DNA from: Paramoeba atlantica
Lineage: Eukaryota; Protista; Discosea
DNA length: 64,000 nucleotides
Assembly (NCBI GenBank): GCA_977017575.1
Contig: CDRNVI010000060.1
Coordinates: 434,001-498,000 of the forward strand
Direction of reading: 5' to 3'
Position 1 is the first letter of the stretch, and the number at the start of each line of letters is the position of its first letter. The notes beneath the pieces are model-generated. The model was not told the origin of the DNA. It did not search any database and saw only the letters and a list, made by a program, of their open reading frames with translations. A program made the translations under genes and the position numbers. Below are positions 1 through 64,000 of the stretch, piece by piece.

Positions 1-2
1 CT

Positions 3-261
3 CCGTGTGGGATGCTAATCCCCAAGTGGGACGTACGAAAACATGTAGTCCCTTTTCAGCCCATGATGAAAATTTTAGAAAATGCCCGTATTATTTTATT
101 TATAACATTTATTTATAATATTTAGTATTGCAGGAACTCTTTGAGTAATACATGTAAAAATGTGAAATCGTTTTAATGCACCGTATTCATACATGTATGG
201 AAGTAAACGATGGATAATTATGTGTAACTCATTGTAATCCTAGCCGTATTTTCAAAGCAAA
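3..261 (+). repeat. Split direct repeat A1
   Basis: Matches 6690-6948 at a constant offset of 6687. Confidence 0.95.
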
Positions 262-614
262 AAACGCACAATGAATGGCTAGGGGGGACCTTCGATGAGT
301 ACTCATCGTAAGTTGTAGACTTTCGATGAGTCTCACGGAAAGTTGTAGACTTTCGATGAGTACTCATCGAAGGTGTTTTTGACTTTTTCAATTTTTCGTA
401 TTTTATCATTTTTTTTGCGAAGGGCCAACTGTGAGCGTAGCCCTGGGACATAATATTTTTTGGCGACCCGTGCGCTCCATGCGGAGGTGGTGGATATTGG
501 CACGGCGGGCGGAGGAGGAGTTGGCATCACGGCCTTCTTTTTCCGGCGGGCAGGAGGGAGCGGCAAAATCTCAGGACTACTCCTGATTCTTTTGCTTGGG
601 TGCGTGTGAACACT

Positions 615-1666
615 AGAAGTCTACGAATAGAATTGTTCGAAGGATATCGAGTTTCCTGTAGGGTGGGGGGGTGGCCCCACGGGGCACATGATATTCTCAT
701 ATTATGATTTTTACTTAGTTAAATTGTCAGAGTTTAATCGTACATCAATTAGTACGAAAATTTTTTCCTATTCCTCAGTCGCCGCGAGAGAACTCTATCA
801 CCACGCGAAACGCGTAGTCCATCGATCGTGCCAGAGAATCCGATGGGAAGCTCGGAAATGAGCATAATGAAATCAAGAGTGTGTGAAAAGCTTTTGCTGG
901 CGAAGGATGTGGCACCGGTTCTATTAATAAGATATGCTTAAATAATCCAGTAACACCCCCTCCTCATCCGGATACAGTTCCACACCGCCACACCTTATAC
1001 ACGGATGCTTCGTCGACGGGATGGGGAGCAATATTGTACCTCGACTACGGGCAAGTAGTTTGTGTGGGGGATCGCTGGGAGGAGAACTTCGCGTACGAAG
1101 TGAACAAAGCAGAGACGAGGGCCGTTCGTCTCGCTTTCGAGCGTTTGGTACATCACTTCCACCGAGGAACTTGTGTGGACCTTTTCATCGATAACACATC
1201 GTGTTTAGCATCAATTAAAAAGAAATCAACAAACTCAGACGGAATTCATTTTGAACTGAAGCCATTGCTGCAATTCTTAAGAAAGCAGGGAATTACCGTA
1301 CAGCCGGAATACATTTCATCAAAATTGAATCCCGCAGATCCAATCAGTCGACAACAGGTCCAGAGCAGTGCGAAAGGGAAAATTTGTGACTAGCGAAAGG
1401 GTGGTCCCCGCGTGGACACCCGTTCGCGACAGGGAGAGACAATGCATCTCTCGGTGAGTGAATGTTATAGTATTATTAGTTTGTTCAAATTGGTTTCTAC
1501 GGATAGTTTCAAATTCAATTGTAAAATAAAAGAGTGCAGAGATGTACATAGGATACCGTTAAAACAAATTATCAATATACATTATGTAGACTGAAGTTCA
1601 CCTTTTCGTACAATATATTTTATAGTTTCTTTATGTTGTGCAGGGGCTCACCCGGAGGGCAATTCT
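615..1666 (+). mobile_element. Nested insertion derived from a YR retrotransposon
   Basis: Absent from the homologous empty site near 26670 (GAACACT|CCCATG); 2-bp CT overlap at the junctions; carries an RNase H fragment. Confidence 0.75.
1034..1393 (+). pseudogene. DIRS/VIPER-type RNase H C-terminal fragment
   Basis: NKAETRAV, FIDNTS and NPADPISR motifs; homologous tail at about 54885-55010 on the minus strand. Confidence 0.8.
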
Positions 1667-1695
1667 CCCATGAAAGGTAAAGAAAAGTAAATAAT

Positions 1696-1731
1696 CAACA
1701 AGGTACAGAAACTGTATCTTTATCGTTAAAG
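1696..1731 (-). other. Spliced-leader exon copy preceding a captured F3 5' end (MGVFTR...)
   Basis: Reverse complement CTTTAACGATAAAGATACAGTTTCTGTACCTTGTTG, then a pyrimidine-rich UTR and ATG. Confidence 0.85.
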
Positions 1732-1761
1732 ATTATTGTACGTGTGCTTCTCTCTAGATTC

Positions 1762-1954
1762 GTGGGAAGCAATTTGCGAAGCTCAACTACCTTGATAACA
1801 AATTTTAGTACCCATTTTGGCCGCGCGGGGGCCCCCGCGTGAGCGGGGGTGCGCGCGGCCGCGAAACGGCGAGGGCCCGCGTGAGCGGGCCTGAGCCGTA
1901 CCCCGCGTAGGATTCCCCTGTGCGTCGTTAGTGGGAAGCAATTTGCGAAGCTCA
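1762..1954 (+). other. GC-rich hairpin-rich island bounded by 24-bp direct repeats
   Basis: GTGGGAAGCAATTTGCGAAGCTCA at both ends; CCCGC-GTGA-GCGGG hairpins; copies at 26767-26959 and 38019-38211. Confidence 0.7.
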
Positions 1955-2753
1955 CTGAATTTCGTAGTTTTCGCTACGGAGGCGTTGTCAACGTATGTAG
2001 TGAAGTGTTGAATGTTGAATGTTGTTAGGCTTTCTATCCCATTGGGGATGTTGCCTCCCCGGAGTAAGCCGAGGTAGCTTTGGGGGAGGCTATCACTCAA
2101 AGTAGTGAAGTGTAGGATACTGAACGCACGGAAAAGTAAAATCAAAAAAAAATCTTGGGTGTTCCACAAAAGTCCTTGACTTCCACCGTAAATTTCCGTT
2201 CGTTGAGAACTCAACGAACGTACCCCCAACCCGTCTACCCCCTCCGCAGGATTGTCCAGAGGCAAGGCCCAACTGTGAGCGTAGCCCTGTTGTTTTTTGT
2301 AAGACGGTTTCTTCAGCTATTTTGCCGGTTTTAACGTAGGTATCATGTTTCCGTTACGTTGATGGCCATCAGACTATGAGTAGATCATATGTTTTCTTTT
2401 TGTAGATTATGCAGACTGACTTAGCTTCTATTATCGATTAATAGGAGTTCGGATTCTCTTTTGACCATGGGACATAATAATATCTTTTGGCGCCCCGCGC
2501 GCTCCAGCATGCGGGTAGCGCACTGGGAACCTGTGTCTACCCCTTCCGAAGGATTGTGAATTTGTTTTATACAAACGCTTCAGTTTGTTTGCCACAAACG
2601 CTTCGGTGAGTAATAAAAAAACCTCGAAAATCTCTATTAGGGTCGCTCAAAAACGCTTCGATGAGTACTCATCGAAAGTTGTAGACTCTCGATGAGACTC
2701 ACGGAAAGTTGTAGACTTTCGATGAGTACTCATCGAAGGTCCCCCCTACCCCA

Positions 2754-3509
2754 ATGAATGACCTCCCCCCACTATCTGACTCTCGCATTGGACGGTTTGT
2801 GGCCGAGAGTCAGGTTGGCGACACTATCGCGGTTTTATGGTCCTCAGACAAAGTGCCACGTGGAGAAATGTGGAAGGGAGTGGTGAAGAAGATTGGCGAA
2901 GAGAAAACAACTATGTTGGTGGACTATGCGAAATTTGGCGAGCTTACGTTTCCTCCGACGAATGCTCGATTACATGGGGTGGAAAAACTCGCCACTGACC
3001 CTTACTCCGCTGCGATGGAGCGTGTTGAAGGCCGAGAGACTGGAACGTTCGAACCGCTTGAATTATCTACGTACGCGATGTTCATCGAGGCACCCTCGGA
3101 GACGCGAGATCGTAGTTTTGTGGAATTGGACGCTCATTTGCGTCGCTACTTTGCTATTGGAGCTGCCGAACGCAATGCCCCACGCTATCACCAAGACGAG
3201 CATCGGAAGAACGATTTGTTGCTAGCATTTTTGGCTTGGGTGCGAAACTCAATGAAAATGGGACTTGTATGGAAATCAGACGGGAACATGGCGGTCGGGG
3301 ACAACATATTGGCGGCGTTGGTTGCTTACAAAGTTCGCTTTCAACATGGGGACTGCCGCGTCTTCGCACAGGCTCTTGAAGAAGCAAAAACGACCGGGGG
3401 ACTGCGGGGAAAAATTCTACCTGCAATGATCAAAGCCATGGATACAAAAAACGACCGAACAGGGCGAAACGCGGGCCCGATGACAAAACCGCAAGGGAAA
3501 AAATTCTGA
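2754..3509 (+). CDS. Gag-like ORF1 of the VIPER-like element (251 aa)
   Basis: Open ORF upstream of the YR gene inside the split-repeat element; the ATG lies in the right TSD of the MITE. Confidence 0.7.
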   Translation: MNDLPPLSDSRIGRFVAESQVGDTIAVLWSSDKVPRGEMWKGVVKKIGEEKTTMLVDYAKFGELTFPPTNARLHGVEKLATDPYSAAMERVEGRETGTFEPLELSTYAMFIEAPSETRDRSFVELDAHLRRYFAIGAAERNAPRYHQDEHRKNDLLLAFLAWVRNSMKMGLVWKSDGNMAVGDNILAALVAYKVRFQHGDCRVFAQALEEAKTTGGLRGKILPAMIKAMDTKNDRTGRNAGPMTKPQGKKF

Positions 3510-3605
3510 CTCGAAGAATTCAACAGAAATTTAGTCCAAGAAACAATAGATTATATAAGGGGCAATATAATAGAACTATCAACATTAGGGGCAATAATCT
3601 TTACA

Positions 3606-4754
3606 GTGAAGAATATTCTGGAAATATATTTATTAAGGGGCATAAAAAATCAATTTCAAGAAGAGGGAAACGAAACATACGGAAATCAAACGGAAACCAC
3701 AACCGGCGCCGGCACTACCAGTCATGTCCGAAGTACTCAGTACAAGCAACCTTCCACGAGCAACAGGGCTGTTACAGGGATAGTAACAAGATCAAGAGCA
3801 AAGAACTTACTGGAGATCGAAGACCTCTTCCTCGACCGCGTGGAAGGCAACAGAGAAACAAGAGCCGCGATTCCTACAGTCGACGTTCAACAAATGATCG
3901 TTCTAGGCCAGGATCGTCTATTAGAAGAGAAATCCAACTCGCGCTGGAATCACCTTTCCAGCGTGTACAAACAGTATACAGTTTGGAAGGAAAATCTCGG
4001 AAACGACGTTCCAAGCGAAGATTGGTGCATAATATGCTTCTTGGAGTCGAAAATGAGACTAATCAATCCGCAAACTCAACGGGGTACCATCAGCATCCAA
4101 ACCGCACATACGTATGCAAAGAGTCTGATACAAATCATATTCCGATCTGGGGGTCAATTGCAAAAGTCGACAGTAACAGCCTATATGCGATCCCTTCAGC
4201 GTCAAGGGGCTCAAATACCGGAGCATCAGGCGCCCCCGGCTACACGCGAACAAGTATTGGAGGCGTGCGAATGGCTGCTTCCGGACGAAGCCGCGGGCCT
4301 GACCTTGGCGTGGAAGACATGCAGCAGAATAGACGATGTCAAACATCTGAGGAAATTAGATTTACAAGTGGTAGATCTCGAGCGGAGAATACTGGGAGTA
4401 ACGTTTCCGACTCACAAAGGGGATCCCTTCAGAGTAGGGACTGCTATTCCAATGACTTGCAACTTGACGGAGTGGAAAATCTTCATGGACCAATTGGACA
4501 AGCTGAAGCCAGAAGACAAGTTCACGACTTTATCGACGCTGAGAGCCAATGCCGTGCTGAAGCGGGTGAAAGTAGAGTTGTCGGCACATTCTGTAAAAAG
4601 AGGGGCTCTAGTATCACTCCTCAGAGAGGGAGTTCCACTGTCGGTAATACAGCTGTTGGCCAAGCACAAAGATCTGGAGACATTGTGGATATATCTCCCT
4701 CGACTGGAAGTGGCCTTGTCCCTAGGGCTACAGGACGCGACAAAATTACTGTGA
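3606..4754 (+). CDS. Tyrosine recombinase
   Basis: Catalytic set CSRIDD (R), THKG (K), HSVKRG (HxxR), KHKD (H), IYLP (Y); true start uncertain. Confidence 0.9.
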   Translation: MKNILEIYLLRGIKNQFQEEGNETYGNQTETTTGAGTTSHVRSTQYKQPSTSNRAVTGIVTRSRAKNLLEIEDLFLDRVEGNRETRAAIPTVDVQQMIVLGQDRLLEEKSNSRWNHLSSVYKQYTVWKENLGNDVPSEDWCIICFLESKMRLINPQTQRGTISIQTAHTYAKSLIQIIFRSGGQLQKSTVTAYMRSLQRQGAQIPEHQAPPATREQVLEACEWLLPDEAAGLTLAWKTCSRIDDVKHLRKLDLQVVDLERRILGVTFPTHKGDPFRVGTAIPMTCNLTEWKIFMDQLDKLKPEDKFTTLSTLRANAVLKRVKVELSAHSVKRGALVSLLREGVPLSVIQLLAKHKDLETLWIYLPRLEVALSLGLQDATKLL

Positions 4755-6508
4755 ACCCAGAAAACACCAAAGGACATGACAAGAAAACTAAATCAGCGGT
4801 TTACATACTAAAACGTCAATTACAAGGTAGGTTCCCCTTGCACATCGGTAAGATCACGCTAGACAGCGATAACATTATAGGCGAACCGAATCCCGAACCT
4901 ATCTACGTGCATAATTCAACGGACATTGCTAACATTGCAACGAAGAAAATTGAAGACACAAACAATCAGTCTATGTCTCGCGGGCAGCTCACCCGACCAC
5001 CGAGCGTGCGAGCGTACAAAAATCAGGGAATAATAGCTCCTATCACAACCACAAGACTGTCATATTCTATACTGAACAATATGAATGACGATGGCAGCCT
5101 AGACTTTTTACATCTACTACAGAACGTCAACGCCTTTCACGCGCACATGCTGCGTGCACCTAAAGGCAATCGACCAGTGTCTCGATTTATGAGACATCAT
5201 TTACCAGACTTATTACGCATGGGGGTTGTAGAGAAGACCGAAGGACCGATAGTAGTACATCGTACCTTTACAGTTCCGAAGAAAGACTCCACACTTCGTC
5301 TAATCTGCGATTGTAGGAAACTCAACCGAGTTTTCGAATGCCCCCCCGCAATGCACCTACCATCCATACATAACGTGATTGAAAATCTGCTAGATTCGGA
5401 ATGGATGGCTCACGCGGACGCACGGAGTTACTTTTACCAATTCTCCCTCGCTCCCGAGATCCGATCCTACTTTGGAGCGGTTTTAGGTCACGCTAGAGGA
5501 GAAACATGCAGTATTCAATTTTCTTCCATGCCCATGGGATGGTCATGGGCCCCGGCTATTGCACAGCGAGTTTCAAATCGCATTGTCCGGGACATTGGAT
5601 TGGCCTGGGTAGACAATTTTCTTTTGTTCGGAAAATCCAAGTCAGAAGTAGAAAACCATGCAAAAGAATTTCGCGCCCGAGTCCACGCAGTTCAACTAGA
5701 AGTAGATGATCTCACCATGAAGCCACTACAGCAAGCGTGCGTACTTGGTATTGAATTTGATCTAAAAAATAAGAAGTACCGCATGTCAGAAAAGTGGACT
5801 GAAAAGGCGTATTCAAGATACAATGACATAATCGGGAATGGGACGTGGACAGCTGTGGAACTGTATACGCTTTCTGGTTTACTAATGTGGAGGGCCACGG
5901 TTATGAAAATCCCACTATGCACTTTTGCACACCTTCTTCAAACACTAGGAAAAGTTGCCAGAAAAGTGCACGACGAAAAGTCTTGGGAGATCTCCTTCTC
6001 TCCGACCGACCACCTGTTAGGCGAACTGACTGATGCATTTTCCGCACTCAAGCGAAATGTTTGGTTAAAAAAGATAGGTCATATACCCAAAGAAGAAAAG
6101 GTGGAAGTTTGGACTGATGCCAGTTCAATCGCATGGGCTATTCTGTTGTTCAATCAAGGCATTCTCGAAACTGCAAAACAGGGCATGACAAAGCCCGGAG
6201 CCCATATATTCTACTCAGAGCTGAGTGCGGCTCTTGGTGGAATTATGGCAGCAGTCAGAAAAGGACATCGGGACATTCTATTGAACGTCGACAACGCGCC
6301 TGTGGCCATGGCCCTCCAGAGGCGGGCAAGCACTAACTTCACTGCCAATAGGTGGATGCAGTACATCCCATCAAACACTAACCTGGAAGTAAAGTGGGTA
6401 CCTACCAACGCCCAAATAGCAGATCCCTTCACGAGAAAATCCAGCGCTGAAGACTTGACACCACTGCCCTCCATCGGTACTTATATTGAGAGCCTACGGC
6501 GCCCGTAG
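3983..6508 (+). CDS. Reverse transcriptase-RNase H (DIRS/VIPER type); conserved part begins after about 4800
   Basis: RLICDCR, DARSYFYQF, MPMGWSWAP and WVDNF; RNase H motifs TDAS, YSELSAA, VDNAPV, IADPFTR. Confidence 0.9.
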   Translation: MEGKSRKRRSKRRLVHNMLLGVENETNQSANSTGYHQHPNRTYVCKESDTNHIPIWGSIAKVDSNSLYAIPSASRGSNTGASGAPGYTRTSIGGVRMAASGRSRGPDLGVEDMQQNRRCQTSEEIRFTSGRSRAENTGSNVSDSQRGSLQSRDCYSNDLQLDGVENLHGPIGQAEARRQVHDFIDAESQCRAEAGESRVVGTFCKKRGSSITPQRGSSTVGNTAVGQAQRSGDIVDISPSTGSGLVPRATGRDKITVNPENTKGHDKKTKSAVYILKRQLQGRFPLHIGKITLDSDNIIGEPNPEPIYVHNSTDIANIATKKIEDTNNQSMSRGQLTRPPSVRAYKNQGIIAPITTTRLSYSILNNMNDDGSLDFLHLLQNVNAFHAHMLRAPKGNRPVSRFMRHHLPDLLRMGVVEKTEGPIVVHRTFTVPKKDSTLRLICDCRKLNRVFECPPAMHLPSIHNVIENLLDSEWMAHADARSYFYQFSLAPEIRSYFGAVLGHARGETCSIQFSSMPMGWSWAPAIAQRVSNRIVRDIGLAWVDNFLLFGKSKSEVENHAKEFRARVHAVQLEVDDLTMKPLQQACVLGIEFDLKNKKYRMSEKWTEKAYSRYNDIIGNGTWTAVELYTLSGLLMWRATVMKIPLCTFAHLLQTLGKVARKVHDEKSWEISFSPTDHLLGELTDAFSALKRNVWLKKIGHIPKEEKVEVWTDASSIAWAILLFNQGILETAKQGMTKPGAHIFYSELSAALGGIMAAVRKGHRDILLNVDNAPVAMALQRRASTNFTANRWMQYIPSNTNLEVKWVPTNAQIADPFTRKSSAEDLTPLPSIGTYIESLRRP

Positions 6509-6514
6509 GGAATT

Positions 6515-7106
6515 CCGTATTTTCAAAGCAAACCATACTTAGCCCTCATCTAGTTTGCCCATTAGAAGAAAATAGAAGAACGTATAGCACATGGAATGAG
6601 TCTAATATTTAATGAGTTACACTTCTGCAAGAATTGAAGAGTTTAGTTTATCCTATTTTCTAAAACAGACGAAATTAAAATGTATGTCCCCGTGTGGGAT
6701 GCTAATCCCCAAGTGGGACGTACGAAAACATGTAGTCCCTTTTCAGCCCATGATGAAAATTTTAGAAAATGCCCGTATTATTTTATTTATAACATTTATT
6801 TATAATATTTAGTATTGCAGGAACTCTTTGAGTAATACATGTAAAAATGTGAAATCGTTTTAATGCACCGTATTCATACATGTATGGAAGTAAACGATGG
6901 ATAATTATGTGTAACTCATTGTAATCCTAGCCGTATTTTCAAAGCAAACCATACTTAGCCCTCATCTAGTTTGCCCATTAGAAGAAAATAGAAGAACGTA
7001 TAGCACATGGAATGAGTCTAATATTTAATGAGTTACACTTCTGCAAGAATTGAAGAGTTTAGTTTATCCTATTTTCTAAAACAGACGAAATTAAAATGTA
7101 TGTCCC
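6515..7106 (+). repeat. B1-A2-B2 terminal repeats
   Basis: B1 6515-6690 equals B2 6931-7106 (176 bp); A2 6690-6948 equals A1. Confidence 0.95.
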
Positions 7107-7178
7107 TCAAAGAAGCGAGAGAAGGGGGGAAGGAAAAATGAGGAGAAGGAACGAGTTTTCCAGAAAGAAGCACATTGA

Positions 7179-7814
7179 CTACGTCTGTAAGAGCGGTGAG
7201 AGGGTGTACAATGAAAAAAAAAAAAAAAAAAAAAGGCTTGACAAGGCCTCGTTCCAAAGTGGTAGAAATTCCTTGTTCTTCCATCTGGAAAGGCATTTGC
7301 GGACGTGGGAGGTGTATGAGGCTTTACCCTTGTCCCCGCCGCGTCGTGGTGCTGGGATTACACATTTAGGTAACATAGCCAGCAGGGTCCAAGCCTCGAT
7401 GGTGTTGTCACGTACGGCCGCCGCCATGCATTCGGTAAGTGTTTTCGCCCATTCAGGCTTACAGCTGTTTGGGATATTTTTGCAGGTATTGACGGACAAG
7501 GCGGATACTGATGATAGGGACGGCAGATCTTCCACTGTTGGGGCGCCTTGCATAGTGTTCTCGCTAAGCTGCTGCTCAGGGTGGTGCTCAGTAACGGAAT
7601 TTGGGGGCGGGACGGGGTAATCTTTGGAGCCAGCGGAGGAACCATGCGAAGGTTTGGGTGACGGCGTGCGAAACCTGCAGTGCATCTTGTGTGTTGCTTG
7701 CTTGCGCATGGAGTAGTGTTTTTTGCAACCCGGGCATAGGAATCTTCCCTCCTCTGTCCACCATGATTCCGCCACTTCTTCCCCATGTCTGTTAGCCACG
7801 TGGTTGTAAACCAC
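7179..7814 (-). pseudogene. F1 non-LTR element N-terminal fragment (zinc finger)
   Basis: WW.EEGRFLCPGC and WTLLAMLPKCV.PAPRRGG match the ORF at 12813. Confidence 0.85.
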
Positions 7815-7825
7815 GTTCTTCCAAC

Positions 7826-8092
7826 GGCGAAGTTCCTCTGAATGTGCGAAAACGTCTAACCCGATGCAGAATCATCGCGCTAGCGAAACCTCAAAATGGA
7901 ATTCGACCTATTGCGATGGGGGATACCATTCTGAAGATTTGCGGTTCCATCCTTCTACAACGACATGAAAACGCTCTGCAAAATTTTTTCTCCCCAATTC
8001 AACGAGGCATTTTGCAAAAAAACGCATGTGAGTCCATCGTTCACGAACTTTTAAATGAATACGAAGAAGGACATGCTCTCCTCACTTGTTGA
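7826..8092 (+). pseudogene. F2 RT fragment
   Basis: RKRLTRCRIIALAKPQNGIRPIAMGD, as in the ORF at 57963. Confidence 0.85.
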
Positions 8093-8927
8093 CTTGTTGT
8101 TCCTCTTGTTGACTTGTTGTTTCCTTACTCAGTTAACTTTTCATATGTCCTGGGGCAAAGGCCCCGACGGTGGTAAGGAGAAAGCGGCCGCGGACAGCAG
8201 CATTCGTACAATTCAAATCCTGCCTTGTGACTCTTCGCGATCCGAAGTGCAAGACTACCTCCATTTGCATTTAGCGTTCATGAAAACAAAGTGTATGACC
8301 TCTTTTTCGCCTGACCTTGAGCCTGTAAAACCCTCTTCTGCTCGGTCCGGTCCTGAGGATTTCATTCGCCATATTTGCGCTACGCGAGTCAGTGTAAAAG
8401 ATCGAACGCTTTTATTTCGGATAGCGAGTTTTCGGATAGCGAGTTTTCGCTGGGATGATGCGACGCTGATTTTGGCAACGGAAATCAAGGTCGGTAGATC
8501 AGAAGATTGGTTCATTGAGCGCCGAAATCCCTTTTCTGCTCTGTTCCAATCTTCAAAACTGCTGTCCAAGATTTACGTGGAGCCGAGGAATCCGTCAGAA
8601 ATCACTTTGAGCGCAACAAAATTATGGCCCATTGAGCATCTAAATCCCTTTTCTGCTCTGTGCCTTTTTTTCCAGCACTCGTACGATTTCGCATGGTTAC
8701 CGTTCTTGGTTCTCCTCCGAAAATTGGTGTCAGCCATTGTGCGAATGCGTCATGTCAAGCTGCATGCAGTTCCAGTGTAAGCGGAAGGCCCTGACAAGGG
8801 CGAATGTAATATCATATGCCGAACTATAGGCATGTTATATATGTTAGCATGCGATAGTGATCAAAAAAAAAAAAAGTCTGTGGAAATAAAAAGAATTGCT
8901 AATTTGATTGCTTGTTTTAAATTCACT

Positions 8928-8962
<35 letters not shown>

Positions 8963-9008
8963 TTTTGTTTTTTTCGAATTCATCCGAATCCGGCGATCAA
9001 AACCCAAC

Positions 9009-9120
9009 TTCGTGACCGTGCCGCTGTCGGCACATGCCCGCGCCTGCGCCCTCCCGCATAACAAGGGAAGGGTTCCCAAGCCAGGCCGTGGAGAGGTCGA
9101 GAGACCCGGTCCGAAGCGCG
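9009..9120 (+). ncRNA. Partial, diverged copy of the F1 3'-UTR structured RNA
   Basis: Aligns to 9815-10054, with a compensatory stem change and a GAGA/GAAA loop swap. Confidence 0.6.
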
Positions 9121-9195
9121 TACTGCTGGAAGAAGGGGTGGAGCACGCGCGGATTGATTTCTGGGGGGAAGTGAGGGAAAGAGGAGGGCAAAGTT

Positions 9196-9353
9196 TGGAA
9201 GGCGCGGATGGATGCTCGGGGGGGGGGGGAAGTGAGGGAAAGAAGCGGGTGAAGTCGGAAAGTCGCGGATGGTTTCTTTGAGGGGTGGAGATAAGGGAGA
9301 GAAGCGGGCGAAGTTGATAAGGGCGAAGTAAAGTAAGTAGGAAAGTAAGTAAG

Positions 9354-9358
<5 letters not shown>
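9196..9358. repeat. Purine-rich dispersed repeat
   Basis: Near-identical copy at 18001-18161. Confidence 0.8.
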
Positions 9359-9385
<27 letters not shown>

Positions 9386-10260
9386 CTTCGCAGTTACACA
9401 TGTCCAGCAAAACAAATATACGGACTTAGTCCGAACTGCTACATGGGTAAAGGCGGGGTCATTCGCCGAGCGCTACGCCTCGGAACATAAAATATCGGAG
9501 AGAGCAGAAGCTGTCGCTGCTGGTCACCGTTTTGAAGCGATGGTTGTAGAATCTTTTGGATCCTGGTCCAAAAGTGCCCTGACCATCATAAAAAGCGTCG
9601 GGAAACACCGAGCTTCAACCTCTAATGGGACTTTGAGCCATGCACAGGCCACAGCACAACTCATAAGGGGTATGAACATAGCCCTCATGCGTTCACAGGC
9701 ACGGATGTTGGTCCGACGTCTCCCGGATGAAGATCCCACTGGCCAACTCGTCACACATGACGACCGGCTGGATTCATTCCGAACTGGTCGTTTGCGCCCA
9801 TGAACATCTGGTCGGGATGCTGGTCGGGTCGACAGAGTCTATGCTCACGCCTAGCCCGCGAGGGCTAGGTACCCCAAGTGAGGTAGTACACGGGAAGTGA
9901 ATCTCCTCCCCGTCGGCCAGCATCCTGTTTCGTGACCGTGTCGCTGTCGACACAGGCCCGCGCCTGCGCCCTCCCGTATAGCAAGGGAAGGGTTCACAAG
10001 TCAGGCCGTGGAGAGGTCGAAAGACCCGGTCCGGAACGCGCGAATGGATTGGGCATGGATTGCTTGTTTTAATTTTTACTGTTTTTCTTGTTTGTAGTAT
10101 ATACTTAGGGGAGACTAAATTGCTAGTTTTGGGCTGAGAAAAAAGGTACATCTGTGGACAGAAAAAGAATTGCTAATTTGATTGTTTGTTTTCAACTCGT
10201 ATACCCCCCCCAATGGACCTACTTGGTTCGTCAAAAAAAAAAAAAAAAAAAAAAAAAACA
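9386..10260 (+). mobile_element. Heavily 5'-truncated F1 element: RLE tail, 3' UTR, poly(A)
   Basis: AVTHVQQ..KY.D.VR and AMVVESFGSWS motifs; structured UTR; A-tail near 10232-10258. Confidence 0.85.
9815..10054 (+). ncRNA. Conserved structured RNA in the F1 3' UTR
   Basis: GGATGCTGGTCG/CGGCCAGCATCC long stem and GNRA hairpins; copies at 12160-12392, 16867-17113, 9009-9120 and 23414-23487. Confidence 0.65.
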
Positions 10261-12114
10261 TTTTCCGGAACTTTCGCCCTGGGTAGAATGGTGCTACTCA
10301 AGTCCGAGTTGCCTCACGTATGGAAACAATTTCATCCCTTCAGCCGAAGGCGTGCAACAAGGTGATCCTTTAGGCCCACTTTTATTCTCTCTAGTGCTTT
10401 CTGAGGTGACGGAAGAGATAGCATCCCGATCAAACCTTGACTCGCAACTGTGGTACCTCGACGATGGGGTTCTTATGGGAGAGGCTGTGGAGGTCAGAAA
10501 GGCGGTGGACGTTTTTTCGGAAGTTGGCCCCCGGTGCGGACTTTTCTTGAATCCTGCGAAAAGTGAAATCATAACGCCACCTGCCTCGGCTCATCTCACA
10601 ACGCTTTTTCCCGAGATCCCAAAGGCGAAAATCCGGCACGACGGGAACTTCGATATCCTTGGAGCCCGATCGGGTCGGACGAGCACTGCGCGGAGTTCCT
10701 GATGCAGCACGCCATCGAACCAGCACGTGAGACCCTAGCCGCCATAGGTTTAATAGGAGACCCCCAAGTGGCCAGTGCTCTAATCCGTCAATGCACGGGG
10801 TTTTGTCAGATGGTATACGCCCTCCGAACTACACCCCCACAGCCCCTTACCCATCTTTGCTTTTTACTAGACGACTCTGTCATGACGGCTGTAGAGTGGG
10901 CACTTTTTCCCCTGGACCCCCCCGCACGTGATCAAATACTACGCAGGAAGCGCCACGGAGGCTTCGGTCTCAGATCGTCGACACTGCACGCAACGGCGGC
11001 ATACGTTTCATCTGTCGCTCATGCCGCCGACATGGACGACTGGGACCCCTTGGAAGCTCAAGGATTTACTACCTCCGTGCAAGAAGTAAACGATAAAGCA
11101 GGCGCAGTGCTTGTGGACCCATGCACAGGACGCACTCCCAAACAAAACAATCCTCGCACAGATTCTGATCTACGTCATAGCTTGTCCTCGCAAACAAAAC
11201 GCCCTCGGCGGACGCAGAATAAAAAGGGATCAGAGAAGACGGCCGAACCGGAGATGATTATCCCTAGACAGCAACAGCTCAGCCAAGTCATTTCCCAGCA
11301 AGAATTTAACACTGCATACGAGAAGGCTGACCCCCGCACACGTGCAAGATGGATATCAGAGTCCGGAAAAGGTGCCGGGAGCTGGGCTTTCGTGACTCCT
11401 TCGCGGACCAAGGGATACGCTTTCACTCCCACAGAGTTCCGTACCTTATCCCGCTGGTGGTTGGGCATGGATGTCTATCCAGAGGATCGACCTTGTCCAG
11501 CAAAAGGATGTGACTTACCACTCCTAAAAAATGGGGAACACGCTCTGATGTGTAAGAACGGGCACGGCCTCATCACCCGCCACAATGCGGTCTGCCAACA
11601 GTTCACCTCCTTCTGCAGCAAGGCCAATATGGCTCCGCAAAGGGAAAAAAGTCTCGGAAATCGGGGACCTGGAGGAGGTCTCACCAGACCAGGCGATGTT
11701 TTTCTTCCCAACTATGAACTGGGAGGTGGCATGGTTCTAGACTTCGCAGTCACCCACGCACAGCAATTGAAGTATTTGGACTCAGTCCGTAATGCTATCT
11801 GGGTGGCTGCGGGGTCTTTTGCTGAACACTTCTCTGAAACGAAAGGGAAGCAGCGCCAGGAAGCGGAAGCAGCTCAGTTACTGTTCACAGCGATGATTGT
11901 TGAGTCCTTCGGCTCATGGAGCAGAAGTGCCTTGACGGTCCTGTGGAAGGTGGGAGCGTTACGTGCCAACGCGTCGAACGGTCTTTTAACAGACACTCAG
12001 GCACGAAACATCCTTTTGCAAGAGCTTAATGTCACGTTGATGCGTTCCCAGGCTCGGATGATGGTCTCCAGGATAGTTGTCAGTGACCCTAACGCCCCCC
12101 TTGAAGGCGCTTAG
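10261..12114 (+). pseudogene. 5'-truncated F1 RT-RLE ORF with a frameshift near 10665
   Basis: GVQQGDPLGPLLFSL, WYLDDG, CCHC-type finger, RPGDV..LDFAVTH. Confidence 0.9.
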
Positions 12115-12697
12115 GGGCATGGCGAAGACGCCATGCGCAGGGCCACATACCTCTGGCCCGGATGCTGGTCGAGTCGACAGAGTCTATGCTCACGCCTAGT
12201 CCGTCAAGGCTAGGTACCCCAAGTGAGGTAGTACACGGGTAGTGAATCTCCTCCCCGTCGGCCAGCATCCTGTTTCGCGACCGTGTCGCTGTCGACACAG
12301 GCCCGCGCCTGCGCCCTCCCGTATAACAAGGGAAGGGTCCACAAGTCAGGCCGTGGAGAGGTCGAAAGACCCGGTCCGGAACGCGCGAATGGTTGAGGAG
12401 CCGCCTGCAGGCCGGGTGAGGCGAAGCTGAGGGAGACCTTACCCCCCCTGAAAAGTTGAAAAGTTGGGTAGGGGAAAGCAGGAAAGTAGGGAGAAAGGTG
12501 GGAAAAGTATGTCAAGAGGTGAGAAAGAGGAGAAAGAGAGAGAAAAATTTTCTTTATTTGCATAAAAACAATATGAAATTGCTAATTTGATTGCTTGTTT
12601 TCAACTCGTATATCCCCCAATGGACCTACTTGGTTCGTCTACTGGGTTAAAATATAGAGGCAATGCCGCGACTCATACTTCTCCCCCCTCATTAATT

Positions 12698-12728
<31 letters not shown>

Positions 12729-12730
<2 letters not shown>

Positions 12731-12764
12731 TTAACGATAAAGATACAGTTTCTGTACCTTGTTG
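12729..12764 (+). other. Spliced-leader exon copy
   Basis: CTTTAACGATAAAGATACAGTTTCTGTACCTTGTTG, 48 nt before the ATG at 12813. Confidence 0.88.
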
Positions 12765-12812
12765 AATTATTTTCCTTATTCCATCTTTTTCCAGGTACGC
12801 GGTTCCTTTAAT

Positions 12813-15800
12813 ATGACCGGCGAAGAGGAGTCGACTCATAAAACAGGATCCTGGGATCAATTTGAAGGTAATGCGCACCTCATTAACCAGCCGAGTACCT
12901 ACAACGAACTTCTATACACCACTCCCATTCCTACGAATATCCCTGAAGACTGGTGCAAAAAAGCTGATTCGATTTCACACGGAAAACCGACACCTGACAC
13001 AGGACGCGAAGATGGAAGCGACGAAGAAATGAATCACTCTCGGGTGCTCATCGGCCCAGGTCACGAGGTTAAAGCACCACAGTCTGACAAAGATTCTGTT
13101 GCAAAGAAGTTTGTACGGCGTAAAGCATCCACCTCATCTCCTTGTACTAAAGGGCACATTCGAGGCATCATAAAAACTCCCAAGACGCGAGAGAAAACCA
13201 CTTTCAGAAAAACGGAAGAGGCGGACCATAGGGTACACGACAATGAGTTACGCGATAGGGAAGATTTGCTTGCAATGGAGCTTGATCCATGTTCGACGCA
13301 ACTAACGACAACCCAAATACAGACTGCGTCCGCTGGATCCACGATTCACGACCAAGCTGCCCCCTATCCCCCACCATCGCAACGACGAGGAATGCCCCCA
13401 GCAACCAATTCTGCAGAGAACGCTGTCTCAGCAGAATTGAGTCAAGGACAACAGGAAGATGGGTACTCCGGATCACAAGGCGCATCTTTTCCCCTCAACG
13501 GAGACGATTCTCGACAGTGCCCGGCTCAGGGATGTTCATGGCGGAGCTTCCCACACGGCGGGTCGTGGCAAGCTTTTTACAACCACGTCGCTTGCCGGCA
13601 CGGAAGCAGCATTCCCGCAGAGTGGTGGGATGTAGAAGGTCGCTTCCTTTGTTCTTCTTGCGGGCGAAACTACGACAAAAACAAACGTTCATATCACTCC
13701 CATAGCTGCAAAGCAACAATGGCCTCTCCGCCATCCGAGCTTCATGCGCAAACCCTTCCTGACGCGGAGAGCCCAGGACGGAGAGCCGGAATCACTCAGT
13801 TTGAGCTTCCATCATTATCAACTATCTGCTCGCTACCGCTTAGTACATGCAAGGACGTACCACATCGATGCCGCCAGCTGTGGGGTGAAATTCTTACGGA
13901 GACCATGGATAACGCCGTCAAAGACAATTCACTGCAGTCGTGGACCTTGCTGGCCATGCTACCCAAATGTGTCCTCCCCGCCCCACGCCGTGGAGGCCGC
14001 AAAGGCCACATGGCATATGCTTCCCACGCCTACAGTTGCATGCAGCGTTGGCTTGCGTTGGATTATTCCCTCCTCTGGAAAGAGGCCGTGACGACCTACC
14101 GCAAAAAGGAAGCAACCCCTACCGAGGTTAGTGATGAAGAAGAGAAAGCCACACTAAGGGCAGAACTCCTCGTCCGGCAGGGGGAATATTCCAGAGGCTT
14201 GGCTGCTCTAACGTCGGATCCAATGGCTCCGGACGATGATGACACGTTCTCTAAGCTACAAGAAAAACACCCCTGCCGTCTGCTCATCCCTGGGAGCGTC
14301 AACCACTTCCCCGCTGCAGCACCCCTGGAGTTGGACGAATCCGAAATTGAGAAGGCGGTAAGGGGTTTTCACCGAGGCTCCTCCGCGGGCACAATGGGAC
14401 TGCGCCCCGAGCACTTACAAGCGGCGATACTTACCCACGGAGGCAAGAACATTAATTCACTCCAGTCTCTAACGAAGCTGGCGAATCACCTCCTAGCGGG
14501 AAAAGCACCAGTGGAAGTACAGAGTCACTTTGCTGGAGCCCGGCTGTGCGCTTTAGAGAAAGGCGAAAACGACGTCCGCCCAATTGCCGCAGGAGAAACT
14601 GTGAGACGGTTGGTGAGCAAGGCTGCGTGCAACGCGGTTCGGTCCAAAGCTAGTACTCTTTTCGCTGGTCGGCAATATGGTGTAGCTACACCAGCAGGGG
14701 CTGAGCGCATAATCCACATGTGCCGCTTGGCTATTTCATCGAACATGGATTGCCCCAATTTTGTACTATGCAAAGTTGACCTCCGGAACGCGTTCAACAA
14801 CGTGAGCAGAGCTTGCTTTCTACCTCTAGTCCAGGAACATTTCCCTGAGCTATTCCCATGGATAAACTGGTGCTACGCAAATCCCAGCTCCCTTACCTAC
14901 GGACTCCGATCACTTTCTTCCGAAGAAGGAGTGCAGCAGGGCGACCCTTTAGGACCACTACTCTTCTCATTAGTGTCCTTAGCGCTCTCAGAAGCAATCG
15001 ATCTTCAGGCGGACCTCTTCGCCCAGCTGTGGTACCTCGACGACGGTGTCCTCATTGGCCAGGCGCAAGACGTCAGGAACGCCCTCGACACGATTGCCAG
15101 AGTAGGTCCGCAATGGGGCTTATTCCTTAACATGTCTAAATGCGAGATCATTACACCCCCGACCTCGGCACACCACGCCTCTGAATTTCCAGACATACCC
15201 GTCAATAAGATCAACGTCCATGGCAATTTCGACATCCTTGGAAGCCCGGTGGGATCGCCCGAACACTGCTCAGAGTATCTCGCGATCCACGCCATAGGCC
15301 CCGCTGAGGATACGCTCGACGCGATCGCCACCATTCGGGACCCACAGGTTGCACTTGCTCTTATCAGGCAGTGTGCCGGTTTCTGCCAGATGGTCTACGC
15401 CCTGAGAAGCACACCACCCCAAACCATAGCCCATCTCTGCGCCCGACTCGACGATTTTCTTATGACCGCCACCGAAGCTATAATTTGCCCCCTGGACCCC
15501 TACGCCCGATCTCAGGCACAACGTTTGAAGCGGCACGGCGGTTTTGGGTTAAGATCCGCAGCGTTACACGCCACTGCCGCATACGTATCTTCCGTCGCCT
15601 TCTCTGCGGACAAAGATTCATGGAACCCCTCTGATGCGGATGGATTTGTGGAAGCTGTCAGGGACATCAACCAGAAAGCTGGAACATCTTTACTTGATCC
15701 CCGAGGTCGGATCCTTACAACGCCGAACGCCCCTTGCGAAAAAGCAGTTAGTAGTCCCTTCTTTTACCGAAAAAGGAAACGTACCCTAAGTGTCAACGAT

Positions 15801-16802
15801 AACCCTCCCTCAGAGAACTCCCTACCACCCGCGCTCCGTACAACTTCCCGCACCATGCACATCCCTGAAGATATCCACTTATCTACACCATTATATGCCT
15901 CGGAGGATTGTACTGATACAGATCCCCCACAATGGAGGAAAGGGAAGATTCCACGCCAACGAGACATCAGCTACGCGATCGCGGCCTATGATTTCTCTCA
16001 TTCGTACGAGATGTCAGATGTGCGAACACGAACAAGATGGATATCTCAATGCGGGAAAGGGGCAAGCAGTTGGGCTTTTGTAACCCCGTCTAAGGACATG
16101 GGGTATTCCTTTACTCCTACAGAGTTTCGAACCTTGGCCCGCTGGTGGTTAGGGATCGACGTCTACCCTGAAGAAGGGAAATGCCCTATGCCGAAATGTT
16201 CTCTCCCACTGGACACCAAAGGGGACCACGCATTGTCCTGCAAACACGGCAATGGAATTATCACGAGGCATAATGCCGTGGCAGATCAGTTCGCCGACCT
16301 TTGCAGCAGAGCCAAACTGGCCCCACAACGAGAAAAAAGTCTTGGCAACAGAGGTCCAGGGGGCGCCCTCACCAGACCCGGTGATGTCTATTTGCCCGGT
16401 CTCCAGTTGGGGAATCCGATTGTACTTGACTTCGCGGTCACCCATGCTCAGCAACTAAAATATACGGACAAAGTCCGGAATGCTAGCTGGGTAACCGCGG
16501 GGTCATTTGCTGAACAATATTCATCAACGCAAAAGGGCCAGCAGAGACACGAATCTGAAGAAACCGGCTGTGCCTTCACCGCCATGGTGGTGGAGAGCTA
16601 CGGTGCGTGGAGCAGCGGTGCATCCGCAGTACTCCGTAAAGTTGGAGAACGGCTTTCGCACGCCTCGTGCGGGTTATTGACAGAAGGGGGGGCGACGAGC
16701 AGAATCTTCACGGAGTTAAACGTGACCCTCATGCGCCTTCAGGCCCGCATGATGGTTAATCGCCTTCTCCCTGATGACCCGTTTTCTTGCTTGGGGGAGT
16801 AA
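12813..16802 (+). CDS. F1 polyprotein: LsmAD-like domain, two zinc fingers, RT, CCHC finger, restriction-like endonuclease
   Basis: WDQF..N..STY..LYTT; C2H2-like fingers; QQGDPLGP; WYLDDG; RPGDV..LDFAVTH; no stops. Confidence 0.92.
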   Translation: MTGEEESTHKTGSWDQFEGNAHLINQPSTYNELLYTTPIPTNIPEDWCKKADSISHGKPTPDTGREDGSDEEMNHSRVLIGPGHEVKAPQSDKDSVAKKFVRRKASTSSPCTKGHIRGIIKTPKTREKTTFRKTEEADHRVHDNELRDREDLLAMELDPCSTQLTTTQIQTASAGSTIHDQAAPYPPPSQRRGMPPATNSAENAVSAELSQGQQEDGYSGSQGASFPLNGDDSRQCPAQGCSWRSFPHGGSWQAFYNHVACRHGSSIPAEWWDVEGRFLCSSCGRNYDKNKRSYHSHSCKATMASPPSELHAQTLPDAESPGRRAGITQFELPSLSTICSLPLSTCKDVPHRCRQLWGEILTETMDNAVKDNSLQSWTLLAMLPKCVLPAPRRGGRKGHMAYASHAYSCMQRWLALDYSLLWKEAVTTYRKKEATPTEVSDEEEKATLRAELLVRQGEYSRGLAALTSDPMAPDDDDTFSKLQEKHPCRLLIPGSVNHFPAAAPLELDESEIEKAVRGFHRGSSAGTMGLRPEHLQAAILTHGGKNINSLQSLTKLANHLLAGKAPVEVQSHFAGARLCALEKGENDVRPIAAGETVRRLVSKAACNAVRSKASTLFAGRQYGVATPAGAERIIHMCRLAISSNMDCPNFVLCKVDLRNAFNNVSRACFLPLVQEHFPELFPWINWCYANPSSLTYGLRSLSSEEGVQQGDPLGPLLFSLVSLALSEAIDLQADLFAQLWYLDDGVLIGQAQDVRNALDTIARVGPQWGLFLNMSKCEIITPPTSAHHASEFPDIPVNKINVHGNFDILGSPVGSPEHCSEYLAIHAIGPAEDTLDAIATIRDPQVALALIRQCAGFCQMVYALRSTPPQTIAHLCARLDDFLMTATEAIICPLDPYARSQAQRLKRHGGFGLRSAALHATAAYVSSVAFSADKDSWNPSDADGFVEAVRDINQKAGTSLLDPRGRILTTPNAPCEKAVSSPFFYRKRKRTLSVNDNPPSENSLPPALRTTSRTMHIPEDIHLSTPLYASEDCTDTDPPQWRKGKIPRQRDISYAIAAYDFSHSYEMSDVRTRTRWISQCGKGASSWAFVTPSKDMGYSFTPTEFRTLARWWLGIDVYPEEGKCPMPKCSLPLDTKGDHALSCKHGNGIITRHNAVADQFADLCSRAKLAPQREKSLGNRGPGGALTRPGDVYLPGLQLGNPIVLDFAVTHAQQLKYTDKVRNASWVTAGSFAEQYSSTQKGQQRHESEETGCAFTAMVVESYGAWSSGASAVLRKVGERLSHASCGLLTEGGATSRIFTELNVTLMRLQARMMVNRLLPDDPFSCLGE

Positions 16803-18176
16803 ACGTTTCCTGACCGGACGGCAGTCAGCACAGACCCACGTTTGCGCCCTCATAGATGGCTGGCCTGGATGCTGGTCGATGCCGACAGGGTCTATGCTCA
16901 CGCCTAGCCCTCAAGGGCTAGGTACTCCAAGTGAGGTAGGACATGGGTCGGGAACTAAAACTTCCTCCCCGTCGGCCAGCATCCTGTTTCGCGACCGTGT
17001 CGCTGTCGACACAGGCCCGCGCCTGCGCCCTCCCATATAACAAGGGAAGGGTTCACAAGTCAGGCCGTGGAGAGGTCGAAAGACCCGGTCCGGAACGCGC
17101 GAATGGATTGGGCATATATTGCTTGTTTTTATTGTTATTGTTTTTAATGTTCTTATACTTACGGGAGATCGAATTGCTAGTTTTGGGCTCCAAAATATGA
17201 AATTGCTAATTTGATTGCTTGTTTTAAAATCATATAAAAAAAAAAAAATTTACTTGTTTTCAACTCGTATTCCCCCCCAATGGACCTACTTGGTTCGTCT
17301 ACTGGGTCAAAATATAGAGGCAATGCCGCGATTCATACTTCTCCCCCCTTATTAACTGCAAAAAAAAAAAAAAAAAAATACGCTTACTATATCTGATTGA
17401 CTATATGTTTTTCTTCCGGAAGTGCAATTCTAAAAGTTTACGAAAAGAATTGTACAATGGAAATTTTGATTTCTGAGAATTGTATTTACGTTAGTTGGCC
17501 GACGGGCATTGTACGTTTGTTATTCATAAACTAGTTTATATAGTGACACAAAGCATTATACAGTGAACTGGTAATAGAGCGCGTTTTTATCCTTTGAAAC
17601 TTTTTGCCCCACCCACCAACCCCCAAACCACTCCCCGCGTGGACACCCGTTCGAGAAAGGGAGGGAAGGGAGTTCTCTCCAGGAAAAAGTTCATGAGGTA
17701 TATAAAATAGATTTGATACTTACTTCGCGAAGTTGATATTACAGTACTGGTGAAGATAATGTCAAAAACAAAAAAAAAAAATGTCAAGAGGTGAGAAAGA
17801 GGAGAAAGAGAGAGAAAAATTTTCTTTATTTGCATAAAAACAATAAAAAAAAAAAAAAAAAAATAGAAGATTCCAAAGAAAATTTGGACTGATATTCAGG
17901 ATAAAGAAAGTCAAAAAAAAAAAAAAGTATATTAAAATGTATAGAGTGGGATAAAAAGAAGCTATCCGAGTACTAAAAAAAAAAAAAAAAAAAAAAAAAG
18001 TGGAAGGCGCGGATGGATGCTCGGGGGGGGGGGGAGTGAGGGAAAGAAGCGGGTGAAGTCGGGAAGTCGCGGATGGTTTCTTTGGGGGGTGGAGATAAGG
18101 GAGAGAAGCGGGCGAAGTTGATAAGGGCGAAGTAAAGTAAGTAGGAAAGTAAGTAAGAAAGTGATACCGTACATTC

Positions 18177-18204
<28 letters not shown>

Positions 18205-18208
<4 letters not shown>

Positions 18209-20150
18209 CGCACCGTCGATTTTAGCAACGCGTATAATACACCACAACGCAACGCCATTGCTGAGGCACTCCTTGGTAATCCCATTTTCAAGCCTTTCAT
18301 GCGCCTATTCTACCTAGAATATGGGATTCCCTCTGAGCTGCTATTTTTTGCGCACAATGCTCTGTTTGCTACCATCGAAAGCTCTTCAGGAATTCGCCAA
18401 GGATCGGCACTTTCATCAATGTACTTCTGCGCACTTTTGCAAGGCCCGCTACGAGAACTCATGCACCTCTATCCTGACGTGAAGATCCGAGCATACCAAG
18501 ACGATGTGACTTTGAGCTCCAAAAACGTGCAAGCATTGGAGGCAGCTTTCTTTTACCTGCGTGAGATCGCCGCAGAGATGAACCTCCGAATTAATTTCCA
18601 GAAATGCGATTGGTTTCAGAAGAACATTCCCAACATAGCTCAGCCTCCTCCGTTGGAAAAACTTGGAGTAAACTTTTGCAGTGATGCGATAAAAGTCTTA
18701 GGCGCATACGTAGGTACAGACCAAGTCGTGGAAAATCTGCTGATCAAGAAAATGGAGAAACACAAGTGCCTATTCCGCAGGTTGTTGCTTATGGGTCCCA
18801 GTAATTTGTCTCTTGCCATTCTCCGCCGTTGTACGATTCCACGGCACGATTACCATCTACGAGTACATCGGCCAGGCGCTACTTTCCAACTAGCACAATC
18901 CTTCGAGAACCAAGTAAACAAAGTTCTAGAAAAGTGGAGTGGAGCAGACGCAAACGCCCTGAAACTCGCCGCTCTACCACAGAAACTCGGTGGCCTAGGC
19001 TTAATTTCCTCGACTCTGAAGCAAAAACATTTCTTCGAAACTGCCAGCAAATCTATTGATGAGCACCTTAAACCCAATAACGCTCCGGTAGATCAGAAAG
19101 GCAGCGAAAAAGCTGTGAAACAACCGCAAAGTCGAGGAGAGGCAGCGCGCAAGCTATTGAAAAAGAAGCTAAGTGCAGAACACGATAAACAGATAACTGA
19201 GCTGCAGAAGGATTCTCACATGGGACTTTTATTGAAGCGTACAAAGGAATCAAACATGCATTTAGAAAGCACCAGCAATTATGTAAACCCGTACCTCTTC
19301 CGATACACTTTGATGATGCGTTTGGGCATCGGATTACATAACGCACCGGCCGATGTTATATGCCCTGGATGCTGTGGCCATGAATCTCCTACCAGCATTA
19401 TACCACACGTCGCAGGATGCTCCCGGTGCTCGGGCATGAATTGCACCAAAAAGCACTCACACATAGTGAGGTACCTCGCAGATTTGTGCTCCAAAGCTGG
19501 TCTCCCTTGTATTATCGAACCGCGCATCCATTCTTCGTTTTTCTGTACTAAGTGCAAGTGTTCCATCTCAGCGGAAGTAGCTGAACATCATCCTTGCAAA
19601 GCCCGCAGAATCCGATCCGGTCCTGATCTTGCTATTATGTGGCCCCACATGGGGGAGGTCCTGTATGATTTTACCGTTGTTCACACTTGTTGCAGCAGCT
19701 ATGCCAAACAAACAAGTACAGCGCTGATGCAGCACGTGCTCGACAAGAAATTCAAGAAGTACGTTACGGAGAAAGGCGTAGAAAGCGACTCTTTTCGTTG
19801 CCTGGCCGCCTCTGACTGCGGTCTTCTGCACAACGACACCAAAACCCTCCTCAAGGCATTATCCCAACGAGCCAAACAAAAGTACGAAGACGTACGTGAG
19901 GCCTTCCAACTCGAGATAGAAAAGCTAGCAGCGTATACTATTGTATCGCAGCTCCGCGAGTATATTCCAGAAGCACATTGGATTGGTGGACTGCGTCAGT
20001 GAGTCGACCAACAAGTTCGCACATTAGAAAAGCTCTTAAAAGTTCTTATTATTATTCACAACGATTATCCGTGTTTAGAATGCCTGCGAGATTTAGGATA
20101 ATACGAACGATCTTTGGGAGAAGGCTCAGAAAAAAAAAAAAAAAAATAGA
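18205..20150 (+). mobile_element. 5'-truncated F2 element (ORF to 20002, A-tail near 20130)
   Basis: GIRQGSALSS, AYQDDVT, GPDLAI..YDFTVVH. Confidence 0.9.
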
Positions 20151-20330
20151 ATATATTTTAGAAGAAAGAATTTTTCAGTCTTGAACGTTTGAGGTGGAAT
20201 CTTAAGACCACTTTTGAAATGAATAGGTATAAACAAAAGGATTAAATCCCCAAATGCATATATACGGTTATGTGATCTCCGGGAAGTATTAGAACGAGCA
20301 AAATACATTGTTTTTTACTTCGTCATCTGA

Positions 20331-20951
20331 CTATGACGGAACCAAAAAAACATCAATCTCCACTTCTTTTTGATCCGGATGAGGCTGGATTCTGGAACGT
20401 GTGACAGAAGCGCTCCCGAAGGAGGTACGGAAGAGCAATTTATCTTTTTCGTAATTATATTCGTTGTCGTATGACCTCCGGATATGTCGTTCGCACCTCT
20501 CCTTCACAGCCTTATTTGTGGTTTTTGATAGGCTGAGTGAAGAAGATTCTGCTCCCGCAAACTGGAATTCGAAGTCCTCAGTTGGACGGACGCTGGAGAA
20601 AAGTTCCTCTTCCGTGCTTGTCTGCTGTTGCCCTGTATCTGGGGTCTCACCTTCCACAGAGTTCGTAATGCTGAGTGCAATCTCGTCCGCTCGCCGTAAA
20701 GATTCAGCTGAAGGATTAGGTGGGAGGGGTGTAGTGTATAAGTCTACATGGTACGTACTCTTGCCTTCAACAAGGTCCTTGTTTGCGTCGAATTGGTCCC
20801 AGCAGCCGAGTGTGTGTGCTTTCACCTCGCGCTCGAAGTTCGAGACCTGCTTCGCCTTAGATCGAGTTAAAACAACCATGGGGCGTAAGAGTGAGATAAA
20901 GAAAAGAAAATAATTCAACAAGGTACAGAAACTGTATCTTTATCGTTAAAG
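20331..20951 (-). pseudogene. 5' end of a retroelement: SL exon (20916-20951), ATG at 20880, LsmAD-like domain
   Basis: SL reverse complement; MVVLTRSKAK...WDQFDAN..STY..LYTT. Confidence 0.8.
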
Positions 20952-21254
20952 TTTTTTTTTTTTTTTTTGGGAGTTATGCGCAAAGAAAAGACTTCTAGAT
21001 TTTAACCCATCTAACCTAAATTTATTCATTACTAACAAAGGAAAAACCACTTAGAAAGCGAGAGCCATCTCACTCTCATCAGAAATAAACTTCTTCAACT
21101 GCGAAAAGGTCACAGCTCCGTTGAGTTCCTGTAAGTGGAGAGTAAATTCTTGGAGAGTGTTCTCTCTATTCTGGAAGTCGCCGAGTTATTTTTCCTTATT
21201 GTAAGACAAAAAAATAAACAACAAAAACACTGAGACAAGTTTTTAAGCTTGTCA

Positions 21255-21500
21255 TCTCAAATACTTCTTAAGAAAAGAAAGGTGGAGAGTACCCCCGGAC
21301 AACACTGGCAGACACTCGAAGCATTCCTCCCTTATGAGTTCGGTTTTAACGTATGTGTTGATTTTCTTTTTGATAGCTTCGTTCATTAGTTGGGTGCACT
21401 TTTTGGAGCGATTCGTGACTGAGAGCTCGTGTATGACCGTAAGGTCATAAAAGACTTCGCCAGTATTCCAGTAAATGACCAGGTCCGGACCAGAGTTGTT
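21255..21500 (-). pseudogene. F3 RLE C-terminal fragment
   Basis: SGPDLVIYWNTGEVFYDLTVIHEL. Confidence 0.8.
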
Positions 21501-21564
21501 GTTGAACCTTTTTTTTTCTTTTCTAAGTTCTAAAACCACTATGTCTGGGCGGGGCGCCGGCCCC

Positions 21565-23182
21565 ATATCGTTGGCGACAGGCGCGGAGGAAACGTCGGCG
21601 ATATCAACACTTCTTCGCGGACCGAATTGGGTGCCTGAAATCTTGAGCCTTGAAAATCCTCTTCTGCTCGGTTTTGGGTGTCCGCTCGGACTGCGGATAT
21701 CGTTGGCGAGAGGCGCGGAGGAAACGGCGGCGATGTCAACACTTCTTCGCGGACCGAATTGGGTGCCTGGAATCTTGAGCCTTGAAAATCCTCTTCTGCT
21801 CGGTTTTGGGTGTCCGCTCGGACTGCGGATATCGTTGGCGAGAGGCGCGGAGGAAACGGCGGCGATATCAACACTTCTTCGCGGACCGAATTGGGTGCCT
21901 GGAATCTTGAGCCTTGAAAATCCTCTTCTGCTCGGTTTTGGGTGTCCGCTCGGACTGCGGATATCGTTGGCGAGAGGCGCGGAGGAAACGGCGGCGATAT
22001 CAACACTTCTTCGCGGACCGAATTGGGTGCCTGGAATCTTGAGCCTTGAAAATCCTCTTCTGCTCGGTTTTGGGTGTCCGCTCGGACTGCGGATATCGTT
22101 GGCGAGAGGCGCGGAGGAAACGGCGGCGATGTCAACACTTCTTCGCGGACCGAATTGGGTGCCTGGAATCTTGAGCCTTGAAAATCCTCTTCTGCTCGGT
22201 TTTGGGTGTCCGCTCGGACTGCGGATATCGTTGGCGAGAGGCGCGGAGGAAACGGCGGCGATATCAACACTTCTTCGCGGACCGAATTGGGTGCCTGGAA
22301 TCTTGAGCCTTGAAAATCCTCTTCTGCTCGGTTTTGGGTGTCCACTCGGACTGCGGATATCGTTGGCGAGAGGCGCGGAGGAAACGGCGGCGATGTCAAC
22401 ACTTCTTCGCGGACCGAATTGGGTGCCTGGAATCTTGAGCCTTGAAAATCCTCTTCTGCTCGGTTTTGGGTGTCCGCTCGGACTGCGGATATCGTTGGCG
22501 AGAGGCGCGGAGGAAACGGCGGCGATGTCAACACTTCTTCGCGGACCGAATTGGGTGCCTGGAATCTTGAGCCTTGAAAATCCTCTTCTGCTCGGTTTTG
22601 GGTGTCCGCTCGGACTGCGGATATCGTTGGCGAGAGGCGCGGAGGAAACGGCGGCGATGTCAACACTTCTTCGCGGACCGAATTGGGTGCCTGGAATCTT
22701 GAGCCTTGAAAATCCTCTTCTGCTCGGTTTTGGGTGTCCGCTCGGACTGCGGATATCGTTGGCGAGAGGCGCGGAGGAAACGGCGGCGATATCAACACTT
22801 CTTCGCGGACCGAATTGGGTGCCTGGAATCTTGAGCCTTGAAAATCCTCTTCTGCTCGGTTTTGGGTGTCCACTCGGACTGCGGATATCGTTGGCGAGAG
22901 GCGCGGAGGAAACGGCGGCGATGTCAACACTTCTTCGCGGACCGAATTGGGTGCCTGGAATCTTGAGCCTTGAAAATCCTCTTCTGCTCGGTTTTGGGTG
23001 TCCGCTCGGACTGCGGATATCGTTGGCGAGAGGCGCGGAGGAAACGGCGGCGATGTCAACACTTCTTCGCGGACCGAATTGGGTGCCTGGAATCTTGAGC
23101 CTTGAAAATCCTCTTCTGCTCGGTTTTGGGTGTCCGCTCGGACTGCGGATATCGTTGGCGAGAGGCGCGGAGGAAACGGCGG
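21565..23182. repeat. Tandem array, 132-bp unit, about 12 copies
   Basis: Period 132 (for example 21697 to 21829); near-identical units; three frames stay open. Confidence 0.95.
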
Positions 23183-23413
23183 TGATCTCAACAGGGGAAG
23201 CCGAGTAAATTGGAAATAAGTTAAGGCTGAAAGTTGCAGCTATAAGGTTAAAAAGAAAAAAAAAATCTCCTAAAAAAAAAACACCACCGTACTGCACACG
23301 TCGTTCCTTTACAAAAAAAAAAAAAATTTTAAGAGATCTACATACATTCATATCCCCCCCAATAAAGAAATATTAAGAGATCTACTCAAAAAAAAAAAAA
23401 AAAAAAAAAAAAA

Positions 23414-23720
23414 ACAAGGGAAGGGTCCACAAGTCAGGCCGTGGTGAGGTCGAAAGACCCGGTCCGGAACGCGCGGATGGATTGGGCGTGGATTGCTTCC
23501 TTTTTTATTATTATTGTTATCAGAATCATAAATAACTTAAGGCAGGTTGAATTACTAGTTTTGGGCTACAACATGTGAAATTGCTAATTTGATTGCTTGT
23601 TTACAAATCATATACCCCCCCCAATGGACCTTCATGGTTCATGTATTGGGTAATATAGAGGCAATGCCGCGTTTCATACTTCTCCCCCCTTATTAATCGC
23701 AAAAAAAAAAAAAAAAAAAA
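23414..23720 (+). mobile_element. F1 3' end (partial structured RNA, UTR, poly(A))
   Basis: Matches 17040-17380. Confidence 0.8.
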
Positions 23721-23940
23721 CCAGAGCGGCATAGACGCCTTCCAGCGCATACTTTCTGGTGCGTTGATCGATTTTCTGGGTTAATGCTAATTCCGCATGT
23801 CAGACATTTCCAGGAAGAGAAAGCTCTGGGCTCTTTTTCGCAGGGTAAACCCGCTTTGTGGCAAAGACGTTGTAGAAAAGTTACGAGCGAATTGTGTTTC
23901 ATCGTTGTGTTAAATCCGGAGCATTGGGCGCAGCCTGGGA
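23721..23940 (-). pseudogene. F3 C-terminal zinc-finger fragment
   Basis: KHNSL...KAGLPCEKEPR. Confidence 0.8.
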
Positions 23941-24312
23941 TATGATATTGTTGTCTTTTTTCCTTTTCTTATTCTCTCACCCTTCATGGGCATGTTCACC
24001 CGGAGCCGCGCGAAGGAGACGGGAGTAGCTCCCGTTGTCCAGCCGCTGCCGCCGACCCGCCGGAAGAAAAAATACCCTTTAGGGCGGGCGCCATCGTCGG
24101 GCGCTTCTCCTCCACCGACGTCGCCTCCACCGCCGCCGCGCGAGCCGTCAATTCCTCTACCGTCACCTCCTCCTACTCCGCTGCGTGCGCCATCACCACC
24201 TCCAGCGCTGCCGCTCCCAATGTCGCCTCCTCCTCTGCCGCGCGCGCTGTCGTTCCCTACGACGCGATCGCCTTCCCCTCCTCCCGCCGCGCCACCTTCT
24301 ACTCCCCCCTTA

Positions 24313-24728
24313 CATACCTAGGGTGGGTATGATCAGGGCCCCGCGGGTGACACTACCCGGTGCCAGCAAAACAAGGCACAAAATAACTAGGGTAACGGTC
24401 ACCCAGACATTGCAGCGTGAGAATGACACCGCCCGGTACATATAACAACGTACTAAGGAACTAGGGTGGGTGTCATTCAGCATAATCTTTGGAGTGTGTT
24501 GTGTTTTTTCACTTCAAAAGAAGTGTTTTTTCATAAAGAATATTTTCTTGTAGTATATACAAGGGGTTAAAAAAGATAAGCTGGCTGCTCGCGCTCGATC
24601 TGGTCAAATCTTCGGATTTGACTTGCGTGCTGCGTGGCACAGCTCCTAGCAAGCGATAAGGGGGGGCTTGTCCTAGGGAGGTAACATCTCCTCGGAGATA
24701 TATTGCCTAAAAATCAATCAATCAATCA
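24313..24728 (+). mobile_element. SINE-like structured retroposon
   Basis: 16-bp TSD TTCTACTCCCCCCTTA (24297-24312 and 24729-24744); (ATCA)n tail; cUUCGg hairpin. Confidence 0.8.
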
Positions 24729-26135
24729 TTCTACTCCCCCCTTAGCGCCGCCTTCTCCTCCCGCCGCGCCTTCTCCCCCTCCAGCCGCGCTGCCTTTGTC
24801 ACAATCACCGAGTCGCCATCCGCTTGCGACGCTTTCCACGGAAGAAAACTCGAAGTCCAAAGTGGATAATCAGTTGCCACTGCCATTGCCAGTACCCAGA
24901 AAAATTAAAATCGTATCATCTACGCGCGAATTGATCAACTTCAGCCGAAATCGGGCCACACGAAATGCGACGACTGCGGACGACGTGGGATCGAGAAAGG
25001 ACCGAGAGAGGGACGAGGAAGGAAAGATGTGCGGAACGAGGCCAGGAGCAACAACGCCAGGAAGTAACAAAAACTGCAATAATCGGACCCCAGACAGTCG
25101 AGCAGAAGAAAACCGAGTAAGAGACATAGAAGGGGAGATCAATACTGCCCCACGAAAGCCAAAGTTTCTGAACCGTCCGAAGCGCAGACCGAAGCTCAAC
25201 TTAGTTAATGAGGAGATTTTGGCAAGAATCGGAAGGAATACAGAGGCACACACAACACATCAGAAGAACGAGGAATCTCCCAAGAACATCCGGAAAAGTG
25301 ATATCAACGCAAGAAAGGACGACCACGTGACGCGACTAACTAAGGGAGCAACGCCGCAGAAAATTAGCGAGATTACTCCCACCAAGATCAGCGGTACAAC
25401 CTCGGGGGATGACGAAATCACATCGCGAGAGGACATTGTCTACCACGACTGCGAATCTCCACAAGACCTGCTTAAGCAGATCGACGTGAGGCAGATAGGG
25501 AACGAAAACACTAATCACGTGCAAGGAAATATTGAAAATGCCAGACTGACAACTCCAACAAACTTGATTGACGACAACACGGGAGACGGAATACGTTTGA
25601 CCGAGCTGGCAAGGATCAGCAACATAGTACACGGTGAGCCAGCAAATGCCGAGAAGAGTGTTCCGCAGCAGCGAATTCGATTTATCGGAGAAAATGGAGC
25701 GGAGGAAGATATGAGGCATATAGACGAAGCATGGGCAGAGAGCTTGGAAGGAACCACCAATATTAAAACCCAATTTCCGATACCAGGGGACGAGATATGG
25801 AAGCAATCTAAACAGATCAAAGCGGGAACAAAATGCACCATTGTGTGGACATTCGATCGCAACGACGAGATCAACGTATCGATCGGGAAAGTCACACGGA
25901 CACACAGCAAACGTGGAGGTCTGGGGAAATTATCTATGTTGTATCAAGGAGTTCGTGGGTACAGCGTCGGCGACGAATTCAAAGGAACGCTTCCGCCACA
26001 AGAAGCCGTAAGAGTTTATCGAATATTATGGCACCAGGCCCCTCCCTCGATAGACGAGACCGTACGGCGAGACTCTTTCATGGAAAATCATCAACTAGCG
26101 GAGCATTTGACTTGCGGAAACGAGGGAATTGATCA

Positions 26136-27555
26136 GGCCAGGGGGGGCATTCGATGAAAATTCATCGAACGCACCGTGCGTTCGATGAATATTCATTGAA
26201 CGGCGTCCCGTTCGATGACCAGGCGTCCCGTTCGATGAATATTCATCGAACGGGCAGTGCGTTCGATGAATCATTCATCCAACGGGCACTGCTGCACGAA
26301 TTTTTCGTCTCGATTTTTTTTGGGGGGAATTTGAACATTACCATCTCGTTTACATGTCTGGAGGCAAGGCCCAACTGTCAGCGAAGCCCAAGTGTGCAAG
26401 CAAGGCCCCCGTCTGCGAGCAAGGCCCAACTGTGAGCGTAGCCCGCTTCTGGAGGCAAAAGCCCCCCTTTGCGAGCAAGGCCCAACTGTGAGCGTAGCCC
26501 TGGGACATAATTATATTTTTTGGCGACCCGCGCGCTCCATGCGGAGGTGGTGGATATTAGCACGGCGGGCGGATGAGTTGGCATCACGGCCTTCTTTTTC
26601 CATCGGGCACGAGGGAGCGGCAAAATCTCAGGAGCTACTCCTGATTCTTTTGCTTTGGAGCGTGTGAACACTCCCATGAAAGGTAAAAAAAGTAAATAAT
26701 CAACAAGGTACAGAAACTGTATCTTTATCGTTAAAGATTATTGTAAGTGTGCTTCTCTCTAGATTCGTGGGAAGCAATTTGCGAAGCCCAGCTACCTTGA
26801 TAACAAATTTTAGTACCCATTTTGGCCGCGCGGGGGCCCCCGCGTGAGCGGGGGTGCGCGCGGCCGCGAAACGGCGAGGGCCCGCGTGAGCGGGCCTGAG
26901 CCGTACCCCGCGTAGGATTCCCCTGTGCGTCGTTAGTGGGAAGCAATTTGCGAAGCTCACTGAATTTCGTAGTTTTCGCTACGCAGGCGTTGTCAACGTA
27001 TATAGTGAAGTGTAGGATACTGAACGCACGGAAAATGAAAATCAAAAAAAATTCTTGGGTGTTCCACAAAAGTCCTTGACATATGCAAAAGTCGTTGACT
27101 TGCACCGTAAATTTCCGTTCGTTGAGTACTCAACGAAAATCCGGCAGTTCGTTGAGTACAACGAACGTACCCCCAACCCAATATTTTTTGGGTCGCGCAC
27201 TGAGGACCTGTGTCTGCCACTTCCGCAGGTTTGTGTATTTGTAAGTTATGATTTCATCTTTGTAAACTTATGAGGCAATAGTTTTAAGAATCCTTCCGCT
27301 TTTTGATAACGTTTCGGATTTGTTTTTGTCTTACGGATCAAGGTAGCAGCCAGGAGCATGATGCAGACCGAAACGAGCTTTTTTTTTACAAAAAAAAATG
27401 CGTTTTCATTCATCGAACAGGACATCCTGTTCGATGAATGATTCATCGAACGGGTCGTACTGCAATCCATTCATCGAACAGGATGTCCTGTTCGATGAAT
27501 ATTCATCGAACGCACTGTCCGTTCGATGAATATTCATCGAGTGCCCCCCCTCCCC
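26136..27555. mobile_element. Non-autonomous TIR transposon, second terminal variant
   Basis: TIRs GGCCAGGGGGGGCATTCGATGA and GGGGAGGGGGGGCACTCGATGA; 9-bp TSD AATTGATCA (26127-26135 and 27556-27564); interior shared with 277-2751. Confidence 0.9.
26701..26736 (-). other. Spliced-leader exon copy inside the MITE
   Basis: Same SL sequence followed by a UTR and MGVFTRSKAKE. Confidence 0.85.
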
Positions 27556-30320
27556 AATTGATCATCTCCCGATCCCAACCATGCGAACGGTGAGTCCAGA
27601 ATTTATTCCGTGCGTCGTCGCCACACTGCGCGATATTATACGGAACTACGCAAATGTCGATTTTGCGCAACGAAACCAGATTTGGCATCGGCTATTGTCA
27701 GCGATGAAACTATCATTGGCGACAATACGAGATGTGGATAAACGCAGCAAAAGACGTAAACCTTTCACTCCGAAGGCGACGGTTGACAGCGATGCTGCCC
27801 AGGATTTACGTGCCATTAACAAAGCAAAGAGACTAGTTTTGGAAGGGTGCGCGTCTAAAGCGGCAAAAACATTGAGTCAAAAGTTTAAATCAATCAATTT
27901 GTCGGACGAGGAGGTTTTGGACAAGTTAACAGAGTTGCATCCTCAAAAACCATGTGACTTTGAGGCACCCGAAGACGCGCCCACCTTGGCTGGGGTCACA
28001 CCTGAAGAGCTACGTAGCGCTGCCAAAAGGCTGGCGAAAGGAGTCAGCCCCGGGCCTACGGGAATGACCGACGGTATTGTGCGCCTCATGACCGATGACG
28101 AGGTGTCCTGCGGAAGCTTGTGTCACATGATATGCGATCTTCTAAACGGCTTTCTCTCGAAGGATGTAACTCAGCGTCTAAACCGGGCTCGGCTGGTCGC
28201 CATACCGAAGGGGGACGGAGGAGTGCGTCCCGTAGCAATGGGCGAGGTTCTCAACAAACTGGCTGGAATAGTACTCATGCAACGGTATGAACACACTCTG
28301 GCACCACTCTTCGCTCCAATGCAACAGGGAGTATTTGCTCGGGCTGGATGCGAACGAATAGTCCACAAACTTCGTGAGCGTTACAATAAAGGTCATTCGA
28401 TGCTCGCAATTGATTTTAAAAATGCGTTTAATTCTCCATGCAGGAAAGAAATAGCAAAGCACGTTTTCGCCTTTAGCGCGTTGCGACCATTTCAAAGATT
28501 CTTCCAGGTCGAATACGCTGGCACATCTGAACTTCTATTCTACGCATCGGAAAACAAATTGTTTGGAGTCGTGCCAAGTTCGTCGGGACTCAGGCAGGGA
28601 TCGCCGTTAGCTTCTCTTTATTTTTGTATCTATATGCAACCCATTTTAGAGACGCTGGCCCAGGAATTTCCGAACGTGGAATTACACGCATACATCGATG
28701 ACGTCACAATATCATCTCTGAATGCCTCCGACATCGAAAAAGCATTCGGCAGACTCCAAGAAATCGTCAGGGAACAATCTATAGAGCTTGCTGCCAAGAA
28801 ATGTGTATGGTTCGGCGGGAGGAACCAAATTGCGATTCCGCCATGTCTCGAGAATGCGGGAGTCATCAACGAAAATGAAGCCACAAAGGTGTTGGGAGCA
28901 TTCATTGGCAAGAATACAACGGTGGCGGAGAGGCTGACGGGCCAACTTGAACAACATAACTTAGCTTTCAGTCGGCTGAAGATCATGGGGCTTAACAATG
29001 TGTCGCTCAGTTTATTATCCCACAGCATAAACGTGAAGATGCAGTACGCAGTGCGTGTACATCCGCCTGACATCACTGAGCAGATCGCTGACTGTTTTGA
29101 TGAGAAAGTCGAAGACGTTTTGAGCACATGGCTTGGATCCCTAACGGCGAATCAGATCGAGATGGCTCGGTTACCAGCGAAAAAGGGAGGTTTAGGTTTG
29201 ACGTCCTGCAGTAAAATTCGCGCAGCAGCGTATGAAGCTTCATTGTATTCCTCATATGAGCGACAAAAATCCTTTTCTGCTCAGAGTGGATCAGTGGAAA
29301 ATCATATAGCGCTTGCCAACGAAGGTCAAAACCGAAAGCCCCCGACAGATGACAAAACGATCGCAGCCTTAGAGCATGAGGAAGTACTGGAGAGACTGAG
29401 ACAGAATCCAAATATTTCCAAAATACTGAGCGCCACTACTCGCAAGGGAAGTTACGACTGGTTAACGTCTGCCGCTAGATTCGTCCCATCGCGACACTTC
29501 GAGATGGCCATTATGACGCGGTTAGGAATAGCCCATCCTCGTCTACCTGAGAAGCTGTTATGCCCCGGGTGCAAAACAATACTGAACAGTCAATCTGCTC
29601 TACACCACATACCTGGATGCGTGCAGTGCTACGGTTTTAATGCCACAACAAAACATAATAGCTTGAAATACCTGTTCGACTTAGCCAATAAGGCGGGGAT
29701 ACCGTGTGAAAAAGAGCCGCGAGCCTTCAGTACGTGGCGGTGTGGTGTGTGTAGCCGAAAGGTCGAACCCGAGAATAGAATGACTCATGAAAAATGTTGC
29801 ACCGGTCGACAGCTATACCGATCGGGGCCGGATCTGGCCATTTTCTGGAGCACCGGAGAAATCTTCTACGACGTGTCTATAATACACGAGCTTGCGCCAT
29901 CGAACCAATCTAAAACTTGCGTGAAACTAATGCAAGACGTAATTAAACGGAAGAAAGATACCTACGTTACAACCGGTATGATTCCAGAGTTCGCGTTTCA
30001 ATGCCTTCCGATCTTTTCTTGCGGTTCTCTCCACCAGAACACAAGATTTCTGATACATGCACTTGCGGATGCAGCCATGCTGGATAGGAAGACAGTGGAG
30101 ATGGACTTCAAGTTATTACTCCAAGACTTAAATGGAAACGAAGTCTACGCCCAGTTACGCCAGTTTCTGGGAAGTTCGCAAGGCAAGACTGGGATGTACG
30201 CAAGTGCATATTAAGTTGATTTCTTTATAAGTATACTTATAAAGAAATATACGAGAGGAAATTTAGGAGACTATCATTGTGAGACTATCATTATTGGCAC
30301 TGCCCCGAAAGGGGTCTAAA

Positions 30321-30597
30321 CTATGAAAAAAAAACAACGAAAAAAAAAAAGATATGAAAAAGAGCGCTTCGATTATTCAGTATCATACTGCATCCGGGGC
30401 ATAGAAGGCTTGAGGGAAGGTCTTGATGGTGAGCATTCAGTCTGGGCATAATGGCAAGCTTGAACAGATGAGACGGTATGTATCGGGCGTGTGACAGAAG
30501 CCAGTCGTTATTGCCTTTAAATGAGTTCGCTTGCAGGATTGGTTTGAGTTCGGGGTCCTGTTGCAACTCTTTCAGAGCTTCATCGTGGTGAATTGCG
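30321..30597 (-). pseudogene. F3 post-RT fragment
   Basis: DWLLSHARYIPSHLFKLAIMPRL..LCPGC. Confidence 0.7.
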
Positions 30598-33108
30598 TTG
30601 AATGTTAAAATTAAAGTATCCTACGTACCAGCCTTAGGAAACCAAGGACCCAGCGGCGTCTTATACCTTCCACAGTCGGACAAAATCAAAATCTACAGTC
30701 TTCGGGCGACGAAACTTCTTCAAGTGGAGACGGCGATCAAGAACCTGGAGGAGGAATCAGAAAATGTCTCGTCTGACGACAGTGGCTGCGATCTCGACCC
30801 CCTCCCGGACCTTCCCAACATCGAGCCATCCTTCGCGGTGCATGTGGTAGCAATCTTCCGTGCGATTATCCGAGGCTATGCCACTGTTGAACTTGATTCT
30901 GAGAAAGCAGCGATCTGGCACAAATTTATGAATGCGCCGCGAGACTCACTTGCTACAGTGCGGGATGCAATTAGAAGAACCCAAAGAGTGGGACACGTGC
31001 GAAAGGAACGTAACGAGCTATCAGATGGCATAAATCTAAGTGCAGAACAACGAGCCGAACTAGAAATCGACAGGCGCGCGATCCGAAACGCGTTGCGAAC
31101 AGCCAAAGCAGGGAATCTGGGGAAAGCCACTCGAATTCTAGATAACGTTTACAAGGACTCCACTCTTTCGGCCGAAGAAAAATTTCAGAAACTACGAGAA
31201 TTGCATCCTGATGGACCCCCTATCCAAATACCGGAAGCTGACTTCCCACGCATCGGAGTTGTTGAAAGTTCGGAACTTCGTCTGGCAGTTGAGAAATTGG
31301 CTCGTGGAGATTCCCCCGGGCCAAGCGGGCTAAGTGAGAGTATGATGCGGTTGCTTGTAGACGATGATGTATCATGCCTTTCACTGTGCCACATGATTCG
31401 AGATGTAATCAACGGAGAAGTTCCACTAAGCGTCCGGAAGCGCCTTACTCGCTGCAGAATCATCGCCCTACCAAAGCCGCAGAACGGGATACGGCCAGTT
31501 GCCATGGGAGACACTATTTTGAAAATCTGTGGATCTATTCTACTGCAGCGACATGAAACCACCTTGAAGACATTCTTTGCGCCAATTCAACGAGGAGTCC
31601 TACACAAAAATGCCTGCGAATCCATCGTCCACGAACTGCTTCAAGAATACGAGGACGGACATGCGTTGCTTACGGTAGATTTCAGCAATGCGTATAATAC
31701 CCCGCGACGCGATGCCATTGCACAAACACTGGTAAGCAATCCCATATTCAAACCTTTCCTGCGCCTGTTCTACTTTGAGTATGGGCTACCTTCGGAGCTC
31801 CTCTTCTTCGCGCATAATGCCCTCTACGCTGTCTTGGAAAGTTCTTCCGGAATCCGCCAAGGTTCAGCTCTATCCTCCATGTACTTCTGTGCCCTTCTAC
31901 AAAGCCCAATACGAGAAGTAGCCAGCCTATATCCCGACGTAACGATCAGGGCATACCAGGATGACGTGACCCTAAGCTAGAAAAACGTGTTGTCACTTGA
32001 GGCAGCGTTCTTGCACTTGCGCGAACTTACCAGTGATCTTAACCTGCATGTCAAGTTTCAGAAATGTGAATGGTTCCAAAAGAATACTGCATTTGATGAC
32101 GAACTATTGTCTCTGAACCGCTTAGGCGTTAACTCCCGGAATGATGCGCTTAAAATATTGGGAGCGTACATAGGAGCAAATGAGGTGATAAAAGATCTTC
32201 TTCTACGGAAGATGGAAAAACACAAATGCCTCTTCCGTCGACTCCTGCTCATGGGTCCAAGCAATCTCTCCCTCGCAATTCTACGTCGATGCACGGTTCC
32301 GCGACAAGATTATCATCTGCGAGTTCATCGTCCGGAAGCAACCACGCGGCTAGCCGAAACCTTCGAAGACCACGTTCAACAAGTTCTTAAGAAATGGTGC
32401 GGAGCTGACACACAAGCCTTGCAACTAGCGGTCCTTCCTCAGAAACTAGGCGGCCTAGGATTGATCTCTTCGACTTTGAAGCAGAAATACTACTTTGAAA
32501 CCGCCCGGAGATCTATTGTTGAGCACCCAAAACCCAATAACGCTCCAGTAGGTATAAAAGGTGGAGATAAAGTACACGCCAACGGACAAAGTCGTAGTGA
32601 AGTCGCCCAGAAGCTGCTGAAAAAGAAGATGAAAGAGGAACACGAAAAGAAGGCTTGCGAGATACGGAAGAATTCGCAATTGGAGCTTGTAATGAAACGC
32701 ACTATGGAGAACAACTTGCATCTCGAAAGCACGAGCAATTATATCAATCCTTATTTATTTCGATACACACTCATGATGCGGTTAGGAATCAGTTTAACCC
32801 AAGCTCCTGCCAAAGTCACATGCCCTGGATGCTGCACCCAAGAATCCCCATCCAGCATCATTCCACATGTTGCAGGCTGCTCTCGTTGCTCTGGTATGAA
32901 CTGCACACGCAAACATTCCCACATCGTCCGCTACCTATCAGAGTTATGTTCCAAAGCAGGTCTTCCGAACGCCACTGAACCGCGCATTCACTCCTCATAT
33001 TACTGCACCAAATGTAAATGCTCCATCGCCGCCGACGTAGCCGAACAGCATCCATGTAAAGATCGATCGAAAAATCAAGAAATATGTCTCCGAAAAGGGT
33101 GTCGATAG
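30598..33108 (+). pseudogene. 5'-truncated F2 ORF with an in-frame TAG at 31978-31980
   Basis: Two collinear ORFs in the same frame (AYQDDVTLS*KNV); F2 motifs. Confidence 0.88.
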
Positions 33109-33476
33109 TGAATACTTCCGTTGTCTGGCCACCTCAGACTGTGGCCTTCTACACAATGACATTATTACTTTATTTCTTCTATCATTGCTTCTTCTTTCAC
33201 TTTGCTTCTTCCACCTAGTTGCTTGCTATTTCCTAGCCAAAGACGAAGCGCTAGCCGAGTTACTCCCGTCCTCCTCTTCCTCTTACTTATTTGAAGCGTT
33301 TGGAATTGAGTATACGGGTATCTATAGAAAAAAAAATGTTAAGACCATATATATTGTTTTTTAACTTTTTGTTTATGACCAACTTTTTTTTTGTAAAGAT
33401 AAAGTTTTAGATAGAATGCCACAAGATGCAGAAGAGGAAGGACACCACGAGAACCCGCCGTCGGAAAACAATAACC

Positions 33477-33904
33477 ATGGATGTTCCACAAAAGTCCTTG
33501 ACTTATGCAAAAGTCCTTGATTTCCACCGTGAGTTTCCGTTCGTTGAGTACTCAACGAAAATCCGGCACTTCGTTGAGTACTCAACGAAAATCCTGTGTT
33601 TACCCCTTCCGCAGGATTGTCGCTCAAAATATTTATATGGATCAGTCAAAAACGCTTCGATGAAGATAAACTGAAGAAACGGTGAAATTCCTCTAGGGTC
33701 CTTCACAAAACACTTCGATGAAGCACCAAAAAAGTCAAAATGTCTATATGGATCCGCGAAAAACGTTTGCGTGAAGATTTGAAAAAATAAAAAAAAACTC
33801 AAAAACACCTTCGATGAAGATTCATCGAAAGTGTACAACTTTCAATGTGCTTCATCGAAAGTTGTACACTTTCGATGAAGCTTCATCGAAGGTCCCCCCT
33901 ACCC
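33477..33904. mobile_element. Right part of a MITE (duplicate of 38307-38734)
   Basis: Right TIR and flank CTATTTTT match at offset 4830. Confidence 0.85.
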
Positions 33905-33939
33905 CTATTTTTGAAGCGTTGACTTGAAGCAAAAGCTAA

Positions 33940-34530
33940 TCATAGTCGTAGACCTCCAACCCATTTTTCAGCCTGAATATATTGCCGCAATTGAGAAACT
34001 ACTGCGTATGCAGAATATTTCTCTAACTCAAGCTGAAAGGCTTCTCGTGTTGGCGTATAATCTAGACCTGCCCTCTTTGCCAATGTCTTTAGTAGCTGTT
34101 TAGTCTCCTCGTGTAAGACCCCACAATCAGTAATCGCAATGCAACGGAAACTTTCGGGATCTAAGCCTTTCTCCTTCACGTATTTATTATTCTTTCTGTC
34201 TTGGGCACTCTGGAGCAAGGCATTGCTACTTTGCTTTCGGTAGCTACTGCAACACGTATGAACTACGGTTAAATCGTATAAAATTTCACCAACGTCGGGC
34301 CACAAGATCGCAAGGTCTGGTCCGGATCTGATTCTACGAGCTCGGCATGGGTGTTGTTCTGCTGCTTCTGGGGAAATTGAACATTTGCACTTAGTGCAGA
34401 AGAATGACGTGTGAATTCGTGGCTCGATTGCACAAGGGAGACTGGCTTTGGAACACAGATCGGAAAGATATCGCACCAAATGAGAGTGTTTGCGTGTACA
34501 GTTCATTCCAGCGCATCGTGAGCAACCGGC
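33940..34530 (-). pseudogene. F2 C-terminal zinc finger and RLE fragment
   Basis: MNCTRKH..RRIRSGPDLAI..YDLTVVH; duplicate at 38770-39360. Confidence 0.88.
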
Positions 34531-35510
34531 TACGTGAGGAATGATTTTGTCCGCATGGTTGGCATTGGATCGAAATCCAAGTCTGCTTCCGTATGAGAAA
34601 ATCCTTGATTACTGGGAATTCCTTTAGCGTCCACATCAATTCTGCTTTTTGAATCCTTTCGATGTAGCCATTGTATTGAATAAACTCTCACATTAGAAGT
34701 TGGAGGAATGAACCCACGAAATTGCTCGCCGCATTTGTACCCTTCTATACCTTCATACTGGAGAGACATCCGTCCGATTCCGGAACGCTTCTTAACCGAC
34801 TTAACCACACCTTTCGATATATTCAGCTGCGAGGAATCGCTGAAGCACCATGCCATCAAGCACGAGTCCCCTTGTTTCGCCATTTTTGATGAATCCCAGA
34901 CGGTATCCGGTGCCAGTGGAAACTGCTCCGTTGGGTTTATCGACTTATTCAACTTCTCTATCATCTCGGCCTCCTTGGCAACTTCTATGACAGACTCTGT
35001 TTCAGCAGGAAGTTCAAAGTTCGGCATCGTGATATTGTTTTCGTCAACTACCTCGTGCAGTGTCGTAGACCCGTCAACCCTTCCCGTGCTCAATAGGGTG
35101 TCCTCAGGAGTTAAACAGTCGGCGTATGTCTGACATTCGACATCTGCGTCCTGCGTCAGCTGTTCGGCTGAAGTTTCATCATTCGTCGCAGTGATCGACT
35201 CAGTCGTCGTAGTGACTGGCCAAACGACGCTTGCCTGAGACTCGGTATTGACGTCCTGCATCCCTAACGTTTGTTCCGCTGAAGATTCTGTATTTATCGT
35301 AGTGATCGGGAGGAAATCTAACTTTGATATAGTTCTTCTTTCTTTTCCTCGAGCGGTTTCTGCAATTTGGCGTTCCCTTGTCTCACGCTCCTCGGCTGTA
35401 GGAACACCGTGCAGTGTCAGCAGCCCATTTCACACAGTCTTTCCGACCACTCCAGCAACCTTACCAAGTGTTTGAAGACGCGAAGATGGTTCAGAGTGGG
35501 GAATTTCATT
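34530..35510 (-). pseudogene. F3 N-terminal region; empty site for the IS30 insertion at 34866-34871
   Basis: Ends at PMPTMRT like the F3 pre-RT motif; matches 39360-39701 joined to 41123-41790. Confidence 0.8.
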
Positions 35511-36945
35511 ACTTGAGCTTATCGTTGTGTGATTTCCGCCGAAAAATAGTTAGATGCTTTTCAAGCTTGGCAAGAAGCAGCTCACTGACTCTGTCTGCTT
35601 CCCCTACGTAGGCTCCTAATGTTTTGACTGCCTTCTCCGCTATCTGAACGCCTTCATTCGCTAGACTTTCGGGTAGGCGAATATTGTTCAGACCGCTAAA
35701 CCATACACACTTTTGAGGGGCAAGGCAGATTTCTTTGCTTAGAAGAAGTTCTTTGAGGCGAACATAGGCAGCTGCAACAAGATCTTCCTCAGTTGACGCA
35801 ATATTGATATCATCAACATAAGCGTATATATGTAGCATGGGAAATTCTTGTGCAATTGTCTCCAGTATTGGCTGAAGAAAGGAGCAGAAGTATAGTGTCG
35901 ACAACGGCGACCCTTGGCGAACTCCAGCCGAACTTTCAACTGTTGAAAACAGTTCCCCGTTCTTTCCGTAAAAGAGGAGTTCAGACGCTGCCCCATATTC
36001 GGCAACAAATAGTCGCTGAAAAGGACGAAGGGCGCTATAAGCAAAAATTGCTTTTGCAATCTCGTCGCGTGAAGGGCTATTAAAAGCGTTCTTCATATCC
36101 AACGAGAGGATAGCACACCCTTCCATATATCGTCGATTGAGTTCGTGAACAATAGTCTCGCAGCCAGCGCGACTCATCACCCCATGCTGCATCGGCAGGA
36201 AAAGCTTTTCAAATTTATGTTCGTTACGCAGAAGAAGGATTAGTCCAGCCAACTTGAGAAAAATTTCTCCCATTGCCACCGGTCGAACGGCTTGAGCTGT
36301 TTTAGGGAGTGCAACTAAGCGTGCTCTCCGCAGTCTGCGCATTACATCCTTGGACAGCATTCCGTTAATTAAATCGCACATCATGTGGCTTAGACTCGTG
36401 CAACAGATCTCATCGTCCAAGAGCAGACGAATGATGGCCTCTGTGGTACCGGATGGACCTGGGGCGGCGCCTTTTGCGAGTCTCTTTCCTGCTTCTCGGA
36501 GTTCGTGGGGCGGGATACATGCTACCTTCGGGGCGTCGGTGGGAAGCTCAAAAGAAATCGGTAAAGATGGGTGTAGGTTTTGTAATTGAGACAATTTTTC
36601 TTCGTCCCCTAATGATGTTTCGGTGATGTCTTGATCTAACACGCGCGTCGCTTTCTTAATCGCTCCTTCCAAAACCAGTCGTGTTGCTTTTTTGACTGCT
36701 CTCAGATCTTTAGCCTTTTGCTCCACTTCACTGTTTCCTGCGTTCGTCTCCTGAGTTTGAATTGGGCGGCGACGACGCTTTTTTCCAATGAGATGGCGCA
36801 CTGTAGCCAACGAATGTTTCATTGCCGACATGGTTCTGTGCCAGATTGGATTTCGGTGGTCGTAAGAAGAATCTGCGTAATCCCGCATTATGTCACGATA
36901 GATAGAGACAACACAGGGCACAAACTCTGCACTGACAGTCCGCAC
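35509..36945 (-). pseudogene. F3 RT fragment
   Basis: RTVSAEF, RQGSPLSTLYFC, AYVDDI. Confidence 0.9.
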
Positions 36946-37660
36946 GAAAGGGCCGTCCGCACGTGGACGTGGGGAGGTGGGTGGGAAACTTTTTATCTGG
37001 ATATGAACAGTACAAAATGGATACTAGACAATTTATAGAAAATACGTATGTATCCCTATTATCTTATTTTTTGTTAAACGACGACAATTTTTGCCAATAT
37101 TGGAAAAGCTCCTGACTCGGAAACTGACTCGCATTTTTTTTTTTTATTTTCTCTGCGTAAAGTTGCGGAAACAGAAAGAAACAGAAGTACATTTTTTTTT
37201 ACCCAAATAGAATAGTCACTAATACAGTCACATACGAATAAAATCAATTTCACGCGAAAATGCATACAGTTCATACACGTACATAATTATTAACAAACCC
37301 TGCTCAAATATAATCCCTCCTGAATTTCAATCCGTAAACTTTTATACCTTGTTATATTTGGTACCGGATGGTGCCACCCTTAAAACACTAGCAGGCAGTT
37401 CAAATGATCTTCAGAGAAAGGAAGAAGAAACAGACGTCTTAAAAAAAAAACAGACACATCACTCACCCTAGTTGTTTAGTACCTTGTTATATTTGGTACC
37501 AGGTGGTGATAGAATCCATTTCATAAGACAGCAGGAAAAAACAGCAGGAAAAACGAACAAGATCTGGCGTGCAATTCAAGGCGTGCATAATATCTGGCGT
37601 GCAATATCTGGCGTGCAGTATCTGGCGTGCATAATATCAACAACAGAATGTACTATTTTT

Positions 37661-38734
37661 GGCTAGGGGGGACCTTCGATGAATCTTCATCGAAGGTGTT
37701 TTTGACTTTTTTTGACTTTTTTAACTTTTTGTTTTTGAACGAATTTTTCCATTGGCTGTTGAAAACACGTTGCATGAAACATATAATTTCATTTTAAATT
37801 CAATAATTCTTTGTTTTTTTGTCTGAATTCTGACTTTCCGTTTTCTTTCACATTTTGGCTTGGGGGTACGTTCGTTGATTTCTCAACGAACGTACCCTGT
37901 GACCGTAAAAAATCTGCAGGACCTTAGAGGAAGGAGGAAGAAAGGCCCAACTGATAACTACTTGATAATCTTGATAATCTTGTCCAACTACTTTGATAAC
38001 AAATTTTAGTACCCATTCGTGGGAAGCAATTGGCGAAGCCCAACTACCTTGATAACAAATTTTAGTACCCATTTTGGCCGCGCGGGGGCCCCCGCGTGAG
38101 CGGGGGTGCGCGCGGCCGCGAAACGGCGAGGGCCCGCGTGAGCGGGCCTGAGCCGTACCCCGCGTAGGGTTCCCCTGTGCGTCGTTAGTGGGAAGCAATT
38201 TGCGAAGCTCACTAAATTTCGTAGTTTTCGCTACGCAGGCGTTGTCAACGTATATAGCGAAGTGTAGGATACTGAACGCACGGAAAATGAAAATCAAAAA
38301 AAAATCTTGGATGTTCCACAAAAGTCCTTGACTTATGCAAAAGTCCTTGATTTCCACCGTGAATTTCCGTTCGTTGAGTACTCAACGAAAATCCGGCACT
38401 TCGTTGAGTACTCAACGAAAATCCTGTGTTTACCCCTTCCGCAGGATTGTCGCTCAAAATATTTATATGGATCAGTCAAAAACGCTTCGATGAAGATAAA
38501 CTGAAGAAACGGTGAAATTCCTCTAGGGTCCTTCACAAAACACTTCGATGAAGCACCAAAAAAGTCAAAATGTCTATATGGATCCGCGAAAAACGTTTGC
38601 GTGAAGATTTGAAAAAATAAAAAAAAACTCAAAAACACCTTCGATGAAGATTCATTGAAAGTGTACAACTTTCAATGTGCTTCATCGAAAGTTGTACACT
38701 TTCGATGAAGCTTCATCGAAGGTCCCCCCTACCC
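37661..38734. mobile_element. Non-autonomous TIR transposon
   Basis: Same TIR family as 277-2751; 8-bp TSD CTATTTTT (37653-37660 and 38735-38742). Confidence 0.92.
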
Positions 38735-39701
38735 CTATTTTTGAAGCGTTGACTTGAAGCAAAAGCTAATCATAGTCGTAGACCTCCAACCCATTTTTCA
38801 GCCTGAATATATTGCCGCAATTGAGAAACTACTGCGTATGCAGAATATTTCTCTAACTCAAGCTGAAAGGCTTCTCGTGTTGGCGTATAATCTAGACCTG
38901 CCCTCTTTGCCAATGTCTTTAGTAGCTGTTTAGTCTCCTCGTGTAAGACCCCACAATCAGTAATCGCAATGCAACGGAAACTTTCGGGATCTAAGCCTTT
39001 CTCCTTCACGTATTTATTATTCTTTCTGTCTTGGGCACTCTGGAGCAAGGCATTGCTACTTTGCTTTCGGTAGCTACTGCAACACGTATGAACTACGGTT
39101 AAATCGTATAAAATTTCACCAACGTCGGGCCACAAGATCGCAAGGTCTGGTCCGGATCTGATTCTACGAGCTCGGCATGGGTGTTGTTCTGCTGCTTCTG
39201 GGGAAATTGAACATTTGCACTTAGTGCAGAAGAATGACGTGTGAATTCGTGGCTCGATTGCACAAGGGAGACTGGCTTTGGAACACAGATCGGAAAGATA
39301 TCGCACCAAATGAGAGTGTTTGCGTGTACAGTTCATTCCAGCGCATCGTGAGCAACCGGCTACGTGAGGAATGATTTTGTCCGCATGGTTGGCATTGGAT
39401 CGAAATCCAAGTCTGCTTCCGTATGAGAAAATCCTTGATTACTGGGAATTCCTTTAGCGTCCACATCAATTCTGCTTTTTGAATCCTTTCGATGTAGCCA
39501 TTGTATTGAATAAACTCTCACATTAGAAGTTGGAGGAATGAACCCACGAAATTGCTCGCCGCATTTGTACCCTTCTATACCTTCATACTGGAGAGACATC
39601 CGTCCGATTCCGGAACGCTTCTTAACCGACTTAACCACACCTTTCGATATATTCAGCTGCGAGGAATCGCTGAAGCACCATGCCATCAAGCACGAGTCCC
39701 C

Positions 39702-41122
39702 GGATGTTCAACTCCAGTGCACCACCCCATTGTGAACTCCAGCGCACCACTTTTTTCACCATAGTCGACCGTCATTCCTTTTTTCTGCGCCTCACCATAG
39801 TTGAACATCGTTCCTTTTTCCTTTCAACATAAAAACTTATCCAGAGTATTTAAAGAAAGTGTAATACAAGTGTAAGATCTGAGTAAGAAACTTTATTAGA
39901 CAAGAATTTCTTCACCTTTACAAAATGCTTAAATTTAATGTCATTAAATTTCCAACACTAGCAGACTAACTTTACAAGCTTTCTCACGTACCTTTGCTTA
40001 CTTAGCTTCTTTTACTTACGCAGTTCATTCACAAAATCCATTGGAGAACGATAATTTAATAATTTCCGAGGACGAGTGTTCAATTCCAATGCTGTTTTGT
40101 TTAATTCACTTTGGTTCAAATTCTCAAAAGATTCGGTTTTCTGATGGAATTGTCGGATCAAACCGTTTGCATGTTCCACAGACCCTTTCTCCCACGAATG
40201 ATATGGAGCGCAAAAGAAAGACTTGCATTTTAATTTTTTGTTTACTTCTTCATGGTGCCAGAATTCTGTTCCGTTGTCGTATGTGATTGTTTGAACCTTG
40301 TAATTCTTTAACCCGTCTACAATTTGTTTGCTTACCCCCTTCGCGTGCTTAGATTCCAACTTGCGAAGAACAAGGAAGCGACTCTTACGCTCGCACAGGG
40401 TAAGAATATATCCGGTATGTCCTCGACCCTCGACCAAGTCTGCTTCCCAATCGCCGTAGCGCCGACGCTTATTAACAATTTCTGGTCGATTTTCAAGTGG
40501 CGTTCGGTTGGGAATCGCGCTGCGATCAGGTCTGGTGCGACGACGGTATGGCCTCTTTCGCCGGATCCGCAAATGGGTGTACAACTTGCCGCCTAAGGAC
40601 GCGTTGCGACGAATATGGCGATATATGATAGAAGTCGAGGCGGTACGACAGCTACGGATCGTATTTGCAATCTGTTCCGGGCTGTGCTTCTTTTGAAGTC
40701 GAGAGCTGACTTCCTCTTCCAAAAGGCCTTGTATCTTGTGAGGCTTGACCTTTTTACACGAGAGGCTTCTTTTCGAAATGCGCTGTGCCCTCGTCCCCTC
40801 ATAGCGCTGACCCCTTCTTGCATTACGCGCCAACTCGCGACAAACAGTGCTGTGACTTTTGCCAATTATGCGAGCTATGCTTCGCCGACTCTCGCCAGAT
40901 GTAAAGAGTGATTGAATACGATTACGATCGTAATGACTGAGTCTTGAATAACGGCGCATTTGTAGTGTAGATCCGAAGGATATTATAAAATAATTCTTCT
41001 TTAAATAATTGATGGTGCATTGGAAATGAGAATACAGTTTTTAAGAAAAAGTGGTGCACTGGAAATGACAAGAAAATTATTTTTTGGGAAAAAAAGTGGT
41101 GCGTTGGTGTTCACAATCCACC
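39702..41122 (-). mobile_element. IS30-family element, 1421 bp
   Basis: 6-bp TSD GTCCCC (39696-39701 and 41123-41128); imperfect inverted ends; repeated CCA(G/A)(T/C)GCACCA motifs; empty site at 34866. Confidence 0.9.
40012..40959 (-). CDS. IS30-family DDE transposase (315 aa, intact)
   Basis: N-terminal HTH (IARIIGKSHSTVCRELARN); WEADLV, TYDNGTEF, EKGSVEHANGLIRQ, LNTRPRKLL. Confidence 0.95.
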   Translation of the reverse strand: MRRYSRLSHYDRNRIQSLFTSGESRRSIARIIGKSHSTVCRELARNARRGQRYEGTRAQRISKRSLSCKKVKPHKIQGLLEEEVSSRLQKKHSPEQIANTIRSCRTASTSIIYRHIRRNASLGGKLYTHLRIRRKRPYRRRTRPDRSAIPNRTPLENRPEIVNKRRRYGDWEADLVEGRGHTGYILTLCERKSRFLVLRKLESKHAKGVSKQIVDGLKNYKVQTITYDNGTEFWHHEEVNKKLKCKSFFCAPYHSWEKGSVEHANGLIRQFHQKTESFENLNQSELNKTALELNTRPRKLLNYRSPMDFVNELRK

Positions 41123-42526
41123 GTCCCCTTGTTTCGCCATTTTTGATGAATCCCAGACGGTATCCGGTGCCAGTGGAAACTGCTCCGTTGGGTTTATCGA
41201 CTTATTCAACTTCTCTATCATCTCGGCCTCCTTGGCAACTTCTATGACAGACTCTGTTTCAGCAGGAAGTTCAAAGTTCGGCATCGTAATATTGTTTTCG
41301 TCAACTACCTCGTGCAGTGTCGTAGACCCGTCAACCCTTCCCGTGCTCAATAGGGTGTCCTCAGGAGTTAAACAGTCGGCGTATGTCTGACATTCGACAT
41401 CTGCGTCCTGCGTCAGCTGTTCGGCTGAAGTTTCATCATTCGTCGCAGTGATCGACTCAGTCGTCGTAGTGACTGGCCAAACGACGCTTGCCTGAGACTC
41501 GGTATTGACGTCCTGCATCCCTAACGTTTGTTCCGCTGAAGATTCTGTATTTATCGTAGTGATCGGGAGGCAATCTAACTTTGATATCGTTCTTCTTTCT
41601 TTTCCTCGAGCGGTTTCTGCAATTTGGCGTTCCCTTGTCTCACGCTCCTCGGCTGTAGGAACACCGTGCAGTGTCAGCAGCCCATTTCACACAGTCTTTC
41701 CGACCACTCCAGCAACCTTACCGAGTGTTTGAAGACGCGAAGATGGTTCAGAGTGGGGAATTTCATTACTTGAGCTTATCGTTGTGTGATTTTCTTGTTG
41801 CTGTTTTCCAATGATCACTTTTATGCGAGGTTTGCGTGAGGGGATTGCCGTGGTCACTGAGTCTTCGCACTGCCTACGTGACGTTTCAGCTGCTTTCTCT
41901 TTTGTTTTCTTTTCTTCCTCTGCGCGTGCGTCCAATTGCTTTTTCAACTCACTGAATGACATGCGAAAATTTCTTTCTGTATCATCGTTTCCGGTCGGCG
42001 GCGGGATTGGACTGGGGAGCCTAAGCTCTATTGGGTTTTCGGCCAACGAGGAATCTGCTGGAGGGGACTTCGTCGCCGGAGGGGACGATAGCGATGGTGG
42101 TACTGCTGATTGCGCCTGCGACCGATAAGTATCTACGGGTGTGCGCGGGGGAGATGTGCATGTTAAATGGTCCGGCCGTTGCGGGGGTGGCGATTGTTGC
42201 GGAGCTGGAAGCATTTGTTGCGGTGGTGGCGGCGTTTGTTGCGGTGGTGGTGGTGTTCGTTGCTGCAGCCGTTTCGGGAGTGGCGATTGTTGCGGTGGTT
42301 TTCGTGGTGGACGTTGCTGTGTTCGCGCCGATGGCTGCAGTGGTGGCTGTGGTGGTGGTGATCGTTGCTGCGGCGGTGGTGGCGATCGTTGTGGTGGCGG
42401 TTGTGGCGATGGCGGCGGCAGTGGCGTTCCCGCGGGCAGTTTCTTCTTCCGGCGTGTGGGTGGAAGCGACTGGACGACGGGAGCTACCCCCGTCTCCTTC
42501 GCCTTGGCACGCGTCAGCATGCCCAT
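41123..42526 (-). pseudogene. F3 N-terminal region (Pro/Gln-rich, starts MGMLTRAKAKE), split by IS30
   Basis: Homologous start to 23986; continues into 39360-39701. Confidence 0.8.
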
Positions 42527-42766
42527 TTATTTGAAAAAGAGTAGGAAAGAAAACAACAAAGGGTTTGGTATCTATAGTTCTTACTTCGCTTGGCATGTAA
42601 CTCAGCCGTTATGGAAAAAGTAAGAAAGTGATACCGTACGGTGCATTCGCATTAAAAGAACGTGCGCTGTCGCAGCTGATGCTATAAGAACAGCATCAAG
42701 CGCCATGTCCGGTGCAGCATTCAATTCTGTAGACGTGCAAATCCCGGAAACAGGAGGCGAGCCCGG

Positions 42767-43168
42767 TCAATCTCTCGGGTCTCCGCCATTTGACGATGGA
42801 ATAGCCGCTGCATCTGGAGACACGCCCATCATCGATGGGCGCTTTCTCAACTCCTGCGCCGGGACCTTGGAGATTATGCCTGCGTCCTCCAACAATCGGA
42901 CGTCCGCCTCAGGCAACGAACCTTTCACACTAGGTTCGGGGTACGGGGCTTTAGGTACCCATAACAATTCATCCACTACCTTGCGAAAACGAGTGGCAGC
43001 TGAAAGGCTCATCCACTCCTTAACCTGATCCAAATGGATAACAGGTATAGACTTCTTAACGTGCAAAGGTAGGTAAGCGTCGTGTGCCTTGGCTAGCCGT
43101 GAAGAGCGGCGTGCACAAACAACGGAGTGCCTGCGAAGGTAAGGCACTTTCTCGAAGCACTTTGCCAC
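42767..43168 (-). pseudogene. RT N-terminal fragment
   Basis: LPLHVKK..LD resembles FPLHIGK..LD in the ORF ending at 6508. Confidence 0.6.
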
Positions 43169-43179
43169 GTGCTCCGAGG

Positions 43180-44384
43180 TTACAGCACTGGAAGACGTGC
43201 TGAGACTCTCTGCGTCCCGAGAGCCCTTGCCGTTGTAATACTGTTTGCGTTGTAGCGCAACAGTGATTCGACGTTGAGGTGCTTCGTGAGGTTCTGAACG
43301 TCCTCCATTCTGAGATTCCCGAGGGAGATCTCGTGGAATAGGTAAGTAATCGCACCTCTTTTTATGGAATGTGTTCCATACCCCGGACCGAGAAGTTGAT
43401 TCATCCTGTAGTCATCTCCCGGACCGTCGTGTAACACAGGCGTTGGCCTGGCCTCAAACTTCCCACAAACTGAGCCAGTTTGGGTGTTCCCGGGCCAGTC
43501 ACTATCGCGTAGAGGTACGGCCGGTAAGGATTCAGACGAGTCGTCTTTGTCCGCGTGCCCCAATAAATGATTACCTCGTGACTGGCCACACTCACGAACT
43601 GCTCCCGCCTCAGGTCGGCGGTCTCGGTCCATCTCGCAGCGGCTTTCCAACACAGGAGGCAACACATGCTCTCCTTTACGTCGAGATGACGTCTCAGCTT
43701 CTTGAGAAGAAGTGGCGTGATTGGAAGCATCTGCCGCGTGGGTTCTAGCCCCCCCTGCGCTTGCAGGGCCTTTACGTAGAGACTCAATGGGGTGCCTTCG
43801 ATTCCCATGAGCTCGAACAGAGTCCTCAATGCCCCTGCGTACCCCATGCGCGTCGAGGTAGCGAGAGGCAGAGTCTCTAGGAAGAGCACCGCGTTTGCAG
43901 GATTCGCGGTGATTCCCTTCGCCTGGCAATACTCGCGCAGGCGGAACCACAGTCGCTCCCTTGTGGCCCACGTGGCCGTTGCCCACATGGGCTGGAGCGC
44001 CTCGCTCATCTGAGTGGCGCGAGGATCCTCGGGGTGCATCTGGAGAATGGCCCCCAGTAATTCTTGGCGGCGCTTCCCGGGCGGCCGTAGAGTGGCGACG
44101 GCGGTTGCGGCGGCGGCGATTGCGGCGGCGGCGGTTGCGGCGGCGGCGATTGCGGCGGCGGCGGTTGCGGCGGGAACGGAGAGCCGGGGTAGAGGGCGAG
44201 CCGGGAGGGAGAGACTGCGACGACGGAGACGTATCGGGGAGAACTGACGCGGAGGAGGAGTATTGCCACGCACGCGTGGCCGTCTTTCTCGTCGATGGAG
44301 GAGCGGGGAGGGAAAGGGGGTAGTAAATTCCACCCGTCGTCGCCTGGGACGACGGGCACGAGCAATAATTGGGGTGGGGAGCAT
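43180..44384 (-). pseudogene. Tyrosine recombinase with a frameshift near 43410
   Basis: KAAARW..T, TKT, then HSIKRGA, KH and LRY in the shifted frame. Confidence 0.85.
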
Positions 44385-44387
44385 TTC

Positions 44388-44903
44388 CTAGTGGAAAGCC
44401 CGCGATGCGCCGTAACGGTTGGCGCCGCCCACCACCCCGCCTCGAAAATCCTGCTGCGGGGCGCGTGTGGTACGGAACTGCCCCCCCTGTTGTAGAGATG
44501 TTTGCGGGCAATTCGATCGGAGGTGGCCTGGCTGATGACAGCCAAAACAAAACGGTCCCTGGCTGCGTCGTCGAGGGGCACGCTGCGCAGTCCGGCCCCT
44601 CAGTTGCTCGTCGACCACAAGCTGACCGTAGCGGTCCTGAGGGTCGTCGTCACGGTGCAACCGCTGTTGCACACGTTCGACTGCAACACCCGCCGCAGCC
44701 CAATAATGGTTGCGAAGCTCTTCGATGATGAGAAGGGCTACGGCGAGGTTGTGCTTCTCTAGCCAACCCTCTGTGTTGCGCGCAGCGTAAACCCATTCAG
44801 TCAACATTTTGAACAGGCGCTCGCGCTGCGGCGGAGGGTTGAAGCGTACCCCAAGCTGCGGAGCTTCGCGCAGCTCACGGATGAGTTCACGTGGCTTGAA
44901 CAA
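44388..44903 (-). CDS. Gag-like protein with a CCHC zinc knuckle
   Basis: CFGCHQPGHLRSNC immediately upstream of the YR gene. Confidence 0.8.
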   Translation of the reverse strand: MFKPRELIRELREAPQLGVRFNPPPQRERLFKMLTEWVYAARNTEGWLEKHNLAVALLIIEELRNHYWAAAGVAVERVQQRLHRDDDPQDRYGQLVVDEQLRGRTAQRAPRRRSQGPFCFGCHQPGHLRSNCPQTSLQQGGQFRTTRAPQQDFRGGVVGGANRYGASRAFH

Positions 44904-46174
44904 ATCATCCGTGTCGATCCACGGTTGCCAAGTAACCGGATCGTAGGGGGAGAAGCTTTTCGGGTCCGTAACACGGACGCGTTCAAAACGTGGGGATCAG
45001 ATCTTCAACTGGTTTCCCACCCGGCATCTGCGCCCGAACATGGGCCAGTTCCAAAGAGTGGTAGTTGATCTCGGGATGGGGAAAACGGTAGGCTGTATTC
45101 ACGTCCCCACCTCATTCTGTGAACAACTCAGTTGATTCAGGGTCATTGGGATGCGTCATATGCACCCGCCCTATAGCCGTCTGCCGTAGGCCATCTCGGG
45201 GAAGAGACCATACAGCTTCGACGGTGACCTCATAGCGTTTGCGCAGAAGGTCAATCACTTTCATGACAAACTCTTCTTTGCCCTGGCTGGTCATGATTCC
45301 TCGGGCATCAAGGCGTGAACGCTGGGGCACCTCGGCGTGGTCAATGTCGAGGGCATCGTATCGACGAGGTGAGCGAGAAGCCTCAACCTGGTCAGGGTTG
45401 AGGGTCCCCTTGCGACGAATTGGGGCCTCCGGAGCGTCGAGCGGAATAGGGTAGGGACTGGGAAACGAGCTCGTGGGGAGACTCGGGAGATTACTTGGGA
45501 GCGGGCTTGGTGGTTCACGGGCCGGGCTCAAAGCTCTGCCAGATGGACGTATCTTCCGTCTCGCTGGGCCTGTGGTAGGGGGAACATGAGTGGGTTTCGC
45601 GGGTACCTGCGGAGCTGGCTGCGTCGGGAGAGAGGGAAGAGGGGGGCGTACGGGAGGACACGAGAGGGACTGGCGCTTGGAATGCGAAAATGACGAAGTT
45701 TCGATCGGTGTCGGGGCGCGGTCTCTTTTTGGAGAGCGATCACGGTCCTGGCTTGGCTCGTGAGGAGCCCGCAAACGTTGGGATCTCATCACAAAAACTT
45801 TTGAAACGTAAGTAGAAAAAATAGCCTACCAAGAATATAAAGAATGAATAATGAAATTACAACACTATTTGAAACAAATCATAATTTTGAAGAAATTATG
45901 TGCCCCGAAGGGCCAAGCAGGCATAAACAACTCCCTGCCCCGCGGCTAAATTTCCAAACGTGGACTATTAGGTATTGACAAAAACCAGAAGTTTTATTTT
46001 TGGAGGCAGATTCCATCTGAAAAAAAAAAGATATTTTACGAAGGTAACTATATTTAGATATATTCGCCATCATTTGTGCAAAGGGGCGATTATTCGAAAA
46101 TTTTGATTTTGCTTTCGAACTCAGATAAAAAGTCTATTTCAGACCCACGAGTCAGGAAAAAAAAGGACGCTAAA

Positions 46175-46577
46175 GAACTAGGGTGAGCACAACGAAGACA
46201 ATATGGATGACACTACCCGGTGCCAGTAAAACGAGGCACTAAATAATTAGGGTGGATGTCATTCTGGCAACGTAGAATGGGTGGCACCGCCCAGTACCGA
46301 ATATAACAAGGTACTAAGAAACTAGGGTGGGTGCCATTCGGGCTAATCTTTGGAATGTGTTTGTGTTTTTTTTTTATCCACCCTCAAAAGATAGAGTGGT
46401 TTTTTTGGTCAAGGGGCGCCTTATTTGCATTACCTAAGGTGCAGGGGTATAGCGCACCCCACCTCCCTAGCTGTAACCTAACTCCTCTCCAAGCGGAGGT
46501 CAGCCGTAGCTTGCTATGGCTGGCTCTCCGGATACGTCGCAAGACGTATTCGGACTGCCCGTTTGGGGAGTTGAGGG
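46175..46577 (+). mobile_element. SINE-like structured element (longer copy)
   Basis: 5' part resembles 24318-24510; 3' part is the reverse complement of 48803-48902. Confidence 0.65.
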
Positions 46578-47027
46578 TTTCCCGTAGGGAATTCCGTATT
46601 TTTAAAACTCTTGGAAATGTAATTGGGCCTTTGTACTAGTGTCAGAAATTAAGGAAAACATGAAGGACTTATTCGTGAACTACGGCATGATATTATTTGC
46701 AAAATTAGACAGACTTTTCTTATTTGTATTTCGCACGAATAAAAGTAAAGGGGTGGAGCGGGCGAGCCCCGTCGTAATTAACAGCAAGTAAAGATCTAGC
46801 AAGTACATAAGATAAATATTTAGATGCACTTTTGAGACCATACAAAATTACGTTCTACTACTAGAATAAGCCGAATGGTAAACCGCGACGGAATATTAGA
46901 CGATACACACATAATAGATGACAACAATACAGCTACTAAGTTGTTTATTAAACAATGGATTAATTAATATGTGTTACCCAGAGACGGCTTGTCAAGGAGG
47001 ATTCAACGTGTTGTCAAGGCCCAATTA

Positions 47028-47194
47028 CAAAGCAAACCATACTTAGCCCTCATCTAGTTTGCCCATTAGAAGAAAATAGAAGAACGTATAGCACATGGAA
47101 TGAGTCTAATATTTAATTAGTTACACTTCTGCAAGAATTGAAGAGTTTAGTTTATCCTATTTTTTAAAACAGACGAAATTAAAATGTATGTCCC
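47028..47194 (+). repeat. Isolated B repeat of the VIPER-like family
   Basis: Near-identical to 6524-6690. Confidence 0.9.
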
Positions 47195-47196
47195 CA

Positions 47197-47455
47197 TTTC
47201 TGACGTCATAAATGGTAGCAACTTGTTCAGTTGTGCCTTGGTCAAAGGCTGGGCTTGTTGAAATGGAATTTGCGATCCGCGCCGAATTAGTGACTTTAGC
47301 AGAAGACGGGAATGCGTTGCTAGCTTCCCAGTCTGTACCATCAATGCTATAAGGTGCTTCAGATACGTTTCTTTCGTTTGGAGTGACAAGGACATGTCGT
47401 TTATTAGTTTTACGACACCGTCGTCGAATAATTTGAGACGGCGGGAAGGCAACAT
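47197..47455 (-). pseudogene. YR N-terminal fragment (another family)
   Basis: TKETYLKHL..LIRRGSQIPFQQAQPLT resembles TAHTYAKSL..LQRQGAQIPEHQAPPAT. Confidence 0.6.
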
Positions 47456-47499
47456 TCGTAGCAGGCGGGCTCTTTCTTCCTCTTTCTTCCTCTTTCTTC

Positions 47500-47736
47500 C
47501 GACATAATAGAGGTATAGACAATGCGATCTTCATACTCAGAAGAATCACGGAGAATGTCAGGAGACACAACTCACCGCTATATCTTGCCTATCTGGATCT
47601 CGAGAAGGCTTATGATACCTTACCACGAGAGGCAGTCTGGGCCACCCTTAAGAGGTTGAAAATTGAAGGACCATTATTGGAACTAATTCGCGCACTATAT
47701 AACACAACAACTGCAAGCGTCATGTTAAACGACGGC
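47500..47736 (+). pseudogene. RT fragment of an APE-type (RTE-like) LINE
   Basis: Frame reads IDNAIFILRRITENVRRHNSPLYLAYLDLEKAYDTLPREAVWATL. Confidence 0.75.
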
Positions 47737-47740
47737 ACGA

Positions 47741-49850
47741 AGTTTCTGTACCTTGTTGTACCTTGTTGTTTTTACTACTTTACCTTTCTTTCTTTTATGT
47801 CAGAACCTCCCCCGAGGGCGGCGCCAGGCACGCCGTCGCATCAGCAGCAGAACACTGCAGCAGTGAGGTCCACTGGCGTAAAGGAGCACAACTCGAACTT
47901 TACGGAACAAGCGAATAGACACGAGATTGGATCATGGGACCAGTTTGAGGCAAACAAGAAACTCATCCAAGACGCTAGCACGTACGACGACCTCATGTAC
48001 ACAACCCCCATTCCACAGCATATTCCCCTCAACTGGCAAAAGAAGATGGAACACAAAGCGCAAAGCATCGAGAAAAACCCAACGTCAGATCACGGCCGCC
48101 ACAGCACGAAAGACGAGGAAACCGCTTTTGCCAGTGTTCGGAGAAATGAAATTCTACGAAGAAGTCAAACTGGAGAGTCCTCCTTGAAAATTAAGATCAG
48201 AAAAGAGACAAGACTGAAGAAAACTCCGAAAAAGGTAAAAGTGATACTCCGTAGCTCTGATCTAACGAAGGCGAACCTCGGACAAGCGGACATGTCACAT
48301 GACGAAGGATCGGAGAGCTCATCTGCATCAGGATCAGACATCTCGGAGGACGATCGGGTGGCCGAGGTCGCCGAAGAAACAATGAAAGCTCCGGACCAAA
48401 TACTAAAGATAATCAACGACTGGGGAAAAGGAACTACTTGCGATCTACATTGGAAATTCCGCCACAGCGGTGAGATTTATCAGTCGATTGGAGAAGTTGT
48501 TACGCGACATTCTAGAAAAGGTACGGTCAGGGTAAAGATTTCCTACACACCGCAGCATCAGCCAGGTCCATCAGGATTTCTATATCTACCTGCATCTCAC
48601 AAGATTAACATCTTCCGATTGTTGGAGAAGAAATTTTTCCAGCCTGTCCAAAGAGGGATCCTCCACAAGAATGCGTGCGAGGGAATTGTTCACGAGCTGC
48701 TCGATGAATATACCAAGGGACACGCCATTTTGGCGATCGATTATGATGATGATGATGATGATGATGATTTATTGGGCCTTTTGACTCCGAAGAGTTATGG
48801 CCCCTCAACTCCCCAAACGGGCAGTCCGAATACGTCTTGCGACGTATCCGGAGAGCCAGCCATAGCAAGCTACGGCTGACCTCCGCTTGGAGAGGAGTTA
48901 GGTTGGCGATCGATTATAAGAATGCCTACAATACCCCCGCGCGTCAAGCAATCTTCGAAGCACTCAAGAAAGACGGCATCTTCAAACCTTTCATGCGGAT
49001 TTTTAATCTTGAGTACGGGGACTCGTCTGATCTGCTCTTCTTTGCCAATAACTCGCTCCATTCGATCGTGAAGAGCACTTCTGGTGTTCGACAGGGCTCA
49101 GCGCTTTCGTCACTATACTTCTGTGCCCTGATACAGGATTCACTCAAAGAAATCGAAGAGTCCTTTCCAGATGTAACGGTTCGAGCGTACATGGACGACA
49201 TAACCTTGTCATCACCAAATCCCCTATCCCTGCAGACCGCCTGTCTACACCTGCACGAATCTTCACGACTTCTGGGACTGGAAATGAACTTCCAGAAATG
49301 CGAATGGTTCAAGAAAACAGACACTCCATGGACGCCCCAAACTCTGCAAGCGATGGGGGTAGCCTGCCCGCAAGAAACAGTGAAAATTCTAGGTGCATAT
49401 ATCGGACAGGACGAGATGGTAAGTGAATGCCTAAAGAAAAAGATGGACAAACACAAGTGCCTCTTTCGCCGTCTTCGACTCATGGGACCGAGCAACCTAT
49501 CCCTCGCAATTCTGAATCGGTGCACCATCCCCCGTCAAGACTATCACCTCCGAGTACACAAGCCCGAAGCATCCCTTGAAATCGCCCAGCAGTTCGACGC
49601 GGAAGTAGGCAGTATTATTCAGCATTGGTTTAATGCAACGGGCCCTACTGCAAAACTCGCCACACTTCCGCAATATCTCGGCGGACTCGGACTTACTCCG
49701 TCATGTTTGAAGCAAAAGCACTTTTTCCAAGCGTCTCGCAAAGCCATTGAAGAGCAATCCAAAACCAATAACGCTCCGGTGGTCATAGCGGGATCCAAGC
49801 GAAACAGGGCTCTGAACGAACGTGACAGCCAGAGGAATCCAAGCGATTAG
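47741..49850 (+). mobile_element. F2 element with relict SLs, LsmAD-like domain, internal deletion and SINE insertion
   Basis: SL remnants at 47741-47768; ATG at 47797; GVRQGSALSS, AYMDDI. Confidence 0.85.
48745..48902 (-). mobile_element. 5'-truncated SINE-like insertion
   Basis: 15-bp TSD TTGGCGATCGATTAT (48730-48744 and 48903-48917); (ATC)n tail; splits the RT at AIDY. Confidence 0.85.
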
Positions 49851-50006
49851 CCATGAAAGCAATATAAAAGCATGCGAAAGTAATTTTGAAGACCATTGTA
49901 TCGAATGAGAAAATGTACATAGAAGGTTATTTTGGAGACAGTCATAATTTGAAAATTCAATTCATTGACATTGGCCTTTTTTCACTACTCATAGTTTAAT
50001 ATTTTT

Positions 50007-50744
50007 ATGGTTTCAACACGTTCTCAACTGGCGGATTCGTCTCAAGCTGCACCTGAGTCGGGCCCGCTCTCTGAAGAACCTGTTATGGTTCAGCCTTGTG
50101 GTGGAGATAGCGTTACTGTGGGTACGGGGGAAGATTCGAACATTAATCAAACTTTACAGATAATATTACAGCAGATTTCTGAATTTCGTACGGACGTAAA
50201 GAAAGTTTCAACTGCGCAAGAAAATCTCCAGAAAGAGTTTGGAAAACGTGATGCGGAAGTACGGAATGAAATGAAGATATTGCGCTCCATGACGATGGAA
50301 GTGACCCAAAGGTTGAACGACCGTCAGAATCAAAAAGGGTCAAGCATAGGAACCTCTGATGCGGGTACTAGTGAAGTGCGCCACCACGAACAAGTGAACC
50401 CGAATCATTGTATGAGTCCCGACGAGTTGAAAAAAGTTATTTGCAAAGTTACTTCTCTTCTAGACAAGTACACCGTCGAGCTGGATGTTTCGTGGTACTA
50501 TGAAGAATTAGGTCCAAGTGCTTTGCAAGTCTGGAAAGGAATAGCCTATCCCGGAATTGATGAAAATGGACAACCCTTTTTACAAGTCGACTATGGCCAG
50601 GGCCTGTACGCTTTACCTGAGGAAGGTGTCATGTACAACAATATTAAGATCGTATCTAAGGTTCCGAAAGATGAGGAAACTTCAGATATCTTGTACTATA
50701 TCTTACTATCTTGTGTATGCAGCGAACCAAAGTGTTATGTTTGA
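50007..50744 (+). CDS. Gag-like/ORF1-like protein (coiled coil plus W..WxG beta-barrel-like motif), probably truncated
   Basis: MVSTRS start; DVSW..VWKGI..VDY..LP resembles the ORF at 2754. Confidence 0.5.
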   Translation: MVSTRSQLADSSQAAPESGPLSEEPVMVQPCGGDSVTVGTGEDSNINQTLQIILQQISEFRTDVKKVSTAQENLQKEFGKRDAEVRNEMKILRSMTMEVTQRLNDRQNQKGSSIGTSDAGTSEVRHHEQVNPNHCMSPDELKKVICKVTSLLDKYTVELDVSWYYEELGPSALQVWKGIAYPGIDENGQPFLQVDYGQGLYALPEEGVMYNNIKIVSKVPKDEETSDILYYILLSCVCSEPKCYV

Positions 50745-53480
50745 ATGAGGCATTTATTCCCTTGCATTGAGTGCATCCTGGTAGATGGGTCAGAACCGAA
50801 CGTTGGTTGAGTTCAGTTTGGCATCCGGGGCATCGAATTTCTTTCATTGACGATTGGAGGGGCATTCCTAATCTCGGTAATACCGCTAGCCTAAAAAGAT
50901 GTGACGGTACCAACTTTGCAGTTGACTGCAGCCAGTCGTAATTTCCTTTGAAGGTTGTGGACCTTACTATGTGGGATAGCTTCTGGGATCGTTCGCTCGC
51001 TTCATTGGTGTCTGTGCTATTTCGTATTTCTTCTGACGCACGCACAGCATTTCGATTGACAATCTGAGCTGAAAAAGAATTATGGCGCTCGAAAATCGTT
51101 TGTCGAGATGCTGCGTAAGCTGCGCGTCGTATCGAATTACATGCAGTAAGACCCAACCCGCCTTCGCTAACGGGGAGTCGTGCTAGCTCGATTTGCTCTT
51201 GGTCCAATGGTCCCAACCAATGTTTCAAAACATCTCCTACCTCTTTATCGAACTGAAGTGCCGAATCTTGAGTATTGTCCGGGGCGTGCACGCGCACGAA
51301 GTAAGAGTGTCGGACGTTCACTGATTTGGAGAGAAGTCGGAGTGAAATATTGTTCGGAACCATTATCTTGAGGCGTCTAAAAATTTCGTTATGTTTCTCA
51401 AGCTTCTGCATCAACTTCTCTTTGATGGTTGCATTGTTTCCTATGTACGCTCCAAGAATCTTGATCGCTTTTTCTTCTGTCTTCACTCCGCACTGTTCCA
51501 GTTTTATAGGTATCTGTGCCCCAGATGCCCCCCCGAACCAGACACATTTGGATGAGGAAAGAACCAACTTTTTATCCTCGATCAATTCTTTGAAACGGAA
51601 AAATGCTGATTCGAGTTGGGCTTTATTGGAAGAGCACAGATTCACATCGTCAATGTACGCGAAAATTTTGACTTCCGAGAATTCCATTGACATTGTCTCC
51701 AAGATTGGTTGCATAAGAGTACAGAAGTAAAGGGTAGCCAACGGTGAGCCCTGTCGCACTCCAGCTGTGCTCGGTACTACTCCCGCAAGCTGCCCATATG
51801 TTCCGTAATACAACAGTTCAGATTCCCTGGAGTACTCAGCATGAAAGAGGCGTTGGAAAGGTCTCATCGCTGAAAATGCAAACACGGCTTTTGCGATGTC
51901 AATTCTGGATGGGGTGTTAAAGGCGTTCTTGAGATCGAGCGAAAGAATGCACTGTCCTTTTTCGTACTTGTTATGCAGTGTGTGCACAATCTTTTCGCAC
52001 CCAGCACGGGAGAGTACCCCATGCTGTATGGGTTCAAATAATGGCGCTAGTGTGTTTTCGTACCGCTGTAGGAGAGTTATTCCTGCAAGCCTTGTGATCA
52101 CTTCACCCATTGCTACCGGTCTGACTTCTGTTTCTGATTTGCTAATTGCGACGAGGCGTGATCGATTTAGTCGATTCATAAGTCCATCATTCAAGAGACC
52201 GTTGACAAGGTCTTCCACCATGATGACAAGACTGTTGCAGCAGATCTCGTCATCTAGCAGCAATCGTACTACCATGTCTGTGGTACCAGTCGGGCCTGGG
52301 TTAGCTCCTCTCGCCAATCGTCGTCCGGCGCTTCTAAGCTCTTCGGCATTTATCCCTGCAATGACAGGGGCATCAGTTAGCAGTGGGAAAGCGCAAGGAT
52401 GCTGGGGATGTAAAGCTAAAAGTTTTTCTAGTGTCTCTTTGTCAGTCAATTTGCTCCGCTTAAAGCTTTGGCCCATTATCTTGGCGGCCTTCGTCACACT
52501 TCCCTCAAGGGCTAATCGAGTGGCTCGTTTTATGGCACGTAAGTCGCCCGCTAACTGTTCGTCTTCTATTGCCTCATGTCCGGTAATTATAGGTTTGCGG
52601 CGCCGTTTTCTGACGTAGCTCTTTCGCGCCTCAGCCAACGAGAATTTCATAGCCGACAATGCACGATGCCAGATTCTGTTTCTTTCAAGATAATCGCTTT
52701 GTTGATACATTCTGATTGTTTCACAATACACTGCAACCACCCTCGGCGCAAATTCTGCCGATATGGTTCGGCAGGTCGGAATGGGAAGATGATCGGTGTC
52801 TTGCTCTGTCCATTGATTGCGTGAATTTCCATTCGATGCGAGGCTTGCCTCATGATGGGGTTCGTTTGGATATCCGATTGGACTTTCGGAAGTGTTGCGG
52901 TCTTGCGATATCTTCCATCGTATCATGTAGACTCTAACATTTGCTTGTGGCGGTAAGAAACCTTGAAACGTGTGTCCCTGCTTGTGTCCAGCAATGCCAA
53001 CGTACTGCAGCGTGCTTTTTTTGCATCCTCCACGGGATCGTACTCCAATGACTGTGCCTTCGGATACATTTAGCGAAGGTTGTTCTGAAAGCTCCAGGCA
53101 ACCATGCAGATATTTCCCATCTTGGATGATTTCATCGTTTCTAGAATAGCATCAAATGTTTGCGGAAAATGCAGTTGTGGATTGATAGTTTCCAGCATTT
53201 CTGTTACGACTTGATTGGTGTTATCCTGTTCTGATGTTGTCTGGTGTTGTGTTCTTTTGTCGGAGGGAGGTGATTCACAGTCATGAAAGGCCGCTGGGTT
53301 GTCTGAACAGTCTCCATCGTTTGTAGGGTTAAGTTCATCGATAGTTGGTGGAATAAAAGGAGGAGGATGCATGTTTTCGGAGGCCGATTGTGTAACAGCA
53401 GAGGGGCGTACGTTTTCTTGGATGGCATGCGCTTCGACCTGTTGGTTTCCTTCTTGAACCGTTGAAAGCTCATGTTGTGC
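50700..53480 (-). pseudogene. F3 element, degraded at both ends
   Basis: DHLPIPTCRTISAEF, RQGSPLATLYFC, AYIDDV, CPGC..KHN. Confidence 0.88.
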
Positions 53481-53683
53481 TGTGCGAGTGTGGTGCGAGT
53501 GAGTCGACGGTATCGTTATTTAATTCGATTATTGGCGACATTTAATTTGAGCTAAATTAACTAAAAAACTGTCTAACGTGATATAAAAATTTCCGGCGCT
53601 ACCGTTAAGCGTAGGAACATCGATACCTTGATACCTAATTTATTAGTCATCAGAAATTTTCCAAGAAACTTACGAACCTCCTA

Positions 53684-54610
53684 CTAACGAATGGGCATGT
53701 CCTGACCCACCCATTCGCCAGTATCGTTTAACCGAAAAACACCACCCTGTCGCCAAGTCTTAAACTTATCCCTGCTCCATGGATCTGCATACTTTTCCTT
53801 CGTGCCTACGTAAATAAGCTGCCACCAAAAGGTTCTCGCGGTGGAATAGCTCAAAAAGTCGTGACAGAACTGTGGATATGTTCTCTGAGTTGGACCATTG
53901 CTTCCTGAGAGAAGCATGAACACTCGTGTTATCAACATACAAAGTTGTGCAATGCATTAGATTCCAGTGGGCTTTAAACGCATAAAACGCGTTTTCAACT
54001 GCCAAGGCCTCCGCTTGGTTTATCTCTACTTCCTTGTTCCATGAGGCTCCGGTACCGTACACGGCTCCATTATCCAAAAACAGAACTGCACCCCACCCGT
54101 CGAGAGACGCATCTGTAAACAGGACCGCTTTGTCTGGAATGAACTTTTGGTATTTCCGCCAATGGTTCGGTTGGACCTTCTGGCACCATTCATTTAATTG
54201 CCCAAGCGCGACAGACGGGGGTTGCAGGTCCGTACTGTCGTGGAGCATTCCTTTGTTGAGTTTTGACACTTGGCGTCTCATGTATTTGATAGCCCAGTAA
54301 TATGCTGTCATGGGTATGCGCATTACTCTGGATGCGTAAACGAGGCGTGCGATGAGGGATTCGTAATAATGAAAAGGCGTTTTCTCGGGGATATGAACCG
54401 GAATTTTAGCAATAAATTTGTCAGACATCTTGTAAGACGAGTGCGCGTGATCAAATTCAATTCCCAGCCATTCGTGTCGCGGACCGCGTATAGAGTCTTC
54501 CTCTTTGAATGTGACACCAAGATATTCAGCCCTTTCTTCGACAACTTTTTCGTAGTACGCGCATCTGGATGCCGACCCACAGAAGTGGAATCCATCCACG
54601 AATTGCTCTC
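53684..54610 (-). pseudogene. YR-retrotransposon RT C-terminus and RNase H fragment
   Basis: WLGIEFD, FTDASLDGWG, INQAEA, YVDNTSV. Confidence 0.85.
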
Positions 54611-54847
54611 CGGGAAAGAAACATTAATTTCACAAGTACATACTACTCGAGTCCTAATATTAATCTGCTATTGAAAAATCTCAAAATATTTCAACATACA
54701 TGTATTTCTCATTATCTTTTAAACCTACTATCCATCTGTATGCTGAATTTCCTATATGATGCATCTTTCATTATTCGTACGCAAAAGAATCAAATATTTT
54801 ATACCTATCCTTTTCACCTCCCAGAGAGATATACATCCCTCCCTATC

Positions 54848-55010
54848 GCGAACGGGTGTCCACGCGGGGACCACCCTTTCGCTAGTCACTTGTTTCCCCT
54901 TTCGCAATTCTTTGCTGGCTCAATGGGTCAGCGGGGTTTTCTTTCGATGCTACATAATGGGGTTGAACTGCAATTCCTTCCTTCCTTAAAAAATTCAACA
55001 GCCCAGTGAG
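54848..55010 (-). pseudogene. RNase H tail plus conserved post-stop hairpin
   Basis: ENPADPLSQ; 35-nt hairpin at 54848-54882 matches 1393-1427. Confidence 0.75.
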
Positions 55011-55289
55011 CTCCATACTGATCCCATCCGACTTCGTAGACTTCTTCTTGATAGTTCAAGGCGCGATAGTAAGCGATAGTTCAGGCGCAATTGCGTAGCT
55101 ACTTACCGGATCCGAAAGATGAGTATGCTTATTAGAGTCGAGTCCGAGTCTGGACTTATTTGGTGGATAAGGTAGTAATAGGAAGAAGTGGAAAAGGTAG
55201 GAGGATAAATTAGGAATACGAAAAAAAAAAAAGCTTAAGGATCTACACCCGGAGGGATAACGTCATTAGTTCAAAAAAAAAAAAAAAAA

Positions 55290-55980
55290 AAAATCCCAGA
55301 GAGACTTCTCTCTGTGGGCTCAACCCGGCCTTGCTGCATTCAGCGGAGAACTGTTCCGCTAGGGCGTTGTGCCTTGTAATGATTCCGTGGCCGCACTTGC
55401 AGGCTAGCGCATGGTCCCCCCCAGGGCCGAGTGGGAGGCGACAATTCGGAATCGGGCAGTTGTGACCTTGAGGGTATATACTCTCCCCGAGCCACCAACG
55501 AATCAGAGTCCGAAATGCAGTAGGGGTGTAGGCATGACCGCAGAGAGTTGAGGGAACCGTGAAGGCCCAGTTGGATGCCCCGTCGCCCGTTTGTGAGAGC
55601 CACCTAGCCCGAGTGCGGGGATCCGCTCTTGCGTAATCTTCCTCAAAGTCTCTCGCTGAAATCGCATGACTGAGATCGCGTTGTCGAGGAATCGCCAAAT
55701 CTTGAGAAAGGTCAATATCGGGGGAGGGCGAGAAGGGGCATCTCTTTATGACGGAGTCCTTGTGGATTTTCCCGGTAGATTTGTCCACCATACACCCCCC
55801 TACACGCCGGTTAATGTCCTCCACGGCGTAAGAAAAGCCCTCAGCCTCATTTGCATCCCATCGATCCTTGTCGGAAGCGAAAGCTACTGAAGCTACGTAC
55901 GCTGAGGTGGCATGCATTTCCGCTGAGCGAAGGCCGAGACCGCCGAACTGTTTATTTCTTTGTGCTTGTCGTCGAGCCAT
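55290..55980 (-). pseudogene. F1 post-RT fragment
   Basis: GGLGLRSA..HATSAY, CP..GDHALAC..IITRHNA. Confidence 0.85.
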
Positions 55981-55989
55981 GTCACTCAG

Positions 55990-56919
55990 TGGGCGACAAA
56001 ACGTTTCAACCGTACGCTGAACGGCGTTGTCGAGTCTGCGACATAAGTCCAGTAGTTCGTCTACAAAGTCATTACCAAGAAGGGAAAGCGATTTTATCCA
56101 TTGATCTCGCCAACGCTTTCAACTCACCCATGCGCAGTGACATCGCGAAAGTTGTTTTCGGTCTGTGTACATTGCGACCGTTTCGAAGATTCTTCCACAC
56201 CGAATACTCCGAGTCATCGGAGCTTTTATATTATGGAAAGAATGGCGAGCACTATGAAACGATATACAGCTCTGCTGGAGTTCGGCAGGGCTCTCCGCTG
56301 TCCACCCTATACTTTTGCGCCTTCATGCAGCCCATCTTGGAAACGCTTGCGGCAGAATTCCCACAAGTAAAGATTTTTGCCTTCATAGACGATATTAATA
56401 TGGCGTCCGAGGATCATCAAGCATTGGCCAACGCATTTCTTCGCTTACATGGTCTCCTGGCTGAAAAACGAGTTAAAATGGCAAAACATAAATGCGTGTG
56501 GTTTAGTGGAAAGAACAAAATCCCGATCCCGGAAACTCTTCAAACAGAGGGTGTAAAAACAGAAAACGCAGCGACAAAGACGCTCGGAGCTTTCATAGGA
56601 GATGATGAGGTGGTCAGCGAGTGTTTAGCGTTGTGCACATTTATTCCGCGACGCCTGTCGACGAAAACATGACACATACGTCAAGACCGGGAAGATCATG
56701 GCTGAAAGCTTTCAATGTATACCTGTCCTCTCAGGGGGTGCAATGCATTCAAACACGAAGGCTCTTATGGATGCTCTCGCAGATGCCTGTGGAATGCAGC
56801 GCAAACGCGTTTATGCCGAATTTCAGCTATTGTTGCAGGAGCTTAATGGGGCGGTAGCATATTCACAGCTGAGTCGATACCTTCGCAAGGAGGACAAAAG
56901 TCGGGAATATGCCTTCTAA
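55990..56919 (+). pseudogene. F3 RT and C-terminal fragments (internally deleted)
   Basis: DLANAFNSP, RQGSPLST, FIDDI; FQCIPVLSGG. Confidence 0.8.
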
Positions 56920-57149
56920 AGCACGGAACAATGCGCCTTCGCCAGTGCACTGATTTCAATTCGCTGAGAATTTAACGCTGAGAATCTAAGAACATATAAT
57001 ATAAGAATGAAAAAAAAAAACTATAAAAGTTTACGAAAAGAATTGCACAATGGAAATTTTGATTTTACTTGAACTTGAATATCGTGAAGTTCTTTCAAAT
57101 CAAAACAAAAACAAAAAAAAAACGAAACACATTCCTGCCATTGTTCCTT

Positions 57150-57885
57150 CATATCGCATAGTCTCATGTCTTTCACTTTGCCACATGCTTCGGGATGTCA
57201 TCAACGGCGAAGTTCCTCTGAATGTGCGAAAACGTCTAACCCGATGCAGAATCATCCTTCGATGCAGAATCATCACCCTTCGATGCAGAATCATCGCGCT
57301 AGCGAAACCTCAAAAAAAAAAAAAAAAAAAAAAAAATTTAGCGCAAAAGCTTAAGAAGCATGAAGCAATTTTTCGACGTCTAAAGCTCATGGGGTTGAAC
57401 AACATATCGCTGCTCTTACTCTCGAAAAGCGTAAACATCCGACACAGATACCACACTCGGGTACACACGCCAGCTGCTTCCGAAAAGCTATGTAAACAAT
57501 TCGATAAGGAGGTTGAAGAGGTAATGCGCACATGGCTCGGTAAAATGTCCGACAAACACATCTCCTGGTGTCGACTGCCCGTCAAGAAAGGTGGACTCGG
57601 TCTACCATCATCGGCCGAAACTCGCAATGCTGCTTACAATTCTTCGAAACGCGTTTCTCTAGAGCGCTGTAAAATCAACTCAGCTCGGTTAACGCATGAC
57701 GAAGAGATGATGCGGGAAAGCGAAGTAGTAAGTGATGATGGTGCCGTGACAGATGCAATGTTAAATCAGAAGGTATATCAGGAACTCACTAAGAAAAATG
57801 AGGAGGTAGCACCGTTGGTAAAAGCGTGCAGCGAGAAGGGGAACCACGACTGGCTACAAGGCAGAACGAGATGCATCCCATCCTC
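57150..57885 (+). pseudogene. F2 RT fragment joined through an A-run to an F3 post-RT fragment
   Basis: CLSLCHMLRDVING; LPVKKGGLGL. Confidence 0.75.
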
Positions 57886-57938
57886 CTTTAACGATAAAGA
57901 TACAGTTTCTGTACCTTGTTGGTTTCTGTACCTTGTTG
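57886..57938 (+). other. Tandem SL: full exon (57886-57921) plus 17-nt relict (57922-57938)
   Basis: CTTTAAC...CCTTGTTG followed by GTTTCTGTACCTTGTTG. Confidence 0.88.
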
Positions 57939-57962
57939 ATTTTTTATTGAGATTACTTAAAC

Positions 57963-60900
57963 ATGTTCGCTCGTCAAGCGAGATTTGGAAAACACTTCAC
58001 GGACGACATCGGGGCGACATCGGGAAATCTTCTGCAGGCTACCCGGAGGGATGATTGTAGCGAAGGACGCTGTACCGCTTCTCCGAACACCAGAATCAGC
58101 GAGCCGAGCTACAATAAAAGTGAGACCGCACCGAAACCCAAGAAGACTCCACGAATTAGGGTTATCAGTCAAAGCACAGGAAAAGACATTTCTCCAATTT
58201 GGGCTGACCACGAAATTCATGATCAAGTGGAAGCGAAGAATTCGAATCTCATCAAGTTGAAGAGATACACGATGCGAAACAGAATTGAACGAGGAAATAT
58301 CGATATAGAAACTTCGGAAAATGATGAATCGAACGCCTCAAAGTCCGAAGACGAAAAAGCGACACAATCAGATTCTATGTCGACAGACGGTGAAGAAAAC
58401 AAGAGCAACCCATGTTTCGCAAAAGCCCCTGACCAAGTCCAACAAATTATTAGAGAATGGGGCAAAGGTACGACTTGCGAGGTGCGATGGGGATTTAGCA
58501 GGAATAAAGAGATGTACCACTCCGTTGGCGAAGTCGTAAAAAGATCCTCACGGAAAGGAATGGTAAAGATACAGATTTCTTATAAGGAGGGGAAAGGAGA
58601 GGGTCCACAAGGTATCCTACACTTACCGCCGTCAGATAGAATTAAAATATGGTCGCTTAGTGCTGTTAAGCTGAATAAGATAAAGGCGATTGGGAATTTC
58701 CTGGACGAGAAGAATGAAGATCAAGACGAAGAAGAAGAAAGCGCCGAGAATAACCAAGACTATGAACCTCTACCGACATTCGTTCAAATCGATCCATCAT
58801 TTGCAGTTCATGTAGTAGCCATCTTCCGATCCATTGTACGAGACTACCCTAAAACCATTTTAGAATCAGAGAAAACTGCCATATGGCACAAATTGCTGGA
58901 TGCTCCAAGGGATTCGTTGGCCACAGTTCGTCTCACTTTGAAAAGAAAACAGAGTTCAGCCCATCGCCGTAGACACCGCGAGCTCTTAGACGACCAAAAT
59001 CTGAGTGAAGAACAACGTCAAGAACTTGCAATCGATCAGCGGTCAATAAGAAACGCACTGACAGCAGCAAAAGCAGGAAATTTGAGTAAAGCAACACGGA
59101 TTTTGGACAATGTATACCGAGAGTCATCTCTAGAACCGCATGAGAAAGTTTTCAAGTTGAAAGAGCTCCATCCTACAGGACCCACCCCCAAACGTTTAGA
59201 AGAAGATTTTCCACGGATTGGGGTAGTTGAGCAATCAGAGCTTCGGGTGGCAACAGAAAAGCTATCTCGAGGAGCAGCGCCGGGACCAACAGGCTTCAGC
59301 GAAAGCATGATGCGACTTTTAGTGGAAGATGAGGAATCCTGCCTAGCGCTTTGCCACATGTTTCGTGACGTCATCAATGGTGATGTAGCAGAAAGCGTAC
59401 GTAAACGACTGACACGCTGCAGAATAATTGCTCTAGCAAAGCCGCAAAACGGCATACGACCAGTTGCAATGGGCGACACAATTCTAAAAATATGCGGTTC
59501 GATTCTCTTAAACAGACACGAAAGCTCCCTCAAAACCCTTTTCAAGCCAATCCAACGGGGTATTCTACAAGAAAGAGCCTGTGAGTCAATAGTGCATGAG
59601 TTGTTAGAGGAACGAAAAAACGGATACACTATACTCACAGTTGATTTCAAGAATGCTTATAATACGCCACATCGTACGGAAATAGCGAAATCACTGCTTA
59701 AGGAGCCGATCTTTAAACACTTCATGCGGCTTTTCTATCTAGAATACGGCCAGCCTTCCGAACTCCTTTTCTTCGCCAATAATGCATTACACTCGATTAT
59801 AGAAAGTTCTTCAGGAGTAAGACAGGGATCAGCACTTTCATCGCTCTATTTTTGCTCTCTCCTGCAACAACCGTTGAAGGAGGTCTCCAAAAATTATCCC
59901 GAAGTAAAAATTCGAGCGTACCAAGACGACGTTACAATGAGCTCAAAGAATGTAAAGTCACTGGAGGCAGCTTTTCATCATTTACGTGAACTTACCCAGG
60001 ATTTGAATTTACATATAAACTACGGAAAATGCGAGTGGTTCCGAAACACAAACGAAGTATTAAATAACACCAACCTCAAGGAGCTTGGCGTCACAACATG
60101 CGAACAGTCCATCAAAGTGTTAGGTGGATACATAGGAAGTGCGAAAGTTGTGGAACATAAACTGATTGAAAAGCTGAGTAAACATGAATGTCTTTTTCGT
60201 CGTCTACGGGTGATGGGGCCAAGTAACCTGTCGCTAGCAATCCTGCGTCGGTGTACTCTTCCACGTCACGATTATCATCTTAGAGTGCACGTTCCAGAGG
60301 CAACGTTTTCCCTCGCTGAGGTATTTGATAAAGAAATCCACAAAGTGTTGAGACGATGGTGCAATGCAGATGATGAAGCCCTCCGACTAGCTTCTCTACC
60401 ATGTAAGATGGGCGGCTTAGGCATAACATCGACGATATTGAAGCAACGCTATCTTTTTTCGATTTCCCGTAATTCTATTGATGAGCAACTTAAACCCACT
60501 AACGCTCCAGTAGATATCGCGGGAGAGCGGAAAGGTGCCAACCACAAGAAAATTTCCAGCCAAGCTGCACGTACTGATTTCAAAAAGCAGATTAAGCTAG
60601 AACATGAAACACTGGCTTCAGAACTGTTGCAAAAGGACAGATTTGCGGGCATTATGAAGCGATCAAAAGAAGCAAATCTCCACTTAGCAGCGACAAATAA
60701 TTACGTGAATCCGTATCTCTTCCGATATACACTCATGATGCGGCTTGGTATCGCACTCCAAGGTGCGCCGAATGAAATTACTTGCCCAGGATGCGGCGCC
60801 ACGGAAACACCACATGGAATCATTCCACATGTAGCTGGGTGTTCAAGATGTGCAGGGATGAACTGTACGAGAAAGCACTCCCACATCGTGCGCTACCTTT

Positions 60901-61424
60901 CCGATCTTTGTGCCAAAGCTGGAGTACCCTGCGCTATAGAACCACGCCTTCATTCTTCCTTCTTCTGCACGAAGTGCAAATGTTCCATTTCACCTGAAGC
61001 TGCAGAACATCACCCTTGTCGTGCTCGGAGAATTCGTTCAGGCCCTGATCTGGCCATAATGTGGCCAAATGTTGGGGAGATACTCTATGATGTGACAGTG
61101 GTGCACACTTGTTGTGGGAGCTACAAGCGGCAGACAAGCGTTGCCCTCCTCCAAAATGCGGTAGACCGTAAGCAACGGAAATATGTGCAGGAAAAAGGAT
61201 TGGACCAAGAATACTTTCGCTGCATACCAGTAACAGATTGTGGTCTTCTTCACAAAGAAACTAAGGAACTCCTCAAGACACTGGCAAATAGGGCAGGCCT
61301 AGACGCAGAAAACACTCGAGAAGCATTCCAATTGGAAATTGAAAAATTCTCCGCATACACTATCTTCTCGCAACTGCGGCAATATATGGCCCAAGAACAT
61401 TGGGTAGGAAGTCTGCAATGCTGA
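57963..61424 (+). CDS. Full-length F2 polyprotein (1153 aa): beta-barrel-like domain, RT, zinc finger, RLE
   Basis: GVRQGSALSS, AYQDDV, CPGC..H..GC, GPDLAI..YDVTVVH; no stops. Confidence 0.92.
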   Translation: MFARQARFGKHFTDDIGATSGNLLQATRRDDCSEGRCTASPNTRISEPSYNKSETAPKPKKTPRIRVISQSTGKDISPIWADHEIHDQVEAKNSNLIKLKRYTMRNRIERGNIDIETSENDESNASKSEDEKATQSDSMSTDGEENKSNPCFAKAPDQVQQIIREWGKGTTCEVRWGFSRNKEMYHSVGEVVKRSSRKGMVKIQISYKEGKGEGPQGILHLPPSDRIKIWSLSAVKLNKIKAIGNFLDEKNEDQDEEEESAENNQDYEPLPTFVQIDPSFAVHVVAIFRSIVRDYPKTILESEKTAIWHKLLDAPRDSLATVRLTLKRKQSSAHRRRHRELLDDQNLSEEQRQELAIDQRSIRNALTAAKAGNLSKATRILDNVYRESSLEPHEKVFKLKELHPTGPTPKRLEEDFPRIGVVEQSELRVATEKLSRGAAPGPTGFSESMMRLLVEDEESCLALCHMFRDVINGDVAESVRKRLTRCRIIALAKPQNGIRPVAMGDTILKICGSILLNRHESSLKTLFKPIQRGILQERACESIVHELLEERKNGYTILTVDFKNAYNTPHRTEIAKSLLKEPIFKHFMRLFYLEYGQPSELLFFANNALHSIIESSSGVRQGSALSSLYFCSLLQQPLKEVSKNYPEVKIRAYQDDVTMSSKNVKSLEAAFHHLRELTQDLNLHINYGKCEWFRNTNEVLNNTNLKELGVTTCEQSIKVLGGYIGSAKVVEHKLIEKLSKHECLFRRLRVMGPSNLSLAILRRCTLPRHDYHLRVHVPEATFSLAEVFDKEIHKVLRRWCNADDEALRLASLPCKMGGLGITSTILKQRYLFSISRNSIDEQLKPTNAPVDIAGERKGANHKKISSQAARTDFKKQIKLEHETLASELLQKDRFAGIMKRSKEANLHLAATNNYVNPYLFRYTLMMRLGIALQGAPNEITCPGCGATETPHGIIPHVAGCSRCAGMNCTRKHSHIVRYLSDLCAKAGVPCAIEPRLHSSFFCTKCKCSISPEAAEHHPCRARRIRSGPDLAIMWPNVGEILYDVTVVHTCCGSYKRQTSVALLQNAVDRKQRKYVQEKGLDQEYFRCIPVTDCGLLHKETKELLKTLANRAGLDAENTREAFQLEIEKFSAYTIFSQLRQYMAQEHWVGSLQC

Positions 61425-61780
61425 ATCTTTGAAGTTACTCCGGAAATCGTGCCAAACGCACACAAGATAACACACACAAAAAAAAACAGTGATGACGGCA
61501 CATAAGATAAAATACCAGATGAGGTTTTGGTTTTAATCTCACGACGTTGCAACATCTTAGGACAGACTTTGGTGATAAAGATAGATAAAAAGTGCAACTG
61601 AGTATTTGCAATGGTTATCAATTTATCAAGTTCTAAAAGTTTATATATATGGCCCAAGAACATTGGGTAGGAAGTCTGCAAGGCTGAATCTTTGAAGTTA
61701 CTCCGGAAATCGTGCCAAAAGCACGCAAGATAACACACAAAAAACAGTGATGACGGCACATAAGATAAAATACCAGATGA
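61382..61780 (+). repeat. Duplicated F2 3' end (61382-61520 and 61645-61780)
   Basis: Near-identical direct copies. Confidence 0.8.
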
Positions 61781-61987
61781 TTTTTTTATAGTTTACGGAG
61801 AGAATTGGTCGAATGAATTTTTTACATTTAACCAAGAATTGTAAATCATATAAGTTTTCTTTTTCGACTGCACGCTTATAGAGACAAAAAAGTATTGTCG
61901 GAGTTGAAAAAAAAAAAAAGACCTTTGTTTTTTTGAAGACCTTTGTTTTAAAAAAAAAAAAAAAAAAAATCCTCCCAATTCACACTG

Positions 61988-62665
61988 GTGGTAATGGCGC
62001 GACTCGGAATCGCGCACAGAAGAATGCCGAATAATTTTCTGTGCCCTGGATGCAAGATGATCCTTGAGTCTAAACACTCTCTGGCACATTTACTTGGCTG
62101 TGTAAAATGCACGGGGGCAAATGCAACGACAAGGCACAATGCACTAGTTCGGCACATATACGATCTATGTCTGCGAGCCGGGATCCCATGCGAGCGTGAA
62201 CCGCGACAATTCACATCATACCGATGCCTTAAATGTACCGAAGCGGTGAGCGAACAGCGAAAACAGGAGCATCAGAAAACATGTGGAACCACATCCTTCC
62301 ATCGAAGCGGCCCGGACCTCGTGATCTTTTGGGTGTCGGGTGAAATATTTTATGATTTCACGGTAACAAATGAACTATCGAAATCAAACATCCACAAACG
62401 GGGAGCCCAACTGATGCAGGAAGCAGAAAAAAGGAAGCTGGACACTTATGTAAACTCCGATCTAATTCCTCGGGAAAAATTTGTATGCCTATCAGTGCTT
62501 GCCGGAGGAGCCATGAACAAAAGCAGTGTCGCCCTTCTGAAGGCATTAGCTGATGCAAACGGACGTGATCGTGAAACCGTAGTGCGAGATTTTGGAATGC
62601 ATCTACAAGAATTAAAAGGTGTCATTCTGAACGCTCAAATGGGCAAAGCGTTGTCGCAAGTTTAA
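61988..62665 (+). pseudogene. F3 C-terminal zinc finger and RLE fragment
   Basis: CPGC, RSGPDLVIFW..YDFTV. Confidence 0.85.
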
Positions 62666-62789
62666 AATTTAATATTTAGTTATTCAATAGCCAGCTTACA
62701 AAGACGCGTAAGCTTAGTTAGTTACTATCCCCCTGACAAGGGGGGTAGCGCCAATACGAAACGGAAGAAAACAAAAAAAAAAAAAGTTC

Positions 62790-63600
62790 GTCCGTCGGCG
62801 TCGTGCGAAGGGAGTAAACCATCTGGCAAAACCCTGTGCACTGTCGGATGAGAGAGAAAGCGACCTGAGGGTCCTCCAGTTTCTCGATCGCTTCAAGGGA
62901 TTCCTCCGCCTGGGAAATCGCGCTGTCGAGGAGGAACTGACGGCTGTACGTCGTAGATCCGATGGGGCTTCCCAAGATGCTCAGATTACCTTCCATGTTG
63001 ATGTTGAGCCCGGGAATGTCAGGAAAGTGGGTAGTTTGATGAGATGAGGAAGGGTGTGTGATTATTTCGCACTTGGACGGATTGAGGTTCAGACCCCACT
63101 TTGGCCCTCCAATTTCGATGATATCTAGTGCGTGACGTACATCAGAAGCCTGGCCTGCAAGGACGCCATCATCAAGGTACCAGAGATTGAGATGAAGATC
63201 AGGAGCTCCGGCCTTAATTTCTGCGGCCATTTCTCTCATGACGAGCGAGAACAAAAGGGGTCCGAGCGGGTCTCCTTGTTGTGCGCCTTCAGAGGATTGA
63301 ACTACACGTGCGCCGAATGTCAGGTTACTGTCCGAACTGTAGCACCATTCCACGAACGGGCTCAACTCAGGGAAATGATGCCGTGTCAAGGCCATAAAGC
63401 TATTTCTTGAAATGTGATTGAAAGCGTTGCGAAGGTCAACCTTGCATAGCACAAAATCCTCGTTATTGATGTGGTGCGCAACCAGGCGCCTGCAAATGTG
63501 GATAACACGTTCGGCTCCTGCGGGCGTCGCCACTCCATATTGTTGATCTTTGAGGAGCGTTCTGGATTTAGCCTTTGCAGACAGACATCCTATCTTGCTC
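62790..63600 (-). pseudogene. F1 RT fragment
   Basis: DLRNAFN, QQGDPLGPLLFSL, WYLDDG. Confidence 0.9.
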
Positions 63601-63689
63601 GCTAGTCGGCGGAAGGTTTCCCCTGCGGCAATGGGGCGGACATCACCCTGACCCTTGTGTAAAGCACATAAGCGTCCGCCGGCGAAGCA

Positions 63690-63933
63690 GTGTTGGACTT
63701 CAGTAGCGATTCAGAAAACAGGAGGTGGTATCCGCCCCGTGGCCATCGGTGAGGTGCTGATGAAGCTTGCCGGCAACATTCTCGTTCAGCGATACGAATC
63801 CACGATTCAACCCCTTTTCGCACCAATGCAGCAAGGTGTGCTTTCAAAATCGGGGAGTGAGCGCATTGTACACACCTTAAATGAACGATACAGAAAAGGC
63901 GCGTGCATCTTAGCCATCGACCTAAAAAATGCG
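63690..63933 (+). pseudogene. F3 RT fragment
   Basis: RPVAIGE, MQQGV, AIDLKNA. Confidence 0.8.
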
Positions 63934-64000
63934 GGCTAGGGGGGACCTTCGATGAGTACTCATCGTAAGTTGTAGACTTTCGATGAGTCTCACGGAAAGT
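63934..64000. mobile_element. Left end of another MITE copy (runs off the window)
   Basis: Identical to 277-343. Confidence 0.9.

What the first reader, a model, noticed from the sequence alone, without database searches (positions are those of the whole stretch)
39702..41122. Intact bacterial-type IS30 element transposed into a eukaryotic retrotransposon
A complete IS30-family DDE transposase sits inside an F3 ORF. The same ORF is uninterrupted at 34866-34871, so the junctions and a GTCCCC duplication can be read directly. The 6-bp TSD is longer than the 2-3 bp usual for bacterial IS30. The ends carry five copies of CCA(G/A)(T/C)GCACCA (two left, three right). The UTRs are AT-rich with no obvious Shine-Dalgarno, and a pyrimidine tract ending in CAG lies upstream of the ATG, a possible trans-splice acceptor. 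Inference: a horizontally acquired IS30 lineage active in a euglenozoan nucleus.
Basis: partly seen in the sequence, partly recalled or inferred. Interest (0 to 1): 0.85.

Follow-up and report, generated by a model that had tools for sequence, protein, structure and literature searches.

The report
Bacterial-type IS30 transposon in a protist
A small jumping gene of the IS30 family, which the papers I searched report only from bacteria, has inserted into a repeated element in the nuclear DNA of a trypanosome-like protist, as one copy of a recently mobile family that keeps the family's usual 3-letter insertion scar.

Summary
An intact 315-aa IS30-family transposase (window 40012-40959, minus strand) lies in an element that splits a 243-aa ORF. 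That ORF is uninterrupted in a sister repeat at 34530-35261 and in at least 8 further copies elsewhere in the genome.

One claim is wrong: the target duplication is 3 bp, not 6 bp.
- In 13 of 14 independent insertions the element starts three bases earlier (CCC GGATG...) and is flanked by matching 3-bp duplications.
- Empty sites predicted from that model exist for three other copies.
- The true element is 39699-41122 (1424 bp), with GTC duplicated. The hexamer GTCCCC is the GTC duplication plus the element's own CCC tip, which happens to match the target.

The host is a spliced-leader euglenozoan: an SL-like motif occurs about 480 times and KMP-11 is present.

The family has 6 independent full-length copies, all with open ORFs, several nearly identical. 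It also has deletion derivatives of 368-1356 bp with their own duplications, and many diverged subfamilies.

The transposases nest in a bacterial clade dominated by Verrucomicrobiota (42-45% identity). One such bacterial element shares the GGYGGATT tips and the 3-bp duplication.

Expression and trans-splicing could not be tested because no RNA run was found. This scan has already noted the same IS30 lineage many times elsewhere in this genome. I found no paper describing it.

The parts
39696..39698 (.). Left copy of the 3-bp target site duplication (GTC)
   Evidence: the same 3 bp stand at 41123-41125. The empty site at 34866-34868 has one copy.
39699..41122 (-). Whole IS30-family element, 1424 bp (the transposase reads on the minus strand)
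   Evidence: Boundaries come from 14 independent insertions and from predicted empty sites of other copies. 1424 + 3 = 1427 bp is the length skipped in the empty form.
39699..39725 (+). Terminal inverted repeat far from the transposase start (27 bp, begins CCCGGATG)
   Evidence: 20 of 27 positions match the other end (my alignment by eye of the ends printed). CCC is constant in all copies whatever the flank.
39739..39749 (+). Extra subterminal copy of the CCARYGCACCA motif; the terminal copy is at 39714-39724
   Evidence: 5 matches in the window against 0.15 expected.
39699..40011 (-). 3' untranslated part, 313 nt, 37% GC
40012..40959 (-). Transposase ORF, 315 aa, with HTH_38 and a DDE domain (D174, D228, E262)
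   Evidence: This copy has two private replacements, R65S and T111I.
40960..41122 (-). 5' leader, 163 nt, 32% GC, with pyrimidine tracts; AG at 41060-41059 is a candidate trans-splice acceptor (untested)
   Evidence: No RNA data were available.
41013..41062 (-). Two extra subterminal copies of the motif (41013-41023 and 41052-41062)
41096..41122 (-). Terminal inverted repeat next to the transposase start (27 bp). It reads GGTGGATTGTGA here and GGCGGATTGTCA in the other copies. The motif copy is at 41097-41107.
   Evidence: The tip GGYGGATT is shared with a Verrucomicrobial IS.
41123..41125 (.). Right copy of the 3-bp target site duplication (GTC)
34866..34868 (.). Unoccupied target (GTC) in the sister repeat, inside the intact 243-aa ORF 34530-35261 (-)
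   Evidence: At least 8 further uninterrupted copies lie on other contigs.
41111..41518 (-). Upstream half of the interrupted host-repeat ORF; the downstream half is 39360-39689 (-)

Best explanation
Window 39699-41122 is one copy of a 1424-bp DNA transposon of the IS30 family living in the nuclear genome of a spliced-leader (kinetoplastid-like) euglenozoan.

Anatomy (shown):
- Its single gene encodes a 315-aa transposase with an N-terminal helix-turn-helix domain and a DDE catalytic core.
- The element ends in 27-bp imperfect inverted repeats.
- The inner half of each repeat, the motif CCARYGCACCAC, recurs three more times subterminally.

This insertion (shown):
- The copy landed in one member of a multi-copy host repeat, split a 243-aa ORF, and duplicated 3 bp (GTC).

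Mechanism (inferred):
- By analogy with IS30 and ISApl1, the transposase binds the repeated motif, joins the two ends into a circular or end-to-end junction (copy-out), and integrates with a 3-bp stagger (paste-in).
- Because this host transcribes long gene arrays without gene-specific promoters, the gene is probably expressed by read-through transcription. A spliced leader would then be added at an AG behind a pyrimidine tract in the 163-nt leader.

Origin and status:
- The lineage came from bacteria. The closest relatives are IS30 elements of aquatic Verrucomicrobiota.
- It diversified in this genome and was mobile recently.
- This copy has six private changes. Two are in the end tip and two hit conserved residues, so it may no longer move by itself.
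For: Family:
- IS30 equivalog 241 bits against a cut-off of 80; IS481 only 53 bits against 224.
- HTH_38 plus rve domains.
- D174, D228 and E262 are invariant, with 33 residues between the last two.

Insertion:
- The empty sister site has flanks 99.4-99.6% identical.
- At least 8 more uninterrupted copies of the target lie on other contigs.

Boundaries and 3-bp TSD:
- 13 of 14 independent insertions match.
- Empty sites predicted on this model were found for three other copies: 5 exact 34-nt hits for the C9 copy, one hit with 1 mismatch for the C21 copy, and 4 hits with 2 mismatches for the C83 copy.

Host:
- The SL-like motif occurs 481 times against 5 in the control, and SL-headed retroelements lie in the window itself.
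- KMP-11 scores 151 bits.
- RT ORFs run through the whole window.

Residency and activity:
- 52 DNA matches and 132 protein matches spread over dozens of contigs.
- All 7 full-length copies have open ORFs. These are 6 independent loci, because the C58 and C10 copies lie in regions 99.93% identical. Three copies have identical ORFs.
- dN/dS is 0.16-0.22 between sublineages.
- Deletion derivatives of 368-1356 bp have their own TSDs.
- Other copies are themselves split by a different transposon.

Origin:
- Both in-genome clades sit inside a 98%-supported clade with Verrucomicrobiota-dominated sequences.
- The best bacterial identities are 42-45%, plasmid IS30 elements reach at most 41%, and metagenome sequences at most 48-49%.
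- A Verrucomicrobial IS of 1214 bp has a 3-bp TSD and GGTGGATT / GGCGAATT tips.

Mechanism of the family:
- Copy-out-paste-in through a circle, as described in PMC9927407.
Against: - No RNA evidence. No RNA run holds the stretch, so transcription, trans-splicing and translation are unproven.
- No read or unitig bridges the two junctions of this copy.
- No end-to-end junction or tandem dimer is present in the assembly.
- The transposition chemistry is inferred from bacterial relatives.
- A single origin of the in-genome clades has only weak support, 65-87.
- This copy has changes at positions 3 and 11 of one end and at the conserved residues R65 and T111.
Confidence: 0.88

Rival explanations
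1. One reading: the element is 1421 bp (39702-41122) and integrates with a 6-bp stagger, an altered geometry compared with bacterial IS30.
For: GTCCCC stands on both sides of this copy and once in the empty site. For this copy alone, both parses fit the 1427 bp of added DNA.
Against: - CCC precedes GGATG in every copy whatever the flank. It is not repeated on the right side in any other copy.
- 13 of 14 insertions show a matching 3-bp duplication outside the CCC.
- Empty sites built without the CCC are found exactly.
Confidence: 0.02
2. The element belongs to a bacterium (contaminant, prey or endosymbiont) and was joined to eukaryotic DNA by misassembly.
For: - The transposase is fully bacterial in type.
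- The junctions of this copy are not bridged by the unitigs available.
Against: - Copies and fragments lie on dozens of large contigs, with different flanks and clean 3-bp TSDs.
- The targets are multi-copy eukaryotic repeats whose empty sites are preserved.
- Some copies carry nested insertions of another transposon.
- No sequence more than 49% identical turned up in the public protein, genome, plasmid or metagenome searches I ran, except in one other assembly that also carries polyubiquitin and RT genes.
Confidence: 0.01
3. The lineage is an old eukaryotic transposon superfamily inherited vertically, not a transfer from bacteria. Alternatively, bacteria received it from eukaryotes.
For: - The in-genome clades are deep: 40-60% identity to each other, on long stem branches of 0.47 and 0.68.
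- The nearest bacterial sequences are only 42-49% identical.
Against: - The in-genome clades nest inside a bacterial clade, with further bacterial IS30 groups outside it.
- No other eukaryote-like relative appeared among 1760 protein hits or in the metagenome scan.
- A survey of 430 eukaryote genomes with all IS families found only IS607 (PMC3673617).
Confidence: 0.08
4. The family is now extinct, and this copy is an inert relic whose open ORF merely reflects its youth.
For: - This copy has private changes in one end tip and at two conserved residues.
- There is no RNA evidence and no end-to-end junction in the assembly.
Against: - Three loci share an identical ORF, and five copies differ by 0-8 of 1424 bases.
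- Short derivatives with intact ends and their own TSDs exist.
- Purifying selection acts between sublineages.
Confidence: 0.2

Closest known systems
IS30-family elements of Verrucomicrobiota (for example three identical 1214-bp copies on one 4.18-Mb MAG contig, loci L080-L082)
   Same: - One ORF of 315-318 aa with the same domains.
- 3-bp target duplication.
- Inverted repeats of about 25-27 bp starting GGYGGATT.
- Same 98%-supported clade in the tree.
   Different: - Only 42-45% protein identity.
- The bacterial element is 210 bp shorter, with an 82-nt leader against 163 nt.
- It carries its inner-repeat motif once per end, whereas the protist element carries its motif five times in all.
- The host is a bacterium.
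IS30, ISApl1 and IS1655 (the studied IS30-family members)
   Same: - DDE transposase with an N-terminal helix-turn-helix.
- 2-3 bp duplications.
- Copy-out-paste-in through a circle with a few host bases between the ends.
- Preference for imperfect palindromes.
- Subterminal sequences that modulate transposition (PMC9927407 and the papers it cites).
   Different: - At most 41% identity to plasmid-borne members.
- The circle intermediate is not shown here.
- Nuclear eukaryotic host.
- Deletion derivatives resembling eukaryotic MITEs.
IS607-like and IS5-like sequences in eukaryotes (Gilbert and Cordaux 2013; Gladyshev and Arkhipova 2009, as cited there)
   Same: Bacterial insertion-sequence families found integrated in eukaryotic nuclear genomes after horizontal transfer (PMC3673617).
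   Different: - Those cases involve a serine-recombinase family and a single silent IS5-like copy.
- Here a DDE IS30 lineage has many intact copies, several subfamilies and non-autonomous derivatives.
Other IS30-derived subfamilies of this same genome
   Same: Same transposase family and same host. Clades 57-60% and 40-46% identical to this copy were found here too.
   Different: The earlier notes describe ends rebuilt as long arrays of about 20-bp repeats. This subfamily keeps short, bacterial-style ends with only three extra motif copies. I did not examine the ends of the other subfamilies.

Membership tests
IS30 family (insertion sequences) | Transposase matches the family profile above its curated threshold | tested here: met
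   NCBIfam NF033563 scores 241 bits against a cut-off of 80 and covers 267 of 267 profile positions.
IS30 family (insertion sequences) | N-terminal helix-turn-helix DNA-binding domain followed by a DDE (RNase H-like) domain | tested here: met
   HTH_38 at residues 3-46 (46 bits). rve at residues 167-255 (30.5 bits, just under Pfam's cut-off of 32.6).
IS30 family (insertion sequences) | Catalytic D, D, E with 33 residues between the second D and the E (spacing recalled from ISfinder, not checked in a paper here) | tested here: met
   D174, D228 and E262 are invariant in 27 aligned sequences, and 33 residues separate D228 and E262.
IS30 family (insertion sequences) | Short element (about 1.0-1.7 kb) with one ORF and 20-30 bp terminal inverted repeats | tested here: met
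   1424 bp, one 315-aa ORF, 27-bp ends. The 20 of 27 matching positions are my own count by eye.
IS30 family (insertion sequences) | Target site duplication of 2-3 bp | tested here: met
   A 3-bp duplication in 13 of 14 independent insertions. Predicted empty sites were found.
IS30 family (insertion sequences) | Transposition through joined ends (circle or tandem dimer) with a few bases between them | tested here: inconclusive
   The assembly has no right-end/left-end junction with 0-12 bases between. An assembly would rarely hold such a transient form. It needs PCR or raw long reads.
IS30 family (insertion sequences) | Phylogenetic placement among bacterial IS30 transposases | tested here: met
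   It nests in a 98%-supported clade with Verrucomicrobiota-dominated IS30 sequences. Neisseria, Bacteroidota and candidate-phyla IS30 groups lie outside.
IS481 / IS3-related eukaryotic groups (Ginger, IS3EU) | Transposase closest to IS481/IS3 or integrase profiles | tested here: not met
   IS481 scores 53 bits against a cut-off of 224, and IS21 scores 35 against 160.

The most novel reading that the evidence does not exclude
A bacterial insertion sequence crossed into a euglenozoan nucleus and became a self-sustaining transposon family that is still mobile. It could do so because this host needs no gene-specific promoter or intron signals: read-through transcription plus spliced-leader addition at a pyrimidine tract in the leader would be enough to express a bacterial gene. 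If so, this would be the first eukaryotic IS30 lineage. It would also be a natural test of what limits prokaryote-to-eukaryote transposon transfer.
Probability: 0.5. Interest if true: 0.85.

Novelty: new variant of a known kind. Interest (0 to 1): 0.78.

Why it matters
Transfers of bacterial insertion sequences into eukaryotes are thought to be very rare. A survey of 430 eukaryote genomes with all IS families recovered only IS607 (PMC3673617).

Here an IS30 lineage has integrated and also multiplied. It produced short non-autonomous derivatives and split into subfamilies, while this subfamily kept the bacterial end tips and the 3-bp duplication. That gives a matched bacterial and eukaryotic pair for asking what a prokaryotic transposon needs in order to work in a nucleus: nuclear entry, expression signals and extra binding sites. 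It also offers a compact one-protein transposon that might work as a tool in kinetoplastid-like organisms.

Correcting the duplication from 6 to 3 bp matters because it shows that the integration chemistry did not change.

Tried and rejected
- **Reads.** Only Logan unitigs of three DNA-like runs from one study were available. None bridges a junction of this copy. They show only the empty form, which the sister repeats explain, and a junction of another copy. The one possible RNA run held nothing.
- **Rfam on the window.** No family matched.
- **Eukaryotic SSU rRNA search in the genome.** The tool failed.
- **Paraflagellar rod family.** No match, and the controls were silent too, so this says nothing.
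- **End-to-end junction pattern.** None in the assembly.
- **SL-fused retrocopies of the transposase mRNA,** which would have marked the splice acceptor. The truncated copies I inspected are simply broken or interrupted by another transposon.
- **Orientation of full-length copies relative to flanking ORFs.** With only 1.5-kb flanks this was inconclusive.
- **GC and GC3 as a sign of amelioration.** Uninformative. The element has 46% GC3, like the host, while the Verrucomicrobial relatives range from 41 to 75%.
- **Host species.** The sequencing runs carry coded names, and the SL motif is in no paper searched.
- **Single versus double acquisition.** Not resolved; support is 65-87.

Full report
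**What is there**

The minus strand of window 40012-40959 holds an uninterrupted 315-aa ORF.
- It scores 241 bits on NCBI's IS30 equivalog model (cut-off 80) over the whole profile. IS481 scores only 53 bits against a cut-off of 224.
- It has an N-terminal HTH_38 domain and an integrase-core (rve) domain.
- In an alignment with 26 database relatives, D174, D228 and E262 are invariant, and 33 residues separate the last two. I recall that spacing as typical for IS30 transposases.

The motif CCARYGCACCA occurs exactly five times in the 64-kb window: two near the left end and three near the right end of the element. Chance would give 0.15.

**The insertion**

The flanks of the element are repeated 4.8 kb upstream.
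- 38296-39701 matches 33465-34871 at 99.6%.
- 41123-41792 matches 34866-35535 at 99.4%.

In that sister copy the sequence runs straight through and forms a 243-aa ORF at 34530-35261. In the filled copy this ORF is split into 41111-41518 and 39360-39689. The 850 bp around the target recur uninterrupted on at least eight other contigs at 96-99% identity. So the element landed in one member of a multi-copy host repeat.

The split ORF has no family match. It lies downstream of a reverse-transcriptase ORF in the sister copy only. 'Retrotransposon ORF' is therefore plausible but not shown.

**The duplication is 3 bp, not 6**

The genome (45.7 Mb, 248 contigs) gives 52 DNA matches to the element.

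When CCC is taken as the element's tip, 13 of 14 independent insertions are flanked by a perfect 3-bp direct repeat: AAG, ATC, TCC, AGG, AAA, GGT, AAC and others. The chance of a match is 1 in 64 each.

I then built the empty sites this model predicts (left flank, one copy of the 3 bp, right flank, no CCC) and searched the genome.
- The C9 copy gave five exact 34-nt matches and three more with one mismatch.
- The C21 copy gave one match with one mismatch.
- The C83 copy gave four matches with two mismatches.
- The C29 copy gave none.

The element in the window is therefore 39699-41122 (1424 bp) with GTC duplicated. The hexamer GTCCCC arises because the target GTC happened to be followed by CCC, the same three bases as the element's tip. 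The integration geometry is the canonical one for the family.

**The host**
- The 3' part of a kinetoplastid- or diplonemid-type spliced leader (CAGTTTCTGTACCTTGTTG plus GT) occurs 481 times in the genome, against 5 for the reversed control.
- In the window itself this motif heads several retroelements, directly after poly(A) runs.
- KMP-11 is encoded twice, at 150-151 bits.
- The window is filled with reverse-transcriptase ORFs.
- The paraflagellar rod family was not found, but that search was silent everywhere, so it says nothing.

I call the host a spliced-leader euglenozoan, kinetoplastid-like. Its species name was not available.

The assembly holds near-identical contig pairs. For example, C58 and C10 are 99.93% identical over 4.4 kb around one copy. 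The seven full-length copies therefore stand for six independent insertions.

**State of the family**
- All seven full-length copies have open 315-aa ORFs.
- Three loci share an identical ORF, and five copies differ from each other at 2-8 of 1424 positions.
- Two older copies differ at 26-45 positions. dN/dS against the main group is 0.16-0.22 for one and 0.56-0.66 for the other.
- Deletion derivatives of 368, 521, 813, about 985, 1207 and 1356 bp keep both ends, and all but one have their own 3-bp duplications. By the query ranges, the shortest keep about 157 nt of one end and 127 nt of the other, enough to hold all five motif copies.
- Some copies have been split by a different transposon with CAGGGGTG ends.
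- A protein search finds 132 matches, including intact genes 55-61% and 39-46% identical to this one.

This is a resident, diversified and recently mobile family.

The window copy itself differs from the majority sequence at six places. Two are at positions 3 and 11 of the end next to the gene. Two change residues that are conserved in the family (R65S, T111I). Two lie in the 3' part. Its own competence is therefore uncertain.

**Origin**

Outside this organism the best protein hits are 44-49% identical. The exceptions are two proteins from one other assembly whose contigs also carry polyubiquitin and RT genes, so probably the same organism.
- Named genomes give 42-45%, mostly Verrucomicrobiota such as Verrucomicrobiales, Akkermansiaceae, Opitutales and Puniceicoccaceae.
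- Plasmid-borne IS30 elements reach at most 41%.
- JGI metagenome contigs reach at most 48%.

In a maximum-likelihood tree of 102 sequences, the in-genome sequences form two strongly supported clades (99 and 100). Together with the Verrucomicrobiota-dominated group they make one clade with support 98. Neisseria, Bacteroidota and candidate-phyla IS30 groups lie outside it. Whether the two in-genome clades share one entry is open; support is 65-87.

A Verrucomicrobial element present three times on one 4.18-Mb contig is 1214 bp long. It makes 3-bp duplications, and its ends start GGTGGATT and GGCGAATT. The protist family's end starts GGCGGATT. The tips have thus survived the transfer. The bacterial element carries its inner-repeat motif once per end and has an 82-nt leader. 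The protist element carries its motif five times and has a 163-nt leader and a 313-nt tail.

**How it most likely works**

Shown:
- the gene and its domains;
- the ends and their motif copies;
- the 3-bp duplication;
- the empty sites;
- the multiplication of the family and its derivatives.

Inferred:
- From studied IS30 members (PMC9927407), the transposase joins the two ends with a few host bases between them (copy-out) and integrates that junction (paste-in). No such junction is in the assembly, which is expected for a transient form.
- From host biology, the gene is transcribed by read-through in a polycistronic unit and receives a spliced leader. The leader has pyrimidine tracts, one ending in CAG at 41061-41059. 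That CAG is also part of the repeated end motif, so its presence is not independent evidence.

No RNA data could be laid.

**Literature and earlier notes**

A search of 430 eukaryote genomes with all IS families found only IS607-like sequences. It cites a single IS5-like copy in a rotifer (PMC3673617). Searches combining IS30 with eukaryote, kinetoplastid, protist and nuclear genome returned nothing relevant.

This scan has noted the same IS30 lineage many times on other DNA of this genome, including a 1424-letter copy of what appears to be this subfamily. The present report adds:
- the correction of the duplication length;
- the predicted-empty-site test;
- the Verrucomicrobial sister group with shared tips;
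- the private changes of this copy.

**Verdict**

This is a real and correctly located IS30-family insertion in a euglenozoan nuclear genome, with canonical family features. The 6-bp duplication is a misreading, and expression is untested.

Noticed in passing
window 12700-12812, 57857-57940; minus strand near 26720, 20930 and 1710: Retroelement copies begin with a poly(A) run followed by an SL-like sequence (..CTTTAACGATAAAGATACAGTTTCTGTACCTTGTTG). At 57902 the last part is repeated in tandem. It looks as if the elements were copied from trans-spliced RNA or insert next to leader sequences.
   Followed up: partly
L012-L016 (G000 C56:19646-26411 and C54:317772-323751): Copies of this IS30 element are split at the same internal position by another transposon whose ends read CAGGGGTGCAAATCAGATGCTGGGGGG. 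This is a nested insertion of a second DNA transposon family.
   Followed up: no
L003 vs L004 (C58 vs C10), L010 vs L011 (C43 vs C19), L012 vs L013 (C56 vs C54): The assembly holds pairs of contig regions 98-99.9% identical, including the same insertions. They look like haplotigs or very recent duplications, so raw copy counts overstate the number of independent insertions.
   Followed up: partly
window 34300-34549; G000 C192 and C85: The first 140-250 bases of the stretch next to the target repeat belong to a tandem array with a period of about 1.86 kb. It fills much of contigs C192 and C85.
   Followed up: no
whole genome (G000): KMP-11 is present twice at full length, but the Pfam paraflagellar rod family gave no candidate at all.
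   Followed up: no
13 insertion sites of the family (L001-L028): The base before the 3-bp duplication is a purine in 10 of 13 sites, and the base after it is a pyrimidine in 11 of 13. These are my own counts from the flanks printed. This hints at a weak palindromic target preference, as reported for bacterial IS30 members.
   Followed up: partly
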